From: Escherichia coli | Lineage (GTDB): Bacteria; Pseudomonadota; Gammaproteobacteria; Enterobacterales; Enterobacteriaceae | NCBI RefSeq assembly: GCF_048403405.1 | Contig: NZ_CP183129.1 | Direction: 5' to 3' (one strand) | Length of the DNA stretch: 64,000 nt | Part shown: in pieces, positions 1 to 64,000 of the stretch | How positions within the stretch are numbered: position 1 is the first letter of the stretch | Layout: each line of letters opens with the position of its first letter | Notes under the pieces: generated by a model | What the model was told of the DNA's origin: nothing | The model's database searches: none | The model's input: the letters and a program-made list of their open reading frames with translations, nothing else | Program-made: the position numbers and the translations under genes

Positions 1-10
1 TAATAATGTT

Positions 11-142
11 ATGAAAAAGAAACCGGTTGCGCAGTTGGAGCGTCAGCATTCACTGCTGGAAAATCCATGTGCTTATGGGTTGTTATCGCAGTTCCAGGCT
101 GCGATAGTCGTTAACTGTTTTACACTTAATAAAATAATTTGA
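11..142 (+). CDS. yqgB: small protein (43 aa), YqgB-like, immediately upstream of speA
   Basis: ATG at 11, 43 sense codons, TGA at 140-142, 8 nt before the speA ATG; translation [43 protein letters not shown]; below ORF-track cutoff; name from recalled K-12 gene order. Confidence 0.55.
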
Positions 143-150
143 GGTTCGCT

Positions 151-2127
151 ATGTCTGACGACATGTCTATGGGTTTGCCTTCGTCAGCGGGCGAACACGG
201 TGTACTACGCTCCATGCAGGAGGTTGCAATGAGCTCCCAGGAAGCCAGCAAGATGCTGCGTACTTACAATATTGCCTGGTGGGGCAATAACTACTATGAC
301 GTTAACGAGCTGGGCCACATTAGCGTGTGCCCGGACCCGGACGTCCCGGAAGCTCGCGTCGATCTCGCGCAGTTAGTGAAAACTCGTGAAGCACAGGGCC
401 AGCGTCTGCCTGCACTGTTCTGTTTCCCGCAGATCCTGCAGCACCGTTTGCGTTCTATTAACGCCGCGTTCAAACGTGCGCGGGAATCCTACGGCTATAA
501 CGGCGATTACTTCCTCGTTTATCCGATCAAAGTTAACCAGCACCGCCGCGTGATTGAGTCCCTGATTCATTCGGGCGAACCGCTGGGCCTGGAAGCCGGT
601 TCCAAAGCGGAGTTGATGGCGGTGCTGGCACATGCTGGCATGACCCGTAGCGTCATCGTCTGCAACGGTTATAAGGACCGCGAATATATCCGTCTGGCAT
701 TAATTGGCGAGAAGATGGGCCACAAGGTCTATCTGGTCATTGAGAAGATGTCAGAAATTGCCATTGTGCTGGATGAAGCAGAACGTCTGAATGTCGTTCC
801 TCGTCTGGGCGTGCGTGCACGTCTGGCTTCGCAGGGCTCCGGTAAATGGCAGTCCTCCGGCGGGGAAAAATCGAAGTTCGGCCTGGCGGCGACTCAGGTA
901 CTGCAACTGGTTGAAACCCTGCGTGAAGCCGGGCGTCTCGACAGCCTGCAACTGCTGCACTTCCACCTCGGTTCGCAGATGGCGAATATTCGCGATATCG
1001 CGACAGGCGTTCGTGAATCCGCGCGTTTCTATGTTGAGCTGCACAAGCTGGGCGTCAATATTCAGTGCTTCGACGTCGGCGGCGGTCTGGGCGTGGACTA
1101 TGAAGGCACCCGTTCGCAGTCCGACTGTTCGGTGAACTACGGCCTCAATGAATACGCTAACAACATCATCTGGGCGATTGGTGATGCGTGTGAAGAAAAT
1201 GGTCTGCCACATCCGACAGTAATCACCGAGTCGGGTCGCGCGGTGACTGCGCATCACACCGTGCTGGTGTCAAATATCATCGGCGTGGAACGTAACGAAT
1301 ACACGGTGCCGACCGCACCTGCAGAAGACGCACCGCGCGCCCTGCAAAGCATGTGGGAAACCTGGCAGGAGATGCACGAACCGGGAACTCGTCGTTCTCT
1401 GCGTGAATGGTTACACGACAGCCAGATGGATCTGCACGATATTCATATCGGCTACTCTTCCGGCACCTTTAGCCTGCAAGAACGTGCATGGGCAGAACAA
1501 CTCTATCTGAGCATGTGCCATGAAGTGCAGAAGCAACTGGATCCGCAAAACCGTGCGCATCGTCCGATTATCGATGAATTGCAGGAACGTATGGCTGACA
1601 AAATGTACGTAAACTTCTCGCTGTTCCAGTCGATGCCGGATGCGTGGGGGATCGACCAGTTGTTCCCGGTTCTGCCGCTGGAAGGGTTGGATCAAGTGCC
1701 GGAACGTCGCGCTGTGCTGCTGGATATTACCTGTGACTCTGACGGTGCTATTGATCACTATATTGATGGTGATGGTATTGCCACGACAATGCCAATGCCG
1801 GAGTACGATCCAGAGAATCCGCCGATGCTCGGTTTCTTTATGGTCGGCGCATATCAGGAGATCCTCGGCAATATGCACAACCTGTTCGGTGATACCGAAG
1901 CGGTTGACGTGTTCGTGTTCCCTGACGGTAGCGTAGAAGTAGAACTGTCTGACGAAGGCGATACCGTGGCGGACATGCTGCAATATGTACAGCTCGATCC
2001 GAAAACGCTGTTAACCCAGTTCCGCGATCAAGTGAAGAAAACCGATCTTGATGCTGAACTGCAACAACAGTTCCTTGAAGAGTTCGAGGCAGGTTTGTAC
2101 GGTTATACCTATCTTGAAGATGAATAA
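151..2127 (+). CDS. speA: biosynthetic arginine decarboxylase (658 aa)
   Basis: ORF-track 139..2127 begins at TTG; internal ATG at 151 gives [23 protein letters not shown]..., the PLP-dependent arginine decarboxylase N-terminus and length as I recall for E. coli SpeA. Confidence 0.93.
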
Positions 2128-2144
2128 TTAAGATTATTCCGCTG

Positions 2145-2185
2145 GCGGGTCAATTTATTTACGTAAATCGGCCCGCTTTCTTTTT
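2145..2185 (+). terminator. hairpin plus T-tract downstream of speA
   Basis: GCGGG...ATTTACGTAAAT (perfect palindrome)...CCCGC followed by TTTCTTTTT, 18 nt after speA stop. Confidence 0.5.
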
Positions 2186-2272
2186 ATATATTCTTAAAAA
2201 TAATTTAGCTGCTTTTCTTATTAAATAATCCCCCTACAATCGCTGCATTAATTAAATACAGAGGGAACGGTT

Positions 2273-3004
2273 ATGAAAAAAGGGAAAGTACGTAGCGCGT
2301 TGATAGCATTAGCCGTGCTGCTGGCCGGTTGTTCCAGTAATGCGCAGTATAATAGCAGTGCATCAGGCAATGTCGGCACCGCCTGGGGTGGGGATGTACA
2401 CTCATCGGTTCAGGGCGTATCTGCTGAGCGAGCCTGGCGCGATCCGGCAGAGATGATCGTTATTAGTTATTCGACTAATGTTCCTTCCGGCTATGACCGC
2501 GTTTATAGCATTCGTATTAACGAACTGGAATATGCTATTCGCGATGGTAATTTTAATTCTCTACCTATTACGCGTGTTTATGATTCATCCAATAATGAAC
2601 CACGCTATATTGTCCATGCCAGAGTCGGAATGAATTATCAATTATATGTCCGTAATTACAGTCGTAACACCAACTACGAGATCGTTGCTACGGTTGATGG
2701 CCTGGATGTGCTGAACGGCAAGCAAGGTTCGCTGAATAACAACGGCTATATTGTGAATGCCGGAGATTCGTTAGCGATTAAAGGATTCCGCAAAGATAAA
2801 CATACCGAAGCGGCTTTTCAGTTCGCCAACGTTGCTGATTCCTACGCAGCCAATTCGGCGCAAGGCGATGTGCGTAATACCGGGGTAATCGGCTTTGCCG
2901 CCTTTGAATTACAAGGCCCGGCGCAAAACGCGATGCCACCGTGCTCTGGACAAGCCTTTCCGGCAGATAACAATGGCTATGCACCGCCACCGTGCCGGAA
3001 ATAG
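2273..3004 (+). CDS. predicted lipoprotein of unknown function (243 aa)
   Basis: ORF-track 243 aa; N-terminus MKKGKVRSALIALAVLLAGC has a signal peptide with lipobox LAGC and Ser at +2; SD GAGGGA 7 nt upstream; mature part rich in Asn/Tyr/Ser; visibly AT-richer than flanking genes; no family recognised by eye. Confidence 0.75.
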   Translation: MKKGKVRSALIALAVLLAGCSSNAQYNSSASGNVGTAWGGDVHSSVQGVSAERAWRDPAEMIVISYSTNVPSGYDRVYSIRINELEYAIRDGNFNSLPITRVYDSSNNEPRYIVHARVGMNYQLYVRNYSRNTNYEIVATVDGLDVLNGKQGSLNNNGYIVNAGDSLAIKGFRKDKHTEAAFQFANVADSYAANSAQGDVRNTGVIGFAAFELQGPAQNAMPPCSGQAFPADNNGYAPPPCRK

Positions 3005-3072
3005 CAACCTCGCTTGATGCCTCGTCCATTTAAGGCGATAATTAGCGCAAACTTGTGTTTCGCAAATCCAAC

Positions 3073-3111
3073 CCTTCCTCGTCGGGCCTAACGACGCGGA
3101 AGGGTTTTTTT
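3073..3111 (+). terminator. rho-independent terminator between lipoprotein gene and speB
   Basis: CCCTTCCTCGTC-GGGCCTAAC-GACGCGGAAGGG (12-bp stem, one mismatch) followed by TTTTTTT. Confidence 0.65.
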
Positions 3112-3139
3112 ATATCGACTTTGTAATAGGAGTCCATCC

Positions 3140-4060
3140 ATGAGCACCTTAGGTCATCAATACGATAACTCACTGGTTTCCAACGCCTTTGGTTTTTTAC
3201 GCCTGCCGATGAACTTCCAGCCATATGACAGCGATGCTGACTGGGTGATTACTGGCGTGCCGTTCGATATGGCCACTTCTGGTCGTGCGGGGGGACGCCA
3301 CGGTCCGGCAGCGATCCGTCAGGTTTCGACGAATCTGGCCTGGGAACACAATCGCTTCCCGTGGAATTTCGACATGCGTGAGCGCCTGAATGTCGTGGAC
3401 TGCGGCGATCTGGTATATGCCTTCGGCGATGCCCGTGAGATGAGCGAGAAGCTGCAGGCGCACGCCGAGAAGCTGCTGGCTGCTGGTAAGCGTATGCTCT
3501 CCTTCGGTGGTGACCACTTTGTTACGCTGCCGCTGCTGCGTGCTCATGCGAAGCATTTCGGCAAAATGGCGCTGGTACACTTTGACGCCCACACCGACAC
3601 CTATGCGAACGGTTGTGAATTTGACCACGGCACCATGTTCTATACCGCGCCGAAAGAAGGTCTGATCGACCCGAATCATTCCGTGCAGATTGGTATTCGT
3701 ACTGAGTTCGATAAAGACAACGGCTTTACCGTGCTGGACGCCTGCCAGGTGAACGATCGCAGCGTGGATGACGTTATCGCCCAAGTGAAACAGATTGTGG
3801 GTGATATGCCGGTTTACCTGACCTTTGATATCGACTGCCTGGATCCTGCTTTCGCGCCGGGAACCGGTACGCCAGTAATTGGCGGCCTGACCTCCGATCG
3901 CGCTATTAAACTGGTACGCGGCCTGAAAGATCTCAACATTGTTGGGATGGACGTAGTGGAAGTGGCTCCGGCATACGATCAGTCGGAAATCACCGCTCTG
4001 GCTGCGGCGACGCTGGCGCTGGAGATGCTGTATATCCAGGCGGCGAAAAAGGGCGAGTAA
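3140..4060 (+). CDS. speB: agmatinase (agmatine ureohydrolase), 306 aa
   Basis: ORF-track 306 aa [27 protein letters not shown]...; arginase-family Mn-binding motifs (GGDH, DAHTD, DIDCLDP). Confidence 0.93.
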
Positions 4061-4061
4061 G

Positions 4062-4096
4062 CGCCGGATAAGATGCGTTATGCGTCAAATCCGGCG
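4062..4096. repeat. REP-like palindromic element between convergent speB and loiP
   Basis: CGCCGGATaagatgcgttatgcgtcaaATCCGGCG inverted repeat; no T-tract. Confidence 0.4.
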
Positions 4097-4107
4097 TAAT
4101 AAAATGC

Positions 4108-4866
4108 TTACTTAACTCCATCCGCGCTCATACGATCGCGAATATGCTGGGCGCGTTCGGCGGATGCTGGATGGTCGTCAAACATTGAGCTTTGACGGCC
4201 TTCTTCCAGCTTCGCCAGTTTTTCAAAGCTGGTGGCAAGACCTGCCGGGTTGATGCCGCGTTGGCGCAGAAGATCGTAAGAATAATCATCGGCTTCTGCT
4301 TCCTGGCGCTGGGAGAATTGCGAATTAACTAATTTCTCGCCCAGATCACCGAGTTGTGATTGAGATAAACTGCCGACAATCCCGCCCGCAGAGGCCGCAG
4401 CTACTCGCACGGCATTTGTACCAAGTGCCACCTGCATCCCTTTTTTCACATGGCCTAACGCCACGTGCCCCATCTCGTGACCGATCACCGCTTCGACTTC
4501 GTTATCCGTCATCATATCCATCAGCCCGCTATAGACGCGGATACAACCGTTAGCCATTGCAAAGGCGTTCACATCCTTCGCCATATACACTTTGTAATTC
4601 ACCGGCTGACCGTTGATATTGTTGCCTAGCGCATTGGCAATAGTTGTCAGACGTTTAGCGTATTCGCTATTGGCTGGCGCAATCGTCGCCTTGCTGTCCA
4701 TCTCCTGACATGCCTGATCGCTCAGGGTTTTCACCTGCGCATCACTCAAACTGTAAGCCTGAAAAGCTTCCGCTCCTGATGAGAGCAGTCCGTTGGAGTC
4801 CATATTCTGGCAACCGGTCAGTACCGTTGCCACGCTCATTGCTACCAATAAGGCGCGAATTTTCAT
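4108..4866 (-). CDS. loiP: lipoprotein metalloprotease LoiP (M48 family), 252 aa
   Basis: ORF-track 4108..5085 (325 aa) is an N-terminal over-extension; internal Met gives MKIRALLVAMSVATVLTGCQ (lipobox) and the HEMGH zinc motif. Confidence 0.88.
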   Translation of the reverse strand: MKIRALLVAMSVATVLTGCQNMDSNGLLSSGAEAFQAYSLSDAQVKTLSDQACQEMDSKATIAPANSEYAKRLTTIANALGNNINGQPVNYKVYMAKDVNAFAMANGCIRVYSGLMDMMTDNEVEAVIGHEMGHVALGHVKKGMQVALGTNAVRVAAASAGGIVGSLSQSQLGDLGEKLVNSQFSQRQEAEADDYSYDLLRQRGINPAGLATSFEKLAKLEEGRQSSMFDDHPASAERAQHIRDRMSADGVK

Positions 4867-5143
4867 GTTTTCTCTTCCGCACAAGGTCAGGATTATTCTA
4901 AAAATGCGCCGTTTGCAGGTGAATCGACGCTTAGTCTCAGTATAAGGAAAAGCGCAGCGGACGGGCGAGTAGATTGCGCAACATGCGAGCATGATCCAGA
5001 GATTTCTGAAGCGGCAAAAGGATGTTCCATGTACATGACGCGCGGCTTGCGGTAAATTGTTGGCAAATTTTCCGGCGTAGCCCAAAACGCGCTGTCGTCA
5101 AGTCGTTAAGGGCGTGCCCTTCATCATCCGATCTGGAGTCAAA

Positions 5144-7135
5144 ATGTCCTCACGTAAAGAGCTTGCCAATGCTATTCGTGCGCTGAGCATGGACGCAGTA
5201 CAGAAAGCCAAATCCGGTCACCCGGGTGCCCCTATGGGTATGGCTGACATTGCCGAAGTCCTGTGGCGTGATTTCCTGAAACACAACCCGCAGAATCCGT
5301 CCTGGGCTGACCGTGACCGCTTCGTGCTGTCCAACGGTCACGGCTCCATGCTGATCTACAGCCTGCTGCACCTCACCGGTTACGATCTGCCGATGGAAGA
5401 ACTGAAAAACTTCCGTCAGCTGCACTCTAAAACTCCGGGCCACCCGGAAGTGGGTTACACCGCTGGTGTGGAAACCACTACAGGTCCGCTGGGTCAGGGT
5501 ATTGCCAATGCAGTCGGTATGGCGATTGCAGAAAAAACGCTGGCGGCGCAGTTTAACCGTCCGGGCCACGACATCGTCGACCACTACACCTACGCCTTCA
5601 TGGGCGACGGCTGCATGATGGAAGGCATCTCTCACGAAGTTTGCTCTCTGGCGGGTACGCTGAAGCTGGGTAAACTGATTGCGTTCTACGATGACAACGG
5701 TATTTCTATCGATGGTCACGTTGAAGGCTGGTTCACCGACGACACCGCAATGCGTTTCGAAGCCTACGGCTGGCACGTTATTCGCGACATCGACGGTCAT
5801 GACGCAGCATCCATCAAACGCGCAGTAGAAGAAGCGCGCGCAGTGACCGACAAACCGTCCCTGCTGATGTGCAAAACCATCATCGGTTTCGGTTCCCCGA
5901 ACAAAGCCGGTACGCACGACTCCCACGGTGCGCCGCTGGGCGACGCTGAAATCGCCCTGACCCGCGAACAGCTGGGCTGGAAATATGCACCGTTCGAAAT
6001 CCCGTCTGAAATCTATGCTCAGTGGGATGCGAAAGAAGCAGGCCAGGCGAAAGAATCCGCATGGAACGAGAAATTCGCTGCTTACGCGAAAGCTTATCCG
6101 CAGGAAGCCGCTGAATTTACCCGCCGTATGAAAGGCGAAATGCCGTCTGACTTCGACGCCAAAGCGAAAGAGTTCATCGCTAAACTGCAGGCTAATCCGG
6201 CGAAAATCGCCAGCCGTAAAGCGTCTCAGAATGCTATCGAAGCTTTCGGTCCGCTGTTGCCGGAATTCCTCGGCGGCTCTGCTGACCTGGCACCGTCTAA
6301 CCTGACCCTGTGGTCTGGTTCTAAAGCAATCAACGAAGATGCTGCGGGTAACTACATCCACTACGGTGTTCGCGAGTTCGGTATGACCGCGATTGCTAAC
6401 GGTATCTCCCTGCACGGTGGTTTCCTGCCGTACACCTCCACCTTCCTGATGTTCGTGGAATACGCACGTAACGCCGTACGTATGGCTGCGCTGATGAAAC
6501 AGCGTCAGGTGATGGTTTACACCCACGACTCCATCGGTCTGGGCGAAGATGGCCCGACTCACCAGCCAGTAGAGCAGGTCGCTTCACTGCGCGTGACCCC
6601 GAACATGTCCACATGGCGTCCGTGTGACCAGGTTGAATCCGCGGTCGCGTGGAAATACGGCGTTGAGCGTCAGGACGGCCCGACTGCGCTTATCCTCTCC
6701 CGTCAGAACCTGGCGCAGCAGGAGCGTACTGAAGAGCAGCTGGCAAACATCGCGCGCGGTGGTTATGTGCTGAAAGACTGTGCCGGTCAGCCGGAACTGA
6801 TCTTCATCGCGACCGGTTCGGAAGTTGAACTGGCGGTTGCCGCCTACGAAAAACTGACAGCCGAAGGCGTGAAGGCGCGCGTGGTTTCCATGCCGTCTAC
6901 CGACGCGTTCGACAAGCAGGATGCGGCTTACCGTGAATCCGTCCTGCCGAAAGCGGTTACTGCACGCGTTGCGGTAGAAGCGGGTATTGCTGACTACTGG
7001 TACAAGTATGTTGGCCTGAACGGTGCTATCGTCGGCATGACCACCTTCGGTGAATCTGCTCCGGCAGAGCAACTGTTTGAAGAGTTTGGTTTCACCGTTG
7101 ACAACGTTGTTGCGAAAGCCAAAGCGCTGCTGTAA
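5144..7135 (+). CDS. tktA: transketolase 1 (663 aa)
   Basis: [40 protein letters not shown]...; ORF-track begins 30 nt upstream at GTG; ATG at 5144 has the canonical N-terminus. Confidence 0.95.
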
Positions 7136-7156
7136 TCAGTAAGACGTTTTGTGAGA

Positions 7157-7183
7157 AGGGCCGCGAAAGCGGCCCTTTTTTTA
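7157..7183. terminator. bidirectional terminator between convergent tktA and SPFH gene
   Basis: AGGGCCGC-GAAA-GCGGCCCT stem-loop followed by TTTTTTT on plus strand; A-rich on the other side. Confidence 0.6.
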
Positions 7184-8089
7184 CTTAGTAGAGATAAACG
7201 GAACTGTACTGCCGGGGATCATGGTATCGGGTAGCTTACCGTCCCAACGCTCAGCAGTGGTGAGGGCAACAAGTCCGGGATTATCCCGCAGAGCTTCACC
7301 GCGCAGGCGGATAGCTTCTGCTTCAGCCGCACTTTTTAAACGAATAGTTTCAGCCTCTGCCGCGCCTCTTACGCGAATGGTCTCAGCTTCTGCTTTGGCC
7401 GCTGCAAGTTTACTGTCTGCTTCTGCCTGGGCCTGAGTTACCGCTATTTGCGCCTGGATTTTCTCTGTTTCCAGATTTTGCTTACGCGTGGCAATTGCAA
7501 CTTCCGCTTTCATTCGGTCTTCAATCGACTTTTCATAAGCGTCAGAAAAGTCAATATTTTCAATCTGGACCCCGTCAATCACCACCGGACCAACAACGGC
7601 TTTACGCATAGCATTTTGCAGATCCTGAACCAATTTTGTACGATCCTGTACGGCGCTGATGGCGGTATATTGGCCGAAAACGTTCTCCAGTTGAGTTGGC
7701 AACTGACGGACAATCAGACGATCTTTTAATGCTTCAATGGTGTTGTAGGTGGTATAAACCGCGCCTGCTTCTGAAGGTTTAATGTGGAAGCTGACTGATA
7801 CTGTCATTTGTGCCGGTTGCTGGTCGCGGCTGTAGGCCTGTAATCCTTGATAAACCACAGCCTGATTACGCGTGGAAATTTTCTCCACGCTTTCCATAAA
7901 AGGGATCTTAAAACCCAGACCCGGCTCGGCAACTTTTACGATTTTTCCGTAGCGCAGCAAAATGCCGCGTTCACCTTCATTAACGGTGTAATACGAGAGA
8001 AATGGCAGCACAACCACGGCAAGCACGCCAATGACGATAGCAATAGATTTTTGTGGGCGAAATGAGGTTATTGAAACAGGTGCTTTCAT
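7181..8089 (-). CDS. SPFH/band-7 (prohibitin/flotillin-like) membrane protein, 302 aa
   Basis: ORF-track 302 aa; N-terminal TM segment (IAIVIGVLAVVVLPFLSYY) then PHB-type core (EGERGILLRYGK...FKIPFMESV); C-terminal Ala/Glu-rich repeats AEAETIRVRGA/AEAETIRLKSA/AEAEAIRLRGE; SD AAGGAAG 6 nt upstream of ATG. Confidence 0.8.
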   Translation of the reverse strand: MKAPVSITSFRPQKSIAIVIGVLAVVVLPFLSYYTVNEGERGILLRYGKIVKVAEPGLGFKIPFMESVEKISTRNQAVVYQGLQAYSRDQQPAQMTVSVSFHIKPSEAGAVYTTYNTIEALKDRLIVRQLPTQLENVFGQYTAISAVQDRTKLVQDLQNAMRKAVVGPVVIDGVQIENIDFSDAYEKSIEDRMKAEVAIATRKQNLETEKIQAQIAVTQAQAEADSKLAAAKAEAETIRVRGAAEAETIRLKSAAEAEAIRLRGEALRDNPGLVALTTAERWDGKLPDTMIPGSTVPFISTK

Positions 8090-8465
8090 GACAATCTTCC
8101 TTGAGTAAAGTGTGGGAATATGTCACATGAGGTGAGGAGAAAACAGCCGACAGGTGAGAATTCAGAATCTATAAAGGGGTATAGCGAAAAAACATTGCAT
8201 TAAAAAGTATGCTTTCGGACATTCAATAAATAAATAGAGACATGCATCACAAATACAATAACAAACAAAATGTTGATTTTGTGATAAACATAACAAATAC
8301 AAAGTTGACTTTGTAAGTATTTATTTCATGTTGTTGTTATTTAAAGTTTTATTATTTTTGTTCATGGGGTTTTTCTTCTCGCGTACCCAATTGCTTTCAT
8401 TAAACCGCACGAGTATTTTATTTTTACCGCCGGACGGTACCCTAAAAATAAAATAAGGATAATTT

Positions 8466-8909
8466 ATGCGGCTTAGTGATTATTTTCCAGAATCATCAAT
8501 CTCAGTTATACATTCAGCAAAAGATTGGCAGGAAGCTATCGATTTCTCGATGGCATCATTGCTGGATAAAAACTATATCAGCGAGAATTACATTCAGGCA
8601 ATTAAAGATTCCACCATTAACAATAGCCCTTATTATATTCTCGCGCCAGGTGTGGCAATGCCTCATGCGCGACCGGAATGTGGGGCGCTTAAAACCGGGA
8701 TGTCTTTGGCGTTACTTAAACAAGGCGTTTATTTTCCGGGGAATGACGAACCGATTAAATTACTCATCGGGCTTTCTGCTGCCGATGCCGATTCGCACAT
8801 TGGCGCTATTCAGGCGTTAAGTGAATTACTGTGCGAAGAAGAAATACTCGAACAACTCTTAACAGCATCATCAGAAAAACAATTAGCGGACATTATCAGC
8901 CGCGGATAA
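8466..8909 (+). CDS. cmtB: PTS mannitol-like EIIA component (cryptic), 147 aa
   Basis: 147 aa; PTS EIIA (mannitol/fructose type) fold with H-containing motif MPHARPE; position and length match recalled cmtB. Confidence 0.88.
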   Translation: MRLSDYFPESSISVIHSAKDWQEAIDFSMASLLDKNYISENYIQAIKDSTINNSPYYILAPGVAMPHARPECGALKTGMSLALLKQGVYFPGNDEPIKLLIGLSAADADSHIGAIQALSELLCEEEILEQLLTASSEKQLADIISRG

Positions 8910-8936
8910 TTACTCTCTCCTCTACAGGATAATATT

Positions 8937-10325
8937 ATGGAAAACAAGTCTGCTCGTGCAAAGGTCCAGGCTTTTGGGGGTTTTTTGACGGCAATGGTCA
9001 TCCCCAATATCGGTGCTTTTATTGCCTGGGGCTTTATAACTGCGTTATTTATTCCCACCGGTTGGCTGCCGAATGAACATTTCGCCAAAATTGTCGGCCC
9101 GATGATTACCTATTTATTGCCCGTGATGATTGGTTCTACCGGTGGTCACCTGGTCGGCGGTAAACGCGGCGCGGTCATGGGCGGAATTGGTACGATTGGT
9201 GTGATCGTCGGCGCAGAGATCCCGATGTTCCTTGGCTCGATGATTATGGGGCCGCTCGGTGGTCTGGTGATTAAATATATCGACAAGGCGCTGGAAAAAC
9301 GCATACCTGCCGGTTTTGAGATGGTTATCAATAACTTCTCATTAGGTATCGCGGGGATGCTCCTTTGTCTGCTGGGTTTTGAAGTTATCGGCCCGGCGGT
9401 GTTAATTGCCAATACTTTCGTCAAAGAGTGTATCGAGGCGCTGGTACATGCGGGTTATCTGCCTCTGCTGTCAGTCATCAATGAACCGGCGAAAGTGCTT
9501 TTCCTCAATAATGCGATCGATCAGGGCGTCTATTATCCGCTGGGAATGCAACAGGCTTCGGTTAACGGTAAATCTATCTTCTTTATGGTGGCGTCCAATC
9601 CTGGGCCTGGCTTAGGGCTGCTGCTGGCGTTTACCTTGTTTGGTAAAGGGATGAGTAAACGTTCTGCGCCCGGGGCGATGATTATTCACTTCCTCGGTGG
9701 GATCCACGAACTGTATTTCCCGTATGTGCTGATGAAGCCGCTGACCATTATTGCCATGATTGCGGGCGGTATGTCTGGCACCTGGATGTTTAACTTACTG
9801 GACGGTGGTCTGGTGGCTGGCCCAAGTCCGGGGTCTATCTTTGCTTACCTGGCGCTGACGCCGAAAGGCTCATTCCTGGCGACAATTGCTGGTGTTACGG
9901 TAGGTACCCTGGTGTCCTTTGCTATCACTTCGCTGATACTGAAGATGGAAAAAACGGTGGAAACGGAGAACGAAGATGAGTTTGCTCAGTCAGCCAATGC
10001 GGTTAAGGCGATGAAACAAGAGGGTGCATTCTCGTTAAGCCGGGTTAAGCGTATCGCCTTTGTTTGCGATGCGGGGATGGGCTCCAGCGCGATGGGCGCG
10101 ACCACCTTCCGTAAACGCCTGGAAAAGGCGGGGCTGGCAATAGAAGTAAAACATTACGCGATAGAAAACGTGCCTGCGGATGCCGATATCGTCGTTACTC
10201 ATGCCAGTCTGGAAGGGCGCGTGAAACGTGTGACGGATAAACCGCTGATATTGATTAATAACTATATTGGCGATCCAAAACTCGACACTTTATTTAATCA
10301 ATTAACCGCCGAACATAAAAACTGA
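8937..10325 (+). CDS. cmtA: PTS mannitol-like EIICB component (cryptic), 462 aa
   Basis: 462 aa polytopic membrane protein with C-terminal EIIB-like domain (FVCDAGMGSSAMG); MtlA homolog; order cmtB-cmtA. Confidence 0.88.
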   Translation: MENKSARAKVQAFGGFLTAMVIPNIGAFIAWGFITALFIPTGWLPNEHFAKIVGPMITYLLPVMIGSTGGHLVGGKRGAVMGGIGTIGVIVGAEIPMFLGSMIMGPLGGLVIKYIDKALEKRIPAGFEMVINNFSLGIAGMLLCLLGFEVIGPAVLIANTFVKECIEALVHAGYLPLLSVINEPAKVLFLNNAIDQGVYYPLGMQQASVNGKSIFFMVASNPGPGLGLLLAFTLFGKGMSKRSAPGAMIIHFLGGIHELYFPYVLMKPLTIIAMIAGGMSGTWMFNLLDGGLVAGPSPGSIFAYLALTPKGSFLATIAGVTVGTLVSFAITSLILKMEKTVETENEDEFAQSANAVKAMKQEGAFSLSRVKRIAFVCDAGMGSSAMGATTFRKRLEKAGLAIEVKHYAIENVPADADIVVTHASLEGRVKRVTDKPLILINNYIGDPKLDTLFNQLTAEHKN

Positions 10326-10339
10326 TTGCCGAGGTAAAA

Positions 10340-11617
10340 ATGAAAACCAAAGTTGCTGCTATTTATGGCAAGCGGGATATCCGTCTGCGCGAATTTGAAC
10401 TGCCAGAAATTACCGATAATGAACTGCTGGTGAGTGTAATTTCTGACAGCGTCTGTTTATCGACCTGGAAAGCGGCGTTACTCGGTAGTGAACATAAACG
10501 CGTACCCGACGATTTAGAAAATCATCCGGTCATTACCGGGCATGAATGTGCCGGGGTTATTGTTGAAGTGGGTAAAAATCTCACTGGCAAATATAAAAAA
10601 GGCCAGCGTTTTGTATTGCAACCGGCGATGGGGTTACCAAGCGGATATTCAGCGGGCTACAGCTACGAATATTTTGGCGGCAATGCCACTTATATGATTA
10701 TTCCCGAAATCGCCATTAATTTGGGCTGCGTATTACCGTATCACGGCTCTTATTTTGCTGCGGCGTCGCTGGCAGAGCCTATGTGCTGCATTATTGGCGC
10801 TTATCATGCCAATTATCACACCACGCAATATGTTTATGAGCATCGCATGGGCGTTAAACCTGGCGGCAATATTGCGCTGCTGGCATGTGCTGGTCCGATG
10901 GGCATTGGCGCTATCGATTATGCTATTAACGGCGGCATACAACCGTCGCGGGTGGTGGTGGTCGATATCGACGACAAACGCCTGGCGCAGGTACAAAAGC
11001 TGCTGCCGGTGGAACTGGCGGCCAGTAAAGGCATTGAGCTGGTGTATATGAATACCAAAGGGATGAGCGATCCGGTCCAGACGCTGCGGGCGCTGACGGA
11101 TGATGCCGGATTTGATGACGTATTTGTCTATGCAGCGGTGCCTTCAGTCGTCGAGATGGCTGATGAATTACTGGCGGAAGATGGCTGCCTGAACTTCTTT
11201 GCCGGGCCGACGGATAAAAACTTCAAAGTGCCGTTTAATTTCTACAACGTCCATTACAACAGCACGCATGTCGTCGGTACGTCCGGCGGTTCAACGGACG
11301 ACATGAAAGAGGCGATTGCGCTTAGCGCCACAGGGCAGTTGCAGCCGTCGTTTATGGTGACCCATATCGGTGGGCTGGATGCGGTGCCTGATACCGTGCT
11401 CAATCTGCCGGATATCCCCGGCGGTAAAAAACTCATTTATAACGGCGTCACCATGCCGCTCACTGCCATTGCCGATTTTGCCGAAAAAGGCAAAACCGAT
11501 CCGCTGTTTAAAGAGCTGGCGCGGCTGGTTGAGGAAACGCACGGCATCTGGAATGAGCAGGCCGAGAAATATCTGCTGGCGCAATTTGGCGTTGATATCG
11601 GGGAGGCCGCACAATGA
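10340..11617 (+). CDS. yggP: zinc-type polyol/sugar-phosphate dehydrogenase family protein, 425 aa
   Basis: 425 aa; MDR alcohol dehydrogenase-like Cys/His motifs (GHECAG); order and length match recalled yggP. Confidence 0.8.
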   Translation: MKTKVAAIYGKRDIRLREFELPEITDNELLVSVISDSVCLSTWKAALLGSEHKRVPDDLENHPVITGHECAGVIVEVGKNLTGKYKKGQRFVLQPAMGLPSGYSAGYSYEYFGGNATYMIIPEIAINLGCVLPYHGSYFAAASLAEPMCCIIGAYHANYHTTQYVYEHRMGVKPGGNIALLACAGPMGIGAIDYAINGGIQPSRVVVVDIDDKRLAQVQKLLPVELAASKGIELVYMNTKGMSDPVQTLRALTDDAGFDDVFVYAAVPSVVEMADELLAEDGCLNFFAGPTDKNFKVPFNFYNVHYNSTHVVGTSGGSTDDMKEAIALSATGQLQPSFMVTHIGGLDAVPDTVLNLPDIPGGKKLIYNGVTMPLTAIADFAEKGKTDPLFKELARLVEETHGIWNEQAEKYLLAQFGVDIGEAAQ

Positions 11618-12579
11618 TGTCCCTGGCGTGGCCATTATTTCGCGTTACGGAACAGGCAGCGTTGGCTGCCTGGCCGCAAACCGGATGTGGCGACAAAAAT
11701 AAAATTGATGGCCTGGCGGTCACCGCGATGCGCCAGGCATTAAACGACGTCGCTTTTCGTGGGCGAGTGGTTATCGGCGAGGGAGAGATTGACCATGCGC
11801 CGATGCTGTGGATTGGCGAAGAGGTGGGCAAAGGCGATGGGCCAGAAGTCGATATCGCGGTTGACCCGATTGAAGGTACGCGGATGGTGGCGATGGGGCA
11901 GAGCAATGCGCTGGCGGTCATGGCTTTCGCCCCTCGAGATAGCCTGTTACACGCGCCCGATATGTATATGAAAAAACTGGTTGTTAATCGGCTGGCGGCG
12001 GGCGCGATTGATCTGTCCATGCCTCTGGCGGACAACTTGCGCAACGTGGCGAAAGCGTTAGGCAAACCGCTGGACAAGCTGCGTATGGTTACGCTGGATA
12101 AACCGCGCCTGAGTGCCGCAATTGAGGAAGCAACACAGCTGGGCGTGAAGGTTTTTGCCCTGCCGGATGGCGATGTCGCCGCCAGCGTGCTGACCTGCTG
12201 GCAGGATAATCCTTACGATGTGATGTACACCATCGGCGGTGCGCCAGAAGGCGTGATTTCTGCCTGTGCCGTTAAAGCATTAGGCGGGGATATGCAGGCC
12301 GAGCTGATTGACTTTTGTCAGGCTAAAGGGGATTACACGGAAAATCGGCAGATTGCAGTGCAGGAGCGCAAGCGTTGCAAGGAAATGGGCGTTGACGTTA
12401 ACCGTGTGTACTCGCTCGATGAACTGGTGAGGGGGAACGATATCCTCTTTAGCGCTACGGGCGTGACGGGCGGCGAGCTAGTGAACGGTATCCAACAGAC
12501 GGCGAATGGGGTGCGGACGCAGACATTACTGATCGGCGGCGCGGACCAAACGTGTAATATAATAGACTCCCTGCATTGA
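11614..12579 (+). CDS. yggF: class II fructose-1,6-bisphosphatase (GlpX family), 321 aa
   Basis: 321 aa; GlpX-like sequence; 4-bp overlap with yggP stop. Confidence 0.82.
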   Translation: MMSLAWPLFRVTEQAALAAWPQTGCGDKNKIDGLAVTAMRQALNDVAFRGRVVIGEGEIDHAPMLWIGEEVGKGDGPEVDIAVDPIEGTRMVAMGQSNALAVMAFAPRDSLLHAPDMYMKKLVVNRLAAGAIDLSMPLADNLRNVAKALGKPLDKLRMVTLDKPRLSAAIEEATQLGVKVFALPDGDVAASVLTCWQDNPYDVMYTIGGAPEGVISACAVKALGGDMQAELIDFCQAKGDYTENRQIAVQERKRCKEMGVDVNRVYSLDELVRGNDILFSATGVTGGELVNGIQQTANGVRTQTLLIGGADQTCNIIDSLH

Positions 12580-12600
12580 TGGTGATCTATCGGAAGACCA

Positions 12601-13110
12601 ATGGCGACGCTGACAGAAGATGATGTGCTTGAGCAACTGGAGGCACAGGACAATTTATTTTCATTTATGAAAACTGCGCATACCATTTTGCTCCAGGGGA
12701 TACGCCAGTTTCTGCCGTCGCTGTTTGTCAATAACGATGAAGAGATCGTGGAATATGCAGTGAAGCCGTTACTCGCCCAAAGCGGCCCGCTTGACGATAT
12801 TGATGTTGCGCTGCGTTTGATTTATGCGCTGGGGAAAATGGATAAATGGCTGTACGCCGATATCACGCATTTTTCCCAGTTCTGGCATTACCTGAACGAA
12901 CAGAATGAAATGCCCGGATTTGCCGATGACATGACCTGGGATTTTATTAGCAACGTCAATAGCATAACCCGCAATGCGACTCTCTATGACGCGTTGAAAG
13001 CGATGAAGTTCGCCGATTTCGCCGTCTGGTCAGAGGCGCGTTTTAGCGGGATGGTCAAAACGGCGCTGACGCTGGCAGTAACGACAACCTTAAAGGAATT
13101 AACGCCGTGA
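12601..13110 (+). CDS. yggD: MtlR-family protein (recalled as fumarase D / YggD), 169 aa
   Basis: 169 aa; position/length match recalled yggD. Confidence 0.75.
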   Translation: MATLTEDDVLEQLEAQDNLFSFMKTAHTILLQGIRQFLPSLFVNNDEEIVEYAVKPLLAQSGPLDDIDVALRLIYALGKMDKWLYADITHFSQFWHYLNEQNEMPGFADDMTWDFISNVNSITRNATLYDALKAMKFADFAVWSEARFSGMVKTALTLAVTTTLKELTP

Positions 13111-13820
13111 AAATCGAACTGACGGTGAATGGACTAAAGGTACAGGCGCAGTACTCTGATGATGAAATTGAGAATGTTCATAAACCGCTACTGCGTATGC
13201 TGGCGGCCTTACAGACGGTAAATCCGCAGCGGCGTACGGTGGTTTTTCTTTGCGCTCCGCCTGGTACAGGAAAATCGACTCTGACCACCTTCTGGGAATA
13301 TCTTGCGCAACAAGACCCCGAACTGCCCGCTATTCAGACGCTGCCGATGGATGGTTTTCATCATTACAATAGCTGGCTGGATGCGCATCAATTGCGCCCC
13401 TTCAAAGGCGCACCAGAGACATTTGACGTTGCGAAACTGGCGGAAAATCTGCGCCAGGTAATGGAAGGGGATTGTACGTGGCCGCAGTACGATCGACAAA
13501 AGCATGATCCTGTTGAAGATGCGCTGCACGTTACCGCACCCCTCGTCATCGTCGAAGGAAACTGGCTATTACTGGATGATGAAAAGTGGCAGGAGTTGGC
13601 ATCTTTCTGCGATTTTTCTATTTTTATTCATGCACCTGCTCAAATTCTGCGGGAGCGCTTGATTAGTCGTAAAATTGCGGGAGGATTATCGCGGCAAGAA
13701 GCCGAAGCTTTTTATGCCCGAACCGATGGTCCCAATGTCGAGCGTGTGCTGGTGAATAGTCGTCAGGCCAATCTGATATTAGAGATGACCGAAGAAGGCA
13801 GATATCACTTCAAAAGCTGA
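13107..13820 (+). CDS. yggC: P-loop nucleoside/nucleotide kinase-like protein, 237 aa
   Basis: 237 aa; Walker A motif APPGTGKST; 4-bp overlap with yggD. Confidence 0.78.
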   Translation: MKIELTVNGLKVQAQYSDDEIENVHKPLLRMLAALQTVNPQRRTVVFLCAPPGTGKSTLTTFWEYLAQQDPELPAIQTLPMDGFHHYNSWLDAHQLRPFKGAPETFDVAKLAENLRQVMEGDCTWPQYDRQKHDPVEDALHVTAPLVIVEGNWLLLDDEKWQELASFCDFSIFIHAPAQILRERLISRKIAGGLSRQEAEAFYARTDGPNVERVLVNSRQANLILEMTEEGRYHFKS

Positions 13821-14104
13821 CAATTTATTCCAGTTATTGCAGGGGTATTATTACGCCAGCCTGGAATAAAGCCCCCTACAAAAGGGGATAAAAGTGTGAT
13901 GTAAGTCAGATAAATGTCTTCTTCGGCTGGACAATCATTCCTTTTATTCCACGTTTCGCTTATCCTAGCTGAAGCGTTTCAGTCGATTAAATGTTCGACA
14001 ATTAACCAATCAGTCGCAGTTTGCGACAGGTAAGGTTTCCCCGGACGATTTGCTGGATTACTCTGTCTGGCAAATTTGCTCAGGGAAAACCTTGCAGGAG
14101 ATCT

Positions 14105-15124
14105 ATGACCGTACGCGTAGCGATAAATGGCTTCGGTCGCATCGGGCGTAATGTGGTTCGTGCTTTGTATGAATCCGGACGCCGGGCGGAAATTACCGTG
14201 GTGGCAATCAACGAACTGGCGGATGCTGCGGGCATGGCGCATTTGTTGAAATATGACACCAGCCATGGCCGTTTTGCATGGGAAGTACGACAGGAACGCG
14301 ATCAACTTTTTGTTGGTGATGACGCCATCCGCGTATTGCATGAACGTTCACTGCAATCGCTCCCCTGGCGTGAACTTGGCGTTGATGTAGTCCTCGACTG
14401 CACCGGCGTATATGGCTCCCGCGAGCATGGCGAAGCGCATATTGCCGCCGGGGCCAAAAAAGTGCTCTTTTCACATCCTGGCAGTAACGATCTCGACGCG
14501 ACCGTTGTTTACGGCGTCAATCAGGATCAACTTCGTGCGGAACACCGCATCGTTTCTAACGCTTCCTGTACCACGAATTGCATAATTCCCGTCATCAAAT
14601 TGTTAGATGATGCGTACGGTATTGAGTCCGGCACTGTGACCACAATTCACTCCGCCATGCACGATCAACAGGTTATTGATGCATACCATCCTGACCTGCG
14701 TCGCACCCGGGCAGCCAGCCAGTCGATCATTCCGGTCGATACTAAACTGGCCGCCGGTATCACACGATTTTTTCCGCAATTTAACGATCGCTTTGAAGCG
14801 ATTGCGGTACGTGTGCCAACCATAAATGTGACGGCAATCGATTTAAGCGTGACGGTGAAGAAACCTGTAAAAGCCAATGAAGTCAACCTGTTGCTGCAAA
14901 AAGCAGCACAAGGTGCATTTCATGGTATAGTTGACTATACGGAATTGCCGTTGGTCTCTGTAGATTTTAACCACGATCCGCACAGTGCCATTGTCGATGG
15001 CACCCAAACCCGGGTCAGTGGCGCACACCTGATCAAAACGTTGGTCTGGTGCGATAACGAATGGGGCTTTGCTAACCGAATGCTCGACACGACGTTAGCT
15101 ATGGCTACTGTTGCTTTCAGGTAA
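14105..15124 (+). CDS. epd: erythrose-4-phosphate dehydrogenase, 339 aa
   Basis: ATG at 14105 gives [25 protein letters not shown]... (GAPDH family); ORF-track start 14021 is an over-extension. Confidence 0.9.
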
Positions 15125-15173
15125 GACGCAAGCAGCGTCTGCAAAACTTTTAGAATCAACGAGAGGATTCACC

Positions 15174-16337
15174 ATGTCTGTAATTAAGATGACCGATCTG
15201 GATCTTGCTGGGAAACGTGTATTTATCCGTGCGGATCTGAACGTACCAGTAAAAGACGGGAAAGTAACCAGCGACGCGCGTATCCGTGCTTCTCTGCCGA
15301 CCATCGAACTGGCCCTGAAACAAGGCGCAAAAGTGATGGTAACTTCCCACCTGGGTCGTCCTACCGAAGGCGAGTACAACGAAGAATTCTCTCTGCTGCC
15401 GGTTGTTAACTACCTGAAAGACAAACTGTCTAACCCGGTTCGTTTGGTTAAAGATTACCTCGACGGCGTTGACGTTGCTGAAGGTGAACTGGTTGTTCTG
15501 GAAAACGTTCGCTTCAACAAAGGCGAGAAGAAAGACGACGAAACTCTGTCCAAAAAATACGCTGCACTGTGTGACGTGTTCGTAATGGACGCATTCGGTA
15601 CTGCTCACCGCGCGCAGGCTTCTACTCACGGTATCGGTAAATTTGCTGATGTTGCGTGCGCAGGTCCGCTGCTGGCAGCTGAACTGGACGCGCTGGGTAA
15701 AGCACTGAAAGAACCTGCTCGCCCGATGGTGGCTATCGTTGGTGGTTCTAAAGTATCTACCAAACTGACCGTTCTGGACTCCCTGTCTAAAATCGCTGAC
15801 CAGCTGATTGTTGGTGGTGGCATCGCTAACACCTTTATCGCGGCACAAGGCCACGATGTGGGTAAATCTCTGTACGAAGCTGACCTGGTTGACGAAGCTA
15901 AACGTCTGCTGACCACCTGCAACATCCCGGTTCCGTCTGATGTTCGCGTAGCAACCGAGTTCTCTGAAACTGCACCGGCTACCCTGAAATCTGTTAACGA
16001 TGTGAAAGCTGACGAGCAGATCCTGGATATCGGTGATGCTTCCGCTCAGGAACTGGCTGAAATCCTGAAGAATGCGAAAACCATTCTGTGGAACGGTCCG
16101 GTTGGCGTGTTCGAATTCCCGAACTTCCGCAAAGGTACTGAAATCGTGGCTAACGCTATCGCAGACAGCGAAGCGTTCTCCATCGCTGGCGGCGGCGACA
16201 CTCTGGCAGCAATCGACCTGTTCGGCATTGCTGACAAAATCTCCTACATCTCCACTGGCGGCGGTGCATTCCTCGAATTCGTGGAAGGTAAAGTACTGCC
16301 TGCAGTAGCGATGCTCGAAGAGCGCGCTAAGAAGTAA
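15174..16337 (+). CDS. pgk: phosphoglycerate kinase, 387 aa
   Basis: [25 protein letters not shown]...; ORF-track start 15111 is over-extended. Confidence 0.95.
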
Positions 16338-16551
16338 AAAAATCACAGGGCAGGGAAACCTGCCCTTGTTGCAGCGCGCTTTTAAAGCACGCACTTTTTC
16401 ATACTCTAAATAATTCGAGTTGCAGGAAGGCGACAAGAGAGTGAATCCCATGAGCTTACATAAGTAAGTGACTGAGGTGAGCGAACGCAGACGCAGCACA
16501 TGCAACTTGAAGTATGACGAGTATAAGGCCCGACGATACAGGACAAGAGAC

Positions 16552-17631
16552 ATGTCTAAGATTTTTGATTTCGTAAAACCTGGCGTAATCACTGGTGATG
16601 ACGTACAGAAAGTTTTCCAGGTAGCAAAAGAAAACAACTTCGCACTGCCAGCAGTAAACTGCGTCGGTACTGACTCCATCAACGCCGTGCTGGAAACCGC
16701 TGCTAAAGTTAAAGCGCCGGTTATCGTTCAGTTCTCCAACGGTGGTGCTTCCTTTATCGCTGGTAAAGGCGTGAAATCTGACGTTCCGCAGGGCGCTGCT
16801 ATCCTGGGCGCGATCTCTGGTGCGCATCACGTTCACCAGATGGCTGAACATTATGGTGTTCCGGTTATCCTGCACACCGACCACTGCGCGAAGAAACTGC
16901 TGCCGTGGATCGACGGTCTGCTGGACGCGGGTGAGAAACACTTCGCTGCTACCGGTAAGCCGCTGTTCTCTTCTCACATGATCGACCTGTCTGAAGAATC
17001 TCTGCAAGAGAACATCGAAATCTGCTCTAAATACCTGGAGCGCATGTCCAAAATCGGCATGACTCTGGAAATCGAACTGGGTTGCACCGGTGGTGAAGAA
17101 GACGGCGTAGACAACAGCCACATGGACGCTTCTGCACTGTACACCCAGCCGGAAGACGTTGATTACGCATACACCGAGCTGAGCAAAATCAGCCCGCGTT
17201 TCACCATCGCTGCGTCCTTCGGTAACGTACACGGTGTTTACAAGCCGGGTAACGTGGTTCTGACTCCGACCATCCTGCGTGATTCTCAGGAATATGTTTC
17301 TAAGAAACACAACCTGCCGCACAACAGCCTGAACTTCGTATTCCACGGTGGTTCCGGTTCTACTGCTCAGGAAATCAAAGACTCCGTAAGCTACGGCGTA
17401 GTGAAAATGAACATCGATACCGATACCCAATGGGCAACCTGGGAAGGCGTTCTGAACTACTACAAAGCGAACGAAGCTTACCTGCAGGGTCAGCTGGGTA
17501 ACCCGAAAGGCGAAGATCAGCCGAACAAGAAATACTACGATCCGCGCGTATGGCTGCGTGCCGGTCAGACTTCGATGATCGCTCGTCTGGAAAAAGCATT
17601 CCAGGAACTGAACGCGATCGACGTTCTGTAA
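16552..17631 (+). CDS. fbaA: fructose-bisphosphate aldolase class II, 359 aa
   Basis: MSKIFDFVKPGVITGDDVQKVFQVAKENNFALPAVNCVG...; ORF-track start 16468 over-extended. Confidence 0.95.
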   Translation: MSKIFDFVKPGVITGDDVQKVFQVAKENNFALPAVNCVGTDSINAVLETAAKVKAPVIVQFSNGGASFIAGKGVKSDVPQGAAILGAISGAHHVHQMAEHYGVPVILHTDHCAKKLLPWIDGLLDAGEKHFAATGKPLFSSHMIDLSEESLQENIEICSKYLERMSKIGMTLEIELGCTGGEEDGVDNSHMDASALYTQPEDVDYAYTELSKISPRFTIAASFGNVHGVYKPGNVVLTPTILRDSQEYVSKKHNLPHNSLNFVFHGGSGSTAQEIKDSVSYGVVKMNIDTDTQWATWEGVLNYYKANEAYLQGQLGNPKGEDQPNKKYYDPRVWLRAGQTSMIARLEKAFQELNAIDVL

Positions 17632-17655
17632 GTCATTCCTTTCTGCTTATCTCAA

Positions 17656-17680
17656 GGCCCGCTCTGCGGGTCTTTTTTTC
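17656..17680 (+). terminator. fbaA terminator
   Basis: GGCCCGC-TCT-GCGGGTC hairpin followed by TTTTTTT. Confidence 0.55.
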
Positions 17681-17821
17681 GCCAAAAGCAAGGTGATGCA
17701 GATGAGAAATCTGTGATCTATTTGGCAAAATTATGCTTTATTGTTTACCCTTGTCAGACTGCCCGTCATAAGGCGGCGGAGTGTATTTCTCCATTTTGAG
17801 TCAGTTGAAAAGGAATATTGA

Positions 17822-18682
<861 letters not shown>

Positions 18683-18690
18683 TCAACGCT

Positions 18691-18735
18691 GAGGCCAGAT
18701 AATACTCTCTGGCCTCTCTCTTATTAGTTTTTCTG
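18691..18735 (+). terminator. mscS terminator
   Basis: GAGGCCAG-ataatactct-CTGGCCTC hairpin followed by T-rich tract. Confidence 0.55.
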
Positions 18736-18820
18736 ATTGCCAATTAATATTATCAATTTCCGCTAATAACAATCCCGCGATATAGTCTCTGCATCAGATA
18801 CTTAATTCGGAATATCCAAC

Positions 18821-19456
18821 GTGTTTTCTTATTACTTTCAAGGTCTTGCGCTTGGCGCAGCTATGATCCTACCGCTCGGTCCACAAAATGCTTTTGTGAT
18901 GAATCAGGGCATTCGTCGTCAGTACCACATTATGATTGCCTTACTTTGCGCTATCAGCGATTTGGTCCTGATTTGCGCCGGGATTTTTGGTGGCAGCGCG
19001 TTATTGATGCAGTCGCCGTGGTTGCTGGCGCTGGTCACCTGGGGCGGCGTAGCCTTCTTGCTGTGGTATGGTTTTGGCGCTTTTAAAACAGCGATGAGCA
19101 GTAATATTGAGTTAGCCAGTGCCGAAGTCCTGAAGCAAGGCAGATGGAAAATTATCGCCACCATGCTGGCAGTGACCTGGCTGAATCCGCATGTTTACCT
19201 GGATACTTTTGTTGTACTGGGCAGCCTTGGCGGGCAACTTGATGTGGAACCAAAACGTTGGTTTGCGCTCGGGACTATTAGCGCCTCTTTCCTGTGGTTC
19301 TTTGGTCTGGCTATTCTCGCAGCCTGGCTGGCACCGCGCCTGCGCACGGCAAAATCACAACGCATTATCAATCTGGTTGTGGGATGTGTTATGTGGTTTA
19401 TTGCCTTGCAGCTGGCGAGAGACGGTATTGCTCATGCACAAGCCTTGTTCAGTTAG
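18821..19456 (+). CDS. argO: arginine exporter (LysE family), 211 aa
   Basis: 211 aa, GTG start; hydrophobic LysE-type sequence [25 protein letters not shown]... Confidence 0.85.
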
Positions 19457-19548
19457 GCGCTATCTGATGGAAAAATAAAACAGAGGCGCTAAGCTTGCCT
19501 CCAGAGGTCCTGAATTTTAGGCAAGTCAATTAACACGGAGAGACTAAC

Positions 19549-20289
19549 GTGAAGTTCAAAGTTATCGCCCTGGCGGCATTAATGGGTATTAGCGGGATGG
19601 CAGCGCAGGCTAACGAATTGCCGGATGGACCGCATATTGTCACCTCCGGTACGGCAAGCGTGGATGCGGTGCCAGACATTGCCACTCTTGCGATTGAAGT
19701 CAACGTGGCCGCGAAGGATGCCGCTACTGCCAAGAAACAGGCGGATGAGCGCGTCGCACAATACATTTCCTTCCTTGAACTCAATCAGATCGCGAAAAAA
19801 GATATCAGCTCAGCGAACTTACGCACCCAGCCAGATTATGATTATCAGGATGGTAAAAGTATCCTGAAAGGCTACCGTGCTGTGAGAACGGTGGAAGTCA
19901 CGCTCCGTCAGTTAGACAAACTGAATTCCTTGCTGGATGGCGCGCTGAAGGCGGGTCTTAACGAAATTCGTTCTGTGTCGCTGGGCGTGGCGCAGCCGGA
20001 TGCCTATAAAGACAAAGCGCGTAAGGCAGCGATTGATAACGCGATTCATCAGGCGCAGGAACTGGCGAACGGCTTTCATCGTAAACTGGGGCCGGTATAT
20101 AGCGTGCGCTACCATGTTTCCAACTATCAGCCCAGCCCAATGGTGCGGATGATGAAAGCCGATGCCGCGCCGGTGTCCGCCCAGGAAACTTACGAGCAGG
20201 CCGCTATTCAGTTTGATGATCAGGTCGATGTGGTCTTCCAGTTAGAACCTGTGGATCAACAACCCGCTAAAACACCTGCAGCACAATAA
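19549..20289 (+). CDS. yggE: periplasmic DUF541/SIMPL-family protein, 246 aa
   Basis: 246 aa, GTG start, signal peptide MKFKVIALAALMGISGMAAQA; position matches yggE. Confidence 0.85.
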   Translation: MKFKVIALAALMGISGMAAQANELPDGPHIVTSGTASVDAVPDIATLAIEVNVAAKDAATAKKQADERVAQYISFLELNQIAKKDISSANLRTQPDYDYQDGKSILKGYRAVRTVEVTLRQLDKLNSLLDGALKAGLNEIRSVSLGVAQPDAYKDKARKAAIDNAIHQAQELANGFHRKLGPVYSVRYHVSNYQPSPMVRMMKADAAPVSAQETYEQAAIQFDDQVDVVFQLEPVDQQPAKTPAAQ

Positions 20290-20456
20290 TATTTATAGCC
20301 CGACGTATTCGTCGGGCTAATGCCTTTACCCGATATTGCCTCCTTTTTCTGTAATTTTCTGTAAAACCATGACGTAATCACCTATCTTTGCTCGCGGTTT
20401 CATCAAGGATAGGCTGACTGAAACGGTTAAGCGGACAAGGATGCGGGGGAGCGGGG

Positions 20457-21353
20457 ATGGACATTTTTATTTCGAAAAAGATGCGCAATTTCATTTTATT
20501 AGCGCAAACCAATAATATTGCCCGGGCGGCAGAAAAAATCCATATGACGGCTTCGCCATTTGGTAAAAGCATTGCCGCGCTGGAAGAACAAATTGGCTAT
20601 ACGCTATTTACCCGCAAAGATAATAATATCAGCCTCAATAAAGCCGGACAGGAACTGTATCAAAAACTGTTCCCGGTTTATCAACGACTTTCTGCGATTG
20701 ATAATGAAATCCATAACTCAGGGCGTCGTTCACGAGAAATTGTGATTGGCATAGATAATACTTATCCGACAATTATTTTTGATCAGTTGATTAGTCTCGG
20801 AGATAAGTATGAAGGCGTGACCGCCCAGCCAGTTGAGTTCAGCGAAAACGGCGTTATCGATAATCTTTTTGACCGTCAGTTAGATTTTATTATCTCCCCA
20901 CAGCATGTATCTGCACGAGTTCAGGAACTGGAAAACCTGACTATCAGTGAACTACCACCGCTGCGATTGGGCTTTCTCGTTTCTCGCCGTTATGAAGAGC
21001 GACAAGAGCAAGAGCTGCTTCAGGAGCTACCCTGGCTGCAAATGCGCTTTCAGAACCGGGCCAACTTCGAAGCAATGATTGATGCGAATATGCGACCTTG
21101 TGGGATCAATCCCACCATTATTTATCGTCCCTACAGTTTTATGGCCAAAATCAGCGCCGTGGAGCGCGGACATTTTCTGACGGTGATCCCGCATTTTGCC
21201 TGGCGACTGGTGAATCCGGCAACGCTGAAATATTTTGATGCGCCGCACAGGCCGATGTATATGCAGGAATATCTTTATTCAATCAGAAATCATCGTTATA
21301 CCGCCACGATGCTTCAGCATATTGCTGAAGATCGTGACGGGACGAGTCATTAA
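20457..21353 (+). CDS. ygfI: LysR-family transcriptional regulator, 298 aa
   Basis: 298 aa; N-terminal HTH (IARAAEKIHMTASPFGKSIAALEEQIG); convergent with scpC, 4-bp overlap. Confidence 0.8.
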   Translation: MDIFISKKMRNFILLAQTNNIARAAEKIHMTASPFGKSIAALEEQIGYTLFTRKDNNISLNKAGQELYQKLFPVYQRLSAIDNEIHNSGRRSREIVIGIDNTYPTIIFDQLISLGDKYEGVTAQPVEFSENGVIDNLFDRQLDFIISPQHVSARVQELENLTISELPPLRLGFLVSRRYEERQEQELLQELPWLQMRFQNRANFEAMIDANMRPCGINPTIIYRPYSFMAKISAVERGHFLTVIPHFAWRLVNPATLKYFDAPHRPMYMQEYLYSIRNHRYTATMLQHIAEDRDGTSH

Positions 21354-22828
21354 CCCAGCATCGAGCCGGTTGCAATTAAATTACGGTGTAAATCGAAGAC
21401 GTGGCTAAGATCGTGGTGAATATGTCCGCCGGGCGCATTTTCCAGATAGCGATGCAGATAATCCCGATACATAGGATGTGCACAATTATCAATGATAGTG
21501 CGGGCGCGTTGAAGCGGGGAAAGACCACGCAGATCGGCGATGCCTTGTTCGGTGATGATCACTTTGACGCTGTGTTCGCTGTGATCAACATGGCTGCACA
21601 TTGGCACGACGGTTGAGATCTTGCCTTCTTTAGCAATCGACGGGGCCATAAAGATCGACAGATACGCGTTGCGTTCAAAATCACCGCTGCCACCGATGCC
21701 GTTCATCAGATCGACCCCGGCTACGTGCGTTGAGTTGGCATGCCCGTAAATATCAAACTCCAGGCCGACGTTCAGAGCGATGACGCCCAGACGACGGATG
21801 ATTTCCGGGTTATTGGAAATTTCCTGCGGACGCAACACAATGCGGCTGGCAAAGTAATCCATATTGTCGTAAATCTTGCGCAGGGAATCGGCCGAGATAG
21901 TCAGGCTGGAGGCGCTGGCCCCGCTGATTTTGCCGGTTTCCAGTAAATGCACCACCGATTCCTGTAGCACTTCCGAATACATCATAAACGGAGGAATTTC
22001 CGGGTTTTCCCCTAGTCGCGCCATGACTGCATTATTGATGTTGCCTACGCCACTTTGCAGCGGCAGAAATTCCGGCGGAATACGCCCATGCGCCATTTCC
22101 TGCAACAAGAACGTGACCACGTTATCGGCAATCTGCTGGCACATGGGATTTTGCTTATCCAGCATATTACCGGCGTCAGGCAAGTTGGTTTCCACGACGG
22201 CGACAATCTTTTTCGGATCGATTTGCACATAGCGGGTACCGACGCGATCCATTGCATGGAAGATCGACACGCTATTGCGCCGCGGTGGCGCGCCAGGAAT
22301 CACAATATCTGCCAGTTCTGCAACGCGCGGATCGTGATAGTGATTAAGTTCAATGATCACTTTCTTCGCTCGCAGCAGCCAGGTCGGCGCATTACCGATC
22401 CCGCTGGTTAACCAGACTCGACCATCCGGTGCCAGTGCCGATGCTTCGATGACGGCAACATCAATGTCGCCGAAGAAACCGTAATTGACCATTTGCGCCA
22501 CTTCGCTCAAATGCAGGTCAACGAAACTCACCGCGCCCTGATTGATCTTTTTACGTAAACCGGACGATGTTTGATATGGCGCACGCCAGGAAACAGCATC
22601 GGCGTCAGAAAGTACATCGTCAGCGGCGGCGCTGATTGACGCCCCCGTCAGCAGGCGAATTTGATACGGCTTTTTGGCCTCATGCTGTTCGTTAGCTCTG
22701 CGGGCAATCGCGGTGGGTAAGGCTTTCGGCGAACCCGCTGGGGTAAAGCCGCTAAATGCCACCATGTCGTTATGCTGGATAATTTCTGCCGCTTCATCGG
22801 CGGTCATCCTTGTCCACTGAGTTTCCAT
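21350..22828 (-). CDS. scpC: propionyl-CoA:succinate CoA-transferase, 492 aa
   Basis: 492 aa METQWTRMTADEAAEIIQHNDMVAFSGF...; acetyl-CoA hydrolase/transferase family; last gene of sbm operon. Confidence 0.9.
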   Translation of the reverse strand: METQWTRMTADEAAEIIQHNDMVAFSGFTPAGSPKALPTAIARRANEQHEAKKPYQIRLLTGASISAAADDVLSDADAVSWRAPYQTSSGLRKKINQGAVSFVDLHLSEVAQMVNYGFFGDIDVAVIEASALAPDGRVWLTSGIGNAPTWLLRAKKVIIELNHYHDPRVAELADIVIPGAPPRRNSVSIFHAMDRVGTRYVQIDPKKIVAVVETNLPDAGNMLDKQNPMCQQIADNVVTFLLQEMAHGRIPPEFLPLQSGVGNINNAVMARLGENPEIPPFMMYSEVLQESVVHLLETGKISGASASSLTISADSLRKIYDNMDYFASRIVLRPQEISNNPEIIRRLGVIALNVGLEFDIYGHANSTHVAGVDLMNGIGGSGDFERNAYLSIFMAPSIAKEGKISTVVPMCSHVDHSEHSVKVIITEQGIADLRGLSPLQRARTIIDNCAHPMYRDYLHRYLENAPGGHIHHDLSHVFDLHRNLIATGSMLG

Positions 22829-22851
22829 TTTAACTCCTTCGTTCGCAGGGA

Positions 22852-23637
22852 TTAATGACCAACGAAATTAGGTTTACGTTTTTCGAGGAAAGCGTTCATC
22901 CCTTCCTGGTAATCTTCGCTGTCATAAACCGCGCGGCGCATCCCCTGAATACGTTCAAATTCATCGGAGTTCATGGTGTGTGCTTCGCCCAGTACACGCA
23001 GCTCTTCTTTGATAACGGCAATGGCTAACGGCGCTTTCTCAGAGATGTGGTGCGCCATTTGTAAGGTGAAATCTTCCAGTTCTTCCACTTCCACAACATG
23101 GTTGAGGATGCCGACAGCCAGCGCGCGCTGGGCGGTGATTGGCGAAGCGGTAAAAATCAGCTCTTTGACAATGTGGAAGCCCGCGTCGCGGGTCAGGTTG
23201 TGAATGCCGACCAGGTTATACGGGACACCGAGGTTTACAGGTGTCATTGAGAAGGTTGAGGTACTGGCGGCGATAATCAGATCGGAACTCATGATCATTT
23301 CAAATGCGCCACCCCAAACACTACCTTCCACCATCGAAATGATCGGTTTCGGGAATTTTTGGATCATGCGGGTGATTTGACGCAATGGATCATCATAGGA
23401 GAGCGGATCGCGACCGCCAGACGGCAGTTCGTGAATATCGTGACCTGCGGAGAAGACTTTGGATCCACTCGGCGCGCGCAAAATGATACAGCGAATTTCC
23501 GGCCGGTTGAGATCGCTTAACGCCTGCATAAGATCATCAATAAAGACTTTACTTAAGGCATTAAGTTTTCGGCCATAGTTAAACTCAATGACCGCCACTT
23601 TGTTGATAGTGACAACGTTCACATACTGATAAGACAT
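22852..23637 (-). CDS. scpB: methylmalonyl-CoA decarboxylase (crotonase fold), 261 aa
   Basis: Internal ATG gives MSYQYVNVVTINKVAVIEFNYGRKLNAL... 261 aa; ORF-track 275 aa is over-extended. Confidence 0.9.
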   Translation of the reverse strand: MSYQYVNVVTINKVAVIEFNYGRKLNALSKVFIDDLMQALSDLNRPEIRCIILRAPSGSKVFSAGHDIHELPSGGRDPLSYDDPLRQITRMIQKFPKPIISMVEGSVWGGAFEMIMSSDLIIAASTSTFSMTPVNLGVPYNLVGIHNLTRDAGFHIVKELIFTASPITAQRALAVGILNHVVEVEELEDFTLQMAHHISEKAPLAIAVIKEELRVLGEAHTMNSDEFERIQGMRRAVYDSEDYQEGMNAFLEKRKPNFVGH

Positions 23638-23647
23638 AAAAATTCCT

Positions 23648-24643
23648 TTAATCAAAATATTGCGTCTGGATAAATTCACTGAGCTGCCGCAGGCCGGTGC
23701 GCGGTGAGAGCGTATTGTTTTTGACCGCTAAAAGCGTCTGGCGGTAATAGCGATCGAAATCTTCATTCGCGAACAGGTGATTCAGTACTTCTTCTTCGGT
23801 TTGTTTACGCAGCCATTCCACCGATTGTTGTTGCCGCACTTGTTGTAATCGACCACTGGCAGTTAGCGCGGTTTTGAAGTCGATGATGGCGTGCCAGATC
23901 TCATCGATTCCACGTTTTTCCAGTGCGCTACAAGTCAGAACCCGTGGCTGCCATTCGTCGTATTTACGTCGCAGAATATGCAGAGCACTCTCGTACATAT
24001 GCCGGGCAATGGCGACATTGGTATGGTTATCGCCATCGTCTTTGTTGATAACGATCAGATCTGCCACTTCCATCAGCCCCTTTTTAATGCCCTGCAGATC
24101 ATCGCCGCCACCGGCAATTTGCAACGAGATAAAACAGTCCACCATGCGGGCGACTTCCGTTTCTGACTGCCCGACGCCAACCGTTTCGACAATCACTACG
24201 TCATAACCCGCCGCTTCGCATAACAGCATTAATTCCCGCGCTCGCTGACTGGCACCGCCCAGATGGCCGGAGGAGGGTACCGGGCGAATAAACGCCGCCT
24301 CGGCACGCGCAAGGTCATTCATGCGGGTTTTATCCCCGAGAATGCTACCGCCAGTGACCGGGCTGCTGGGATCGACCGCAATAACCGCAACCTTTAATCC
24401 CTCACGAATCAACAACATGCCAAAGGCTTCAAGAAAGGTACTTTTCCCCGCGCCGGGTGTGCCGGTAACGCCCAGTCGCAGGGCGTTACCACAGAACGGC
24501 ATAATGGCGTCAAGCAGCTGAGTACTTAGCGCCTGATGACGCGGGTGACGGCTTTCCACCAACGTCATGGCCTGGGCAAGCGTGGCACGCTCACCCTTAC
24601 GTAAGCGGCGAATACTTTCTGCCAGCGTGGCTTCATTAATCAT
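23648..24643 (-). CDS. argK: MeaB-type GTPase chaperone of methylmalonyl-CoA mutase, 331 aa
   Basis: 331 aa; P-loop GTPGAGKST; 8-bp overlap with scpA. Confidence 0.9.
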
Positions 24644-26780
24644 GATGCTGGCTTATCAGATTCAGTGCGTCGCGCACGCTGTCGAGCATAGGTGTACCTG
24701 GACCATAAATCGCCGCCACGCCGCGCTCTTGCAGGAAGGCGTAATCCTGCGGCGGAATGACGCCACCGGCGACTACGCAGATATCTTCGCGTCCCCATTT
24801 TTTCAGCGCTTCGACCAGTTCCGGGATCAGCGTTTTATGACCGGCAGCCAGTGAGGATGCGCCCACTACGTGAACGTCATTTTCTACTGCCAGGCGGGCG
24901 ATCTCTTCAGGTGTAGAGAACATCGGGCTTAAATCTACGTCGAAACCGAGGTCGGAATAGGCGCTGGCGATCACTTTCGCGCCGCGATCGTGCCCATCCT
25001 GACCCATTTTAGCGATCAGAATGCGCGGGCGACGACCATTGTCGGCAAGGAACAGCTCCGTTTGCGCAACAATGGCATCGAACTCGGAGGCCGATTTCTC
25101 AGACTGATGATAGCTTTGCGCAATCACGCCGGTAACACACTGGCTTGGCACCAGATAACGGTCGAAAGCGGCTTCCAGCGCATCGGAAATTTCACCCAGG
25201 GTGGCGCGAACGCGAGCGGCATTAACAGCGGCAGCCAGCAGGTTTTCGTTATGCTGTGCGGCGTGAGTCAGGGCGTTCAACGCGGCGGTTACGGCGGCAT
25301 CATCACGGGTGGCGCGAATGCGTTCCAGCGAAGCAATTTGCTCGTTACGCACCATCACGTTGTCGATCTCAAGGACGTCGGTTTCGTCTTCGTGATCCAG
25401 TTTGTACTTGTTGACACCAACGATGACACGCTTGCCCTGGTCGATCAGCGACTGTTCGCGCGCTGAGGCCTCTTCGATCATTCGTTTTGGCAGACCTGCT
25501 TCGATCGCTTTCGCCATACCACCGGCTTCGTCGATCTGTTGGATAATAGCTCTGGCTTGTTTGACGATTTGATCGGTCAGCGACTCAACGTAATAGGATC
25601 CGGCCAGTGGATCGACGGTGCGGCAGAGTTCTGATTCTTCCTGAATGATGATCTGGGTATTGCGGGCAATGCGTGCTGAGAAATCGGTAGGCAAACCAAG
25701 CGCTTCGTCAAAGGCGTTGGTATGCAGTGACTGAGTACCGCCCAGCGTTGCAGCCAGTGCTTCAATGGTGGTGCGGATAACGTTGTTATACGGATCCTGT
25801 TCAGTCAGGCTCCAGCCTGAGGTCTGGCAGTGGGTACGCAGCGCCAGTGATTTCGGATCCTGTGCGCCAAATCCACTGACCGCTTCGCTCCATAAATAAC
25901 GTGCCGCACGCAACATGGCGACGTTCATAAACAGATCCATGCCAATGCCGAAGAAGAACGACAGGCGAGGAGCGAAGTCATCAATTTTCAGCCCGGCGGA
26001 GATTGCTGCTTTGATGTACTCAATCCCATCAGCGAGCGTAAATGCTACCTGCTGCACGCAGTTGGCACCCGCTTCACCCATATGGTAACCGCTGATACTG
26101 ATGGTATTAAATCGCGGCATGTTGCCGGAACACCAGGCGATGATGTCTGCGATAATACGCATTGACGGTTTTGGCGGGTAAATATAGGTGTTGCGGCAAA
26201 GATACTCTTTGAGGATATCGTTTTGAATAGTGCCGGTCAGTTTATCGGGTGTAACACCTTGCTCTTCTGCGGCGACAATATAAAACGCCAGTACTGGTAG
26301 TACTGCGCCATTCATGGTCATCGAAACCGACATTTTATCCAGCGGGATCTGGTCGAACAGGACTTTCATATCTTCCACGGTGTCGATAGCAACGCCCGCT
26401 TTGCCGACGTCGCCCGCCACGCGCGGGTTATCGGAGTCGTAGCCTCGGTGGGTGGCAAGGTCAAACGCAACGGAAAGACCTTTTTGCCCGGCGGCCAGGT
26501 TACGGCGATAAAAAGCGTTGGACTCTTTTGCTGTTGAAAAACCAGCATACTGACGGATGGTCCACGGTTGGGCGGTATACATAGTGGCACGCGGGCCACG
26601 AACGTAGGGGGGCAAACCAGGAAGGGTACCTGTCACCTCCAGATTATCGAGATCGGCTTCGGTATACAGCGGCTTGATGGCGATCCCTTCCGCGGTTTGC
26701 TGAACCAGCGAGTCGACAGTTTTCTCCCGACGGCTCAATTCCTTGTTGGCAAGCTGTTGCCACTCCTGCACGTTAGACAT
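24636..26780 (-). CDS. scpA: methylmalonyl-CoA mutase (B12-dependent), 714 aa
   Basis: [26 protein letters not shown]... 714 aa; ORF-track starts 7 codons upstream. Confidence 0.93.
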
Positions 26781-26945
26781 TATTTGCTCCGTAAAACGCA
26801 ATCAAAATGAGGGTATTTGCGCTTACGGTGAGCTTTTTACGTGGGTTTGTCGCCAGCAAAAAAAATGCATTCAGACGTCGTTTTTTGCCGCCTGAGATTT
26901 GTCTATTTTGTGATGTGATTCAAGGAATACAAAAAGACGTGCGGA

Positions 26946-26974
26946 TAATGCCTGATATGTGCTATCAGGCATTA
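26946..26974. terminator. palindromic hairpin downstream of argP
   Basis: TAATGCCTGATA-tgtgc-TATCAGGCATTA perfect 12-bp inverted repeat just 3' of argP stop. Confidence 0.45.
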
Positions 26975-26983
26975 TTTGATGGA

Positions 26984-27877
26984 TTAATCCTGACGAAGGA
27001 CTTTGTGACCATAATCGAGTAACGCATCAGTGACTTTACGCATCATGCGGCTTTCAGGAGCAAAGCGGTGCCAGTAGAGCATCCGTCGTTGAAATAGCCC
27101 AGGCGTTAAGTCAATCAGTTCACCGCTGGCCAGCTCTTTCTCGATTTGCAGGTGCGGGATCATACAGCAGGTGGTGCCCTGGCGAGCAAGTTGCACGAAC
27201 GCTTCTGAAGAATTAACGATATGGCAGGGTACGCTGCCAGGAGGCAGATCGAAGTTTTGCTGCAAAAAGGCCTGGTGCATATCGTCAAGATGGTCAAAGG
27301 CGACCACTGGCGCTTTCAATAATGCCGAACGCGTTACGCCGTTAGGGAAATATTTTTCGGCAAACGGTTTTGAGCTGACGAACAGATAGTCGAGCGCACC
27401 AAGTTTATCGACAAGACAACTCGGCAGTGCCTGATGTTGAATACTCACCGCGCCGACCACTTCGCCGCGGCGCAGACGTTCCTGAGTGCGGGTTTCATCT
27501 TCTACCTGCAAGTTGAGGCGGATAGGCGAATCAGCCAACACAGGAGCCAGTGCCGGAAGCAACCACGTCGCCAGACTGTCGGCGTTGACCGCCAGTGAAA
27601 GCAGCAGCGGAGTCGAACCGGTTTGTTCATCGCCCAGCCACTCTTCTTCCAGCAACTCCACCTGGCGCAGCAGTGCCAGCAGTTTTTGCCCTTGTTCCGT
27701 CGGGCGCGGCGGTACGGTACGCACCAACAGCGGCTGCCCGAACATATTTTCCAGTTGCTTAATGCGCTGTGAGACGGCTGATTGTGTAATGCACAGCTTT
27801 TGTGCCGCGCGCTCAAATCCTCGTTCACGTATCACCGCATCCAGTGCCTGTAATGTTCTGTAGTCCGGGCGTTTCAT
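26984..27877 (-). CDS. argP: LysR-family regulator ArgP/IciA, 297 aa
   Basis: Internal ATG gives [43 protein letters not shown]...; 297 aa. Confidence 0.9.
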
Positions 27878-28304
27878 TGCTGTTGTCTGCTCCTGGTAAA
27901 TGCTTTTTCCTGCACTATGACACAATTTTGTGTCAGGTTGCATATACCGAAGCCGTCGGCGGGTAACATTTGTATTCGTGGTTAAACGCGCAGCTTAAAA
28001 GATCAGGGATTTGCGCTAATGCATTTCGCTCAGCGAGTTCGCGCCCTGGTTGTGTTGAATGGCGTGGCGTTATTGCCCCAATTTGCCTGTAAACAGGGGC
28101 TTGCGAACGGTGAACTGGTGCGCCTGTTTGCACCGTGGAGCGGCATACCCAGATTGTTGTATGCCTTATTTGCGGGGCGAAAGGGGATGCCTGCCATTGC
28201 GCGATATTTTATGGATGAGTTAACCACGCGGCTTGCCAACGGGGTCTGAATCGCTTTTTTTGTATATAATGCGTGTGAAATTTCATACCATAGGCGAAAC
28301 GATC

Positions 28305-28964
28305 ATGACGCAGGATGAATTGAAAAAAGCAGTAGGATGGGCGGCACTTCAGTATGTTCAGCCCGGCACCATTGTTGGTGTAGGTACAGGTTCCACCGCC
28401 GCACACTTTATTGACGCGCTCGGTACAATGAAAGGCCAGATTGAAGGGGCCGTTTCCAGTTCAGATGCTTCCACTGAAAAACTGAAAAGCCTCGGCATTC
28501 ACGTTTTTGATCTCAACGAAGTCGACAGCCTTGGCATCTACGTTGATGGCGCAGATGAAATCAACGGCCACATGCAAATGATCAAAGGCGGCGGCGCGGC
28601 GCTGACCCGTGAAAAAATCATTGCTTCGGTTGCAGAAAAATTTATCTGTATTGCAGACGCTTCCAAGCAGGTTGATATTCTGGGTAAATTCCCGCTGCCA
28701 GTAGAAGTTATCCCGATGGCACGTAGTGCAGTGGCGCGCCAGCTGGTGAAACTGGGCGGTCGTCCGGAATACCGTCAGGGCGTGGTGACCGATAATGGCA
28801 ACGTGATCCTCGACGTCCACGGCATGGAAATCCTTGACCCGATAGCGATGGAAAACGCCATAAATGCGATTCCTGGCGTGGTGACTGTTGGCTTGTTTGC
28901 TAACCGTGGCGCGGACGTTGCGCTGATTGGCACACCTGACGGTGTCAAAACCATTGTGAAATGA
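28305..28964 (+). CDS. rpiA: ribose-5-phosphate isomerase A, 219 aa
   Basis: [39 protein letters not shown]...; ORF-track start 28233 (TTG) over-extended. Confidence 0.95.
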
Positions 28965-29220
28965 TCTGACGGGGGAACCTCCCCCCGTTAAAAAAATTCT
29001 CTTCATTAAATTTGGTGACATGTGTCACGTTTTTACCTGGCTATTGTCGATTGCTCTAAATAAACCATCTAAACCAGCATATTCATCCAAGAAATACCTT
29101 TGCGTGATATTTCCTCAACATCGCGACGCAAACGTTCATATTGCCGCAATATTATTTTTTGATATGTTGAAAGGCGGATGCAAATCCGCACACAACATTT
29201 CAAAAGACAGGATTGGGTAA

Positions 29221-30453
29221 ATGGCAAAGGTATCGCTGGAGAAAGACAAGATTAAGTTTCTGCTGGTAGAAGGCGTGCACCAAAAGGCGCTTGAAAGCCT
29301 TCGTGCAGCTGGTTACACCAACATCGAATTTCACAAAGGCGCGCTGGATGATGAACAATTAAAAGAATCCATCCGCGATGCCCACTTCATCGGCCTGCGA
29401 TCCCGTACCCATCTGACTGAAGACGTGATCAACGCCGCAGAAAAACTGGTCGCTATTGGCTGTTTCTGTATCGGAACAAACCAGGTTGATCTGGATGCGG
29501 CGGCAAAACGCGGGATCCCGGTATTTAACGCACCGTTCTCAAATACGCGCTCTGTTGCGGAGCTGGTGATTGGCGAACTGCTGCTGCTATTGCGCGGCGT
29601 GCCGGAAGCCAATGCTAAAGCGCACCGTGGCGTGTGGAACAAACTGGCGGCGGGTTCTTTTGAAGCGCGCGGCAAAAAGCTGGGTATCATCGGCTACGGT
29701 CATATTGGTACGCAATTGGGCATTCTGGCTGAATCGCTGGGAATGTATGTTTACTTTTATGATATTGAAAACAAACTGCCGCTGGGCAACGCCACTCAGG
29801 TACAGCATCTTTCTGACCTGCTGAATATGAGCGATGTGGTGAGTCTGCATGTACCAGAGAATCCGTCCACCAAAAATATGATGGGTGCGAAAGAGATTTC
29901 GCTAATGAAGCCCGGCTCGCTGCTGATTAATGCTTCGCGCGGTACTGTGGTGGATATTCCGGCGCTGTGTGACGCGCTGGCGAGCAAACATCTGGCGGGG
30001 GCGGCAATCGACGTATTCCCGACGGAACCGGCAACCAATAGCGATCCATTTACCTCTCCGCTGTGTGAATTCGACAACGTCCTTCTGACGCCACACATTG
30101 GCGGTTCGACTCAGGAAGCGCAGGAGAATATCGGCCTGGAAGTTGCGGGTAAATTGATCAAGTATTCTGACAATGGCTCAACGCTCTCTGCGGTGAACTT
30201 CCCGGAAGTCTCGCTGCCACTGCACGGTGGGCGTCGTCTGATGCACATCCACGAAAACCGTCCGGGCGTGTTAACTGCGCTGAACAAAATCTTCGCCGAG
30301 CAGGGCGTCAACATCGCCGCGCAATATCTGCAAACTTCCGCCCAGATGGGTTATGTAGTTATTGATATTGAAGCCGACGAAGACGTTGCCGAAAAAGCTC
30401 TGCAGGCAATGAAAGCTATTCCGGGTACCATTCGCGCCCGTCTGCTGTACTAA
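29221..30453 (+). CDS. serA: D-3-phosphoglycerate dehydrogenase, 410 aa
   Basis: 410 aa MAKVSLEKDKIKFLLVEGVHQKALESLRAAGYTNIEFHKGALDDEQ... Confidence 0.95.
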   Translation: MAKVSLEKDKIKFLLVEGVHQKALESLRAAGYTNIEFHKGALDDEQLKESIRDAHFIGLRSRTHLTEDVINAAEKLVAIGCFCIGTNQVDLDAAAKRGIPVFNAPFSNTRSVAELVIGELLLLLRGVPEANAKAHRGVWNKLAAGSFEARGKKLGIIGYGHIGTQLGILAESLGMYVYFYDIENKLPLGNATQVQHLSDLLNMSDVVSLHVPENPSTKNMMGAKEISLMKPGSLLINASRGTVVDIPALCDALASKHLAGAAIDVFPTEPATNSDPFTSPLCEFDNVLLTPHIGGSTQEAQENIGLEVAGKLIKYSDNGSTLSAVNFPEVSLPLHGGRRLMHIHENRPGVLTALNKIFAEQGVNIAAQYLQTSAQMGYVVIDIEADEDVAEKALQAMKAIPGTIRARLLY

Positions 30454-30473
30454 TTCCCCTTCTCTGAAAATCA

Positions 30474-30506
30474 ACGGGCAGGTCACTGACTTGCCCGTTT
30501 TTTTTA
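30474..30506 (+). terminator. serA rho-independent terminator
   Basis: ACGGGCA-ggtcactgact-TGCCCGT hairpin followed by TTTTTTTT. Confidence 0.7.
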
Positions 30507-30639
30507 TCCCTTCTCCACACCGTTGCCGCGTTGCGCATTCTACTTTGCGAGTCTGCTCCAGAAAATAAATCAAAGTCAGATCAATGCGTTGTGTTTATTT
30601 AATGGGGATTTACGATGGCAGGACAGCATGGGGCTGTAA

Positions 30640-30785
30640 CGGTAAAGCCCTCACCGAAGCGAGGGCTTAAAGGAGAAGGGTTATGATGCGACTTGTCATC
30701 ATACTGATTGTACTGTTACTCATAAGTTTGCCAGCTTATTAACAGTCAGTCACAGGGGAGGAGTAATCCTCCCTTACCCTTACTC
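30640..30785 (-). ncRNA. sibC: SibC-like antisense sRNA (antitoxin to ibsC); boundaries approximate
   Basis: Minus-strand promoter-like TTGACA (plus 30813-30818), 17-bp spacer, TAATTT (plus 30789-30794); hairpin GCCCTC-accgaagc-GAGGGC at 30647-30666 as candidate 3' end; fully antisense to ibsC. Confidence 0.45.
30683..30742 (+). CDS. ibsC: type I toxin IbsC-like hydrophobic peptide (19 aa)
   Basis: ATG ATG CGA CTT ... TAT TAA encodes MMRLVIILIVLLLISLPAY; SD AGGAGAAGGG upstream; lies in the serA-ygfA spacer where I recall the ibsC/sibC locus. Confidence 0.6.
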   Translation: MMRLVIILIVLLLISLPAY

Positions 30786-30842
30786 ACTAAATTAGGTTAA
30801 AGAATCAACGATGTCAATCAGGGCGATGCAGGTGTGTCGCCC

Positions 30843-31391
30843 TCACCACTCCCAGACTTTCGACGGTGTAACCACCGCAGGAAGAGGGATATCCCACTCT
30901 TCAACGGGGAGTTTTTCCACCAACTGACAATCATGCGCATAACCCACCGGTTGCATTTTATAGTGCTGCCAGTTTTGTAAGGTCCGATCATAAAAACCAC
31001 CGCCCATTCCCAGGCGCTGGCCGTACTCATCAAAGGCGACCAGCGGTGTGATCAACACGTCTAATCGGGAAAGGGGGAGCACGTCACGCACATCCAGTTT
31101 TGGCTCATGGATCTTCAACCTGTTCATCACCAGTTCGCTTTGCGGATGGTAATTCAGGAACAGCAAATTACCGGCACTAAAGGGATGCAAAACTGGAAGA
31201 TATACGCGCTTACCGGCGCGCCAGAGTTGTTCTATGAGTGGCTGGGTGTCGAGTTCGCCATCAAAAGAGAGGAATACAGCAACCGTATGTGCCATCATCA
31301 CTGGGGGATAAGTCATCATCCGGGTAGCAGCTTGTTGACCCATTTTCAGCTGTTGTTCCGGCGTTAACGCACGACGACGTTGCCGAATCAT
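30843..31391 (-). CDS. ygfA: 5-formyltetrahydrofolate cyclo-ligase family protein, 182 aa
   Basis: Internal ATG gives MIRQRRRALTPEQQLKMGQQAATRMMTYPPV...; start chosen downstream of the 6S RNA 3' end; ORF-track 248 aa overlaps ssrS and is over-extended. Confidence 0.85.
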   Translation of the reverse strand: MIRQRRRALTPEQQLKMGQQAATRMMTYPPVMMAHTVAVFLSFDGELDTQPLIEQLWRAGKRVYLPVLHPFSAGNLLFLNYHPQSELVMNRLKIHEPKLDVRDVLPLSRLDVLITPLVAFDEYGQRLGMGGGFYDRTLQNWQHYKMQPVGYAHDCQLVEKLPVEEWDIPLPAVVTPSKVWEW

Positions 31392-31465
31392 TTTGCGGAT
31401 TTCTTGTCGAGATAATGTCAGTGGGAGTTCTGGTAGTTGCGTCATGGCTGGTGCCAGATAAGAAG

Positions 31466-31649
31466 GGAATCTCCGAGATGCCGCCGCAGGCTGTAACCCT
31501 TGAACCCTTGGTTCAAGGTGAATGTGTCGTCGCAGTTTTAAGGCTTCTCGGACGGACCGAGCATGCTCACCAACCGCGGAGCGCCACATTCTTGTGGTAT
31601 GAAATATCGGCTCAGGGGACTGGCCCGCTTGCGAACATCTCAGAGAAAT
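31466..31649 (-). ncRNA. ssrS: 6S RNA
   Basis: Reverse complement of 31466-31649 reads AUUUCUCUGAGAUGUUCGCAAGCGGGCCAGUCCCCUGAGCCGAUAUUUCAUACCACAAGAAUGUGGCGCUCCGCGGUUGGUGAGCAUGCUCGG...GGAGAUUCC, matching E. coli 6S RNA from memory; sits between zapA and ygfA. Confidence 0.92.
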
Positions 31650-31690
31650 TTTGTCTTCACGGTTACTCTACCACAGTAAACCGAAAAGTG

Positions 31691-32086
<396 letters not shown>

Positions 32087-32187
32087 CTATAGCTACCCTG
32101 ATGAGAAGAGACAAGCCCTTTTCTGGTCCACCAGGGCCCAAAGTGGTAGCATATCATGAATATTCCTCCCTTTGACGACGAATGCTT

Positions 32188-32766
32188 ATGTCTATACAGA
32201 ACGAAATGCCTGGTTACAACGAAATGAACCAGTATCTGAACCAACAAGGGACGGGTCTGACCCCAGCTGAGATGCATGGTTTAATCAGCGGGATGATATG
32301 TGGCGGTAACGATGACAGCTCATGGCTGCCGCTACTTCACGACCTGACGAACGAAGGCATGGCTTTCGGTCATGAGCTGGCACAGGCACTGCGTAAAATG
32401 CACTCTGCCACCAGCGATGCCCTCCAGGATGACGGCTTCCTTTTTCAGCTTTATCTGCCTGATGGCGATGATGTCAGCGTTTTCGATCGGGCTGATGCGC
32501 TGGCAGGTTGGGTTAATCACTTCCTGCTTGGTCTTGGCGTTACGCAACCGAAGCTGGACAAAGTGACCGGCGAAACCGGTGAAGCCATCGACGATCTGCG
32601 TAACATCGCGCAGTTGGGCTACGACGAAGACGAAGATCAGGAAGAGCTTGAAATGTCGCTTGAAGAGATCATCGAATACGTTCGTGTTGCCGCGCTGTTA
32701 TGCCACGACACCTTTACTCATCCGCAACCGACCGCGCCAGAAGTACAAAAACCGACTCTACACTAA
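32188..32766 (+). CDS. ygfB: UPF0149 family protein YgfB, 192 aa
   Basis: [40 protein letters not shown]...; ORF-track begins 2 codons upstream. Confidence 0.85.
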
Positions 32767-32791
32767 AAACAAAAAACGTAAGGAGAGTGTT

Positions 32792-34117
32792 ATGAGTGAG
32801 ATATCCCGGCAAGAGTTTCAGCGTCGCCGTCAGGCCCTGGTGGAGCAAATGCAACCCGGCAGCGCCGCGCTGATTTTTGCTGCACCAGAAGTAACACGTA
32901 GCGCCGACAGCGAATACCCCTATCGTCAGAACAGTGACTTCTGGTACTTCACCGGCTTTAACGAACCGGAAGCGGTGCTGGTGCTGATTAAAAGCGATGA
33001 CACTCATAACCACAGCGTTTTGTTTAACCGCGTTCGCGACCTGACGGCAGAGATCTGGTTTGGTCGTCGCTTAGGTCAGGATGCCGCGCCAGAGAAACTG
33101 GGTGTTGATCGCGCTCTGGCATTCAGCGAAATTAATCAGCAACTTTATCAACTACTTAATGGTCTGGATGTGGTTTACCACGCCCAGGGCGAATATGCAT
33201 ATGCTGATGAAATCGTGAACAGTGCGCTGGAAAAACTGCGTAAAGGCTCGCGGCAAAATCTTACCGCACCGGCAACGATGATCGACTGGCGTCCCATTGT
33301 TCATGAAATGCGCCTGTTCAAATCGCCGGAAGAGATTGCCGTACTTCGCCGCGCGGGGGAAATTACCGCCCTGGCGCATACCCGGGCGATGGAAAAATGC
33401 CGTCCGGGAATGTTCGAGTACCATCTGGAAGGCGAAATTCACCACGAATTTAACCGCCACGGTGCGCGTTATCCGTCCTACAACACCATCGTCGGCAGCG
33501 GTGAAAACGGCTGCATTCTGCACTACACCGAAAACGAGAGTGAACTGCGTGACGGTGACCTGGTGTTGATTGACGCGGGTTGTGAATACAAAGGTTACGC
33601 GGGCGATATTACCCGCACCTTCCCGGTCAACGGCAAATTCACTCAGGCCCAGCGTGAAATCTACGACATTGTGCTGGAGTCTCTTGAAACCAGCCTGCGC
33701 CTGTATCGTCCGGGAACTTCCATGCAGGAAGTCACTGGTGAAGTGGTGCGTATCATGGTTAGCGGCCTGGTAAAACTCGGCATCCTGAAAGGTGATGTTG
33801 ATGAACTGATCGCTCAGAACGCCCATCGTCCTTTCTTTATGCATGGCCTTAGCCACTGGTTAGGACTGGATGTCCATGACGTTGGCGTTTATGGTCAGGA
33901 TCGCTCGCGCATTCTGGAACCGGGGATGGTACTGACCGTAGAGCCTGGTCTGTATATCGCGCCGGATGCGGATGTGCCAGAACAATATCGCGGTATCGGC
34001 ATTCGTATTGAAGACGACATTGTGATTACCGAAACCGGCAACGAAAACCTCACCGCCAGCGTGGTGAAAAAGCCGGAAGAAATCGAAGCGTTGATGGCTG
34101 CTGCGAGAAAGCAATGA
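32792..34117 (+). CDS. pepP: Xaa-Pro aminopeptidase (aminopeptidase P II), 441 aa
   Basis: MSEISRQEFQRRRQALVEQMQPGSAALIFAAPEVTRSADSEYPYRQ...; ORF-track start 32579 over-extended. Confidence 0.95.
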   Translation: MSEISRQEFQRRRQALVEQMQPGSAALIFAAPEVTRSADSEYPYRQNSDFWYFTGFNEPEAVLVLIKSDDTHNHSVLFNRVRDLTAEIWFGRRLGQDAAPEKLGVDRALAFSEINQQLYQLLNGLDVVYHAQGEYAYADEIVNSALEKLRKGSRQNLTAPATMIDWRPIVHEMRLFKSPEEIAVLRRAGEITALAHTRAMEKCRPGMFEYHLEGEIHHEFNRHGARYPSYNTIVGSGENGCILHYTENESELRDGDLVLIDAGCEYKGYAGDITRTFPVNGKFTQAQREIYDIVLESLETSLRLYRPGTSMQEVTGEVVRIMVSGLVKLGILKGDVDELIAQNAHRPFFMHGLSHWLGLDVHDVGVYGQDRSRILEPGMVLTVEPGLYIAPDADVPEQYRGIGIRIEDDIVITETGNENLTASVVKKPEEIEALMAAARKQ

Positions 34118-35292
34118 GCGTAATCATCGTCGGTGGCGGCATGGCGGGCGCGACGCTGGCGCTGGCTATTTCCCGGTTAAGTCACGGGGCGCTGCCGGTA
34201 CATTTGATTGAAGCGACTGCGCCAGAGTCACATGCTCATCCGGGCTTTGATGGACGAGCTATTGCGCTGGCGGCGGGTACCTGTCAGCAACTGGCGCGCA
34301 TCGGCGTTTGGCAATCTCTGGCGGATTGCGCAACCGCCATCACCAGCGTGCATGTCAGCGATCGTGGTCACGCTGGATTTGTCACCCTCGCCGCAGAAGA
34401 TTACCAACTGGCGGCGCTGGGACAGGTTGTCGAATTGCACAATGTCGGGCAACGGCTGTTTGCATTGCTGCGTAAAGCACCTGGCGTAACGCTGCATTGC
34501 CCTGATCGCGTGGCTAACGTTGCCCGTACTCAGAGTCACGTTGAAGTGACGCTGGAGTGTGGCGAAACGCTGACGGGCCGCGTGCTGGTAGCCGCTGATG
34601 GCACCCATTCAGCGTTAGCCACTGTGTGCGGCGTTGACTGGCAGCAGGAGCCTTACGAACAACTGGCTGTGATTGCCAACGTTGCGACTTCCGTTGCGCA
34701 CGAAGGGCGCGCTTTTGAACGCTTTACGCAACATGGCCCGCTGGCGATGTTGCCGATGTCTGACGGACGCTGTTCGCTGGTCTGGTGTCATCTACTGGAA
34801 CGGCGCGAAGAGGTACTGTCGTGGAGCGACGAGAAGTTTTGCCGTGAACTCCAGTCGGCCTTTGGTTGGCGACTTGGGAAAATTACCCACGCTGGTAAAC
34901 GCAGTGCTTATCCGCTGGCGTTAACCCGCGCCGCCAGACCTATTACCCATCGTACCGTGCTGGTGGGCAATGCGGCGCAAACTCTGCACCCGATTGCCGG
35001 GCAAGGGTTCAACCTCGGTATGCGGGATGTCATGAGCCTTGCGGAAACCTTGACTCAGGCGCAGGAGCGCGGAGAAGACATAGGTGATTACGGCGTATTG
35101 TGCCGTTATCAGCAGCGTCGACAGAGCGATCGCGAAGCAACCATCGGTGTCACGGACAGCCTTGTACATCTTTTTGCCAACCGTTGGACGCCGCTGGTTG
35201 TCGGGCGCAACATCGGGCTGATGACGATGGAATTATTTACCCCGGCACGCGATGTGCTGGCGCAGCGCACCCTCGGTTGGGTGGCGCGTTGA
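34114..35292 (+). CDS. ubiH: 2-octaprenyl-6-methoxyphenol hydroxylase (FAD monooxygenase), 392 aa
   Basis: 392 aa MSVIIVGGGMAGATLALAISRLSHG...; 4-bp overlap with pepP. Confidence 0.9.
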   Translation: MSVIIVGGGMAGATLALAISRLSHGALPVHLIEATAPESHAHPGFDGRAIALAAGTCQQLARIGVWQSLADCATAITSVHVSDRGHAGFVTLAAEDYQLAALGQVVELHNVGQRLFALLRKAPGVTLHCPDRVANVARTQSHVEVTLECGETLTGRVLVAADGTHSALATVCGVDWQQEPYEQLAVIANVATSVAHEGRAFERFTQHGPLAMLPMSDGRCSLVWCHLLERREEVLSWSDEKFCRELQSAFGWRLGKITHAGKRSAYPLALTRAARPITHRTVLVGNAAQTLHPIAGQGFNLGMRDVMSLAETLTQAQERGEDIGDYGVLCRYQQRRQSDREATIGVTDSLVHLFANRWTPLVVGRNIGLMTMELFTPARDVLAQRTLGWVAR

Positions 35293-35314
35293 AGGCGGTT
35301 TTAAGGAATAAACA

Positions 35315-36517
35315 ATGCAAAGTGTTGATGTAGCCATTGTTGGCGGCGGCATGGTGGGGCTGGCGGTTGCCTGCGGCTTACAGGGGAGCGGCTTACGCGT
35401 TGCCGTACTGGAGCAGCGCGTACCGGAACCTCTGGCGGCGAATGCACCACCACAACTGCGCGTTTCGGCTATCAATGCCGCCAGCGAAAAATTACTCACC
35501 CGTCTTGGCGTCTGGCAGGACATTCTCTCTCGTAGGGCCAGTTGTTATCACGGTATGGAAGTGTGGGACAAAGACAGCTTTGGTCACATTTCGTTTGACG
35601 ATCAAAGCATGGGCTATAGCCATCTTGGGCATATCGTTGAAAACTCAGTGATTCACTACGCGCTGTGGAACAAAGCGCAGCAGTCGTCAGATATCACTCT
35701 GTTGGCCCCCGCAGAATTACAGCAGGTCGCCTGGGGAGAAAATGAAACCTTCCTGACGCTGAAAGATGGCAGCATGTTAACGGCGCGTCTGGTGATTGGC
35801 GCGGACGGCGCTAATTCCTGGTTGCGCAACAAAGCCGATATTCCGCTGACTTTCTGGGATTATCAGCATCACGCGCTGGTAGCGACCATTAGCACGGAAG
35901 AACCGCATGATGCGGTGGCGCGGCAGGTTTTCCATGGCGAAGGCATTCTGGCCTTTTTACCGCTTAGCGATCCGCATCTTTGCTCGATTGTCTGGTCACT
36001 GTCGCCAGAGGAAGCGCAGCGGATGCAGCAGGCAAGTGAAGACGAATTTAATCGCGCGTTAAATATCGCTTTTGATAATCGCCTTGGCTTATGCAAGGTT
36101 GAGAGTGCGCGTCAGGTGTTCCCACTGACGGGGCGTTATGCGCGCCAATTTGCCGCGCACCGTCTGGCGTTGGTGGGCGACGCCGCGCATACCATTCACC
36201 CGCTGGCGGGGCAGGGCGTTAATCTCGGCTTTATGGATGCTGCAGAGCTGGTTGCTGAACTGAAACGGTTGCATCGTCAGGGGAAAGACATCGGGCAGTA
36301 CATTTATCTGCGTCGCTATGAGCGTAGCCGCAAGCACAGTGCGGCGCTGATGCTGGCTGGTATGCAGGGATTCCGCGATCTGTTTTCCGGTACCAATCCG
36401 GCGAAAAAACTGCTGCGTGATATTGGTTTGAAACTGGCCGACACGCTTCCTGGCGTTAAACCACAACTTATCCGCCAGGCAATGGGATTAAACGATTTGC
36501 CTGAATGGCTGCGTTAA
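35315..36517 (+). CDS. ubiI: 2-octaprenylphenol hydroxylase (VisC/UbiI), 400 aa
   Basis: 400 aa MQSVDVAIVGGGMVGLAVACGLQGSGLRVAVLEQ... Confidence 0.9.
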   Translation: MQSVDVAIVGGGMVGLAVACGLQGSGLRVAVLEQRVPEPLAANAPPQLRVSAINAASEKLLTRLGVWQDILSRRASCYHGMEVWDKDSFGHISFDDQSMGYSHLGHIVENSVIHYALWNKAQQSSDITLLAPAELQQVAWGENETFLTLKDGSMLTARLVIGADGANSWLRNKADIPLTFWDYQHHALVATISTEEPHDAVARQVFHGEGILAFLPLSDPHLCSIVWSLSPEEAQRMQQASEDEFNRALNIAFDNRLGLCKVESARQVFPLTGRYARQFAAHRLALVGDAAHTIHPLAGQGVNLGFMDAAELVAELKRLHRQGKDIGQYIYLRRYERSRKHSAALMLAGMQGFRDLFSGTNPAKKLLRDIGLKLADTLPGVKPQLIRQAMGLNDLPEWLR

Positions 36518-36560
36518 AAATTTCTCTTCTGCTGTTTATTTGATACCCATCACACTTTCA

Positions 36561-36589
36561 TCTCCCGGTTTTTTCGCCGGGAGATTTTC
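36561..36589 (+). terminator. ubiI terminator
   Basis: TCTCCCGG-ttttttcg-CCGGGAGA hairpin followed by TTTTCC. Confidence 0.6.
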
Positions 36590-36599
36590 CTCATTTGAA

Positions 36600-36964
36600 A
36601 TAAACTAATTTCACCTCCGTTTTCGCATTATATTTTCTAATGTCATGATTTTTTGATTTAGTGTTTTTTGACAATTTTTTAGTTCTTAATATTGCATTAA
36701 TCAAATTAACTTTCTCATCTGTTTATCTTTATATAGAGATTTGTTCATTTTTTGGTTTTTTATTCTGTTGTGATTTTGGCGTTTTTTAACCATAAGCTAA
36801 TGTGATGATCAATTTTACCTTATGGTTAACAGTCTGTTTCGGTGGTAAGTTCAGGCAAAAGAGAACGATTGCGTTGGGGACCGGGAGTGGCTCCGATGCT
36901 GGGTTTCGTGGTGATAATTTCGCCATGGAAAAGTTGTCAGCCCCGCTTATTCAATGAGGACAAG
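36600..36964 (+). promoter_or_regulatory. gcvTHP control region (very AT-rich upstream region)
   Basis: About 360 bp of AT-rich sequence with multiple T-tracts upstream of gcvT; the gcv promoter is known to carry GcvA/Lrp/CRP/PurR sites but individual sites were not mapped here. Confidence 0.45.
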
Positions 36965-38059
36965 ATGGCACAACAGACTCCTTTGTACGAACAACACACG
37001 CTTTGCGGCGCTCGCATGGTGGATTTCCACGGCTGGATGATGCCGCTGCATTACGGTTCGCAAATCGACGAACATCATGCGGTACGTACCGATGCCGGAA
37101 TGTTTGATGTGTCACATATGACCATCGTCGATCTTCGCGGCAGCCGCACCCGGGAGTTTTTGCGTTATCTGCTGGCGAACGATGTGGCGAAACTCACCAA
37201 AAGCGGCAAAGCCCTTTACTCGGGGATGTTGAATGCCTCTGGCGGTGTGATAGATGACCTCATCGTCTACTACTTTACTGAAGATTTCTTCCGCCTCGTT
37301 GTTAACTCCGCCACCCGCGAAAAAGACCTCTCCTGGATTACCCAACACGCTGAACCTTTCGGCATCGAAATTACCGTTCGTGATGACCTTTCCATGATCG
37401 CCGTGCAAGGGCCGAATGCGCAGGCAAAAGCTGCCACACTGTTTAATGACGCTCAGCGTCATGCGGTGGAAGGGATGAAACCGTTCTTTGGCGTGCAGGC
37501 GGGCGATCTGTTTATTGCCACCACCGGTTACACCGGTGAAGCGGGCTACGAAATTGCGCTGCCCAATGAAAAAGCGGCCGATTTCTGGCGCGCGCTGGTG
37601 GAAGCGGGCGTTAAGCCATGCGGTCTGGGCGCGCGTGACACGCTGCGTCTGGAAGCGGGCATGAATCTTTATGGTCAGGAGATGGACGAAACCATCTCTC
37701 CGTTAGCCGCCAACATGGGCTGGACTATCGCCTGGGAACCAGCAGATCGTGACTTCATCGGTCGTGAAGCCCTGGAAGTGCAGCGTGAACATGGCACAGA
37801 AAAACTGGTTGGTCTGGTGATGACTGAAAAAGGCGTGCTGCGTAATGAACTGCCGGTACGTTTTACTGATGCGCAGGGCAACCAGCATGAAGGCATTATC
37901 ACCAGCGGTACTTTCTCCCCGACGCTGGGTTACAGCATTGCGCTGGCGCGTGTGCCGGAAGGTATTGGTGAAACGGCGATTGTGCAAATTCGCAACCGTG
38001 AAATGCCGGTTAAAGTGACGAAACCTGTTTTTGTGCGTAACGGTAAAGCCGTCGCGTGA
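36965..38059 (+). CDS. gcvT: glycine cleavage system T protein (aminomethyltransferase), 364 aa
   Basis: [52 protein letters not shown]... Confidence 0.95.
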
Positions 38060-38082
38060 TTTACTTTTTTGGAGATTGATTG

Positions 38083-38472
38083 ATGAGCAACGTACCAGCA
38101 GAACTGAAATACAGCAAAGAACACGAATGGCTGCGTAAAGAAGCCGACGGCACTTACACCGTTGGTATCACCGAACATGCCCAGGAGCTGTTAGGCGATA
38201 TGGTGTTTGTTGACCTGCCGGAAGTGGGCGCAACGGTTAGCGCGGGCGATGACTGCGCGGTTGCCGAATCGGTAAAAGCGGCGTCAGACATTTATGCGCC
38301 AGTAAGCGGTGAAATCGTGGCGGTAAACGACGCACTGAGCGATTCCCCGGAACTGGTGAACAGCGAACCGTATGCAGGCGGCTGGATCTTTAAAATCAAA
38401 GCCAGCGATGAAAGCGAACTGGAATCACTGCTGGATGCGACCGCATACGAAGCATTGTTAGAAGACGAGTAA
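38083..38472 (+). CDS. gcvH: glycine cleavage system H protein (lipoyl carrier), 129 aa
   Basis: [49 protein letters not shown]...; lipoyl-lysine context ESVKAASD. Confidence 0.95.
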
Positions 38473-38590
38473 CGGCTTTATTCCTCTTCTGCGGGAGAGG
38501 ATCAGGGTGAGGAACTTTTACGCCTCACCCTCACTCTCTTCGCAAGGAGAGAGGTTCACAATTCACTGCACGTTTCAGGAACCATCGCTC

Positions 38591-41464
38591 ATGACACAGA
38601 CGTTAAGCCAGCTTGAAAACAGCGGCGCTTTTATTGAACGCCATATCGGACCGGATGCCGCGCAACAGCAAGAAATGCTGAATGCCGTTGGCGCACAATC
38701 GTTAAACGCGCTGACCGGCCAGATTGTGCCGAAAGATATTCAGCTTGCGACCCCGCCGCAGGTTGGCGCACCGGCGACCGAATACGCCGCGCTGGCGGAA
38801 CTCAAGGCTATTGCCAGTCGCAATAAACGCTTCACGTCTTACATCGGCATGGGTTACACCGCCGTGCAGCTACCGCCGGTTATCCTGCGTAACATGCTGG
38901 AAAATCCGGGCTGGTATACCGCGTATACTCCGTATCAACCTGAAGTCTCCCAGGGCCGCCTTGAAGCACTGCTCAACTTCCAGCAGGTAACGCTGGATTT
39001 GACCGGGCTGGATATGGCCTCTGCTTCTCTTCTGGACGAGGCCACCGCTGCCGCCGAAGCAATGGCGATGGCGAAACGCGTCAGCAAACTGAAAAATGCC
39101 AACCGCTTCTTTGTTGCTTCTGACGTCCATCCGCAAACGCTCGATGTGGTCCGTACTCGTGCTGAAACCTTTGGTTTTGAAGTGATTGTCGATGATGCGC
39201 AAAAAGTGCTCGACCACCAGGACGTCTTCGGCGTGCTGTTACAGCAGGTCGGCACTACTGGTGAAATTCACGACTACACCGCGCTTATTAGCGAACTGAA
39301 ATCACGCAAAATTGTGGTCAGTGTCGCCGCCGATATTATGGCGCTGGTGCTGTTAACTGCGCCGGGTAAACAGGGCGCGGATATTGTTTTTGGTTCGGCG
39401 CAACGCTTTGGCGTACCGATGGGTTACGGTGGCCCACACGCGGCATTCTTTGCGGCGAAAGACGAATACAAACGCTCAATGCCGGGCCGTATTATCGGTG
39501 TATCGAAAGATGCAGCTGGCAACACCGCTCTGCGCATGGCGATGCAGACTCGCGAGCAACATATTCGTCGTGAGAAAGCGAACTCCAACATTTGTACTTC
39601 CCAGGTGCTGCTGGCAAACATCGCCAGCCTGTATGCCGTTTATCACGGCCCGGTTGGCCTGAAACGTATCGCTAACCGCATTCACCGTCTGACCGATATC
39701 CTGGCGGCAGGCCTGCAACAAAAAGGTCTGAAGCTGCGCCATGCGCACTATTTCGACACTCTGTGTGTGGAAGTGGCCGACAAGGCGGGCGTACTGGCGC
39801 GTGCCGAAGTGGCTGAAATCAACCTGCGTAGCGATATCCTGAACGCGGTTGGGATCACCCTTGATGAAACCACCACGCGCGAAAACGTGATGCAGCTTTT
39901 CAGCGTACTGCTGGGGGATAACCACGGACTGGACATCGACACGCTGGACAAAGACGTGGCTCACGATAGCCGCTCTATTCAGCCTGCAATGTTGCGCGAC
40001 GACGAAATCCTCACCCATCCGGTGTTTAATCGCTACCACAGCGAAACCGAAATGATGCGCTATATGCACTCGCTGGAGCGTAAAGATCTGGCGCTGAATC
40101 AGGCGATGATCCCGCTGGGTTCCTGCACCATGAAACTGAACGCCGCCGCCGAGATGATCCCCATCACCTGGCCGGAATTTGCCGAACTGCACCCGTTCTG
40201 CCCGCCGGAACAGGCCGAAGGTTATCAGCAGATGATTGCGCAACTGGCTGACTGGCTGGTGAAACTGACCGGTTACGACGCCGTTTGTATGCAGCCGAAC
40301 TCTGGCGCACAGGGCGAATATGCGGGCCTGCTGGCGATTCGTCATTATCATGAAAGCCGCAACGAAGGGCATCGCGATATCTGCCTGATCCCGGCTTCTG
40401 CGCACGGAACTAACCCCGCTTCTGCACATATGGCAGGAATGCAGGTGGTAGTTGTGGCATGTGATAAAAATGGCAACATCGATCTGACTGACCTGCGCGC
40501 GAAAGCGGAACAAGCGGGCGATAATCTCTCCTGCATCATGGTGACTTATCCTTCCACCCACGGCGTGTACGAAGAAACGATCCGTGAAGTGTGTGAAGTC
40601 GTGCATCAGTTCGGCGGTCAGGTTTACCTTGATGGCGCGAACATGAACGCCCAGGTCGGCATCACCTCACCGGGCTTTATTGGCGCGGACGTCTCGCACC
40701 TTAACCTGCATAAAACTTTCTGCATTCCGCACGGTGGCGGCGGCCCAGGTATGGGACCGATCGGCGTGAAAGCGCATCTGGCACCGTTTGTGCCAGGTCA
40801 TAGCGTGGTACAAATTGAAGGCATGTTAACCCGTCAGGGCGCGGTTTCTGCGGCACCGTTCGGTAGCGCATCCATTCTGCCAATCAGCTGGATGTACATC
40901 CGCATGATGGGCGCAGAAGGGCTGAAAAAAGCAAGCCAGGTGGCAATCCTCAACGCCAACTATATTGCCAGCCGCCTGCAGGATGCCTTCCCGGTGCTGT
41001 ATACCGGTCGCGACGGTCGCGTGGCGCACGAATGTATTCTCGATATTCGCCCGCTGAAAGAAGAAACCGGCATCAGCGAACTGGATATTGCCAAGCGTCT
41101 GATCGACTACGGTTTCCACGCGCCGACGATGTCGTTCCCGGTGGCGGGTACGCTGATGGTTGAACCGACTGAATCTGAAAGCAAAGTGGAACTGGATCGC
41201 TTTATCGACGCGATGCTGGCTATCCGCGCAGAAATTGACCAGGTGAAAGCCGGTGTCTGGCCGCTGGAAGATAACCCGCTGGTGAACGCGCCACACATTC
41301 AGAGCGAACTGGTCGCCGAGTGGGCGCATCCGTACAGCCGTGAAGTTGCAGTATTCCCGGCAGGCGTGGCAGACAAATACTGGTCGACAGTGAAACGTCT
41401 GGATGATGTTTACGGCGACCGTAACCTGTTCTGCTCCTGCGTACCGATTAGCGAATACCAGTAA
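38591..41464 (+). CDS. gcvP: glycine dehydrogenase (decarboxylating) P protein, 957 aa
   Basis: [51 protein letters not shown]...; ORF-track start 38507 over-extended. Confidence 0.95.
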
Positions 41465-41486
41465 TTTACTGATTCGACTATCTTCT

Positions 41487-41508
41487 AAAGGCGCTTCGGC
41501 GCCTTTTT
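41487..41508. terminator. gcvP terminator (candidate bidirectional, shared with convergent bglA)
   Basis: AAAGGCGC-TTCG-GCGCCTTT with GNRA-like tetraloop and T-tract; A-tract on the other side. Confidence 0.7.
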
Positions 41509-41627
41509 AGCTTGTTAATAAAGTGCGCTTTGTGTGTCGGATGAAGCGTAAATATAAACTCCTGGAGTTCAATATATGACAGGAGCGCCAGGCCTGATGA
41601 GCGGAGCACATCAGGCACATCGGCTAA

Positions 41628-43088
<1,461 letters not shown>

Positions 43089-43105
43089 TTACAGGAAATA
43101 GTACC

Positions 43106-43417
43106 ATGCAGCCAAACGACATCACTTTTTTTCAACGTTTCCAGGATGACATTCTGGCTGGGCGTAAAACCATCACCATCCGCGACGAGTCTGAATCGCA
43201 CTTCAAAACGGGTGATGTGCTTCGTGTCGGGCGTTTTGAAGATGACGGTTATTTTTGCACGATTGAAGTCACCGCAACCTCAACCGTAACGCTGGATACA
43301 CTGACGGAAAAACATGCAGAGCAGGAAAATATGACCCTGACTGAACTGAAAAAGGTCATTGCCGACATCTATCCCGGTCAGACACAGTTTTATGTGATTG
43401 AATTTAAATGTCTTTAA
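43106..43417 (+). CDS. yqfB: ASCH-domain protein YqfB (recalled as N4-acetylcytidine amidohydrolase), 103 aa
   Basis: 103 aa [51 protein letters not shown]... Confidence 0.85.
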
Positions 43418-43577
43418 ATTGAACTCACACCTGTTAGTTGAAATTTTGCATTTAATTTCATGATTTTTCGGAGATTAGTCCCAAATCAGAATTTATTTTA
43501 GCTAACAGGTGTTCACTGGAACTATTCTCAGTTACGCTGGAGAGGTTTACACGTGCGTGTACGTTTCTCCGGAGTAA

Positions 43578-44240
<663 letters not shown>

Positions 44241-44276
44241 TGGGTGTGCCTTTGTAGGCCTGAAAAGACACACCCG

Positions 44277-44310
44277 CGTCGCATCAGGCGATAAATGCCT
44301 GATGCGACAC
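44277..44310. repeat. REP-like palindromic element between convergent yqfA and ygfZ
   Basis: GCGTCGCATCAGGCG-ataaat-GCCTGATGCGACAC, REP-type imperfect palindrome; preceded by hairpin GGGTGTG...CACACCC (44242-44275). Confidence 0.5.
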
Positions 44311-44316
44311 AGAGAT

Positions 44317-45297
44317 TTACTCTTCGAGCGAATACGGCAGCGGCTCGATACGCAATGTATTCGCATCGTCACGCACGCGGAAGATGCTGTCCGGTTCCAT
44401 ATCGTTATTCATAACGACCTGTACCACGACCTGACCATCTTCCAGTTTGACCGCAGCCAGCACCGTACCGGTACGACGCCAGTTCTCGCCCATTTTCAGC
44501 TCTAAGTCTTCACCGGCTTCCGGCAGTCGGCTGGCGCTACCCGTCAGCAACCAGAGCGCGCGTTTGTTGGCACCACGGAATTTAGCTCGCGCCACCATCT
44601 CTTGTCCGGTATAGCAGCCTTTTTTAAAGCTAATGCCGCCCAGCGCCTGGAGGTTGGTCGCCTGTGGGATAAACTGCCCGCTGTTGGCGGCATCAATCAC
44701 CGGGAAACCCGCTTCAATGTTTAATGCCAGCCACTGTTGGCTATTGTTCAGTTCCGCTTCACCGCGCAGTTTATCGGTCAGCATATTGGCAGTGGCTTCA
44801 TCGGTTACGATCAGGAAACGTTCTGCAGGGTGTTCAAACCATAGCAAAGTGGTCGCGCCTTCTTTAACTACCTGTTTTTCTTTCGAAGGCAGTTCACTAA
44901 AGATATTTGCCAGCGCGGCGCGCGCCTGAAAACCGGCAACACCAAGCAGCACACGCTCGTCGTCTGGCGCGATGATCACTTTAGAGAATACCGCATATTT
45001 TTTCAGTTCAGTCAGCTGCGATTCACGCACGCTGCGCCGTTCAATCCATGCAAAGCCATCGCCGTCGCGGAACAGACGTAAATTGCTCCACATTTTACCT
45101 TTGGCGTCGCAATGGGCGGCGAGCAGGTGCTGATCTTCTGTCATCTGGCTGACATCTGCTGTCACCTGACCCTGCATATATTTTTCGCTGTCCGCGCCAG
45201 TAATGGTGGCAAGCGCCCAGTCATCAAGCGTCATCAGCGTCAGCGGTAAACGGGCAGAAGCCGTAGGCTGACGGGGAGGAAAAGGTGTAAAAGCCAT
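44317..45297 (-). CDS. ygfZ: folate-binding Fe-S cluster repair/assembly protein YgfZ, 326 aa
   Basis: 326 aa [49 protein letters not shown]... Confidence 0.9.
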
Positions 45298-45527
45298 AAT
45301 AGAGTCCTGAGTTGCTTAACGGCGTATTAATCACTAATGGTAAAAGAGCTATGAGGCAATGCAAGTGCTTTCACTACGCGATCTGTGCCTTCTGCGAGGC
45401 GACTTCCAAAAAAATGAAGCCCTTGAATTGTTGTGAATTAATTTCGCGATCGCGATGGTGTTTACTGATATTCCCGCAAAAGAAGTCGAAAAACACGTTA
45501 CAATAGCGGGGTACTGGATTTTCGTGA

Positions 45528-46194
<667 letters not shown>

Positions 46195-46233
46195 AGATGA
46201 CGGCAAAGCATATGCGCTAAGCCGTCAGTGACA

Positions 46234-46755
46234 TCAGGCGTAATGCTCTGCCATTTCGTTGAGGATTTGTTCACACCAGCTCTGAATACGCTCGTCGCTA
46301 AGGTCATACTGGTTAGTTTCGTCCAGCGCCAGCCCCACGAACAGTTGCCCGTCAGCAATCACCGGTTTCGGGCTGGTAAATTCATACCCTTCCGTTGGCC
46401 AGTAGCCGACGAACTTCACGCCTTTGGTCGAGAGTTTGTCATGCAGCATACCGAGCGCATCGAGGAACCACTCGCCGTATCCCAGTTGATCGCCAAGCCC
46501 ATACAGCGCAACAATTTTACCTTCAAGGTTCAGGTCGTCGAGCTGATCCCAGACGGCTTCCCAGTCTTCCTGGATTTCACCAAAATCCCAGGTCGGGATA
46601 CCCAGAATGAGCACATCGTACTGCTCCATTAATTTCGGGGAGTCGTCCTTGAGGTTATGTAAGGTCACCAGTTCTGGGCCGATAATATCGCGGATTTTTT
46701 CTGCCGCCATTTCGGTGTAACAGGTGCTGGAACCGTAAAAAAGACCCATATTCAT
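46234..46755 (-). CDS. fldB: flavodoxin 2, 173 aa
   Basis: 173 aa [38 protein letters not shown]...; flavodoxin FMN-binding N-terminus. Confidence 0.9.
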
Positions 46756-46866
46756 AACGTAAGCTTCTCGATTCTGCTGTGGCTTTTGCGGCTAGTGTAT
46801 CAGAATCGCTTTAGTCACGGCACAATAAGGCATAATGGATCAAATGAGTGACCATAAGGGGCGCAA

Positions 46867-47763
46867 GTGAAACAGGATCTGGCACGCATCGAGCAGTTTC
46901 TTGATGCTCTGTGGCTGGAAAAAAATCTGGCTGAAAATACGTTGAACGCATACCGTCGCGATCTGTCAATGATGGTGGAGTGGTTGCATCACCGCGGGTC
47001 GACGCTGGCGACGGCGCAAAGTGACGATTTGCAGGCATTACTGGCAGAACGGCTGGAGGGCGGGTATAAAGCCACCAGCTCAGCGCGTTTGCTGAGTGCA
47101 GTGCGTCGATTGTTCCAGTATCTTTATCGCGAAAAGTTTCGTGAAGACGATCCCAGTGCGCATCTCGCTTCACCGAAATTGCCCCAGCGTTTGCCAAAAG
47201 ATTTAAGCGAAGCGCAGGTCGAACGTTTATTGCAGGCACCATTAATTGATCAGCCACTGGAGCTACGCGATAAAGCCATGCTTGAAGTGTTGTATGCTAC
47301 CGGACTGCGTGTCTCTGAACTGGTCGGGCTGACAATGAGTGATATCAGCCTGCGTCAGGGCGTAGTGCGGGTCATTGGTAAAGGCAACAAAGAGCGCCTG
47401 GTGCCGTTAGGTGAAGAGGCGGTTTACTGGCTGGAAACCTATCTGGAACATGGGCGTCCGTGGCTGCTGAATGGTGTGTCAATTGACGTGTTGTTTCCCA
47501 GCCAGCGTGCGCAGCAGATGACGCGACAGACCTTCTGGCACCGCATTAAACATTATGCCGTGCTGGCGGGTATCGACAGCGAAAAGCTGTCACCGCATGT
47601 GTTGCGTCACGCTTTTGCCACTCATTTATTAAATCATGGTGCGGATTTACGCGTGGTGCAGATGCTACTGGGCCACAGCGATCTCTCCACCACGCAAATT
47701 TATACGCATGTCGCTACCGAGCGTCTGCGGCAACTTCATCAACAGCATCACCCGCGGGCGTGA
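46867..47763 (+). CDS. xerD: site-specific tyrosine recombinase XerD, 298 aa
   Basis: 298 aa, GTG start; R..HxxR..Y catalytic residues (LRHAFATHLL, IYTHV); conserved xerD-dsbC-recJ context. Confidence 0.95.
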   Translation: MKQDLARIEQFLDALWLEKNLAENTLNAYRRDLSMMVEWLHHRGSTLATAQSDDLQALLAERLEGGYKATSSARLLSAVRRLFQYLYREKFREDDPSAHLASPKLPQRLPKDLSEAQVERLLQAPLIDQPLELRDKAMLEVLYATGLRVSELVGLTMSDISLRQGVVRVIGKGNKERLVPLGEEAVYWLETYLEHGRPWLLNGVSIDVLFPSQRAQQMTRQTFWHRIKHYAVLAGIDSEKLSPHVLRHAFATHLLNHGADLRVVQMLLGHSDLSTTQIYTHVATERLRQLHQQHHPRA

Positions 47764-47787
47764 TGTCTGAAAAGAACGGGAAGATTT

Positions 47788-48498
47788 ATGAAGAAAGGTT
47801 TTATGTTGTTTACTTTGTTAGCGGCGTTTTCAGGCTTTGCTCAGGCTGATGACGCGGCAATTCAACAAACGTTAGCCAAAATGGGCATCAAAAGCAGCGA
47901 TATTCAGCCCGCGCCCGTAGCTGGCATGAAGACAGTTCTGACTAACAGCGGTGTGTTGTACATCACCGATGATGGTAAACATATCATTCAGGGGCCAATG
48001 TATGACGTTAGTGGCACAGCTCCGGTCAATGTCACCAATAAGATGCTGTTAAAGCAGTTGAATGCGCTTGAAAAAGAGATGATCGTTTATAAAGCGCCGC
48101 AGGAAAAACACGTCATCACCGTGTTTACTGATATTACCTGTGGTTACTGCCACAAACTGCATGAGCAAATGGCAGACTACAACGCACTGGGGATCACCGT
48201 GCGTTATCTTGCTTTCCCGCGCCAGGGGCTGGACAGCGATGCAGAGAAAGAAATGAAAGCTATCTGGTGTGCGAAAGATAAAAACAAAGCGTTTGATGAT
48301 GTGATGGCAGGTAAAAGCGTCGCACCAGCCAGCTGCGACGTGGATATTGCCGACCATTACGCACTTGGCGTCCAGCTTGGCGTTAGCGGTACACCGGCAG
48401 TTGTGCTGAGCAATGGCACACTTGTTCCGGGTTACCAGCCGCCGAAAGACATGAAAGAATTCCTCGACGAACACCAAAAAATGACCAGCGGTAAATAA
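47788..48498 (+). CDS. dsbC: periplasmic disulfide isomerase DsbC, 236 aa
   Basis: 236 aa; signal peptide; active-site CGYC. Confidence 0.95.
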   Translation: MKKGFMLFTLLAAFSGFAQADDAAIQQTLAKMGIKSSDIQPAPVAGMKTVLTNSGVLYITDDGKHIIQGPMYDVSGTAPVNVTNKMLLKQLNALEKEMIVYKAPQEKHVITVFTDITCGYCHKLHEQMADYNALGITVRYLAFPRQGLDSDAEKEMKAIWCAKDKNKAFDDVMAGKSVAPASCDVDIADHYALGVQLGVSGTPAVVLSNGTLVPGYQPPKDMKEFLDEHQKMTSGK

Positions 48499-48503
48499 TT
48501 CGC

Positions 48504-50237
48504 GTGAAACAACAGATACAACTTCGTCGCCGTGAAGTCGATGAAACGGCAGACTTGCCCGCTGAATTGCCTCCCTTGCTGCGCCGTTTATACGCCAGCC
48601 GGGGAGTACGCAGTGCGCAAGAACTGGAACGCAGTGTTAAAGGTATGTTGCCCTGGCAGCAACTGAGCGGCGTCGAAAAGGCCGTTGAGATCCTTTACAA
48701 CGCTTTTCGCGAAGGAACGCGGATTATTGTGGTCGGTGATTTCGACGCCGACGGCGCGACCAGCACGGCTCTAAGCGTGCTGGCGATGCGCTCGCTTGGT
48801 TGCAGCAATATCGACTACCTGGTACCAAACCGTTTCGAAGACGGTTACGGCTTAAGCCCGGAAGTGGTCGATCAGGCCCATGCCCGTGGCGCGCAGTTAA
48901 TTGTTACCGTGGATAACGGTATTTCCTCCCATGTGGGGGTTGAACACGCTCGCTCGTTGGGCATCCCGGTTATTGTTACCGATCACCATTTGCCGGGCGA
49001 AACATTACCCGCGGCGGAAGCGATCATTAACCCTAACTTGCGCGACTGTAATTTCCCGTCGAAATCACTGGCAGGCGTGGGTGTGGCGTTTTATCTGATG
49101 CTGGCGCTGCGCACCTTTTTGCGCGATCAGGGCTGGTTTGATGAGCGCGGCATCGCAATTCCTAATCTGGCAGAACTGCTGGATCTGGTCGCGCTGGGGA
49201 CAGTAGCGGACGTCGTGCCGCTGGACGCTAATAATCGCATTCTGACCTGGCAGGGGATGAGTCGCATCCGTGCCGGAAAGTGCCGTCCGGGGATTAAAGC
49301 GCTGCTGGAAGTGGCCAATCGCGATCCACAAAAACTCGCCGCCAGCGATTTAGGTTTTGCGCTGGGGCCACGTCTCAATGCTGCCGGGCGACTGGACGAT
49401 ATGTCCGTTGGCGTGGCGCTGTTGCTGTGCGACAACATCGGCGAAGCGCGCGTGCTGGCAAATGAACTCGATGCGCTAAACCAGACGCGAAAAGAGATCG
49501 AACAGGGAATGCAAGTTGAAGCCCTGACCTTGTGCGAGAAACTGGAGCGCAGCCGCGACACGCTACCCGGCGGGCTGGCAATGTATCACCCCGAATGGCA
49601 TCAGGGCGTTGTCGGTATTCTGGCTTCGCGCATCAAAGAGCGTTTTCACCGTCCGGTTATCGCCTTTGCGCCAGCAGGTGATGGTACGCTGAAAGGTTCC
49701 GGTCGCTCCATTCAGGGGCTGCATATGCGTGATGCGCTGGAGCGATTAGACACACTCTACCCTGGCATGATGCTGAAGTTTGGCGGTCATGCGATGGCGG
49801 CGGGTTTGTCGCTGGAAGAGGATAAATTCGAACTCTTTCAACAACGGTTTGGCGAACTGGTTACTGAGTGGCTGGACCCTTCGCTATTGCAAGGCGAAGT
49901 GGTGTCAGACGGTCCGTTAAGCCCGGCCGAAATGACCATGGAAGTGGCGCAGCTGCTGCGCGATGCTGGCCCGTGGGGGCAGATGTTCCCGGAGCCGCTT
50001 TTTGACGGTCATTTCCGTCTGCTGCAACAGCGGCTGGTGGGCGAACGTCATTTGAAAGTGATGGTCGAACCGGTCGGCGGCGGTCCACTGCTGGATGGTA
50101 TTGCTTTTAATGTCGATACCGCCCTCTGGCCGGATAACGGCGTGCGCGAAGTGCAACTGGCTTACAAGCTCGATATCAACGAGTTTCGCGGCAACCGCAG
50201 CCTGCAAATTATCATCGACAATATCTGGCCTGTCTGA
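48504..50237 (+). CDS. recJ: ssDNA 5'-3' exonuclease RecJ, 577 aa
   Basis: 577 aa, GTG start; DHH motifs (VVGDFDADG, DHH at TDHHLPG). Confidence 0.95.
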   Translation: MKQQIQLRRREVDETADLPAELPPLLRRLYASRGVRSAQELERSVKGMLPWQQLSGVEKAVEILYNAFREGTRIIVVGDFDADGATSTALSVLAMRSLGCSNIDYLVPNRFEDGYGLSPEVVDQAHARGAQLIVTVDNGISSHVGVEHARSLGIPVIVTDHHLPGETLPAAEAIINPNLRDCNFPSKSLAGVGVAFYLMLALRTFLRDQGWFDERGIAIPNLAELLDLVALGTVADVVPLDANNRILTWQGMSRIRAGKCRPGIKALLEVANRDPQKLAASDLGFALGPRLNAAGRLDDMSVGVALLLCDNIGEARVLANELDALNQTRKEIEQGMQVEALTLCEKLERSRDTLPGGLAMYHPEWHQGVVGILASRIKERFHRPVIAFAPAGDGTLKGSGRSIQGLHMRDALERLDTLYPGMMLKFGGHAMAAGLSLEEDKFELFQQRFGELVTEWLDPSLLQGEVVSDGPLSPAEMTMEVAQLLRDAGPWGQMFPEPLFDGHFRLLQQRLVGERHLKVMVEPVGGGPLLDGIAFNVDTALWPDNGVREVQLAYKLDINEFRGNRSLQIIIDNIWPV

Positions 50238-50328
50238 CGAATTTAGTATGTATAAAATTGAGCCGGGATCCGGTACAATCCCGCTCTTATCACCGCATTT
50301 TGACTAGCTCAATAAAAGAAATCAGACC

Positions 50329-51427
50329 ATGTTTGAAATTAATCCGGTAAATAATCGCATTCAGGACCTCACGGAACGCTCCGACGTTCTTAGGGGGTAT
50401 CTTTGACTATGACGCCAAGAAAGAGCGTCTGGAAGAAGTAAACGCCGAGCTGGAACAGCCGGATGTCTGGAACGAACCCGAACGCGCACAGGCGCTGGGT
50501 AAAGAGCGTTCCTCCCTTGAAGCCGTTGTCGATACCCTCGACCAAATGAAACAGGGGCTGGAAGATGTTTCTGGTCTGCTGGAACTGGCTGTAGAAGCTG
50601 ACGACGAAGAAACCTTTAACGAAGCCGTTGCTGAACTCGACGCTCTGGAAGAAAAACTGGCGCAGCTTGAGTTCCGCCGTATGTTCTCTGGCGAATATGA
50701 CAGCGCCGACTGCTACCTCGATATTCAGGCGGGCTCTGGCGGTACGGAAGCACAGGACTGGGCGAGCATGCTTGAGCGTATGTATCTGCGCTGGGCAGAA
50801 TCGCGTGGTTTCAAAACTGAAATCATCGAAGAGTCGGAAGGTGAAGTGGCGGGTATTAAATCCGTGACGATCAAAATCTCCGGCGATTACGCTTACGGCT
50901 GGCTGCGTACAGAAACTGGCGTTCACCGCCTGGTGCGTAAGAGCCCGTTTGACTCCGGCGGTCGTCGCCACACGTCGTTCAGCTCTGCGTTTGTTTACCC
51001 GGAAGTTGATGATGATATTGATATCGAAATCAACCCGGCGGATCTGCGCATTGACGTTTATCGCGCGTCCGGCGCGGGCGGTCAGCACGTTAACCGTACC
51101 GAATCTGCGGTGCGTATTACTCACATCCCGACCGGGATCGTGACCCAGTGCCAGAACGACCGTTCCCAGCACAAGAACAAAGACCAGGCCATGAAGCAGA
51201 TGAAAGCGAAGCTTTATGAACTGGAGATGCAGAAGAAAAATGCCGAGAAACAGGCGATGGAAGATAATAAATCCGACATCGGCTGGGGCAGCCAGATTCG
51301 TTCTTATGTCCTTGATGACTCCCGCATTAAAGATCTGCGCACCGGGGTAGAAACCCGCAACACGCAGGCCGTGCTGGACGGCAGCCTGGATCAATTTATC
51401 GAAGCAAGTTTGAAAGCAGGGTTATGA
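50329..51427 (+). CDS. prfB: peptide chain release factor 2 with programmed +1 ribosomal frameshift (365 aa)
   Basis: Frame-0 ORF from ATG 50329 ([25 protein letters not shown]) hits in-frame TGA at 50404-50406 within AGGGGGTATCTTTGAC; the +1 frame from 50405 continues as [22 protein letters not shown]... to the end of the ORF-track ORF (50546..51427); GGQ motif present. Confidence 0.92.
50390..50410 (+). promoter_or_regulatory. prfB autoregulatory frameshift site (internal SD + CUU UGA C)
   Basis: AGGGGG (SD-like) 3 nt upstream of CTT TGA C at 50401-50407. Confidence 0.9.
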
Positions 51428-51436
51428 GGAACCAAC

Positions 51437-52954
51437 ATGTCTGAACAACACGCACAGGGCGCTGACGCGGTAGTCGATCTTAACAATGAACTGAAAACGC
51501 GTCGTGAGAAGCTGGCGAACCTGCGCGAGCAGGGGATTGCCTTCCCGAACGATTTCCGTCGCGATCATACCTCTGACCAATTGCACGCAGAATTCGACGG
51601 TAAAGAGAACGAAGAACTGGAAGCGCTGAACATCGAAGTCGCCGTTGCTGGCCGCATGATGACCCGCCGTATTATGGGTAAAGCGTCTTTCGTTACCCTG
51701 CAGGATGTGGGTGGCCGCATTCAGCTGTACGTTGCCCGTGACGATCTGCCGGAAGGCGTTTACAATGAGCAGTTCAAAAAATGGGACCTCGGCGACATCC
51801 TCGGCGCGAAAGGTAAACTGTTCAAAACCAAAACCGGCGAACTGTCTATCCACTGCACCGAGCTGCGTCTGCTGACCAAAGCACTGCGTCCGCTGCCGGA
51901 CAAATTCCACGGCTTGCAGGATCAGGAAGCGCGCTATCGTCAGCGTTATCTGGATCTCATCTCTAACGATGAATCCCGCAACACCTTTAAAGTGCGCTCG
52001 CAGATCCTCTCTGGTATTCGCCAGTTCATGGTGAACCGCGGCTTTATGGAAGTTGAAACGCCGATGATGCAGGTGATCCCTGGCGGTGCCGCTGCGCGTC
52101 CGTTTATCACCCACCATAACGCGCTGGATCTCGACATGTACCTGCGTATCGCGCCGGAACTGTACCTCAAGCGTCTGGTGGTTGGTGGCTTCGAGCGTGT
52201 ATTCGAAATCAACCGTAACTTCCGTAACGAAGGTATTTCCGTACGTCATAACCCAGAGTTCACCATGATGGAACTCTATATGGCTTACGCAGATTACAAA
52301 GATCTGATCGAGCTGACCGAATCGCTGTTCCGTACTCTGGCACAGGATATTCTCGGTAAGACGGAAGTGACCTACGGCGACGTAACGCTGGACTTCGGTA
52401 AACCGTTCGAAAAACTGACCATGCGTGAAGCGATCAAGAAATATCGCCCGGAAACCGACATGGCAGATCTGGACAACTTCGACTCTGCGAAAGCGATTGC
52501 TGAATCTATCGGCATCCACGTTGAGAAGAGCTGGGGTCTGGGCCGTATCGTTACCGAGATCTTCGAAGAAGTGGCAGAAGCACATCTGATTCAGCCGACC
52601 TTCATTACTGAATATCCAGCAGAAGTTTCTCCGCTGGCGCGTCGTAACGACGTTAACCCGGAAATCACAGACCGCTTTGAGTTCTTTATCGGTGGTCGTG
52701 AAATCGGTAACGGCTTTAGCGAGCTGAATGACGCGGAAGATCAGGCGCAACGCTTCCTGGATCAGGTTGCCGCGAAAGATGCAGGTGACGACGAAGCGAT
52801 GTTCTACGACGAAGATTACGTCACCGCACTGGAACATGGCTTACCGCCGACAGCAGGTCTGGGAATTGGTATCGACCGTATGGTAATGCTGTTCACCAAC
52901 AGCCATACCATCCGCGACGTTATTCTGTTCCCGGCGATGCGTCCGGTGAAATAA
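51437..52954 (+). CDS. lysS: lysyl-tRNA synthetase (constitutive), 505 aa
   Basis: 505 aa [53 protein letters not shown]... Confidence 0.95.
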
Positions 52955-52973
52955 GCATTACGTTATGCTCACA

Positions 52974-52998
52974 ACCCCGGCAAATGTCGGGGTTTTTT
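52974..52998 (+). terminator. lysS terminator
   Basis: ACCCCGG-caaatgt-CGGGGT followed by TTTTTT; overlaps the 3' end of convergent idi. Confidence 0.65.
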
Positions 52999-53545
52999 AA
53001 TTGTGCTGCGCGAAAGCAGACAACAATTTTCTTGCTTCACTATTGGCTGCCTGCATCACCATCCACGGACTGAACGCCCACGGCGTGGCATCAATACCGC
53101 GTAATACATCTGCTAAATCACACCATTGATAATCCATCACTTCATCATCGTTGATCTGTAATGCACTGGTCGTGCGTGCGGCAAATACCGGACACACTTC
53201 ATTTTCCACAATGCCATTCGGATCGGTGGCGCGATAGCGAAAGTCAGGATAGATAGATTCAGGAGGCGTAATTTCCACGCCAAGCTCATAACGGCAACGG
53301 CGGATCACCGCGTCTTCGTTGCTTTCTCCCTGTTGTGGGTGCCCACAAACCGAGTTAGTCCACACGCCAGGCCATGCTTTTTTGCTCAGTGTGCGGCGGG
53401 TAACTAATAATTGCCCCTTGGCATTAAACAGCCAACTGGAGAACGCGAGATGTAAGAGGGTGTCTGCCGTGTGTGCGGCATACTTTTCCAGCGTACCCGT
53501 GGGAACTCCCTGTGCATTCAATAAAATGACGTGTTCCGTTTGCAT
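52997..53545 (-). CDS. idi: isopentenyl-diphosphate delta-isomerase (Nudix), 182 aa
   Basis: 182 aa [51 protein letters not shown]... Confidence 0.9.
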
Positions 53546-53667
53546 AATTTCTCACATGTAATTCTAATCACTCATCATTATAGATAATTGAAGAGTGAAA
53601 TGATTAACCAAGTGAGCGTTTATCGACAACCGCCCGTTTTGAGCGGATGTCGACAGGTAAAAACCAT

Positions 53668-53793
53668 TTAAAAAAGCAGCATCATATATTTGAAGCGACT
53701 TTCAATGGCCATTGCAACACAGTCAGAAATGACAGGAATAGAGAGAGTAAAAAGCAACAACAGACTGAATATAGCGCGCATTAAAAGATTCAT
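53668..53793 (-). CDS. small hydrophobic protein (41 aa), possibly YqfG-like
   Basis: Minus-strand ATG (plus 53791-53793) 1 nt after the uacT stop; 41 codons to TAA (plus 53668-53670): MNLLMRAIFSLLLLFTLSIPVISDCVAMAIESRFKYMMLLF; below ORF-track cutoff; I recall a 41-aa small protein near idi in K-12 but cannot verify. Confidence 0.4.
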   Translation of the reverse strand: MNLLMRAIFSLLLLFTLSIPVISDCVAMAIESRFKYMMLLF

Positions 53794-53794
53794 A

Positions 53795-55243
53795 TTATTC
53801 TCCATGCTCATTTTTCTTCAGCTTGCGCATCAGAAGCCACATACGTACTGTCCTGACTTTTAAATCTTTATCAGAGACGGATTCCTTCACCAGATCAGCA
53901 TGATGCTGATAGCCATTAAAGAAGACGTTCAGCACAACGGCGCTAAGGGTTGCGAGCATAATGCCGCTATGCAGCAACGGTTGCAGTACGGCCGGTAACT
54001 TAGAAAAGAAATCGTGAGAGAGCGTCGGAGTCATGCCAACGCCGAGACTGATCGCCACAATATAGAGGTTGTAACGATTGGTGGTGTAGTTACAGCGCGA
54101 CAGAATTCGAATCCCTGTCGCCAGTACCATGCCGAACATCACCAGCCCAGCACCGCCCAGCACAAATTGCGGAATGGAGGCGACCAGCACCGCCATTTTT
54201 GGCACCATGCCAAACAGGATTAATATAATTCCCGAAGAAATACACACCCAGCGGCTATGAACGCGCGTCACGCTAACCAGGCCAACGTTTTGAGAAAATG
54301 ACGTGTGGGGAAAGCTGTTAAACGTTCCGCCTATCATTGTCCCTACGCCATCGACACGCAGCCCGCGAATAATATCGTGTGAAGAGAGTTTACGACCGAC
54401 TATTTCACCCAGTGCCAGGAACATCCCCATCGACTCGATAAACACGATGATTAACACGGCAGTCATGGTCAGAATGGAAACGGGATCGAAAATCGGCATA
54501 CCAAATGACATCGGCGTGACAATCGCAAACCATGAAGCATCATGTAGCCCGGATAAATTGACTTCATTCATCATCCACGAAAGTAAAAAGCCAAATACAA
54601 TCCCCAGTAATACGGCGACGTTGGACATAAATCCTTTCGCATAGCGAGTAATGAGCAAGATAAAAATTAAGACGGCAAAGGAGATACCTAAATAAACGGG
54701 ATTACCATATTGCGGATTCCCTTTACCTCCGGCGGCCCAGTCAATACCCACCTGAATGATGCTAAGCCCGATAGAAGTAATCACAACACCGGTAACCAGT
54801 GGCGGGAATAAAGGCATCAAGCGACCGATAAGTGGCGCTAATAATGTGGTGATAAAACCCGCGGCGATAGTGGCACCGAATATCCCCAGCAGGCCGATAT
54901 CCGGGTTCATGCCAATGGCTATCATTGGTGTTACAGCGGCGAAGGTCACCGACATAATCACCGGCAGGCGGATCCCCATAAAGCGGCCGATACCGATACA
55001 TTGCAATAATGTGACGATCCCGCAGCAAAAGAGATCCGAGCTAATGAGCATCGCAATAGCTTCTTTTGAGAGGCCCAGTCGGTCACCAATCATAAGAGGA
55101 ACAGCGACTGCACCTGCGTACATGACAAGGACGTGTTGCAGACCGAGTATGATCAGCTTTCCTGGTGATAATATGCGGTCAACCTCATCAGTTGGGCGGT
55201 CTTGCCCTGAAGATGAGGGAAGTTGGGAATCTATGGCGCTCAT
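53795..55243 (-). CDS. uacT: uric acid/xanthine permease (NCS2/NAT family), 482 aa
   Basis: Internal ATG gives MSAIDSQLPSSSGQDRPTDEVDRILSPGKLIILGLQHVLVMYAGAVAVPL...; ORF-track 525 aa over-extended. Confidence 0.88.
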   Translation of the reverse strand: MSAIDSQLPSSSGQDRPTDEVDRILSPGKLIILGLQHVLVMYAGAVAVPLMIGDRLGLSKEAIAMLISSDLFCCGIVTLLQCIGIGRFMGIRLPVIMSVTFAAVTPMIAIGMNPDIGLLGIFGATIAAGFITTLLAPLIGRLMPLFPPLVTGVVITSIGLSIIQVGIDWAAGGKGNPQYGNPVYLGISFAVLIFILLITRYAKGFMSNVAVLLGIVFGFLLSWMMNEVNLSGLHDASWFAIVTPMSFGMPIFDPVSILTMTAVLIIVFIESMGMFLALGEIVGRKLSSHDIIRGLRVDGVGTMIGGTFNSFPHTSFSQNVGLVSVTRVHSRWVCISSGIILILFGMVPKMAVLVASIPQFVLGGAGLVMFGMVLATGIRILSRCNYTTNRYNLYIVAISLGVGMTPTLSHDFFSKLPAVLQPLLHSGIMLATLSAVVLNVFFNGYQHHADLVKESVSDKDLKVRTVRMWLLMRKLKKNEHGE

Positions 55244-55678
55244 CAGTGTTTCTCCTTTCGCCCGCCAGAGTAAAAAGCAACCGTTTACGTTAATGAAACT
55301 GTCTAAACACATGCTCGTGGAGTGCCAGTTTTTGCGAGGAAGGGGAGTTAGAGACAGGAATTGCGGAGGCAATCACATAATCGTGGTTAAACCACGAAAA
55401 TGAGAAGAGAACCTGACAATGGAATTATCTGTAATTTTCTCATATTGATATTTCATTAATCATTCTGGCATGTCGCACTCTCGCATTTAATCGTTTTTAT
55501 CTGGATAGCGCTCTTTTGGTCGGCAATGTTGAAGTAATGAAAGCGGCACAGATTGAGGGGCAATAATTTGAACTCAGTCGCAAAATTATAATTAAATCGG
55601 CCATGCTACCTAATATATGCCCATTTATTGCATCGCGAAATTTGAGAAGACATAACTCATTAAATGAAAGGGATGCAA

Positions 55679-57598
55679 ATGAATAAGTTTATCGCTGCTG
55701 AAGCTGCGGAATGTATAGGCTGTCATGCTTGTGAAATTGCCTGTGCGATGGCACATAATCAAGAAAACTGGCCGCTGAGTCACAGTGACTTTCGACCGCG
55801 TATCCACGTTGTAGGGAAAGGCCAGGCTGCGAATCCGGTGGCCTGCCATCACTGCAACAATGCCCCTTGCGTTACGGCTTGTCCGGTTAATGCTCTGACT
55901 TTCCAGCCCGATAGCGTACAACTGGACGAGCAAAAATGTATTGGTTGTAAAAGATGCGCAATCGCTTGCCCCTTTGGCGTCGTTGAGATGGTCGATACGA
56001 TTGCGCAGAAATGCGACCTTTGTAACCAGCGCAGTTCCGGCACGCAAGCCTGTATTGAAGTCTGCCCAACACAGGCGTTACGGCTGATGGACGATAAAGG
56101 GTTGCAGCAGATAAAGGTGGCCCGCCAGCGCAAAACGGCAGCAGGAAAAGCGTCATCAGACGCTCACCCATCTCGCAGTGCAGCGTTGCTCCCCGTTAAC
56201 TCGCGTAAAGGCGCAGATAAAATTTCAGCGAGTGAACGGAAAACCCACTTTGGCGAAATCTATTACGGGCTGGATCCACAACAAGCGACTTATGAGAGTG
56301 ACCGCTGTGTTTATTGCGCCGAAAAAGCTAACTGCAACTGGCATTGCCCGCTGCATAACGCTATTCCGGATTACATCCGTCTGGTGCAGGAAGGAAAGAT
56401 TATTGAAGCGGCAGAACTTTGCCACCAGACCAGTTCCTTACCAGAAATCTGCGGCAGGGTATGTCCACAGGACCGTCTTTGTGAAGGCGCATGTACTTTG
56501 AAAGATCACTCTGGCGCAGTCACTATCGGTAATCTGGAACGCTACATCACCGATACCGCGCTGGCGATGGGCTGGCGTCCCGATGTCAGCAAAGTTGTTC
56601 CCCGTAGCGAAAAAGTGGCGGTGATTGGCGCAGGGCCTGCAGGGTTAGGGTGTGCTGATATTCTGGCGCGCGCAGGAGTTCAGGTTGATGTCTTTGATCG
56701 CCATCCAGAAATTGGCGGTATGCTGACTTTTGGCATACCTCCTTTCAAACTCGATAAAACGGTATTAAGCCAGCGGCGAGAGATATTCACCGCAATGGGA
56801 ATCGACTTTCATCTTAATTGTGAAATTGGCCGCGATATTACCTTTGGCGATTTAACTTCTGAATATGATGCAGTTTTCATCGGCGTGGGGACTTACGGGA
56901 TGATGCGAGCAGATCTGCCGCATGAAGATGCGCCCGGTGTCATTCAGGCTCTACCGTTCCTGACTGCCCATACCCGCCAGCTCATGGGGTTGCCGGAGTC
57001 TGAAGAGTATCCGCTGACGGATGTGGAAGGTAAGCGAGTCGTGGTATTGGGCGGTGGCGATACGACCATGGATTGTTTGCGGACTTCCATCCGCCTCAAT
57101 GCCGCCAGCGTGACCTGCGCGTATCGTCGTGATGAAGTCAGTATGCCGGGCTCGCGCAAAGAGGTGGTCAATGCGCGCGAGGAAGGTGTCGAGTTTCAGT
57201 TCAATGTTCAGCCGCAATATATCGCTTGTGACGAAGATGGGCGTTTAACTGCGGTGGGCCTGATTCGTACAGCCATGGGTGAGCCGGGGCCGGATGGTCG
57301 CCGTCGTCCTCGTCCGGTAGCGGGTTCAGAGTTTGAATTGCCCGCCGATGTTCTCATTATGGCCTTTGGTTTCCAGGCGCATGCCATGCCGTGGTTGCAG
57401 GGCAGCGGAATTAAACTCGATAAATGGGGCCTGATTCAAACCGGTGACGTCGGGTATTTACCTACCCAGACGCATCTGAAAAAAGTCTTTGCTGGTGGTG
57501 ATGCTGTTCATGGCGCGGATCTGGTTGTCACTGCAATGGCCGCAGGAAGGCAGGCGGCGCGCGATATGTTAACTCTGTTTGATACGAAGGCATCGTGA
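55679..57598 (+). CDS. ygfT: Fe-S ferredoxin domain fused to pyridine-nucleotide-disulfide oxidoreductase (GltD-like), 639 aa
   Basis: [26 protein letters not shown]... multiple CxxCxxCxxxCP motifs then NAD/FAD Rossmann GxGxxG ([12 protein letters not shown]). Confidence 0.85.
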
Positions 57599-58086
57599 TG
57601 AAATCGTTAATTATCGTTAATCCGGCTGACTGTATTGGCTGCCGTACTTGTGAAGTAGCCTGTGTGGTCGCTCACCCTTCAGAACAGGAGTTGAATGCCG
57701 ATGTCTTTTTACCCCGGCTGAAGGTACAGCGACTGGACAGCATCAGTGCGCCGGTGATGTGCCATCAGTGTGAAAACGCCCCTTGTGTTAGCGCTTGCCC
57801 CGTGGGGGCGCTGACGATGGGCGAGCAGGTGGTGCAGGCCAATTCTGCCCGTTGTATTGGCTGTCAGAGTTGCGTCAGTGCGTGCCCGTTTGGGATGATA
57901 ACCATTCAGTCGTTGCCGGGGGATACCCGGCAACAAATTGTGAAATGCGATCTCTGTGAACAGCGGGAAGAGGGGCCAGCCTGCGTTGAATCTTGCCCGA
58001 CACAGGCGCTGCAGTTGCTTACTGAAAGAGAACTCAGGCGAGTCCGCCAGCAGCGTATTGTTGCCAGCGGTAAGAATCCTCTGTGA
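57595..58086 (+). CDS. ygfS: 4Fe-4S ferredoxin-type protein, 163 aa
   Basis: 163 aa with four CxxCxxC(x)nCP clusters; 4-bp overlap with ygfT. Confidence 0.85.
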
Positions 58087-58121
58087 AAGAAATCTCCGCG
58101 CTGAAAGGCGCGGAGAATCTA

Positions 58122-59489
58122 TTAGATTGCCCAACCACCCGCGTAAAATGCGACCAGTGCGGCAGTAATGATCACCGTACCAATATTCAGCTTTTGCCAT
58201 TCGCGTGCAAAGACGCGGCCTACGACCAGTGTCACAAAGCCCAGCATAATACCGGTAACGATATTACAAGTCAGAACGATGAACACGGCACACACCAGGC
58301 CAGCCATTGCGTCAATAAAATCATTGAAATCCAGCTTCGAGACGTTACTTAACATCAGCAAACCTACGTACATCAGAGCGGGTGCAGTGGCGTAACCAGG
58401 GATCAAAAATGACAACGGTGATAAGAACAAAATCAGCAGGAATAACGCCCCCACTACGGTTGCGGTCAATCCTGTTTTACCCCCGGCGGCGGTTCCTGCC
58501 GCTGATTCGATATAAACCGCTGCGGGCGCTGCGCCCACCAGGCCGGAGAATATTGAACTTACTGAGTCACTGGTCAGGGCTTTGCCGCCGTTGATGATCT
58601 GGTTGTCTTTATCCAACAAATTCGCCTGACCGGCGACGGCACGGATGGTACCAGTGGCGTCGAACACTGCGGTCATCACCAATGCTAGTACACTCGGAAG
58701 TACAGTTGGCTGGAGTGCGCCCATAATATCGAGGCTGAAAATCAGAGACTTACCATCTTCGCCAGTCAGGCTTGGCATCGCCACCAGACCGTGGTATTTC
58801 ACCGCTGGATCAAAGATTAAGCCGATGATCGAAATTGCAATAATCACCAACAAGATCCCGCCTGGTACGCGGCACTTTTCCAGACCGAAGATGACCGCCA
58901 GCCCCAGCAAGCTCATCATCACCGGGAAGGAGGTAAACGCACCGAGCGCCACTGGCAAGCCTTCAATCGGGTTTTTGATAACCATTCCCACACCGTTAGC
59001 AGCAATCAGCAGCAGAAACAGGCCGATACCGATACCTGTACCGTGAGCTATCCCCATCGGTAAATTACGTAAGATCCAGGTACGCACACCGGTTACGGAA
59101 ATGGCGGTGAAGATGACGCCCATCAGAAAGACCGCGCCCAGTGCGACAGGAACGCTAATTTGTTGCCCGAGAACCAGACTGAATGCGGTAAACGCCGTCA
59201 AGGAAATCGCGCAACCAATCGCCATTGGCAAATTGGCCCATAATCCCATCAGCAACGAGCCGAAGCCCGCGACCAGACAGGTGGCAACAAACACAGCTGC
59301 GGGAGGAAAACCTGCTTTGCCCAGCATTCCCGGAACGACGATAACGGAATAAACCATGGCCAGAAAGGTCGTTAAGCCAGCCAGTACTTCCTGACGAACG
59401 GTACTGCCACGAGCGGTAATTTTAAAATAATTATCCAGCGCGCCCTGTGGCTTTGGTGCGTCCGGTGTTTGTAGGATGTCTCCAGACAT
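58122..59489 (-). CDS. ghxQ: guanine/hypoxanthine permease (NCS2/AzgA-like), 455 aa
   Basis: 455 aa polytopic membrane protein [47 protein letters not shown]... Confidence 0.85.
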
Positions 59490-59524
59490 AATGATGTCCT
59501 CACGAGGATGTTAAAGTTTTATTA

Positions 59525-60844
59525 TTAGTTGCGTTCGTACACCAGACGACCATCAACGTAGGTGCGGTAGATCGAACGGTCATCGCCCAACGTCATCATC
59601 ACGAACAATTTGTCGACTAAAGAAACAGAGTTGTCATAGCGCAGCTGCTGTAGCGGAGTGGCGGTGGGTTCCATCACCACGAAATCAGCCTCTTTGCCAG
59701 GTAAAAAGTTGCCAATCAAATCGTCAAGGCCCAGAGATTTCGCTCCGCCGAGCGTGGCCAGGTAAAATGCTTCATATGCCGAGAGGCGATAGCCTTGTAG
59801 TTGCAACACTTTGTAGGCTTCGTTTAGCGTTTGCAGCATGTTGAAAGTTGTTCCGGCACCGATATCCGTTCCCATGCCCACTTTGACTTTCTTCTGCCAT
59901 GCTTTTTTCAAGTTGAATAAGCCGCTGCCGAGGTAAAGGTTGGAGGTCGGACAGAAAGCAATGCTGGATTTGGTTTCGCTGAGACGATCCCACTCTTTTT
60001 CTTCGAGATGGACGCAGTGAGCAAAGACACAGTTTTTACCGGTCAGGCCGTACTGATGGTAAACATCCAGATAGCCATCATGTTCAGGATAAAGTTCTTT
60101 CACCCAGGCAATTTCATCTTTGTTTTCACAGAGATGGGTATGTACCCACGTATCCGGATATTCTTCTTTCAGGCGTTGCGCCATCGCCATCTGTTCAGGA
60201 GATGAGGTAGGGGCGAAGCGTGGCGTAATCGCATACAACAGACGACCATTTTTGTGCCAGCGTTCAATCAGTTCTTTGCTTTGGTGATAGCTGCTTTCGG
60301 CAGTGTCGAGCAGATAATCCGGTGCGTTTCGGTCCATCATCACTTTACCGGCAATCATACGCATATTGATATGACTGGCGGCTTCAAACAGCGCATCAAC
60401 GGATTGCGGATGAACAGTGCCAAACACCAGCGCCGTGGTGGTTCCGTTACGTAAAAGCTGCTTGATGAAGAACGCCGACATCTCGCGGGCGTACTCTAAA
60501 TCCTCATAACGACGTTCAGTAGGGAAGGTGTGTTTATTCAACCACTCCAGCAATTGTTCACCATAGGCCCCCACCATTTCACTTTGCGGATAATGGATAT
60601 GTGTATCGACAAAGCCCGGTACTATCAGTTTGCCGCGATAGTCGCGCACGCGAATGGTGTCAGGAATTTGATGTTTTCCGTCTTCCCATTCGCCAAACCA
60701 TTCCACTTTTCCCTGTTTAATGAGTAATAAACCATCCTCAATAAACCGCAGCGCAGAGGCAATCTCTTCCGGGTTGTCGACCGTACGCGTGACATCAATA
60801 AAACTGCCTCGTACCGCTTTTAACGTGTGTTCTCCTGACATCAT
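59525..60844 (-). CDS. guaD: guanine deaminase, 439 aa
   Basis: Internal start MMSGEHTLKAVRGSFIDVTRTVDNPEEIASALRFIEDGLLLIKQGKVEW...; amidohydrolase HxH motif (DTHIHYPQ). Confidence 0.9.
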   Translation of the reverse strand: MMSGEHTLKAVRGSFIDVTRTVDNPEEIASALRFIEDGLLLIKQGKVEWFGEWEDGKHQIPDTIRVRDYRGKLIVPGFVDTHIHYPQSEMVGAYGEQLLEWLNKHTFPTERRYEDLEYAREMSAFFIKQLLRNGTTTALVFGTVHPQSVDALFEAASHINMRMIAGKVMMDRNAPDYLLDTAESSYHQSKELIERWHKNGRLLYAITPRFAPTSSPEQMAMAQRLKEEYPDTWVHTHLCENKDEIAWVKELYPEHDGYLDVYHQYGLTGKNCVFAHCVHLEEKEWDRLSETKSSIAFCPTSNLYLGSGLFNLKKAWQKKVKVGMGTDIGAGTTFNMLQTLNEAYKVLQLQGYRLSAYEAFYLATLGGAKSLGLDDLIGNFLPGKEADFVVMEPTATPLQQLRYDNSVSLVDKLFVMMTLGDDRSIYRTYVDGRLVYERN

Positions 60845-60858
60845 TGACTCCTTTACTG

Positions 60859-62259
60859 TTAATCCATCTCTTCCGCTGAGGTAATACCAGGCAGAACGTT
60901 TTCCTGTCGGTAGCCACCAGGGAGGATAATATTTAATAAAATCGCAGTTAACCCGCCAGCACAAATAGGGTTTTCAACTAATACATAAATAGAGGCTGGC
61001 AATATTTTAAAAATTTCGGGATCGTAGGAGACGCCAAGCCCTAAACCTAAAGAAGTGGCGACAATAAGTGTTTCACGGCGCTTTAAACCGTTGGTGATGA
61101 TGATGCGAATCCCAGCGATAGCAATCATGGAAAACATCAACGTCATTGCGCCTCCCAGAACTGCCGAGGGTATGGTTGTGAAGAAGCCGCCAATCATCGG
61201 AAACAAGCCGAGGATAACCAGCATTACCGCGATGGTTCGCCCGACATAACGTGAAGCGACGCCAGTCATCTGAATAACCCCATTATTTTGCGCAAACGTG
61301 GTTAAGGGTAATGAACCGACAGCGGAGGCGATAACAGAAACCAGACCATCTGCCAGCACGCCGCCTTTCAGTCGGGACTGATACTCTTCCCCCTGAATAG
61401 GGCGGCGAGAAACCATTGCCGTGGCGGTGATATCGCCGACAGCTTCCAGCACGCTAAGCAAATAAATCGTGCCAACCACCAGGAACTGATGGAAGCTGAA
61501 ACTAAACCCGTATTTGAATGGATGCGGGATGGTGATTAACGGCAAATTGCGCATACTGCTGAAATCCACCATACCCAGGCATAACGACGCGATATAACCG
61601 ACGCATAGCCCAATGGCGATCCCTCCCATGCGTAGCAACGGACTGCGACAGCAGTTAAAGCCGATCACCACAATCAAAACCAATAAACCAACGCCGAGAT
61701 GTTCGTAATTGCCGAACGTACCGCTGCTTTTGGCTGCAAATCCTCCACCAAAATCGATAATGCCGACTTTAATCAGGCTTAAGCCGATCATCAGTACCAC
61801 AATACCGCTGACGGTAGGCGTAATAACCCGACGTAAATAGGGCAAGATAAATGAAGATCCGACAACCAGAAATGCGCCAACGAAGGAGACGCCGAGAAGC
61901 GACGACATGATTAACTCTTCGTGAAAACCGTCGCTTTTCATGCTGCTGCCCAGCGCAATCATGACCGTAACAAATGAAAAATTGACTGACTGAATTGAGA
62001 GTAGGCCAGAACCGACGATGCCGTAGCGGTTTACTTGTAACCAGGTACCAATACCAGAGGCGATCATCGCCATAGAAACAAGATAGGCGGTTGTTTCAGC
62101 GGAAAGCTGTAAGGCCGCACCCACGATTAACGCGGGGGTTACCATCGGAACGAAAATTGCCAACAGATGGGTAATGGCACCAACGAGAGCCTGATGAAAG
62201 GGAGGGCGATCCTCCAGTTCAAATATAAGGTCAGAACCTGCATGGTTTATATCAGACAT
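60859..62259 (-). CDS. xanQ: xanthine permease (NCS2/NAT), 466 aa
   Basis: Internal ATG gives MSDINHAGSDLIFELEDRPPFHQALVGAITHLLAIFVPMV...; ORF-track 485 aa over-extended. Confidence 0.85.
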   Translation of the reverse strand: MSDINHAGSDLIFELEDRPPFHQALVGAITHLLAIFVPMVTPALIVGAALQLSAETTAYLVSMAMIASGIGTWLQVNRYGIVGSGLLSIQSVNFSFVTVMIALGSSMKSDGFHEELIMSSLLGVSFVGAFLVVGSSFILPYLRRVITPTVSGIVVLMIGLSLIKVGIIDFGGGFAAKSSGTFGNYEHLGVGLLVLIVVIGFNCCRSPLLRMGGIAIGLCVGYIASLCLGMVDFSSMRNLPLITIPHPFKYGFSFSFHQFLVVGTIYLLSVLEAVGDITATAMVSRRPIQGEEYQSRLKGGVLADGLVSVIASAVGSLPLTTFAQNNGVIQMTGVASRYVGRTIAVMLVILGLFPMIGGFFTTIPSAVLGGAMTLMFSMIAIAGIRIIITNGLKRRETLIVATSLGLGLGVSYDPEIFKILPASIYVLVENPICAGGLTAILLNIILPGGYRQENVLPGITSAEEMD

Positions 62260-62423
62260 CCCTTCACTCCTTTTAAAGTAAATTTGATCATCTGAATCAG
62301 TAAAATAAATTCCCACGAATTTGGGGCGCAGGACGCCTTGAGAACGGCTTATCTCATTTTCGCAGTCACTATTTAGTCATCGTCCAAACAGAGAAACAGG
62401 CCGCCGAAGCGGCCATTTATTAT

Positions 62424-64000
62424 TTATATTTTTTCCAGCGCGGTGAGTATTTTCTCCGGTGTGAAATGCCATTCGCGTAACCAGATGCCGCATGCATCGT
62501 GAATTGCGGTAGCAATCGCCGGAGCTGCGCCATTTACACCGATTTCCGAGATCGATTTCGCCCCGAACGGGCCGACTTTATCGTCGCTCGGCACCAGCAC
62601 AGCGCGGAAATCACGCGGAATATCGCCTATTTTCGGTGCGCCGTAACTGCGTAAATCACGCGTTAACGGGTGACCTTCGGCGTCATAAATGATTTCTTCG
62701 CTCATACTGTGGCCGATTGCACGAAGGGTGGCACCGTAGATTTGTCCCAACGCTAACTCTGGATTGACCGGTGTACCGCAATCCAGCAAGGCGTAGAATT
62801 TATCCAGGCGGATTTCCCCCGTACGCGTGTTGACGGCAACTTCAGCAAAGTTTGCGCCATACGGGAAGGCGAAATCAGGCGTGATATAACTGCCAGTTCC
62901 CACCAGTGAACCAAAGCCGGTGCCGGTTTCGCCTTTATGGGCAATATCCCCGAAACTAACTTCGCCTTTCTTGCCGCGTACGACGCCCGGCGTTGCTAGT
63001 TGGACATCTGCCACTGGCTCACCCAACATTTGCGCACCGTGGAACAGAATTTTCTCCCGCAGATTTTCTGCTGCCAAGCGCGCCGCGTTACCCGAGAAGC
63101 AAGTACCGGACGAGGCATATGCGCCTTTATCAAACAACGCATGATCGGTATCACCGGAGATAACATGCACGTCCTGCGGTGGGCAGTGCAGCACTTCTGC
63201 TGCCAGTTTCGTCACCACCGTATCCAGACCAGTACCAATATCCGCACCGCCAGAATGAACGATAAAGGTACCGTCTGATTCCAGTTTGATCATGCAGTTA
63301 GCCTGATCGATATCTGGGATCCCTGATTTCTGCATGATAATGGCGACGCCACGACCGATGTGCCAGTCACCGTTTTGTGGTTTTGGTGAAGACCATTGGA
63401 TCATCTCGCGACCCTGACGCAGGATCTCTTCCAGTGCGCAGCTGGCGGCGGAAGGAACGGAGGTCGGCGCTTTACCTTCACCGATTGCACCGAGAATTTT
63501 CAGCTCTTGCCCTTCGTGTACCCGGTTACGTTCGATAATTTCCAGTTGGTCGATCTGTAACTGTTCAGCCAGTTCCGCTAATGCCATGGTGATAGCGAAG
63601 TTACCTTTCGGTGCGCCATAACCCTGATAAGCACCATTTGGGCAAATGTTGCTGTAGTAGGTGGTGACCTGGAAATCGACGTTATCGCACGGATATAACG
63701 GCAGCGACAGCGCCGGTCCGTTACACGGTACGGTGAGTGAGTGGTTGCCGTAAGGGCCAGTGTTGGCGCGGAAATCCATCTTCACTGCCGTCAGGCGACC
63801 ATCTTTTTTCGCTCCCAGTTTGACGGTGACTTTCGCGACGTGACGAGAGGTGTTAGCAATAAACTCTTCTTCACGGGTGTAGCGGAACAGTACCGGACGC
63901 CCGGTCACGCAGGTTGCCCAGGCGCACACTTCTTCCAGCAGGATGTCCTGTTTAGACCCAAAACCGCCGCCAACTCGCTCTTTAATGACATGAACTTTAT
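62424..64000 (-). CDS. xdhD: molybdopterin-dependent xanthine dehydrogenase-family protein, C-terminal part (gene continues past window end)
   Basis: ORF-track 62424..63929 (501 aa) is the C-terminal part of an aldehyde oxidase/xanthine dehydrogenase Mo-binding subunit; full protein is much longer so the 5' end lies beyond 64000. Confidence 0.8.
   Translation of the reverse strand, partial: KVHVIKERVGGGFGSKQDILLEEVCAWATCVTGRPVLFRYTREEEFIANTSRHVAKVTVKLGAKKDGRLTAVKMDFRANTGPYGNHSLTVPCNGPALSLPLYPCDNVDFQVTTYYSNICPNGAYQGYGAPKGNFAITMALAELAEQLQIDQLEIIERNRVHEGQELKILGAIGEGKAPTSVPSAASCALEEILRQGREMIQWSSPKPQNGDWHIGRGVAIIMQKSGIPDIDQANCMIKLESDGTFIVHSGGADIGTGLDTVVTKLAAEVLHCPPQDVHVISGDTDHALFDKGAYASSGTCFSGNAARLAAENLREKILFHGAQMLGEPVADVQLATPGVVRGKKGEVSFGDIAHKGETGTGFGSLVGTGSYITPDFAFPYGANFAEVAVNTRTGEIRLDKFYALLDCGTPVNPELALGQIYGATLRAIGHSMSEEIIYDAEGHPLTRDLRSYGAPKIGDIPRDFRAVLVPSDDKVGPFGAKSISEIGVNGAAPAIATAIHDACGIWLREWHFTPEKILTALEKI

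Follow-up and report, generated by a model that had tools for sequence, protein, structure and literature searches.

A stable hairpin followed by a run of seven T residues lies directly upstream of speB, the agmatinase gene, in the 64,000-nucleotide stretch of Escherichia coli DNA that we analysed (the window). Most likely it is a native, leaky intrinsic terminator in the speB leader, common to K-12 and most Enterobacteriaceae. The hairpin sits between the speB promoter (3014–3042, start near 3050) and the speB ribosome-binding site, where polymerase coming from speA, from a lipoprotein gene or from the speB promoter itself would transcribe both the hairpin and its U-run. Some polymerases would be released at the U-run, giving a 3’ end near 3110 and, after a start at the speB promoter, a leader RNA of about 60 nt, while the remaining polymerases would read through to produce speB mRNA. 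The hairpin would thus not block transcription but act as a leaky valve controlling how much of it continues into speB.

Results

The hairpin upstream of speB has the anatomy of an intrinsic terminator

The stem-loop occupies 3070–3106 on the plus strand, and the letters of 3070–3111 are AACCCTTCC-T-CGTCG-GGCCTAA-CGACG-C-GGAAGGGTT-TTTTT. Folded as plus-strand RNA, 3070–3106 forms one single hairpin of 14 pairs, with an outer stem of 9 pairs (3070–3078 with 3098–3106) and an inner stem of 5 pairs (3080–3084 with 3092–3096) separated by a U·C mismatch (3079/3097), and with a 7-nt loop (3085–3091). The original prediction, made from the letters of the window, had placed a 12-bp GC-rich stem and a T7 tract at 3073–3111; the hairpin and the T7 tract are real, and the stem proved to be longer, starting at 3070 and including one mismatch. 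The first two residues of the T-run (3105–3111) close the stem by pairing with the AA at its base, and the expected RNA 3’ end is at 3110. As predicted, 28 nt (3112–3139) separate the T-run from the speB start codon at 3140. This spacer is AU-rich 3’ of the U-run and contains the ribosome-binding site AGGAG (3128–3132). The open reading frame that follows (3140–4060, plus strand) is annotated as speB, and its protein is 100% identical to that of K-12.

The predicted free energy of the hairpin is −24.4 kcal/mol, compared with −13.4 ± 2.6 kcal/mol for 200 dinucleotide shuffles (z = −4.3), none of which was as stable. This bears out the proposal of a strong intrinsic terminator structure, and the hairpin looks functional, given that a Term-seq 3’ end of K-12 falls in the identical T-run. 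The terminator score, calculated with a d’Aubenton-Carafa-type formula and modern energy parameters, is 37.7, where values above 0 predict a terminator. A simple terminator scan did not list the hairpin, probably because its rule disallows an internal mismatch; the miss is a limit of the scan rule and not evidence against the hairpin. The window therefore holds a stable G+C-rich stem-loop with a U-run directly after the stem, and an RNA 3’ end inside the U-run in vivo was found for the identical K-12 sequence only. A role for the minus strand was rejected: it folds as well as the plus strand, but its fold is followed by UUGGAUUUG, not by a U-run, and the U·G pairs would be C·A mismatches there.

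The speB promoter lies upstream of the hairpin

A promoter scan identified TTGATG-17-GATAAT at 3014–3042 on the plus strand (−35 at 3014–3019, −10 at 3037–3042), with a predicted start near 3049–3051, and found nothing promoter-like between this site and the speB ATG. When the promoter regions of the window, K-12, Citrobacter and Klebsiella were aligned, the window promoter was collinear with TTGAAT-17-GATAAT in K-12. The whole segment from the stop codon of the lipoprotein gene to the hairpin in the window is collinear with the segment from the speA stop codon to the hairpin in K-12, with the −35 and −10 boxes in the same columns. The speB control region is thus of the standard type, apart from the lipoprotein gene placed between it and speA.

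The GATAAT box is present in 81 of 84 sequences from SpeB-encoding loci (described below). In 72 of these 81 it stands 27 ± 1 nt from the base of the stem, and the bases between are not conserved. In many genera the −10 box is part of a short inverted repeat, GGCGA-TAAT-TCGCC.

The same hairpin is present in K-12 and in nearly all E. coli genomes

A 1.1-kb query (2100–3200) matched 5425 of 5426 complete E. coli genomes, with at least 80% of its length matched in 3550. In the remaining genomes that were sampled, K-12 derivatives among them, the match starts at window position 3063, 7 nt before the stem. K-12 MC1061 is identical to the window from 3063 through the hairpin, the T-run, the spacer, the AGGAG motif and speB. 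The 49-nt hairpin alone was found in exactly one copy in each of 5425 of the 5426 genomes (at least 99% identity in 5243), which rules out a repeated element, and no annotated feature lies under it in the E. coli records sampled. With an identical K-12 sequence and a single copy in 5425 genomes, the hairpin is not peculiar to this strain. Three further observations concern the matches themselves: one complete E. coli genome had no match to the region, two matches to this chromosomal region fell on records labelled as plasmids, and in NZ_AP045810.1 the 2100–3200 query matched two places, the better of which covered only 57% of the query.

The hairpin between speA and speB in K-12 MG1655 is the same element, identical in sequence from 7 nt before the stem through speB, at the same 28 nt from the ATG and with a collinear promoter upstream. 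The two arrangements differ further upstream. The gene that ends before the control region is speA in K-12 and the lipoprotein gene in the window, the spacer between speA and speB is 137 nt in K-12 and 1012 nt in the window, and speA in the window has its own additional terminator-like hairpin, which is absent from K-12. The original prediction held that the hairpin sets this strain apart from K-12 and that an identical hairpin in the K-12 speB flank would speak against the idea; comparison of the two 5’ flanks revealed exactly such a hairpin, with the same T-run, spacer and ribosome-binding site. As a new regulatory arrangement relative to K-12, the hairpin is thus refuted.

K-12 transcripts both end at the hairpin and pass it

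In MG1655, speB occupies 3082877–3083797 on the minus strand. A Term-seq 3’ end has been mapped at 3083827 on the minus strand, in an entry that also gives the hairpin sequence (Adams et al., 2021, PMC7815308). This position is 30 nt before the speB start and corresponds to window position 3110, the sixth T of the run. The end has a mean read count of 31650 and appears only in the M63-glucose sheet, one of the three growth conditions of the curated list (PMC7815308).

Full-length transcripts determined by SMRT-Cappable-seq include a speB-only unit that starts at MG1655 3083886 (Yan et al., 2018, PMC6131387). This start follows the K-12 −10 box GATAAT by 8 nt and precedes the stem by 19 nt and the ATG by 89 nt. 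The same data set lists speA-speB units that start at 3085928, 3085945 and 3085946, and a yqgB-speA-speB unit that starts at 3086409; no speA-only unit is among the units listed (PMC6131387). Yan et al., 2018 (PMC6131387) also cite RegulonDB for the speB and speAB transcription units. No transcript start is listed in K-12 between the T-run and the ATG, and the Cappable-seq supplement gave no coordinates for this region.

Together, the Term-seq 3’ end and the SMRT-Cappable-seq units indicate that transcripts both end at the hairpin and pass it, and that the speB promoter lies upstream. Because that promoter is 5’ of the hairpin, every mapped K-12 speB transcript must pass the hairpin. The absence of a speA-only unit from the full-length units listed suggests that the leak at this terminator is large, and termination in vivo may therefore be weak despite the strong-looking structure.

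These data bear on what had been predicted about speB expression. A block to read-through from upstream genes is contradicted by the full-length speA-speB and yqgB-speA-speB transcripts of K-12 (PMC6131387), and the 3’-end data place an end in the T-run, yet read-through is documented, the second finding that the prediction had named as evidence against itself. Two routes had been offered for speB itself: reading through the hairpin is indeed needed, as the only speB-specific K-12 start lies upstream of it, whereas a short promoter within 3112–3139 found no counterpart in the scan or among the listed K-12 starts, and the spacer varies between species. The terminator in front of speB is already known from K-12, for which its 3’ end and the transcription units around it have been published.

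The mapped transcripts are all those of K-12 and none are of the lipoprotein-carrying haplotype; by extension from K-12 we expect this strain to behave in the same way. We infer that a fraction of polymerases stops at the hairpin, and the U-run and the position of the 3’ end point to termination, not trimming, as the origin of that end.

An insert separates speA from the speB control region

The first 7 kb of the window, at its 5’ end, are the yqgB-speA-speB-loiP-tktA region of E. coli. As annotation source we used the record NZ_CP128875.1 of TUM14771, which is 100% identical to the window over the 1.1 kb of 2100–3200. The upstream gene of the operon, speA (151–2127, plus strand), is an open reading frame annotated there as speA, encoding biosynthetic arginine decarboxylase, and at 1977 nt it has the K-12 length. 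A 43-aa open reading frame upstream of it (11–142) is the known small protein YqgB. At the other end of the region, the spacer between the convergent genes speB and loiP (4061–4107) is 47 nt in the window and 205 nt in K-12, and it contains a 9-bp inverted repeat, CGCCGGAT...ATCCGGCG.

Relative to K-12, the window has an insert of about 875 bp upstream of the speB control region, with two features. Directly after the speA stop codon is a second terminator-like hairpin (2144–2177, plus strand) with a U-rich tail (2178–2190), which is absent from K-12; the 76-nt stretch 2125–2200 folds at −20.9 kcal/mol (z −3.9). Between speA and the speB promoter lies an open reading frame (2273–3004, plus strand) for an uncharacterised lipoprotein of 243 aa with the lipobox LLAGC. 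It had no match in NCBIfam or Pfam, and its annotations read hypothetical protein, lipoprotein or membrane protein. The gene is present in 3550 of 5426 E. coli genomes, about two-thirds, and occurs at the same site in some Citrobacter, in Kluyvera georgiana, in Klebsiella spallanzanii and in an Enterobacter, with 65–75% amino-acid identity. This patchy distribution suggests either an old polymorphism or exchange through recombination in the conserved flanks.

The post-speA hairpin was present in all nine lipoprotein-carrying loci that were folded, from five genera, and its mean pairwise identity is 0.67–0.68; the stem sequence differs between loci and pairing is kept by compensation. Genomes without the lipoprotein gene lack it. 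Of the six lipoprotein-carrying loci outside Escherichia, three (L015, L020 and L039) have the same −10-box sequence type as the Escherichia loci, TTTAAGGCGATAATTA (window 3030–3045). This distribution hints that the lipoprotein gene and the promoter region may move together.

The hairpin is conserved beyond the needs of a terminator

A search with SpeB yielded 80 species-level loci; 84 sequences were examined, and 62 distinct sequences were aligned. The genera comprise Escherichia, Citrobacter, Klebsiella, Enterobacter, Kluyvera, Lelliottia, Raoultella, Atlantibacter, Trabulsiella, Pluralibacter, Cedecea, Leclercia and others. The core CTCGTCGG..TAACGACGCGG lies 5’ of speB in all 80 species loci recovered, and a T-run of 6–9 bases directly follows the stem in all 84 sequences. 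The hairpin is kept downstream of speA, of the lipoprotein gene and of other inserts alike, and also in loci where the retrieved upstream sequence showed no speA. It is found in Salmonella enterica, Edwardsiella tarda and an Erwinia-like genome as well. Morganella, Providencia and a Sodalis lack it; there, speA and speB are either unlinked or separated by a short spacer. The distance from the T-run to the ATG varies from 24 to 45 nt between species, with variable sequence except for the ribosome-binding site.

Two records in this collection have unexpected labels. The contig CACSKA010000005.1 (locus L076), labelled Chryseobacterium sp. 18061, holds a typical enterobacterial speA-hairpin-speB locus, and an agmatinase labelled Vagococcus sp. 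(P0007) is 88% identical to the E. coli protein. The contig and the second assembly are probably contaminated or mislabelled.

In the alignment of the 62 distinct sequences, 29 columns are invariant, including the GG and UAA of the loop. The U of the mismatch is invariant and its C is kept in at least 90% of the sequences. A standard pair is found in 99.8% of pair cells. Two of the 14 pairs change on both sides, and nine never vary and so are uninformative; one pair is U-A in 44 sequences and A-U in 18, another changes from C-G to U-A once, and one is U·G in 42 and U-A in 20. Because of these U·G wobble pairs, the hairpin appears to act as plus-strand RNA and not as a symmetrical DNA site.

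Across its 37 positions the hairpin is 70% invariant, with a mean pairwise identity of 0.93, whereas 122 four-fold degenerate speB sites from the same genomes are 1.6% invariant with a mean pairwise identity of 0.57. Within the same lipoprotein-carrying loci, its identity is 0.90, compared with 0.67–0.68 for the post-speA hairpin. The hairpin is thus almost invariant across more than 80 enterobacterial species, loop and mismatch included, far more so than synonymous sites and the terminator next to it. Plain terminator function does not account for the invariance of the loop, the mismatch and the inner stem.

Candidate partners for the conserved loop and leader

The terminator lies between the transcript start (in K-12, 19 nt before the stem) and the start codon, as in a leader attenuator, and the minimum-energy fold of the whole speB leader keeps it. 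We found neither a competing antiterminator structure nor a translated leader peptide in this leader, and its 19–20 nt before the stem are not conserved. One peptide that we considered, ..Pro-Arg-Arg-Ala/Val-stop, would use the TAA of the loop as its stop and would carry two Arg codons. It was rejected: 40 of the 84 sequences have no in-frame start, and many of the starts that are present are the TTG of the −35 box, 5’ of the transcript start. Pairing of the loop GGCCUAA with speB codons 4–6 (TTAGGTC, 3149–3155) was rejected as well, for TTA-GGT/GGC is also found in Morganella and Providencia, which have no hairpin, and the Erwinia-like genome and Edwardsiella have the hairpin but CTG or CTA at this place. 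A search of Rfam 15 over 1900–3400 at E ≤ 10 returned only a chance snoRNA match (E 4.1) and no known cis-regulatory RNA or riboswitch family.

Discussion

The anatomy of the hairpin, its identity in K-12, its conservation and the K-12 transcript ends are observations, and a leaky terminator in the speB leader probably accounts for them. The explanation that survives best beside it refines this reading and does not exclude it. The hairpin could be a regulated attenuator, in which a protein or a small cation (agmatine, putrescine or spermidine) binds the invariant hairpin and changes the frequency of termination. All speB transcription, from any promoter, would then be tuned at one point, as every mapped K-12 speB start is upstream of the hairpin. 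Such control could underlie the classical induction of speB by agmatine that Boyle and colleagues reportedly described.

Several observations argue for it. The excess of conservation over four-fold degenerate speB sites extends to the loop GG..UAA and the U·C mismatch, while the ordinary post-speA terminator, at an identity of only 0.67, compensates freely; the −10 box keeps its distance to the stem over unconserved sequence; and a strong-looking structure is apparently leaky in vivo. On the other side, the leader yielded no Rfam match even at the permissive threshold used. Because the part before the hairpin is short (about 19–20 nt) and unconserved, there is no room for a conventional aptamer or antiterminator. 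Moreover, the invariance could reflect the joint constraints on a sequence that is at once the terminator of the upstream gene and part of the speB leader. A literature search found no paper describing such an element in the speB leader, and a full-text search for the hairpin sequence returned nothing. We therefore regard it as a tentative and rather unlikely proposal that an undescribed, sequence-specific attenuator carries all speB transcription, with the loop GG..UAA and the U·C mismatch read by a protein or by a cation of the polyamine pathway.

Comparison with known systems sharpens the proposal. In the attenuators of trp, pyrBI and rph-pyrE, an intrinsic terminator likewise stands between the promoter or promoters and the start codon, and expression needs read-through. 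Those attenuators rely on a translated leader or upstream open reading frame together with alternative RNA structures. The speB leader differs in that it has no conserved leader open reading frame and no conserved alternative structure. Riboswitch expression platforms, too, place a conserved terminator hairpin in the leader of a metabolic gene, but upstream of the speB hairpin there is no Rfam match and no conserved sequence able to form an aptamer.

Within polyamine metabolism itself, premature Rho-dependent termination occurs in the speA and mdtJI leaders, and K-12 has a Rho-dependent 3’ end that falls within the leader and the early coding part of speA (Adams et al., 2021, PMC7815308). The speF leader is another case of leader control of a polyamine gene (PMC6386406). 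The speB hairpin belongs to the same pathway and would likewise put the control point in the 5’ leader; the speA, mdtJI and speF leaders, however, are Rho-dependent and/or depend on an upstream open reading frame, whereas the speB element consists of a hairpin and a U-run with no upstream open reading frame.

An improbable alternative is that the hairpin is an element of RNA stability or processing, which mainly shields the 3’ end of the speA or lipoprotein mRNA from exonucleases once the AU-rich spacer has been cleaved. The upstream and speB messages would then decay independently, and the mapped 3’ end would be a trimming stop; trimming by exonucleases could indeed leave an end at the base of so stable a hairpin. 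According to Adams et al., 2021 (PMC7815308), processing accounts for many 3’ ends; SMRT-Cappable-seq, which records primary full-length transcripts, lists none that ends at the hairpin, while Term-seq, which also records processed ends, does; the AU-rich spacer after the U-run fits as well. A protective hairpin, however, needs no U-run, and a perfect one of 6–9 bases is conserved in all 84 sequences, with the 3’ end inside it, the typical place for the ends of intrinsic termination.

It is more doubtful still that the RNA of about 60 nt from the speB promoter to the U-run is primarily a trans-acting small RNA, with read-through into speB secondary. The arrangement, a conserved promoter directly 5’ of a conserved hairpin that ends in a long U tail, resembles that of many Hfq-binding small RNAs, and the Term-seq count marks an abundant 3’ end. 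Such an RNA would, however, match no Rfam family and would have no conserved seed, because its sole single-stranded 5’ part (about 20 nt) is unconserved between genera; literature searches gave no relevant report that ties speB to a small RNA or to RIL-seq data.

We give very little credence to the model first put forward for this hairpin, in which the terminator insulates speB fully, speB is transcribed from a promoter within 3112–3139 and the strain is unlike K-12. The hairpin does score as a strong terminator, and in the lipoprotein haplotype speA transcripts must pass two terminator-like hairpins. The element is nevertheless identical in K-12, where read-through transcripts are documented, and 3112–3139 has no promoter-like site, no listed K-12 start and no conservation between species. 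Weakest of all is the idea of a DNA element, an operator bound by a dimeric transcription factor, in place of an RNA element: the inverted repeat is a conserved near-palindrome close to a promoter, but the U·G pair in 42 of 62 sequences keeps pairing in the plus-strand RNA and breaks the symmetry of the DNA, and the adjoining U-run is conserved, with an RNA 3’ end mapped in it.

The leaky terminator thus remains the probable reading. It accords with what is known of speB, whose mRNA comes partly from its own promoter and partly from transcription that continues out of speA. The flagged hairpin as submitted changes nothing in this picture, being a standard terminator common with K-12. What does differ in this haplotype is the insert. 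In the two-thirds or so of E. coli genomes with the lipoprotein gene, transcription from speA has to cross two terminator-like hairpins and an additional gene to reach speB, and the coupling of arginine decarboxylase to agmatinase may therefore be looser than in K-12; any such loosening would come from the insert, not from the flagged hairpin. Because it is conserved beyond what a terminator needs and positioned after the speB promoter, the speB hairpin is a candidate, testable at little cost, for the as yet unexplained control of speB transcription. A sequence-specific attenuator at this site, if true, would account for the adjustment of agmatinase synthesis to agmatine or polyamines in Enterobacteriaceae.

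Follow-up and report, generated by a model that had tools for sequence, protein, structure and literature searches.

We tentatively interpret the six genes cmtBA-yggPFDC of Escherichia coli as a single CRP-dependent catabolic operon for an exogenous polyol of mannitol configuration, a reading for which we infer both the pathway and the regulation by YggD. This interpretation draws on the organization of the locus, on its comparison with related loci in other bacteria, and on the features of the encoded proteins and of the region upstream of cmtB.

Organization of the locus

The window, that is, the whole stretch of 64,000 nucleotides that was analysed, contains the following features:

5144–7135: tkt, upstream flank of the cluster
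7181–8089, minus strand: SPFH/prohibitin-family gene, between tkt and cmtB
8236–8251: distal CRP-like site (AGAGACATGCATCACA), 2 mismatches to TGTGAN6TCACA, centre 222.5 bp upstream of the cmtB ATG
8280–8295: proximal CRP-like site (TGTGATAAACATAACA), 1 mismatch, centre 178.5 bp upstream of the cmtB ATG
8466–8909, plus strand: cmtB, 147 aa, PTS EIIA of the EIIA_2 family (PTS_EIIA_2 domain)
8937–10325, plus strand: cmtA, 462 aa, PTS EIICB of the mannitol subfamily (PTS_EIIC and PTS_IIB domains)
10340–11617, plus strand: yggP, 425 aa, Zn-dependent alcohol dehydrogenase
10860–10876, plus strand: sigma-54-type site (CTGGCGGCAATATTGCG) inside yggP, 738 nt upstream of yggF
11614–12579, plus strand: yggF, 321 aa, class II (GlpX-type) fructose-1,6-bisphosphatase
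12601–13110, plus strand: yggD (annotated fumE), 169 aa, MtlR-family protein
13107–13820, plus strand: yggC, 237 aa, P-loop small-molecule kinase (PRK/Udk/PanK-like)
13872–13888: G+C-rich hairpin (CCCCCTACAAAAGGGGA), about 50 nt past the yggC stop
From 14105: epd-pgk-fbaA, downstream flank of the cluster

The original prediction described six co-oriented, tightly packed genes between positions 8466 and 13820; all of the open reading frames are indeed on the plus strand at these coordinates, and the identities that it proposed (EIIA, EIICB, Zn-dehydrogenase, GlpX-type FBPase, MtlR-like protein and P-loop kinase) agree with the domain assignments. The intergenic distances, in order from cmtB to yggC, are 27, 14, −4, 21 and −4 nt, with 4-nt overlaps between the yggP stop and the yggF start and between the yggD stop and the yggC start. 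A search for evidence against co-transcription found none, and the promoter- and terminator-like matches obtained by scanning positions 7100–14200 showed no excess over shuffled sequence. The hairpin past yggC is possibly a terminator at the end of the operon, a weak candidate that the scan called on the minus strand only. The sigma-54-type site within yggP was published in K-12 as site IS35, which the sequence in the window matches with 1 mismatch.

The flanks that had been proposed, tktA and epd-pgk-fbaA, are right, except that the SPFH/prohibitin-family gene intervenes before cmtB; this gene is carried by 1830 of the 5426 genomes and is missing from K-12. The RefSeq annotation of E. coli contains the same six genes, with lengths matching K-12 b2934–b2928, and the names used in 2026 by RefSeq and for K-12 are cmtA/cmtB, yggP, yggC, "fructose 1,6-bisphosphatase YggF" and "fumarase E". 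The whole window is 100% identical to several E. coli strains.

Conservation and gene neighbourhood

The region of the cluster was present in 5425 of 5426 complete genomes, with a coverage of at least 80% in 5387 of them. The dN/dS values of the six genes ranged from 0.02 to 0.19, comparable to those of tkt and epd and indicative of purifying selection, and the synonymous divergence of the cluster was higher than that of the flanking housekeeping genes, which fits low expression. Given these values and a promoter that is activated by CRP, the term "cryptic" used in the prediction does not hold in the sense of decay. Full-text literature searches gave no paper assigning a substrate, as had been anticipated. 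It has also been published that cmtB is induced in bovine gut contents, and that deletion of yggF gives a growth phenotype in glycerol fermentation.

Comparison of 80 related loci, from Enterobacterales to Vibrionaceae and Clostridia, revealed a conserved core formed by EIIA, EIICB, YggP and YggC, whose genes lie side by side in 53 loci of Enterobacterales, in 18 of Vibrionaceae and in all but one of the 11 Bacillota loci. YggP and YggC are encoded beside the EII genes in three phyla, with varying gene order and with MtlD absent. The phosphatase has been swapped non-orthologously: 45 of the 53 Enterobacterales loci encode a GlpX-type YggF and all 18 Vibrionaceae loci a YcdX-like PHP protein, and the clusters of Bacillota, as well as those of Rahnella, Budvicia and Serratia, encode no phosphatase. 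In the Bacillota clusters, a PRD-type activator takes the place of YggD.

FBP aldolase, PPi-PFK, 1-PFK and transketolase are recurrent neighbours. PPi-PFK is encoded upstream of the cluster in three Bacillota loci; in Hespellia, yggP is directly followed by a class II FBP aldolase gene and then by genes for EIIA, 1-PFK and a YggP paralogue (53% identical), and in Rahnella laticis yggC is followed by FBA and Tkt genes. tktA lies upstream of the cluster in Enterobacteriaceae and tal-tkt in four Vibrionaceae loci; in V. mediterranei, tkt follows the PHP gene at a distance of 16 nt. In Anaerotalea, a split Tkt is encoded together with EI and HPr downstream of the cluster, apparently in the same operon, the HPr and TktN frames overlapping. 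In addition, the Rahnella cluster is directly beside a complete mtlADR operon, which argues for a substrate other than that of mtlADR.

Transport proteins and enzymes

The cluster shares several traits with mtlADR, which encodes MtlA (EIICBA), MtlD (mannitol-1-P 5-dehydrogenase) and MtlR. CmtA is 53% identical to the IIC-IIB portion of MtlA, scores 480 bits against the mtlA model TIGR00851 (cutoff 468), and carries an IIB active-site loop, CDAGMGSSAMGA, identical to that of MtlA, where it is the loop on which MtlR docks. The His in the VAMPHARPE motif of CmtB aligns with His554 of MtlA, and both systems have an EIIA_2 domain with the phosphorylated His; both also encode an MtlR-family regulator in the operon and have a promoter that depends on CRP, with CRP sites spaced by 44 bp. 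Unlike mtlADR, the cmt cluster encodes EIIA separately, has a Zn dehydrogenase of the SorE type in place of an MtlD-type enzyme, and adds a P-loop kinase and an FBPase.

YggP has the Zn ligands C39, H68, E69 and E146, and the nucleotide-binding motif G185-x-x-G188-x-G190 plus D209. It is a full-length homologue of SorE (41–46% identity), with which it shares the Zn ligands and D209: identity is 45% over 98% of the length with sorE of the canonical K. pneumoniae sor operon, and 41.5% with an L. plantarum homologue located in a sorbose-type cluster (Man-family PTS and SDR). YggP orthologues nevertheless form a tighter group of their own, 63–67% identical across phyla. SorE acts at a C2 carbonyl beside a C1 phosphate; at 45% identity, YggP may not have kept the regiochemistry or stereochemistry of SorE. 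The sor operons (sorCDFBAME in Klebsiella and E. coli; sorRE/sorFABCDG in Lactobacillaceae) likewise rely on a PTS-linked pathway through a ketose-1-P/hexitol-P pair; unlike the cmt cluster, with its Mtl-type PTS, no second dehydrogenase and YggC, they include a four-subunit Man-family PTS, the SDR dehydrogenase SorD and the regulator SorC, and no kinase.

The yggF product scored 582 bits against TIGR00330 (cutoff 259), and among solved structures it is closest to E. coli GlpX (E-value 1e-109), a member of a family that includes bifunctional FBP/SBPases. YggF was reported to act as an FBPase in vitro (Brown 2009). In glpFKX (glycerol facilitator, glycerol kinase and GlpX FBPase II), a class II FBPase is also co-transcribed with a CRP-controlled system for uptake and phosphorylation; the transporter, the substrate and the remaining enzymes differ, and the role proposed below for YggF is drawn by analogy with this operon.

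YggC matches the PRK09270 profile of P-loop kinases, related to PanK and Udk; its Walker A, DGFH and EGNW motifs, like several of its basic residues, do not vary from E. coli to Clostridia, and its nearest solved relatives are PanK and 3C8U, a chain deposited as "fructokinase". A sugar/polyol kinase had already been predicted for YggC in print in 2011, and mutants in FrcK, a rhizobial homologue, grow poorly on fructose, mannitol and sorbitol. The fructose route (FruBA to F1P, then FruK to FBP) similarly combines PTS phosphorylation, a second phosphorylation to a ketose-1,6-bisphosphate and a class II aldolase, a logic shared by the galactitol/tagatose routes (Gat PTS, GatD Zn dehydrogenase, PfkB-type kinase and GatY aldolase), including the optional Zn dehydrogenase; the Hespellia YggP paralogue beside a true 1-PFK and FBA provides a further parallel. 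However, YggC does not belong to the PfkB or PfkA families, and the fructose and galactitol routes include no linked bisphosphatase.

YggD and the paired CRP-like sites

The domain search with YggD returned the MtlR domain only (PF05068, 1e-52), with no DNA-binding, fumarase or lyase domain. The protein has since been renamed fumE, and a fumarase activity was reported from in vitro metabolomics; ChIP-exo showed no direct DNA binding. MtlR requires two CRP sites 43–46 bp apart and residues R167 and L178, which dock on CRP. These residues align with R147 and L158 of YggD, and their equivalents are invariant in MtlR and all YggD orthologues despite overall identities of 24–32%; the YggD protein is shorter than MtlR, missing about 45 N-terminal residues.

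CRP binding and CRP-dependent activation have been published for the cmtB promoter. The two CRP-like sites upstream of cmtB, whose distances were counted from its ATG, are 44 bp apart, centre to centre, both here and in K-12, and the 376-bp upstream region contains no further CRP-like site with up to 3 mismatches; mtl, in contrast, has five sites. A CRP-like site at the distal position is also found in K-12 and in most Enterobacterales loci. Pairs spaced by 44 or 45 bp were detected in 32 of 51 Enterobacterales loci (43 of 51 at a relaxed threshold), compared with 12 of 2070 other windows (a background of 0.6%) and 6 of 10200 shuffles, and, for the mtl operator, the same scan reproduced the spacings of 43/44/73/44 that have been published. 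In Vibrionaceae clusters YggD is present and the 44–45 bp pair is mostly absent. Because the MtlR-docking residues are kept and the CRP pair has the spacing that MtlR requires, YggD is, as judged from sequence, most likely an anti-activator anchored on CRP and not in the first place "fumarase E". The Vibrionaceae clusters and the fumarase report count against this role, and the pair might be used by MtlR itself.

Proposed pathway and alternative readings

The conserved core, the replaceable phosphatase and the recurrent neighbours point to a route from polyol-1-P to ketose-1-P and ketose-bisphosphate, and then to an aldolase or a phosphatase. CmtB and CmtA would take up the polyol, phosphorylating its terminal carbon, and YggP would oxidize the carbon beside the phosphate to give a ketose-1-phosphate, the reverse of the SorE reaction; the stereochemical analogy would be D-mannitol-1-P to fructose-1-P. 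YggC, in place of a PfkB-type 1-phosphofructokinase, would phosphorylate the opposite end, yielding an FBP- or SBP-type ketose-1,omega-bisphosphate, which a class II aldolase would split. The predicted uptake-to-glycolysis module is not strictly complete: E. coli has no aldolase gene within the cluster, fbaA being in the next operon downstream. By analogy with glpX, YggF may have a side role, stripping a fraction of these bisphosphates of their 1-phosphate and so providing biosynthesis and the pentose-phosphate pathway with hexose-6-P or heptose-7-P. A YggD dimer would dock on the two CRP dimers upstream of cmtB and block activation by CRP; during substrate flow, the dephosphorylated IIB domain of CmtA would hold YggD at the membrane. 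From established genetics, mannitol does not support growth of E. coli mtlA mutants, nor D-arabitol that of K-12, suggesting that the obvious candidate substrates are unlikely or that they do not induce the operon.

Further considerations weigh against this catabolic route: a kinase and a 1-phosphatase acting on one bisphosphate look futile unless the phosphatase handles side flux only, and the tkt genes that several lineages carry beside the cluster agree less well with FBP as the product than with a pentose- or heptose-phosphate. The latter leads to a C5 or C7 polyol (e.g., D-arabinitol or the heptitol volemitol) that would enter the pentose-phosphate pathway by phosphate transposition: YggP would form xylulose-1-P or sedoheptulose-1-P, YggC the 1,5- or 1,7-bisphosphate, and YggF or the PHP phosphatase, here obligatory, Xu5P or S7P for transketolase; alternatively, FBA would split SBP into DHAP and E4P. 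Transketolase adjacency in at least four separate arrangements (Enterobacteriaceae, Vibrionaceae, Rahnella laticis and Anaerotalea), a phosphatase function retained through non-orthologous displacement, the bifunctional members of the GlpX family, and the fact that all the accessory enzymes seen (FBA, GlpX, PPi-PFK, Tal, Tkt and Epd) handle SBP, S7P or E4P speak for this route. We nonetheless consider it unlikely, since the phosphatase-free clusters would need an unlinked enzyme for an obligatory step, the Hespellia locus ties the family to FBP aldolase and 1-phosphofructokinase, heptitols are rare nutrients, the adjacency in Enterobacteriaceae is a single inherited arrangement, and K-12 has the operon and yet, as far as we know, does not use D-arabitol.

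Uptake of a ketose, phosphorylated by CmtAB at C1 as by FruA or the sorbose PTS and then reduced by YggP to a hexitol phosphate for the other enzymes, would agree with L-sorbose-1-P reductases being the sole characterized relatives of YggP, with the label "L-sorbose 1-phosphate reductase" that some sources give to its orthologues, and with Mtl- and Fru-type EII proteins belonging to one PTS family. It is quite improbable, given that CmtA is above the mannitol EIIC cutoffs and 53% identical to MtlA, that a SorD equivalent is linked in 0 of the 80 loci, and that the universally linked YggC is left without a role; moreover, a sorE deletion in E. coli ST131 abolished sorbose use, so YggP did not substitute for SorE there, its expression being outside that study. 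We give little credence to a redundant mannitol PTS feeding mannitol-1-P to MtlD beside unrelated genes (with YggF as a surplus FBPase for gluconeogenesis, YggD as a fumarase and YggC unconnected): the "mannitol-specific" name and annotation, the model cutoffs passed by CmtA, the activity and glycerol-fermentation phenotype of YggF and the fumarase annotation favour it, but YggP and YggC stay by the EII genes in three phyla without MtlD, two of the gene junctions are 4-nt overlaps, the Rahnella cluster adjoins a complete mtlADR, and YggD has an MtlR domain alone. As for a decaying relic, the name "cryptic", the lack of a known inducing substrate and the elevated synonymous divergence are consistent with it; however, six intact frames under purifying selection, an architecture kept across families, presence in all genomes but one, a CRP-activated promoter and induction in gut contents contradict it, and the selection and conservation data effectively refute it.

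The cmtBA-yggPFDC genes have long been annotated; for the polyol operon that we favour, comparison with other bacteria now suggests a testable order of reactions and a regulatory switch.

Gene content, neighbours and prevalence of the cmt/ygg cluster

The six plus-strand genes that the original prediction placed at 8466-13820 were found at exactly those positions, and the RefSeq annotation is concordant, labelling them, in order, cmtB, cmtA, yggP, a glpX-type yggF, fumE (= yggD) and yggC. The gaps between consecutive genes from cmtB to yggC are 27, 14, −4, 21 and −4 nt, and the gene order is conserved across related loci. All the domain calls made in that prediction were confirmed with Pfam and NCBIfam. 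The accompanying remark that no substrate has been established also stands: full-text searches on the gene names and their synonyms (cmtA, cmtB, cmtBA, yggP, yggF, yggD, yggC, fumE, frcK, sorE and MtlR) yielded no paper that assigns one. The neighbouring features are as follows.

Features around and within the cluster
5144-7135: tkt, upstream of the cluster
7181-8089, minus strand: SPFH/Band-7 'prohibitin family' gene (302 aa), between tkt and cmtB
10860-10876, plus strand (same orientation as the genes): sigma-54-type site CTGGCGGCAATATTGCG inside yggP, 738 nt 5' of yggF
13895-13910: CRP-like site TGTGATGTAAGTCAGA (one mismatch) in the yggC-epd spacer, just past a hairpin at 13872-13888
From 14105: epd-pgk-fbaA, downstream of the cluster

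The stretch 8000-14500 of this E. coli chromosome matches several clinical isolates at 100% identity and was detected in 5425 of 5426 complete E. coli genomes, with a coverage of at least 80% in 5387 of them. The SPFH/prohibitin gene is not in K-12, which has a 313-bp spacer instead; it was present in 1830 of the 5426 complete genomes (34%) and was patchy among the Escherichia species whose loci were fetched. The sigma-54-type site inside yggP has been published for K-12 as the intragenic site IS35, and the CRP-like site at 13895-13910 presumably belongs to the promoter region of epd-pgk-fbaA.

Transcription and selection

A consensus scan of the region for sigma-70 promoters and terminators returned nothing above the expectation from shuffled sequences, and no convincing cmtB promoter was found by this means. 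Published work shows that cAMP-CRP binds the cmtB promoter and that its activity is lost in a crp mutant; yggF appears on a list of CRP targets, and bovine gut contents induce cmtB 2-3 fold.

When compared with E. albertii, Citrobacter, Salmonella diarizonae, Raoultella and Buttiauxella, all six genes showed dN/dS values of 0.02-0.19, the same range as tkt and epd, and hence they are not decaying. Synonymous divergence in the cluster exceeded that of the flanking genes, in line with weak expression: relative to E. albertii, dS was 0.28-0.67 in five of the six genes versus 0.18-0.20 in tkt and epd. The exception was yggD, with a dS of only 0.07, for which a recent recombination tract or an extra constraint on that DNA may be responsible. 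The purifying selection to which the putative operon has been subject predates the versions held by enterobacteria, vibrios and gut clostridia.

The transporter and the three enzymes

CmtB is an EIIA_2 domain, and CmtA comprises EIIC and IIB domains of the mannitol subfamily. The EIIC of CmtA exceeded the mannitol-specific cutoffs only narrowly (TIGR00851, 480.1 versus 468.4 bits; NF011663, 593 versus 589 bits). CmtA is 53% identical to E. coli MtlA, its IIB loop CDAGMGSSAMGA is identical to that of MtlA around Cys384, and the VAMPHARPE motif of CmtB aligned with MtlA His554. No assay of D-mannitol transport or phosphorylation by CmtA/CmtB was found in the literature searched. E. coli mtlA mutants are mannitol-negative, which argues against efficient mannitol use by CmtA/CmtB.

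YggP is a Zn-dependent medium-chain dehydrogenase according to Pfam and NCBIfam. It is 45% identical, over 98% of its length and including the C-terminal extension (E-value 2e-113), to the annotated sorE product (L-sorbose-1-phosphate reductase) of the canonical Klebsiella sorCDFBAM-E operon, and 41.5% identical to a Lactiplantibacillus homologue located in a sorbose-type cluster. The Zn ligands of YggP and SorE are identical, and C39, H68, E69, E146 and D209 were invariant in their alignment (A2). True sorE loci have a Man-type PTS and an SDR partner; neither adjoined YggP in any of the 80 related loci described below. A match to the NCBIfam model IolM was weak and below threshold (87 versus 450 bits), and this family assignment was rejected. 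The residue that ends the second beta-strand was considered as a guide to cofactor and direction; it is D209, invariant in both YggP and SorE, and therefore does not discriminate.

Counted from the phosphate, the first three carbinol carbons of D-glucitol-6-P and D-mannitol-1-P have an identical configuration. SorE reduces L-sorbose-1-P to D-glucitol-6-P and thus, unlike MtlD, acts on the carbon that adjoins the phosphorylated one. Given the shared configuration, the same logic applied to mannitol-1-P would yield fructose-1-P, on stereochemical grounds and textbook structures; applied to D-arabinitol-5-P or volemitol-1-P, it would yield xylulose-1-P or sedoheptulose-1-P, respectively. In E. 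coli ST131, a sorE deletion is not rescued by the chromosomal yggP.

YggF is a class II FBPase, as judged from the TIGR00330 equivalog (582 versus 259 bits), PF03320 (6e-121) and the E. coli GlpX structure 1NI9 (1e-109). Papers citing Brown et al. (2009) credit that study with showing FBPase activity of YggF in vitro, and a yggF deletion has been reported to grow more poorly during glycerol fermentation.

YggC matched the PRK09270 profile with 507 bits, as well as the PanK and Udk models, and its PDB matches were 3C8U and PanK. In 16 orthologues, from E. coli to Clostridia, the motifs PPGxGKS/T (K56, T58), DGFH (82-85) and EGNW (150-153) and the residues R184, R188 and K189 are invariant. Retention of the Walker A, DGFH and EGNW motifs and of the basic residues indicates that YggC is an active small-molecule kinase. 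A prediction published in 2011 made it a 'sugar/polyol kinase' and described tests as under way; the rhizobial YggC homologue FrcK is not the fructokinase. The 4-nt overlap of yggD and yggC prompted us to consider that YggC might be a protein kinase with YggD as its substrate; we rejected this as the main reading because the Bacillota have YggC, encoded between EIIA and EIICB, but no YggD.

Comparison across related loci

One genome per species was scanned, which yielded 80 related loci whose ORFs were called and then labelled by BLASTP. The calling procedure, a greedy choice of the longest ORF, is crude: it missed YggP in the locus of Anaerotalea alkaliphila and split some genes. YggP orthologues that are 63-67% identical were found in Vibrionaceae and Clostridia, and the arrangements differed by lineage.

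Arrangement of the related loci by lineage
Enterobacterales: CmtB-CmtA-YggP-YggF-YggD-YggC; 42/53 loci
Enterobacterales without YggF (Rahnella, Budvicia, Serratia): CmtB-CmtA-YggP-YggD-YggC; 7/53 loci
Vibrionaceae: CmtB-CmtA-YggP-YggD-YggC plus a 248-aa PHP protein; exact order in 16/18 loci, PHP gene in 18/18
Bacillota: PRD-type activator followed by EIIA-YggC-EIICB-YggP, without YggD and without a phosphatase; core in 10/11 loci

These arrangements indicate that EIIA, EIICB, YggP and YggC form an invariant core, around which regulator and phosphatase can be exchanged. In Vibrionaceae, the PHP protein is closely homologous to E. coli YcdX (for locus L003, 12603-13349, E-value 6e-64 against PDB 1M65); in this locus and 17 others of the family, a YcdX-type PHP phosphoesterase takes the place that the GlpX-type YggF has in enterobacteria. 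From this gene context, the PHP gene may be the first clue to the substrate class of the YcdX family, namely sugar bisphosphates.

Several genes of sugar phosphate metabolism adjoin the core. A PPi-dependent phosphofructokinase lies upstream of the cluster in Hungatella and in another Bacillota genome. In a Hespellia MAG (L083, 11263-15054), a class II FBP aldolase gene begins within the end of yggP, directly after the cmt-like cluster, and is followed by an EIIA_2, a bona fide 1-phosphofructokinase and a second dehydrogenase of the YggP/SorE family (53% identical to YggP). These extra genes look like a paralogous module leading from a polyol to F1P and FBP, and the pairing of a YggP paralogue with a PfkB-type 1-phosphofructokinase comes nearest to an internal control for the idea of YggC as a 1-phosphoketose kinase. 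In Rahnella laticis, YggC is followed by FBA and then by Tkt. Four Vibrionaceae loci carry tal-tkt upstream, and another has tkt 16 nt 3' of the PHP gene. In Anaerotalea alkaliphila (L080, 3685-11427), genes for its own PTS Enzyme I and HPr and for a transketolase split into N- and C-terminal subunits come after the cluster on the same strand, and the overlapping HPr and TktN reading frames suggest a single operon.

Other observations concern individual loci. Five Rahnella loci (L048-L052, at ~13900-17800) carry a complete mtlA-mtlD-mtlR operon immediately downstream of the cmt-like cluster, placing two mannitol-type PTS systems next to each other in one genome, along with two MtlR-family proteins. 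A 265-aa ORF after YggC in Rahnella was considered as a third type of phosphatase and rejected, since it is an unrelated periplasmic thioredoxin/ScsC-like protein. In Vibrio maritimus (L074), CmtA, YggC and the PHP gene are each split over two successive ORFs, and in a Vibrionaceae MAG (L058), YggD is shrunk to a 75-aa ORF; either assembly errors that cause frameshifts or local decay into pseudogenes would account for these broken genes.

A possible pathway and its alternatives

The route that would best fit the accessory genes goes from a polyol through a ketose-1-P to a bisphosphate. CmtAB would take up the polyol as polyol-1-P, YggP would oxidize it to a ketose-1-P, and YggC would convert this into a ketose-1,omega-bisphosphate, to be cleaved by an aldolase. 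A bisphosphatase or a reversible PPi-dependent phosphofructokinase would supply monophosphate for biosynthesis, similar to the supposed role of glpX in glpFKX. If a heptitol entered in this way as sedoheptulose-1,7-bisphosphate, this would explain the recurrence nearby of FBA, a GlpX- or YcdX-like phosphatase, PPi-dependent phosphofructokinase, transaldolase/transketolase and Epd.

A rival scheme starts from a pentitol or heptitol and uses the bisphosphate to transpose the phosphate, so that the ketose-1-P becomes a ketose-omega-P that enters transketolase. The repeated linkage to transketolase and the conservation of the phosphatase function favor this scheme, and the clusters that encode no phosphatase speak against it. 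Alternatively, the cluster could import a ketose that YggP, working as a reductase, would convert; this leaves the universal kinase YggC unexplained, and the second dehydrogenase that it calls for is lacking. The idea of a redundant mannitol PTS lying beside unrelated neighbors is contradicted by a linkage that holds across phyla and by the Rahnella cluster, which adjoins a complete mtlADR operon. The selection data likewise contradict the view of the cluster as a dead relic.

YggD and the proposed cmtB operator

YggD matched the MtlR family alone in Pfam and NCBIfam (PF05068, E-value 1e-52), with no fumarase or lyase domain and no DNA-binding motif, and its solved structure, 3C8G, bears the label 'putative transcriptional regulator'. 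The renaming of YggD as 'fumarase E' rests on an in vitro metabolomics screen. In ChIP-exo, YggD did not bind DNA.

A mechanism for MtlR was described in July 2026 (Lee et al. 2026). Lacking a DNA-binding domain, MtlR acts as a repressor in the form of a dimer docked on two CRP dimers that are 43-46 bp apart (optimum 44-45 bp); R167 and L178 of MtlR are required for docking to CRP, and the dephosphorylated IIB domain of MtlA releases MtlR by sequestering it at the membrane. Of the 331 CRP-regulated transcription units analysed, only mtl was reported to have the 44-bp CRP pair, and YggD and cmt are unmentioned in that work. Upstream of cmtB, we observed the following pair.

CRP-like sites 5' of cmtB, exactly 44 bp apart from centre to centre
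8236-8251: first CRP-like site
8280-8295: second CRP-like site

These are consensus matches in a promoter for which CRP binding has been published, and they are the only sites with up to three mismatches to TGTGAN6TCACA in the 376 bp upstream of cmtB. In K-12 the upstream sequence is different, and CRP-like sites occupy the same two positions, also 44 bp apart. The divergence between this strain and K-12 is strong beyond approximately −100, with the two CRP-like positions kept. Allowing up to two mismatches, the pair was present in 32 of 51 Enterobacterales loci (44 bp in 24 and 45 bp in 8), and in 43 of the 51 with a relaxed threshold; in Limnobaculum, both sites are perfect and the spacing is 45 bp. 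By comparison, such pairs occurred in 12 of 2070 other windows (0.6%) and in 6 of 10200 shuffled sequences, and no other spacing was enriched. As a positive control, the same scan retrieved the published 43/44/73/44 spacings upstream of mtlA. Most Vibrionaceae loci do not have a 44/45-bp pair.

The alignment of E. coli MtlR, Rahnella MtlR and nine YggD orthologues (24-32% identity) revealed only 19 invariant columns, which include MtlR R167 and L178, equivalent to R147 and L158 of YggD. Moreover, CmtA and MtlA share an identical active-site loop in IIB, which in MtlA is the docking place of MtlR, and YggD is missing precisely where the PRD activator occurs. From the spacing of the CRP pair, the conservation of R147/L158, the IIB loop, the exclusive match to the MtlR family and the replacement by a PRD activator, we think that YggD is probably a CRP-anchored anti-activator of the putative cmt/ygg operon. 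MtlR itself might use the CRP-like pair of cmtB. The reported fumarase activity of YggD may be real, and it is unlikely to be its main role.

Discussion

The genes of this cluster have long been annotated, and the idea of an 'orphan PTS' is not new. What is new is the conserved core, the assignment of YggP to the SorE family, which implies a ketose-1-P intermediate, and the non-orthologous displacement of the phosphatase, which gives YcdX-type proteins a candidate role. The associations with aldolase, phosphofructokinase and transketolase are also new, as are the features defined in MtlR that YggD and the cmt promoter share. The full proposal is that the cluster constitutes a new PTS route with a SorE-type dehydrogenase and a kinase, YggC, of the PRK/PanK type rather than PfkB, for a mannitol-configured polyol that might be a heptitol such as volemitol entering via sedoheptulose-1,7-bisphosphate, and that YggD and the cmt promoter are a second natural CRP-anchored anti-activator and a second 44-bp operator. 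We regard it as a tentative one, and we think it rather unlikely that all of it holds together.

The comparison across genomes makes the old question about the substrate directly testable, and deleting yggD or mutating R147/L158 is a suggested means of turning the cluster on. If the regulatory prediction is true, CRP-anchored repression would be a small family of switches and not a peculiarity of one operon, and the 'fumarase E' annotation would have to be reconsidered. If the pathway is true, central sugar metabolism would have a new kinase family, and metabolic models of E. coli would gain a missing carbon source. A true novel PTS route would also provide the first physiological role for the YcdX-type PHP phosphatases.

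Follow-up and report, generated by a model that had tools for sequence, protein, structure and literature searches.

Does the locus between argP and srsR (ygfI) of this Escherichia coli chromosome hold a functional operon, and what connects that operon with the LysR-family regulator gene that converges on its 3' end? The window, i.e. the whole stretch of 64,000 nucleotides that was analyzed, was confirmed to contain an intact chromosomal E. coli operon in this interval, composed of scpA (sbm), meaB (argK/ygfD), scpB (ygfG) and scpC (ygfH). The gene coordinates were obtained from the listing of open reading frames and from a genome of 100% identity with RefSeq annotation. The operon is encoded on the minus strand; no strand had been given in the initial annotation. 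The limits proposed for the sbm operon, 21350-26780, correspond exactly to the scpC stop and the scpA start.

26780..24636, minus strand: scpA (sbm), cobalamin-dependent methylmalonyl-CoA mutase, 714 aa (NF006944 equivalog, 1248 bits versus a cut-off of 876)
24643..23648, minus strand: meaB (argK/ygfD), G-protein chaperone of the mutase, 331 aa (NF006958, 494 bits versus a cut-off of 329)
23637..22852, minus strand: scpB (ygfG), methylmalonyl-CoA decarboxylase with crotonase fold, 261 aa (NF008506, 487 bits versus a cut-off of 257)
22828..21350, minus strand: scpC (ygfH), propionyl-CoA:succinate CoA-transferase, 492 aa (TIGR03458 YgfH_subfam, 754 bits versus a cut-off of 659)
20457..21353, plus strand: srsR (ygfI, dhfA), LysR-family regulator, 298 aa (NF047842 SrsR equivalog, 635 bits versus a cut-off of 425)
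24636..24643, minus strand: scpA/meaB overlap ATGATTAA by direct reading, with the meaB start codon within the scpA 3' end; identical layout in K-12
21350..21353, unstranded: TTAA overlap with both TAA stops of scpC and srsR, read from the sequence

The four genes are co-directional and follow the order mutase, MeaB GTPase, decarboxylase and CoA-transferase, with order and coordinates matching K-12. Neither frameshifts nor internal stops were found in any of them, and their lengths, start codons and stop codons are those of K-12 MG1655; the proposal that scpA, argK, scpB and scpC are intact thus withstood the search for premature stops and frameshifts, and the gene identities were right. Readings of the junctions revealed an 8-bp overlap between scpA and meaB, a meaB-scpB spacer of 10 nt that contains AGGA and a scpB-scpC spacer of 23 nt that contains GAAGGAG. 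The tight coupling described in the initial annotation is borne out by these distances, but its 8-bp element is an overlap and not a gap. Translational coupling of scpA and meaB would be expected from this arrangement. The scp operon itself is textbook E. coli biology that has been well described before. The non-routine point is that the LysR gene ygfI/srsR co-travels with the scp operon through many bacterial genera, as judged from sequence comparison. Taken jointly, the locus is very probably best explained by an intact scp operon, a pathway of conditional function, a putative inherited unit with srsR and a predicted transcript end at a hairpin.

All five proteins, the four enzymes and SrsR, scored above the curated cut-off of their own NCBIfam equivalog or subfamily model, and the cofactor and nucleotide motifs of the scp proteins were found. 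ScpA contains the Pfam domains MM_CoA_mutase and B12-binding, its DxHxxG motif reads DGHDRG (B12 His-on) from residue 595, and among solved structures the human and Propionibacterium mutases come closest; ScpA differs from the K-12 protein in 5 amino acids (dN/dS 0.045). MeaB displays the P-loop GTPGAGKS from residue 61 and NKDD from residue 200, and was matched over its full length to PDB 2P67 (724 bits; dN/dS versus K-12 0.037). ScpB shows no differences to the K-12 protein and matches PDB 1EF8 over residues 1-261 (575 bits), while ScpC differs in 2 amino acids (dN/dS 0.024) and its structure-solved homologs are class I CoA-transferases. The mutase, decarboxylase and CoA-transferase activities are predicted from the 99-100% identity to the characterized K-12 proteins and from PDB 2P67 and 1EF8. 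The comparison with the sbm operon (b2917-b2920) and srsR/ygfI (b2921) of K-12 MG1655 showed that gene order, gene lengths, overlaps, spacers and the argP/yggE flanks are shared. Only allelic differences separate the two operons (98 nucleotide and 10 amino-acid substitutions in the four genes), and the argP-scpA spacer measures 203 nt in both, with 5 differences.

In K-12, ScpA converts succinyl-CoA to (R)-methylmalonyl-CoA with adenosylcobalamin, and the GTPase MeaB loads and protects ScpA. ScpB decarboxylates methylmalonyl-CoA to propionyl-CoA, and ScpC moves the CoA to succinate, which frees propionate and regenerates succinyl-CoA. The B12 mutase and the MeaB/MMAA chaperone are homologous to those of the propionibacterial Wood-Werkman-type methylmalonyl-CoA pathway and of human MMUT-MMAA, a comparison that names an alpha/beta heterodimer whereas ScpA is one fused polypeptide. 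Unlike in the Wood-Werkman type, decarboxylation is performed by the biotin-independent crotonase-fold ScpB and neither an epimerase nor a transcarboxylase is encoded. The operation of the scp pathway is conditional in three ways, namely B12 supply, expression and stereochemistry. E. coli has to import B12 or cobinamide, expression of the operon in the laboratory is minimal, and the stereochemical hand-over from ScpA to ScpB may need an epimerase, which E. coli does not have. That B12 makes the function conditional, as initially annotated, agrees with the B12 dependence of Sbm and with the need for added cyanocobalamin (at least 0.2 uM) in E. coli, where the operon was found to be hardly expressed (PMC3850637). 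The operon was also called complete, which holds true for its four genes; the completeness of the pathway is disputed, as methylmalonyl-CoA epimerase was reported to be missing and its addition to be required (PMC5512728).

The entry into the operon was searched for signals that could account for its expression. A promoter scan of the 203 nt between argP and scpA identified no sigma-70-like promoter on the operon strand. A search of 20200-28200 against Rfam gave neither a riboswitch nor any other family at E <= 1, which includes the absence of a cobalamin riboswitch from the leader. K-12 shows Rho-dependent termination at two points, 47 nt inside scpA and at the 5' end of scpB (PMC7815308 Supplementary file 2); these Rho data cover growth in LB only.

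26733, minus strand: peak of the Rho termination region 47 nt inside scpA (K-12 position 3,060,897, mapped from the scpA start)
23598, minus strand: second Rho termination region, at the scpB 5' end (K-12 position 3,064,032, mapped in this analysis)
26945..26975, minus strand: REP-like hairpin after argP with a 13-bp stem, ATAATGCCTGATA-GCACA-TATCAGGCATTAT, read from the sequence

At the scpA region, reads dropped from 159 upstream to 15 downstream without BCM, and amounted to 543 upstream and 563 downstream with BCM (Rho score 11.0, p = 3.8e-29); the region at the scpB 5' end had a Rho score of 4.9 (p = 3e-7; both PMC7815308 Supplementary file 2). The Rho data may reflect the termination of argP read-through rather than of a transcript initiated at scpA. 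The REP-like hairpin is likely the end of the argP transcript, and it was missed by the terminator scan because its T run begins 10 nt past the stem.

The distribution of srsR was followed across species. SrsR is composed of the HTH_1 and LysR_substrate domains and shows no differences to the K-12 protein. Wherever the four scp genes and srsR occur at one locus, they make up a five-gene cassette with srsR in convergent orientation (45 of 45 loci: 42 species-level loci and three further SrsR homologs collected from the SrsR side). All 42 species-level loci have kept the order scpA-meaB-scpB-scpC with a convergent srsR, and the four enzyme genes are full length in each of the 41 complete loci of other species. 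The genes that flank the cassette vary, with at least eight contexts; one of these, in an Aeromonas genome, appears to result from transfer. SrsR makes up a narrow orthogroup, as each of its 56 matches is at least 61% identical, and every member examined adjoins the operon. The regulator gene is placed convergently at the operon 3' end and not divergently with a shared regulatory region. Against a link between the two, srsR contains a stop codon in the E. albertii type strain, whose operon is intact. The comparative data nevertheless argue for a functional link between srsR and the scp operon, and the regulator and the four enzyme genes would represent one inherited unit.

Three conserved boxes were identified upstream of scpA.

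26877..26891, minus strand: Box 1 GCGGCAAAAAACGAC, 111 nt upstream of the scpA ATG, conserved at 31 loci
26848..26863, minus strand: Box 2 TTTTTTGCTGGCGACA, 16 nt, 83 nt upstream of the scpA ATG, candidate operator/promoter element
26824..26838, minus strand: Box 3 AAAAAGCTCACCGTA, between Box 2 and the scpA ribosome-binding site, conserved in the alignment

Of the 41 srsR-bearing loci, 37 (Yersinia among them) have Box 2 upstream of scpA with 0-1 mismatch, and Hafnia has it as well; no locus contains a second copy this close to exact (0-1 mismatch). Neither the Sodalis/Acerihabitans group nor the Methylococcales operons without srsR have the box. Box 1 is located exactly 28 nt upstream of Box 2 at every locus that contains it (n = 31; Escherichia, Citrobacter, Klebsiella, Salmonella, Yokenella, Superficieibacter, Kosakonia and RU39B); among the loci compared, it was not found in Yersinia, UBA7338/ESNIH1 and one Escherichia species (L012). 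One base just past Box 3 differs between the window and K-12. Both Box 1 and Box 2 contain TTTTTTGC, whose TTTTGC core is common to the published SrsR box TCAGATTTTGC, and a dyad-like element GCAAAAAA-N16-TTTTTTGC is conserved upstream of scpA. The SrsR box itself could not be detected at up to two mismatches in either upstream region. As in classical systems of a LysR regulator and a divergent catabolic operon, the regulator gene is tightly and persistently linked and a dyad-like element precedes the first enzyme gene; unlike in these systems, srsR is convergent and overlapping at the operon 3' end, 5.4 kb away from the putative operator. SrsR would be the most likely effector-responsive regulator of the scp operon, acting via the candidate Box 1 and Box 2, whose roles in the control of scpA are suggested by conservation. 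The initial annotation had presented ygfI as the convergent LysR regulator of the operon: family and orientation were verified, but regulation of the operon is without support in published K-12 screens. The scp genes are absent from the published K-12 SrsR/YgfI lists obtained by gSELEX (10 loci) and ChIP-exo (2 sites), as well as from the published RNA-seq list of a ygfI deletion in K-12, and SrsR/YgfI was named from such K-12 omics data as a stationary-phase stress regulator or a dihydroxyacetone/formate regulator. It is only tentatively proposed that SrsR is in origin a dedicated effector-responsive scp regulator that acts at Box 1 and Box 2, with the 3'-convergent, hairpin-in-regulator layout as conserved cassette architecture. 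If this is true, the effector would explain the waking of the "sleeping beauty" operon.

The relation between regulator and operon can also be viewed in E. coli genomes without the operon core, which is missing in approximately 21% of complete genomes (5425 genomes with a match minus 4273 that hold at least 80% of the query), mostly in B2-type strains. The operon allele of the window represents a minority lineage; identity to it across the operon reaches 99% or more in 93 of the 5425 genomes. The deletion in the sampled B2-type genomes spans 4,273 bp between two 15-bp repeats.

21489..21503, plus strand: repeat TCAATGATAGTGCGG, 15 bp, in scpC, left deletion end-point
25762..25776, plus strand: repeat TCAATGGTGGTGCGG, 15 bp, in scpA, right deletion end-point, 13 of 15 positions identical to the scpC copy

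The ST131 deletion junction holds the scpA-type repeat copy. The operon-deleted B2-type loci (ST131, O1:K1:H7, O4:H5 and NCTC9022) share with the window the flanks, the srsR position and the last 153 bp of scpC, which the deletion genomes retain together with the hairpin detailed below, whereas scpA and scpC are largely gone and meaB and scpB entirely. They also differ by extra small deletions in the scpA remnant and, in ST131-type genomes, by an srsR pseudogene. Alternatively, srsR might be a mere neighbor that regulates other genes and is co-inherited because the scpC/srsR overlap makes the two inseparable without damage, a serious possibility that still falls short of being probable. It is in line with the published K-12 targets (stationary-phase stress, biofilm, fucAO and dhaKLM), among which the scp genes are missing, and with the usual divergent rather than convergent position of LysR regulators relative to their targets. 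Moreover, srsR is intact after loss of the operon core in O4:H5, O1:K1:H7, NCTC9022 and HH45 (four of the eight sampled genomes), and the deletion end-point leaves the srsR 3' end untouched. Nevertheless, physical inseparability is a weak explanation, because loss of the 4-bp overlap costs few C-terminal residues and because scpC/srsR overlaps of 0-40 bp and gaps of 128-186 nt exist. The constant position of the narrow SrsR orthogroup beside the operon in all those flanking contexts, Aeromonas included, also speaks against a mere neighbor, as do the two stop codons in srsR of all four sampled ST131-type genomes and the pairwise dN/dS of 0.45-0.57 among B2 srsR alleles, a value based on very small counts.

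The same losses could indicate that the scp operon of E. coli is a silent, cryptic relic, expendable and being lost, with neither B12 synthesis nor an epimerase to serve it. Rare IS-mediated lesions in the operon, Rho termination at its entry and the reported incompleteness of the pathway (PMC5512728) would fit this view, but it is improbable. The four genes are intact in the window and in K-12, with dN/dS values of 0.00-0.05 over dS values of 0.03-0.11 between the two, the full-length state of the genes extends to all 41 loci of other species, and the losses in the sampled B2-type genomes trace to a single ancestral deletion between the 15-bp repeats and not to recurrent decay.

The reading of an intact operon in a conserved cassette with srsR leaves the convergent junction to be considered. 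The reported 4-bp overlap of the ygfI and scpC 3' ends was verified as TTAA, and a conserved structure was located next to it.

21299..21342, minus strand: conserved hairpin 8 nt past the scpC stop, within the final ~50 nt of the srsR coding sequence

The 231-nt hairpin region has an MFE z-score of -2.78. In an alignment of 27 species, the hairpin comprises 20 pairs with 89.8% of cells paired, and 8 pairs have changed on both sides. None of 500 shuffles matched this value, although the relatedness of the species means that the shuffle control overstates significance, and slid controls reached 27-54%. The operon strand is favored both by the G.U pairs, of which there are 64 in the scpC sense versus 21 in the srsR sense, and by the stability of the fold, which is higher in the scpC sense for 26 of 27 species. 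The equivalent hairpin of Hafnia is a canonical stem directly followed by U6, and the run reads AUUUUUC or GUUUUUC in most other genera; in E. coli, the U-rich run AUUUCUGAUUG begins ~12 nt past the main stem, and the terminator scan made no call. This structure suggests that the scp transcript ends, or is stabilized, soon after its entry into the srsR 3' end, which would limit sense/antisense overlap and not exploit it. The antisense or occlusion effects that had been attributed to the ygfI-scpC overlap are speculation, and mutual interference by antisense RNA or RNA polymerase collision that renders srsR and operon expression mutually exclusive is very unlikely: although the overlap geometry is conserved and the plus strand past the srsR stop is without terminator-like structure (z-score +0.53, no scan call before 22976), so that srsR transcripts could run antisense into scpC, collisions would be rare because expression of either unit is very weak in K-12 (ygfI base mean 21.6, operon hardly expressed), the K-12 3'-end atlas contains neither transcript 3' ends nor antisense Rho termination regions at scpC/ygfI (PMC7815308), and the hairpin with its scpC-sense preference resembles insulation. 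Stop/stop overlaps are kept passively because any change alters both proteins, and the 4-bp geometry [TC]TA[AG], all four variants of which occurred, was present at 33 of the 42 species-level loci.

The ORF listing placed four consecutive reading frames on the minus strand between 21350 and 26801 and another on the plus strand at 20457-21353. Megablast matched the region 20500-28500 in 5,425 of 5,426 complete E. coli genomes; six genomes, among them the blood isolate GN02461, are 100.0% identical over this region. The RefSeq annotation of GN02461 was transferred to the window to obtain the gene coordinates.

26780..24636, minus strand: scpA (sbm)
24643..23648, minus strand: meaB (argK/ygfD)
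23637..22852, minus strand: scpB (ygfG)
22828..21350, minus strand: scpC (ygfH)
20457..21353, plus strand: srsR (formerly ygfI), LysR-family regulator gene convergent to scpC
27877..26984, minus strand: argP, upstream of scpA

The interval 21350-26780, which the initial annotation had assigned to the operon without stating the strand, is exact, with the scpC stop at one end and the scpA start at the other. Tight coupling of the genes was borne out by the small spacers read from the sequence between meaB and scpB (10 nt, including AGGA) and between scpB and scpC (23 nt, including GAAGGAG), but what had been described as an 8-bp gap is an 8-bp overlap of scpA and meaB (ATGATTAA). The proposed convergent 4-bp overlap of ygfI and scpC was found as a TTAA at 21350-21353 that is common to both TAA stops. 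Gene lengths, overlaps and spacers are identical in the comparison strain K-12 MG1655, from which the four operon genes differ by 98 nucleotides and 10 amino acids (dN/dS 0.00-0.05), and the ScpB, SrsR and ArgP proteins do not differ at all. Comparison with K-12 revealed no internal stops, and all four genes are intact as claimed, free of frameshifts and premature stops. All products scored above the curated cut-off of their own NCBIfam model and contain the expected Pfam domains, and the B12 His-on motif DGHDRG, the MeaB P-loop GTPGAGKS and NKDD were found. MeaB and ScpB match solved E. coli structures over their full length (2P67 and 1EF8, respectively), ScpA matches mutase structures and ScpC matches class I CoA-transferase structures. 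This is an already known, ordinary core E. coli locus, and the initial statement is a routine annotation of it that alters nothing. What is worth carrying forward is the five-gene cassette (the four enzyme genes and convergent srsR), the conserved Box 1/Box 2 upstream of scpA, a hairpin embedded in srsR, an unremarked Rho termination and a B2-wide deletion.

In the encoded pathway, as established for the K-12 enzymes, ScpA converts succinyl-CoA to methylmalonyl-CoA and needs adenosylcobalamin, with MeaB acting as its chaperone; ScpB converts methylmalonyl-CoA to propionyl-CoA and CO2, and ScpC moves the CoA to succinate and releases propionate. The sbm operon is hardly expressed, E. coli does not synthesize B12 and cyanocobalamin at 0.2 uM or more was required for product formation (PMC3850637), which agrees with the earlier description of the pathway as conditional in a host without B12 synthesis. 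The native operon has been described as an incomplete pathway; the ScpA product is the (R)-enantiomer, and propionate was obtained from glucose only after methylmalonyl-CoA epimerase was added (PMC5512728). The operon is complete, but completeness of the pathway is contested. No sigma-70-like promoter was found on the operon strand of the 203-nt argP-scpA spacer, and no B12 riboswitch or other Rfam family was detected around the operon at E <= 1. Across the 64-kb window, only two RNAs exceeded the Rfam gathering score, and the remainder of the window is ordinary core chromosome from speA to xdhD.

30667-30817, minus strand: Sib antitoxin RNA with Ibs toxin ORF (Rfam)
31466-31649, minus strand: 6S RNA, ssrS (Rfam)

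A scan for ScpC in one genome per species yielded 80 loci, around which synteny was analyzed by tblastn. An SrsR orthologue (58-100% identity) lies convergent after scpC in every Enterobacterales locus with a full operon and in one Aeromonas genome. This arrangement was present in 42 loci, 41 of which hold the complete operon with all four enzyme genes at full length. The 4-bp stop/stop overlap recurs in 33 of the 42 loci and was seen in all possible variants (TTAA, TTAG, CTAA and CTAG); the remaining pairs overlap by 6-40 bp or abut, and among the 42 loci a gap exists only in Sodalis (186 nt). The genes that flank the cassette vary between taxa.

Genes flanking the cassette
argP / yggE: Escherichia, Citrobacter, Klebsiella, Salmonella arizonae and diarizonae, Yokenella and others
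alpha-amylase / acpH-queA: Superficieibacter
fructosamine kinase / yniB: Yersinia
Zn-dependent alcohol dehydrogenase / MFS transporter: Acerihabitans
flavin reductase / 3-hydroxyisobutyrate-dehydrogenase-like: Sodalis
FlgT: Aeromonas sp. RU39B
unannotated: Kosakonia

A search that started from SrsR gave a narrow orthogroup of 56 matches, all at least 61% identical. Three of three further SrsR loci (Hafnia paralvei, a record labelled Martelella alba and a metagenome contig) adjoin CoA-transferase, crotonase, MeaB and mutase genes, and one more flanking context comes from Hafnia. Judged from gene order and sequence identity, srsR is part of the inherited unit of the operon and is always co-inherited. 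The synteny analysis also identified the operon in Methylococcales, where srsR is absent. In Aeromonas sp. RU39B (L029), the cassette stands beside an Aeromonas/Vibrio-type flgT, its proteins are 81-92% identical to those of E. coli and it has both Box 1 and Box 2. The whole cassette seems to have been transferred recently from Enterobacteriaceae.

At the convergent junction, folding and alignment identified one prominent structure.

21342-21299, minus strand: long hairpin, starting 8 nt after the scpC stop and within the final ~50 nt of the srsR reading frame

In an alignment of 27 species (A2), 20 pairs of this hairpin are formed in 89.8% of cells and eight pairs are changed on both sides; slid registers of the alignment gave 27-54% pairing. 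None of 500 shuffles reached any of four measures. There are 64 G.U pairs in the scpC sense versus 21 in the srsR sense, and for 26 of 27 species the scpC sense gives the more stable fold. All these figures overstate independence, as the sequences are related by phylogeny. An (A/G)UUUUUC stretch follows ~12 nt past the main stem in most genera (AUUUCUGAUUG in E. coli), and Hafnia has a textbook stem with U6 directly after it. The hairpin is read as a putative 3'-end element of the operon transcript (terminator or exonuclease barrier) embedded in srsR, where it would limit sense/antisense overlap. The initial annotation had raised antisense or occlusion effects between scpC and srsR transcription, which are neither supported nor excluded: the overlap that could allow them is real, but PMC7815308 lists no Term-seq 3' ends or antisense Rho regions at scpC/ygfI in K-12, and both the operon and ygfI are weakly expressed in that strain. 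The terminator scan gave no canonical terminator at the junction: it passed over the E. coli hairpin and called only weak 5-6-bp stems inside srsR. The plus strand after the srsR stop showed no unusual structure (z-score +0.53).

Alignment of the scpA upstream regions, together with a motif scan, revealed conserved non-coding blocks in the argP-scpA spacer.

26891-26877, minus strand: Box 1, GCGGCAAAAAACGAC (alignment, motif scan)
26863-26848, minus strand: Box 2, the 16-mer TTTTTTGCTGGCGACA (alignment, motif scan)
26838-26824, minus strand: Box 3, AAAAAGCTCACCGTA, a third block after Box 2 (alignment)

Box 2 was detected with 0-1 mismatch in 37 of 41 loci and is the sole near-exact (0-1 mismatch) copy in each; its distance upstream of the ATG is 79-122 nt, with the Hafnia copy at -187. 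Box 1 was detected in 31 of the 37 loci with Box 2 and is located exactly 28 nt upstream of Box 2 in each of them; it was not found in Yersinia, UBA7338/ESNIH1 and one Escherichia species locus (L012). Inverted TTTTTTGC half-sites lie inside Box 1 and Box 2. Neither box occurs in the Methylococcales, which lack srsR, or in the Sodalis/Acerihabitans group, whose SrsR is the most divergent. Box 2 is a candidate binding site or promoter element, given that this non-coding 16-mer is perfectly conserved between genera with just 76-77% identity in ScpC. An RNA hairpin or attenuator formed by Box 1/Box 2 was rejected, as the small stems vary by species and are gone in E. albertii. The boxes are conserved in sequence and not in pairing and are therefore treated as a candidate protein-binding or promoter element. 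A sigma-54 promoter reading of CTGGCGACA was rejected, as it lacks a conserved -12 TTGC element. The published SrsR box TCAGATTTTGC has the TTTTGC core alone in common with Box 1/Box 2, and TCGTTTTTTGC, the reverse complement of Box 1, agrees with the SrsR box at 8 of 11 positions. With up to 2 mismatches, the SrsR box gave 31 matches in the window versus 23 expected and none in the scpA and srsR upstream regions. A second exact 15-nt Box 1 is present in Superficieibacter (L023, ~9963) in a queA-like ORF, ~1.6 kb beyond the srsR start, and may be chance or functional. Upstream of srsR (20290-20456), Escherichia has ~25 nt extra (AACGGTTAAGCGGACAAGGATGCGGGGGAGCGGGG) directly before the ATG, judged against Citrobacter, Klebsiella and Salmonella, and a conserved block, TTTTTCTGT(G/A)A...CTGTAAAA, lies farther upstream.

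Two Rho termination regions in the K-12 operon are listed in DirectRNA-seq data obtained with and without bicyclomycin (BCM) (PMC7815308, Supplementary file 2). The first, at 3,060,897(+), lies 47 nt inside scpA (Rho score 11.0, p = 3.8e-29); reads decrease there from 159 upstream to 15 downstream without BCM and amount to 543 upstream and 563 downstream with BCM (PMC7815308). The second, at 3,064,032(+), is located at the scpB 5' end (Rho score 4.9; PMC7815308). Mapped onto the window in this analysis, these positions correspond to ~26733 and ~23598. The terminated RNA may originate at argP or within the spacer. The data suggest that Rho contributes to operon silence, and no mention of Rho termination at the operon entry was found in the sbm literature searched. 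Directly 3' of argP, a REP-like hairpin with a 13-bp stem (26945-26975, minus strand) has its T run 10 nt beyond, which together with the Rho data suggests that argP transcription is not cleanly ended by an intrinsic terminator. On the other side of argP, a 231-nt plus-strand ORF between argP and rpiA (28019-28249) has a hypothetical annotation; other strains have it annotated as a LysR substrate-binding fragment, and K-12 as the pseudogene yqfE. It is the remnant of another LysR gene beside argP.

Several results speak against a link between SrsR and the operon. Published gSELEX of SrsR identified 10 loci, none at scp, published ChIP-exo identified 2 sites, and scp genes are absent from the RNA-seq table of a ygfI deletion. 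All of these experiments were performed without B12 or candidate effectors, with the operon nearly silent. Methylmalonyl, propionate and the neighbouring operon go unmentioned in both SrsR/YgfI regulon papers, and no paper treating ygfI together with methylmalonyl-CoA mutase was found in the literature searched. SrsR provides a concrete regulator candidate for the ~25-year-old puzzle of the silence and inducer of the sbm operon, and the 16-nt conserved site, SrsR and the Rho data offer a cheap hypothesis on how the sleeping beauty mutase is woken.

At least 80% of the operon is held by 4,273 of 5,425 E. coli genomes, and the operon core is missing in ~21% of the complete genomes (1,152/5,425). 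Operon-less genomes sampled include ST131, O1:K1:H7, O4:H5, NCTC9022 and HH45 (deletion loci L002, L004-L006 and L090-L093). The sampled B2-type genomes have one common 4,273-bp deletion, which left 153 bp at the 3' end of scpC and 0.93-1.03 kb at the 5' end of scpA; secondary small deletions shortened the scpA remnant from 1029 to 966 and 927 bp. The deletion end points coincide with two imperfect repeats, 4,273 bp apart, and the window has retained both.

21489-21503: left end-point repeat, 15 bp, TCAATGATAGTGCGG
25762-25776: right end-point repeat, 15 bp, TCAATGGTGGTGCGG

A different, IS1-associated deletion is present in strain MB51. The pathway is thus out of reach for roughly one fifth of sequenced E. 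coli, among them ST131 and further extra-intestinal pathogenic B2 lineages, a point that bears on models of gut propionate and B12 cross-feeding. Two stops (S92* and W193*) interrupt srsR in four of four ST131-type genomes. Co-decay of srsR with the operon was rejected as a finding and is a lead only, as the ST131-type pseudogene counts as one event and srsR is intact in the other four deletion genomes. Pairwise dN/dS of srsR is 0.45-0.57 among B2 alleles versus 0-0.09 elsewhere, with only 2-8 substitutions, and may represent the usual inflation at short divergence. The E. albertii type strain (L011) also carries W193* with its operon intact; this TGG-to-TAG change at srsR codon 193 (21033-21035) occurred there independently of the ST131-type locus (L002).

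Follow-up and report, generated by a model that had tools for sequence, protein, structure and literature searches.

A CRP-cAMP binding site in the serA regulatory region of Escherichia coli and its conservation across the Enterobacterales

Introduction

The product of the serA gene, D-3-phosphoglycerate dehydrogenase, catalyses the first committed step in serine biosynthesis, which is a major drain on glycolytic carbon. Expression of the gene is regulated by Lrp and Nac. In the stretch of Escherichia coli DNA analysed here (64,000 nucleotides, referred to below as the window), a short inverted repeat located between rpiA and serA had been picked out in a sequence-only reading as a possible target of a dimeric regulator. 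The locus therefore raises the question of what this repeat is: a binding site (and if so, of which protein), a part of the termination signal of the upstream gene, or a symmetry of the kind that any DNA of this length contains. If the element does bind a regulator, it has also to be asked which of the serA promoters it serves, and in which direction.

Materials and Methods

Bases 28850-29350 of the window show 100% identity to several complete E. coli genomes, in which this DNA is annotated as rpiA and serA. Window positions were converted to those of K-12 MG1655 by the relation 3058410 + (29221 - x), where x is the window base; this holds barring one single-base indel. Over the aligned 300 bp, K-12 and the window differ by eight substitutions and one indel.

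Candidate CRP sites were scored with a symmetric weight matrix built from the 39 other sites in Table 1 of the Footprint-seq study (PMC12871828), the serA site having been excluded. For the comparative analysis, the 400 bp preceding the ATG of 80 serA loci, taken from one-genome-per-species contigs, were scored with the same matrix.

Results and Discussion

The inverted repeat in the rpiA-serA intergenic region

The upstream neighbour, rpiA (ribose-5-phosphate isomerase A), occupies positions 28305..28964 of the + strand, as defined by its ORF and translation, by the RefSeq annotation of identical DNA and by a check of the start and stop codons (the latter at 28962-28964). The serA coding sequence, defined by its ORF and annotation, lies on the same strand at 29221..30453, with the ATG at 29221. 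Between them, at 29015-29028 of the + strand, we found the repeat GTGACATGTGTCAC exactly where it had been reported. Its description as a perfect palindrome was correct for the 6-bp arms (GTGACA and TGTCAC), but not for the 2-bp spacer TG, which is not self-complementary; the element is therefore better called an inverted repeat than a palindrome perfect over all 14 bp. The distance to the serA ATG, given as about 190 bp, agrees with our measurement (the last base lies 192 bp before the ATG, and the centre at -199.5). The repeat had also been placed about 50 bp after the rpiA terminator. The hairpin at the end of rpiA (28967-28990) is in fact only 25 bp away, and the figure fits the stop codon instead (51 bp).

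Taken alone, the palindrome does not exceed what chance would give. In the window its exact pattern was found a single time, and in none of 100 shuffled sequences, whereas perfect inverted repeats of the 6+2+6 type number 23 (15.6 expected), and those with perfect 6-bp arms separated by 0-10 bp number 256. The core GTGA-N6-TCAC is present three times against about one expected, and matches to the CRP consensus with at most two mismatches are found at chance level (32 against 26.5 expected). The features that do exceed chance are the match to the motif, the conservation of the site across genera and the published data on CRP binding.

Recognition of the site by CRP

The earlier suggestion that the arms are of the TGTGA type and bind a dimeric regulator is supported by the CRP matrix score, by a published in vitro footprint and by the regulon listing of serA; of the candidates that it named (CRP, Lrp and Nac), the evidence favours CRP. 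The arm layout has to be modified: the working register consists of two 5-bp half-sites with a 6-bp spacer, and not of the 6+2+6 arrangement. In the CRP register the sequence reads GGTGA-catgtg-TCACG, with both cores (GTGA and TCAC) intact and correctly spaced by 6 bp. The complete 22-bp CRP-cAMP binding site, TTTGGTGACATGTGTCACGTTT, extends over 29011..29032 (it is assigned to neither strand), as delimited by the sequence, the matrix score, Footprint-seq and conservation; its core, GGTGA-N6-TCACG, lies at 29014-29029 and its centre between 29021 and 29022.

Compared with TGTGA-N6-TCACA, the site carries two mismatches, one in each half (4/5 matches in both), and both are at the outermost bases. 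[quoted passage not shown] On the left the site is flanked by TTTG, where the symmetric consensus has AAAT. The serA 20-mer scores 15.2 bits with the CRP matrix (the sites used for training score between 9.7 and 22.3, median 17.2), and ranks fourth among the 63,981 positions of the window.

Four further matches to the CRP matrix were noted elsewhere in the window, at 13893-13912, 36537-36556, 8278-8297 and 23606-23625 (17.1, 16.8, 16.3 and 13.7 bits, respectively). By approximate mapping to K-12 coordinates, the first three are found upstream of epd, gcvT and cmtB, and the fourth inside the scpA-argK-scpB cluster. The epd, gcvT and cmtB sites are intergenic, like that of serA, and have comparable or slightly higher scores (16.3-17.1 bits). 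They contain at least one perfect TGTGA or TCACA half, while the serA site is more symmetric, with both of its halves imperfect.

Direct evidence of binding comes from the Footprint-seq preprint of 2026 by Wang, Stringer and Wade (PMC12871828), which describes in vitro CRP-bound sites together with their Kd values. Table 1 of this work contains the entry 'ttGGTGAcatgtgTCACGctt', with its centre at 3058610, a Kd of approximately 4.8 nM and serA as the gene (PMC12871828). The K-12 centre 3058610 maps to window base 29021, which is the centre of the palindrome. K-12 is identical to the window over 29000-29029, the first difference being at 29030 (T in the window, C in K-12). The same work labels the serA site 'novel', in the sense of not being near a RegulonDB CRP site with coordinates (PMC12871828), so the position of the site may not have been curated before 2026.

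The gene itself is a long-listed member of the CRP regulon. It is among the RegulonDB CRP targets recovered by genomic SELEX, and it appears among the 699 promoters in Table S1 of the CRP ChIP-exo study of Latif (2018), where the 'TSS' given corresponds to the 3' end of the gene. Thus, both the assignment of serA to the CRP regulon and the in vitro affinity of this exact site, published for the same K-12 sequence, were already known. We conclude that the palindrome is a CRP binding site of the serA promoter region, real but ordinary.

Conservation of the site among Enterobacterales

The sequence-only reading had made its proposal depend on conservation in orthologous serA promoters, and the site is indeed kept across the Enterobacterales. 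In nearly all members of this order in our sample, the best match to the CRP matrix was the orthologous site, located 194-227 bp before the ATG and scoring 10-20.7 bits. Of the 31 genera or species of Enterobacterales aligned, 30 reach at least 10 bits at this position; the genera carrying the site include Escherichia, Citrobacter, Enterobacter, Kluyvera, Pantoea, Erwinia and Yersinia, as well as Serratia, Rahnella, Budvicia, Proteus, Providencia and Xenorhabdus. Several genera are nearer to the consensus than E. coli, and the form shared by Yersinia and Budvicia (TTGGTGATATATATCACATT) attains 20.7 bits. In Vibrio, Pasteurellaceae, Shewanella and Pseudoalteromonas, the CRP matrix revealed no such site within the 400 bp before serA; the best scores there were mostly 0-9 bits, at scattered positions. 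Within the species, a 28-nt exact word covering the site is retained in 5331 of 5426 complete E. coli genomes (34-bp query).

In the 31-sequence Enterobacterales alignment, the frequency of the most common base is 0.99 for the GTGA and TCAC cores, 0.70 for the 6-bp spacer and 0.47-0.62 for the neighbouring intergenic DNA. The sixth pair of the arms is not conserved (Citrobacter, Enterobacter and many other genera carry GTGACTTGTGTCAC), so that what is conserved is the core recognised by CRP and not the 6-bp arms.

These data bear on the possibility that the element is merely a chance palindrome without function. Such a reading could draw on the abundance of 6+2+6 repeats and on the chance-level number of loose CRP matches in the window; against it, the site keeps its position all the way from Escherichia to Proteus and Xenorhabdus in the midst of scrambled flanking DNA, the spacing to the promoters is fixed (see below), and binding has been measured in vitro. 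Conservation together with the published binding data refutes it, and we attach practically no probability to this reading.

The alignment also revealed constraint at positions other than the cores. The spacer T residues at 29021 and 29023 are conserved at 0.90 and 0.97 (their mirror positions at only 0.55), and the TT at 29011-29012 at 0.97. This is more constraint in spacer and flank than the weak preferences of CRP predict, and a second factor or a requirement for DNA bending may overlap the site.

It could accordingly be asked whether the element is the site of another serA regulator (Lrp, Nac or an unknown dimeric factor), its likeness to a CRP site being incidental. The known regulation of the gene by Lrp and Nac, and the hint of an overlapping constraint given by the spacer and flank residues, point in this direction. 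Yet purified CRP footprints the exact sequence at about 5 nM, the invariant bases are precisely the GTGA and TCAC contacts of CRP, and the drift seen in other genera, as in Yersinia and Budvicia, is toward the CRP consensus. The consensus motifs of the two named regulators are YAGHAWATTWTDCTR for Lrp and ATA-N9-TAT for Nac; the element is unlike either of them. We regard this explanation as extremely improbable, and the identification of the site as that of CRP is retained.

The 3' end of rpiA

A GC-rich hairpin with a 9-bp stem and a 6-nt loop was identified by folding immediately after the rpiA gene, at 28967..28990 of the + strand, in agreement with 3' ends mapped to 28990 and 28993. Its arms, TGACGGGGG and CCCCCGTTA, are followed by AAAAAAA and not by a run of T residues (28967-28996), and the stem contains one more C in the window than in K-12. 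The rpiA 3' end given in passages of the Term-seq data, K-12 3058638 (window 28993), falls just past this hairpin (PMC7815308), and an rpiA transcript detected by SMRT-Cappable-seq, extending from 3059353 to 3058641, ends at window base 28990 (PMC6131387). A read-through rpiA-serA transcript is present in the same data set (PMC6131387). The ends at 28990 and 28993 may be exonuclease-trimmed products of termination further downstream.

Such trimming would leave room for another function of the palindrome: its hairpin, with the T-run that follows, could form a weak intrinsic terminator or a 3' stabiliser for rpiA transcripts. Like intrinsic terminators, the element lies downstream of a gene and combines an inverted repeat with a T-rich stretch after it; a terminator scan flags the same bases (GTGAC-ATGT-GTCAC, then GTTTTTACCT), and the hairpin is present in the minimum-free-energy fold. 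Since the upstream GC hairpin has no U-tract, the mapped ends could be trimmed ones that hide ends located downstream, and read-through into serA does occur. The fifth stem pair, moreover, changes from C-G to T-A in several genera; paired base changes are, however, likewise seen in symmetric protein sites.

In other respects the element differs from intrinsic terminators. Its stem is too short and weak (only 5 bp with three GC pairs, -4.8 kcal/mol) to qualify as a stable GC-rich hairpin. The T-run lacks conservation: at least five T residues in the 8 nt past the stem are present in only 7 of 31 relatives, and the tail itself, GTTTTT in the window, is GCTTTT in K-12. The GTGA and TCAC cores are fixed in base identity, which goes beyond mere complementarity, and the conserved flanks (TT at 29011-29012, 0.97, and the TT after TCAC) lie outside the stem. 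Finally, no 3' end at 29030-29036 (K-12 approximately 3058596-3058601) is given in the gene-name passages of the Term-seq data or in SMRT-Cappable-seq. A role of the palindrome in ending or stabilising rpiA transcripts thus appears very unlikely, and the CRP site is the reading with which we proceed.

Position of the CRP site relative to the serA promoters

A generic promoter scan of 28900-29300 revealed no consensus sigma-70 promoter, and the promoters were therefore assigned from conservation and published start sites. Promoter P1 extends over 29141..29176 of the + strand and consists of a -35 hexamer TTGCCG (29141-29146), an extended -10 TG (29160-29161), a -10 hexamer TATGTT (29163-29168) and a start at 29176. 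The start corresponds to the serA start detected by SMRT-Cappable-seq at K-12 3058455, 45 nt before the ATG (PMC6131387), and the hexamers are conserved across the Enterobacterales in the alignment. The centre of the CRP site is at -154.5 relative to this mapped start.

A second conserved block in the 31-sequence alignment contains the -10-like hexamer CATATT (nATtTT in relatives) at 29078..29083 of the + strand. Judged from its sequence and conservation, this hexamer is probably the -10 of an upstream, CRP-dependent promoter P2. It would predict a P2 start at about 29090-29092, which would place CRP at -68.5 to -70.5. In the 2002 work of Yang et al., P2 reportedly starts 136 nt before the ATG, which we take to be window base 29085; the CRP site would then be at -63.5. 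Canonical CRP positions are -61.5, -71.5 and so on for class I promoters, and -41.5 for class II, and both estimates for P2 differ from the textbook -61.5. No P2 start was found in the Cappable-seq, Kim 2012 or SMRT-Cappable-seq data, the last of which detected only P1. The region examined is the same locus as the serA P1/P2 region of Yang, Lin and Newman (2002) and of RegulonDB, and its P1 is confirmed.

The spacing between these elements is strikingly rigid. Measured from the CRP centre, the -10-like hexamer lies 56.5 bp away in 27 of the 31 sequences and the P1 -10 lies 141.5 or 142.5 bp away in 29 of the 31, across intervening DNA that is itself poorly conserved (0.47-0.49). The length of the 5' UTR, measured from the P1 -10 to the ATG, is by comparison variable (51-84 bp). 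Fixed spacing over poorly conserved DNA argues for a single phased assembly made up of CRP, the polymerase site of P2 and the apparatus of P1. The order-wide conservation of both the site and its spacing supports a physiological role. This comparative support (the site and its distances to both promoters being conserved throughout the order) is what the present analysis adds; it is not a discovery.

One further candidate feature of this region was rejected. A 66-aa ORF (29020-29220), whose ATG lies inside the palindrome, runs up to the serA start. Both promoters and the 5' UTR fall within it, and in relatives this region shows indels that are not multiples of three and varies in length; the ORF was therefore rejected as a gene and is almost certainly not coding.

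Mode and direction of regulation

We hold with high confidence that the element is a CRP-cAMP site of the serA regulatory region that most likely serves class I-type activation of P2. In the mechanism that we propose, a CRP dimer would recognise the half-sites GGTGA and TCACG, 6 bp apart, within 29011-29032. CRP-cAMP bound there, upstream of the -35 region, would recruit RNA polymerase via the C-terminal domain of the alpha subunit, and would activate P2, the weak promoter located upstream, through a contact of the class I type made from approximately 63-70 bp upstream. Lrp would activate the main promoter P1 and occlude P2, and CRP might then couple serine biosynthesis to carbon status when the control of P1 by Lrp relaxes. 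This agrees with the literature on P2, in which cAMP-CRP is said to activate this promoter and Lrp to repress it. Three points are inferred: the exact start of P2, the class I (alpha-CTD) contact and the direction of the effect in vivo.

Among class I CRP promoters, the site is at -61.5 in lac and at -70.5 in malT. The serA site resembles these in its 22-bp two-fold symmetry, its GTGA-N6-TCAC cores and its A/T-rich flanks, as well as in preceding a promoter whose -35 is poor and in its nanomolar binding. It differs from them in its non-consensus outer bases (G for T and G for A), in a distance to the P2 start that is estimated at -63.5 to -70.5, and in being placed within an Lrp-controlled tandem promoter for which the reported regulatory sign is contradictory.

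This contradiction concerns the direction of the effect. Activation of serA by CRP is stated in passages of papers that cite Yang, Lin and Newman (2002), while the part of a carbon-limitation transcriptome study that deals with this gene describes it as behaving in vivo as CRP-repressed, against the earlier reports of activation. In line with the latter, CRP bound to the site might repress, or might serve the Lrp nucleoprotein complex as an architectural partner, and not be a class I activator. Besides the fit of serA expression to CRP repression in those passages, such a role would suit the near-invariant CRP-P1 spacing over DNA of low conservation, which suggests a phased multi-protein assembly, and the position relative to P2 (-63.5 to -70.5), which differs from the canonical -61.5. 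In the work of Yang et al. (2002), the footprint of Lrp is said to extend from -158 to -82 relative to P1, and would in that case abut or overlap the CRP site. On the other side stand the activation reported in the citing papers and the spacing from CRP to the P2 -10-like hexamer, which is equally fixed (56.5 bp), as direct activation would predict; furthermore, the report of repression is indirect, being based on growth-rate-correlated expression in a delta-crp strain. On balance, we consider a repressing or architectural role to be rather unlikely, and class I-type activation of P2 remains the preferred reading.

The rigid CRP-P1 spacing points to a phased assembly of protein and DNA in which Lrp presumably takes part. 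A specific form of the architectural idea, somewhat less likely again, is that CRP constitutes a fixed component of an Lrp-serA nucleoprotein switch and is not a simple class I activator. If this were true, the bending of DNA by CRP, phased with wrapping by Lrp, may decide between P1 and P2, and the conflicting reports of activation and repression would be reconciled. The spacing behind this idea is near-invariant across the Enterobacterales despite scrambled DNA in between, and concerns the P2 -10-like hexamer (56.5 bp) as well as the P1 -10 (141.5 or 142.5 bp). The presence of a CRP site in the serA promoter region links the flux through the serine pathway to carbon status, and the site offers a precise target for settling whether CRP activates or represses serA.

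Other features of the serA upstream region

An Rfam scan of 28900-29300 identified no RNA family; its sole match (E = 0.57) is spurious.

A sequence resembling a PurR box, ACGCAAACGTTCATAT, was noted at 29126-29141, where it abuts the -35 hexamer of P1. The PurR consensus is ACGCAAACGTTTGCGT, and by our own count about 12 of 16 positions match it. The sequence is conserved across the Enterobacterales as GCAA[A/T]CGTT. A structure-based method has predicted serA as a PurR target, and a PurR site has been predicted before the rpiA-serA operon of H. influenzae.

Just past the P1 start, the serA 5' UTR contains a hairpin, GCGGAT-GCAA-ATCCGC (29174-29189), whose sequence is not conserved outside Escherichia in the alignment. 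Passages of the Term-seq data place 3' ends nearby, at K-12 3058437 (window 29194, 27 nt before the ATG) and 3058407 (window 29224) (PMC7815308). These ends could be products of premature termination or of processing.

What the first reader, a model, noticed from the sequence alone, without database searches (positions are those of the whole stretch)
30640..30790. IbsC/SibC-type type I toxin-antitoxin locus in the serA-ygfA spacer
A 19-codon ORF with its own SD encodes the extremely hydrophobic peptide MMRLVIILIVLLLISLPAY. A convincing sigma70 promoter (TTGACA-17-TAATTT) on the opposite strand would drive a fully antisense RNA. This is the architecture of Ibs/Sib modules and is invisible in the >=60-aa ORF track.
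Basis: partly seen in the sequence, partly recalled or inferred. Interest (0 to 1): 0.35.

Follow-up and report, generated by a model that had tools for sequence, protein, structure and literature searches.

The report
Known ibsC/sibC toxin–antitoxin locus

Summary
The observation and the interpretation are both confirmed. Window 30683-30742 (+) encodes MMRLVIILIVLLLISLPAY behind an AAGGAG Shine-Dalgarno. On the opposite strand, TTGACA-17-TAATTT (30817-30789) precedes a 141-nt RNA (30781→30641). That RNA matches Rfam SIB_RNA at 138 bits (E 2e-28), and the peptide matches Pfam Ibs_toxin (39.7 bits against a cutoff of 27). The serA–fau spacer is 98% identical to E. coli K-12, where ibsC (b4665) and sibC (b4446) are annotated at the same positions. 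The locus is present in 5425 of 5426 complete E. coli genomes. RefSeq already annotates this exact peptide (WP_100635201.1, "Ibs family toxin").

The only departure from K-12 is allelic. Codons 16-17 read Leu-Pro instead of Phe-Ser. These nucleotides are SibC +49 to +52, in the loop of target-recognition domain 1, where Han et al. (2010) swapped bases to retarget SibC. Across E. coli this spot carries three main alleles: FP in about 51% of genomes, FS (K-12) in about 40%, and LP in about 6%, mostly the O157:H7/O55:H7 lineage. Because the antisense RNA is cis-encoded, it stays perfectly complementary in every allele. Expression and toxicity were not testable here. Verdict: already known, low interest.

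The parts
30589..30616 (+). Putative ibsC promoter: -35 TTGTGT (30589-30594), 16-nt spacer, -10 TACGAT (30611-30616)
   Evidence: The hexamer assignment is my inference from the position of the mapped K-12 ibsC +1 (primers MscIIC+1 and ERI-T7-ibsC in PMC2943612). The sequence is identical to K-12 across both hexamers. The generic scan did not flag it.
30623..30781 (+). ibsC mRNA, about 159 nt. The +1 is equivalent to the K-12 +1 and is A here but G in K-12. The 3' end is approximate.
   Evidence: The 5' end comes from Han et al. primer extension, transferred by alignment. Those authors themselves estimated the 3' end from transcript length. The predicted fold is unusually stable (z -6.2) and leaves the SD unpaired.
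30670..30675 (+). Shine-Dalgarno AAGGAG of ibsC
   Evidence: Read directly. It lies 7 nt upstream of the ATG, inside the TRD2 target.
30683..30742 (+). ibsC coding sequence: 19 aa, MMRLVIILIVLLLISLPAY, plus stop
   Evidence: Translation. Pfam PF13956 Ibs_toxin 39.7 bits, cutoff 27. RefSeq WP_100635201.1 at the same position in identical genomes.
30641..30781 (-). sibC antitoxin RNA, 141 nt, +1 = A at 30781
   Evidence: Rfam RF00113 138.4 bits. Coordinates transferred from K-12 b4446 by alignment. The 5' end agrees with primer AatIIC-F of PMC2943612. Fold z -5.6, same architecture as K-12. Nine pairs show compensatory changes among 8 Sib RNAs.
30789..30817 (-). sibC promoter: -35 TTGACA (30817-30812), 17-nt spacer, -10 TAATTT (30794-30789)
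   Evidence: Sequence. Both hexamers are identical to K-12, with one spacer difference at 30798. The Rfam model includes this promoter as positions 1-29.
30714..30736 (-). SibC target-recognition domain 1 (TRD1, +46 to +68; P5 loop). The allele-specific bases are +49 to +52 = 30733-30730.
   Evidence: Domain limits from PMC2943612. These bases are unpaired in the predicted hairpin loop. The four bases differ from K-12.
30667..30683 (-). SibC target-recognition domain 2 (TRD2, +99 to +115; J1/7). It is complementary to the ibsC SD and start codon.
   Evidence: Domain limits from PMC2943612. There is one difference from K-12, at +113 (30669).
30645..30668 (-). SibC terminator hairpin (P7): AAGCCCUCGC-UUCG-GUGAGGGCUU, then UUACC
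   Evidence: Predicted, with compensatory pairs among paralogs. It was not flagged by the terminator scan because the U tract is short.

Best explanation
The region is the E. coli ortholog of the ibsC/sibC type I toxin-antitoxin pair.

The plus strand makes a mRNA of about 159 nt (from 30623) that encodes the 19-residue hydrophobic peptide IbsC. The minus strand makes the 141-nt SibC RNA (30781→30641), which is perfectly complementary to the whole ORF and its ribosome-binding site. SibC first contacts the mRNA through two single-stranded elements. One is the P5 loop (TRD1), which pairs inside the ORF. The other is the J1/7 linker (TRD2), which pairs over the SD and AUG. Pairing then spreads and prevents IbsC synthesis. 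If IbsC is made, it inserts into the inner membrane and depolarises it. A Salmonella homolog has been reported to block the FoF1 ATP synthase.

Shown here: homology, synteny, intact ORF and SD, conserved promoters, the predicted RNA fold, and the allele distribution. Inferred from K-12 and Salmonella experiments: transcription, repression and toxicity.

This window carries a minority allele (Leu16-Pro17, about 6% of E. coli genomes). Its changed bases lie in the TRD1 loop. Because the antitoxin is cis-encoded, complementarity is preserved automatically.
For: - **RNA and peptide homology:** Rfam SIB_RNA matches full length at 138.4 bits, E 1.8e-28. Pfam Ibs_toxin scores 39.7 bits against a cutoff of 27.
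- **Orthology with K-12:** the serA–fau spacer is 98% identical, with annotated sibC and ibsC at matching positions. The gene order rpiA-serA-[ibsC/sibC]-fau-ssrS-zapA is the same.
- **Conservation and annotation:** the locus is in 5425 of 5426 complete E. coli genomes. The ORF is annotated as an Ibs-family toxin in identical genomes.
- **Structure:** the SibC fold has z -5.6 with P1, P2, P5, P6 and P7 as in K-12. Nine pairs have compensatory changes among 8 Sib RNAs.
- **Recognition domains:** TRD1 and TRD2 map onto the ORF and the SD/AUG exactly as described in PMC2943612.
- **Published function:** IbsC depolarises the membrane and SibC represses it (review PMC8309996). SibC transcripts have been detected in K-12 (PMC4447067; PMC12956327). 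Salmonella IbsA inhibits the FoF1 ATP synthase (bioRxiv 10.1101/2025.05.26.656083).
Against: - There are no expression data for this strain.
- Residue 16 is Leu, whereas it is Phe in K-12 IbsA to IbsE and in this lineage's IbsD and IbsE, so the toxicity of this allele is untested.
- The NCBIfam scan of the peptide returned nothing.
- Neither promoter passes a generic sigma-70 consensus scan.
- The physiological role of chromosomal Ibs/Sib pairs in E. coli is still not settled in the literature I read.
Confidence: 0.95

Rival explanations
1. The module is a decayed copy. The F16L change has inactivated the toxin, leaving SibC as an orphan antisense RNA with nothing dangerous to repress.
For: Phe16 is invariant in the seven other Ibs peptides compared, and this allele has Leu. 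A review reports that residues 6-19, including the C-terminal residues, are needed for IbsC toxicity (PMC8309996).
Against: The ORF, SD, both promoters and the SibC fold are all intact. The same peptide is kept with an intact ORF in 345 genomes spanning at least two lineages, with a synonymous difference between them. Phe to Leu is a conservative hydrophobic change, and the peptide still scores above Pfam's cutoff. IbsC is reported to tolerate many substitutions.
Confidence: 0.06
2. The main job of SibC at this locus is something other than silencing ibsC, for example a trans-acting regulatory RNA tied to stationary phase, with the small ORF incidental.
For: In K-12, the sibC promoter is bound by sigma-S RNA polymerase (PMC4447067). 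SibC is NAD-capped in stationary phase under ppGpp/DksA control (PMC12956327). This points to regulation beyond a simple constitutive antitoxin.
Against: No trans target is known in the papers read. The ORF is conserved as an intact 19-codon frame across all alleles seen. Han et al. found that a ΔibsC/sibC strain cannot tolerate an ibsC plasmid, so repression of ibsC is a demonstrated function.
Confidence: 0.04
3. The ORF and the opposing promoter are a chance coincidence in an intergenic spacer.
For: The -10 hexamer is weak (3 of 6), and the generic scan did not list either promoter.
Against: Rfam E 1.8e-28, Pfam E 4e-10, conservation in 5425 of 5426 genomes, and annotated K-12 orthologs at the same positions.
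Confidence: 0.005

Closest known systems
E. coli K-12 ibsC (b4665) / sibC (b4446, formerly rygC / QUAD1c)
   Same: Same intergenic site (serA–fau). The spacer is 98% identical. The ORF length, the SD, both promoters' hexamers, the 141-nt SibC length and the predicted fold are all the same. This is the ortholog.
   Different: Seven of 141 SibC bases differ. Four are contiguous at +49 to +52 in the TRD1 loop and change IbsC residues 16-17 from Phe-Ser to Leu-Pro. One is in TRD2 (+113). The others are at +18 (P2 loop) and +30. The base at the K-12 ibsC +1 position is A instead of G.
ibsD/sibD and ibsE/sibE (between yqiK and hldE) and ibsA/sibA, ibsB/sibB (between yegL and mdtA)
   Same: Same family and architecture. 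SibD and SibE of the same lineage are 78-80% identical to the window's SibC. The peptides share the pattern MM(K/R)x(V/L)IIxxxLLxxSxxxY.
   Different: They sit at different chromosomal sites. The TRD1 loops are all different (C: UGGC; D: GGCG; E: CGGG in this lineage). This fits the cognate-only repression described in PMC2943612.
Salmonella Typhimurium ibsA/sibA
   Same: A 19-aa Ibs-family toxin with a cis-antisense Sib RNA. It gives the only proposed molecular target for an Ibs toxin, the FoF1 ATP synthase (bioRxiv 10.1101/2025.05.26.656083).
   Different: It is in a different species and at a different locus (the one that holds ibsD/ibsE in E. coli MG1655). I did not compare the sequences here. 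The target has not been shown for IbsC.
Other E. coli type I toxin-antitoxin pairs (shoB/ohsC, tisB/istR-1, ldr/rdl, hok/sok, zorO/orzO)
   Same: A small hydrophobic membrane toxin whose synthesis is blocked by an antisense RNA (PMC8309996).
   Different: In Ibs/Sib the antitoxin overlaps the entire toxin ORF on the opposite strand. From my own knowledge, several of the others use divergently encoded RNAs or RNAs that overlap only the 5' UTR. There is no sequence homology between the families.

Membership tests
Sib antitoxin RNA (Rfam RF00113 SIB_RNA) | Sequence and structure match to the family covariance model at or above the gathering score | tested here: met
   138.4 bits against a gathering score of 56, E 1.8e-28, model positions 1-147 of 147, minus strand 30817-30667.
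Sib antitoxin RNA (Rfam RF00113 SIB_RNA) | An RNA of about 140 nt with a closing P1 stem, internal hairpins and a terminal terminator hairpin. TRD1 lies in a hairpin loop and TRD2 in the single-stranded J1/7 linker. | tested here: met
   The MFE fold of 30781→30641 reproduces the K-12 architecture (z -5.6). The consensus fold of 8 Sib RNAs has 42 pairs, 9 with compensatory changes. These are in silico results only.
Ibs toxin (Pfam PF13956 Ibs_toxin) | An 18-19-aa hydrophobic peptide matching the family HMM above the gathering score | tested here: met
   39.7 bits against a cutoff of 27, E 4.3e-10, profile positions 1-19 of 19. The query carried one artificial leading Val (the in-frame upstream codon) to reach the tool's 20-residue minimum. 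The NCBIfam scan found nothing.
Ibs/Sib type I toxin-antitoxin module | The toxin ORF lies wholly within the antitoxin RNA gene, on the opposite strand | tested here: met
   The ORF at 30683-30742 (+) lies inside sibC at 30641-30781 (-).
ibsC/sibC ortholog specifically | Located between serA and fau (ygfA), next to ssrS, and closest in sequence to sibC rather than sibA, B, D or E | tested here: met
   Synteny. Seven of the 141 SibC bases differ from K-12 sibC (about 95% identity). K-12 sibA, B, D and E are visibly more divergent in the six-way alignment, and this lineage's own SibD and SibE are 78-80% identical.
Ibs/Sib type I toxin-antitoxin module | Both transcripts are made in vivo | not testable with these tools
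   No RNA data exist for this strain. The promoter hexamers and the SibC +1 base are identical to K-12; the base at the ibsC +1 position is A instead of G. Both K-12 transcripts have been mapped (PMC2943612; PMC4447067).
Ibs/Sib type I toxin-antitoxin module | The peptide is toxic when overproduced, and the cognate Sib RNA represses it | not testable with these tools
   Shown for K-12 IbsC/SibC in the literature. The L16P17 allele is untested.

The most novel reading that the evidence does not exclude
The four bases that distinguish this allele (SibC +49 to +52) lie in the TRD1 loop, and three of them (+49 to +51) are the positions Han et al. mutated to retarget SibC to ibsD. Within E. coli this spot carries at least four variants: FS about 40%, FP about 51%, LP about 6%, plus a CCG variant. 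In a small sample, 11 of 13 polymorphic SibC positions fall in unpaired recognition elements. The most novel reading not excluded is that the recognition loops of this cis-encoded pair are under diversifying selection within the species. That would keep alleles and paralogs mutually orthogonal, with toxin residues 16-17 carried along. The window's G→A change at the ibsC +1 position might also alter 5' NAD capping of the toxin mRNA. Neutral drift in unconstrained loop positions remains the simpler explanation.
Probability: 0.15. Interest if true: 0.3.

Novelty: already known. Interest (0 to 1): 0.08.

Why it matters
It matters little as a discovery. ibsC/sibC was described in 2008, has an Rfam and a Pfam family, and this exact peptide is already a RefSeq protein. 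The value is practical. The result confirms that a sequence-only reader can pick out a 19-codon toxin gene and its antisense RNA, which a 60-aa ORF filter misses. It also shows that the sibC RNA gene is not annotated in the RefSeq records of genomes identical to the window (strains 144 and 4621), although the toxin ORF is. The allele census is a small by-product: the K-12 laboratory IbsC sequence (Phe16-Ser17) is not the commonest form in E. coli.

Tried and rejected
- my first translation used 30684-30743 and was one base off. It was corrected to 30683-30742.
- **Generic promoter and terminator scan:** it flagged neither the sibC nor the ibsC promoter, nor the SibC terminator. It found only the serA terminator and one internal promoter-like site. 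It is therefore uninformative for this locus.
- **NCBIfam scan of the peptide:** no hit, although PGAP names the protein.
- **Gene conversion idea:** I considered that the 4-nt block differing from K-12 was imported from a paralog. I rejected this for two reasons. No K-12 or same-lineage paralog has UGGC at that spot. The allelic series also shows the window is one base (C→G at 30730) away from the majority FP allele.
- **Upstream haplotype block:** I considered that the divergent block at 30566-30620 came from a paralog's upstream region. The alignment shows no such similarity.
- **Papers not held:** Fozo et al. 2008 (PMC2597788) and Mok et al. 2010 (PMC3009890) are not in the library. Their content is cited only through Han 2010 and the review PMC8309996.
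- **Paralog search:** my first guess for sibD/sibE in strain 4621 landed in a capsule and pathogenicity island. The second guess found them.
- **Searches not run:** I did not use the metagenome, genome-collection or large protein searches, because the answer did not depend on them.

Full report
**What is in the sequence.**
- Window 30683-30742 (+) is a 19-codon ORF encoding MMRLVIILIVLLLISLPAY. An AAGGAG Shine-Dalgarno lies 7 nt upstream, at 30670-30675.
- On the minus strand, TTGACA (30817-30812), a 17-nt spacer and TAATTT (30794-30789) precede the region.
- The upstream gene is serA (29221-30453 +). The downstream gene is fau/ygfA (30843-31445 -), followed by the 6S RNA gene ssrS (31466-31649 -).
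Only the antisense promoter lies slightly outside the stated box.

**Identity.**
- A scan of the whole window against Rfam gave two hits: 6S RNA, and SIB_RNA (RF00113) on the minus strand at 30817-30667. The SIB_RNA hit scores 138.4 bits against a gathering score of 56, E 1.8e-28, over the full model.
- The peptide matches Pfam Ibs_toxin PF13956 at 39.7 bits against a cutoff of 27. I had to add one artificial leading residue to meet the tool's length minimum. NCBIfam gave nothing.
- The 389-bp serA–fau spacer aligns to E. coli K-12 MG1655 at 98% identity. K-12 annotates sibC (b4446, 141 nt) and ibsC (b4665) at the equivalent positions.
- Transferring the K-12 coordinates gives sibC = window 30781→30641.
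- The primers in Han et al. 2010 (PMC2943612) place SibC +1 at the A of AAGGGUAAGGG, which is 30781. They place ibsC +1 at the base equivalent to 30623, giving a mRNA of about 159 nt with a 60-nt leader.

**Source and conservation.**
- The window is E. coli. A 25-kb piece is essentially 100% identical to strain 4621 and relatives such as MS 69-1 and TUM1226.
- The window is 98.5% identical to strain 144 over all 64 kb. The spacer alone is 100% identical to strain 144.
- The spacer is present in 5425 of 5426 complete E. coli genomes.
- In strains 144 and 4621 the ORF is annotated as WP_100635201.1, "type I toxin-antitoxin system Ibs family toxin". The sibC RNA is not annotated in either record.

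**Structure and mechanism.**
- The 141-nt RNA folds much more stably than shuffled controls (-53.8 kcal/mol, z -5.6). Its layout matches K-12 SibC: a closing P1 stem, a P2 hairpin, a P5 hairpin, a P6 hairpin, a single-stranded linker and a terminator hairpin.
- A consensus fold of eight Sib RNAs gives 42 pairs, nine of them with compensatory changes. The eight are the window's SibC, the five K-12 paralogs, and SibD and SibE of strain 4621.
- Han et al. defined two independent target-recognition domains. TRD1 (+46 to +68, the P5 loop) pairs inside the ORF. TRD2 (+99 to +115, J1/7) pairs over the translation initiation region.
- In window coordinates, TRD1 is 30736-30714 (codons 11-18). TRD2 is 30683-30667, which covers the SD and the first base of the AUG.
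- In the predicted ibsC mRNA fold, the SD is unpaired.
- According to the literature, IbsC overproduction depolarises the membrane within minutes and SibC prevents its synthesis (PMC8309996). A ΔibsC/sibC strain cannot be transformed with an ibsC plasmid (PMC2943612).
- K-12 SibC starts with A and is largely NAD-capped in stationary phase under ppGpp/DksA control (PMC12956327). Its promoter is bound by sigma-S polymerase (PMC4447067).
- A Salmonella Ibs homolog inhibits the FoF1 ATP synthase (bioRxiv 10.1101/2025.05.26.656083).
- These functional steps are inferred for the window from orthology. They were not shown here.

**What differs from K-12.**
- Seven of the 141 SibC bases differ.
- Four are contiguous at +49 to +52 (30733-30730). 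K-12 reads GCUG and the window reads UGGC. This changes ibsC codons 16-17 from TTC AGC (Phe-Ser) to TTG CCA (Leu-Pro).
- The bases at +49 to +51 are the ones Han et al. changed (G49CU51 to UGC) to retarget SibC to ibsD.
- One further difference is in TRD2 (+113). The others are at +18 (P2 loop) and +30.
- This looked like a block substitution at first, but representative genomes show an allelic series. LF82 and many others have TTC CCA (Phe-Pro). EC13 has TTC CCG. The window and strain 9000 (which groups with the O157:H7/O55:H7 genomes) have TTG CCA. The window is therefore a single C→G away from the commonest allele.

**Allele census.** Allele-specific 30-mer searches across 5426 genomes gave these counts:

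| Allele (residues 16-17) | Codons | Genomes | Share |
|---|---|---|---|
| Phe-Pro | TTC CCA | 2790 | 51% |
| Phe-Ser (K-12 type) | TTC AGC | 2165 | 40% |
| Leu-Pro (this window) | TTG CCA | 345 | 6.4% |

- The Leu-Pro genomes listed are mostly O157:H7/O55:H7; about 33 genomes share the window's exact ORF sequence.
- Phe16 is invariant in K-12 IbsA to IbsE and in strain 4621's IbsD and IbsE. Leu16 is therefore the unusual residue, while position 17 varies freely.
- The TRD1 loops of the three Sib RNAs found in this lineage are all different, so cognate discrimination should be retained. This is an inference.

**A pattern worth a caveat.** Among eight sibC alleles, 11 of 13 variable positions lie in predicted unpaired elements, which make up 47 of the 141 positions. 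A hypergeometric P of about 1e-4 assumes independent sites, and that assumption does not hold, because +49 to +52 and +17 to +19 are clusters. The eight sequences were also picked by identity class, not at random. The result is consistent either with relaxed constraint in loops or with selection on recognition specificity. I cannot tell these apart here.

**Verdict.** The finding is correct in both observation and interpretation. It is the orthologous ibsC/sibC type I toxin-antitoxin locus, already described, catalogued in Rfam and Pfam, and annotated (toxin only) in RefSeq. It is not novel. The allele detail is a minor by-product.

Noticed in passing
window 31466-31649 (-): The 6S RNA gene ssrS scores 139.8 bits in Rfam. 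The mechanical ORF list shows a 248-aa ORF (30843-31589 -) that runs through it. The annotated fau gene is only 30843-31445, so the long ORF over-extends into the RNA gene.
   Followed up: partly
window 30734-30707 (-): This was the only promoter-like site the generic scan reported in 30400-30900: CTGGCA-16-TACAAT, inside sibC. Its -35 includes the allele-specific bases (K-12 has CGCTGA there). It is probably chance (1 found against 0.7 expected), but it would give a 5'-truncated Sib-like RNA. Two SibC bands are reported in K-12 (PMC4447067).
   Followed up: no
window 30623 (+): The base equivalent to the mapped K-12 ibsC transcription start is A here but G in K-12 and in the six other alleles compared. 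PMC12956327 shows that a +1A is required for NAD capping of Sib RNAs, so the toxin mRNA of this allele might become NAD-cappable. This is pure speculation.
   Followed up: no
window 30566-30620 (+): This stretch is a sharply divergent block. The window, K-12, LF82, EC13 and B1.H1.39 share one form. Strain 9000, ETEC-2265 and AR62.2 share another that differs at about 13-15 of these 55 positions, including one base of the putative ibsC -35. Strain 9000 combines the second form with the window's Leu-Pro allele, which suggests recombination inside the spacer. The block does not resemble paralog upstream regions.
   Followed up: partly
window 30454-30842 versus the whole window: The serA–fau spacer is 100% identical to strain 144, yet the 64-kb window as a whole is only 98.5% identical to that strain, with 962 mismatches. 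The spacer allele is therefore shared across otherwise diverged backgrounds.
   Followed up: no
NZ_CP033605.1 (E. coli O157:H7 strain TR01), hits H20 and H72: This genome matches only 45% of the spacer, and its best ibsC-like ORF is an 85% match elsewhere in the chromosome. It therefore appears to have lost ibsC/sibC. One further genome of the 5426 has no match at all.
   Followed up: no
L001 and L013 (RefSeq records of strains 144 and 4621): These RefSeq records annotate the 19-aa toxin but not the sibC RNA, whereas ssrS next door is annotated. The peptide gets no hit in the NCBIfam HMM library, so its RefSeq name does not appear to come from one of those HMMs.
   Followed up: partly
window about 50330-51430 (+), from L012 annotation: prfB, with its programmed +1 frameshift, is annotated in the homologous stretch of strain 144. 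I did not examine it in the window itself.
   Followed up: no
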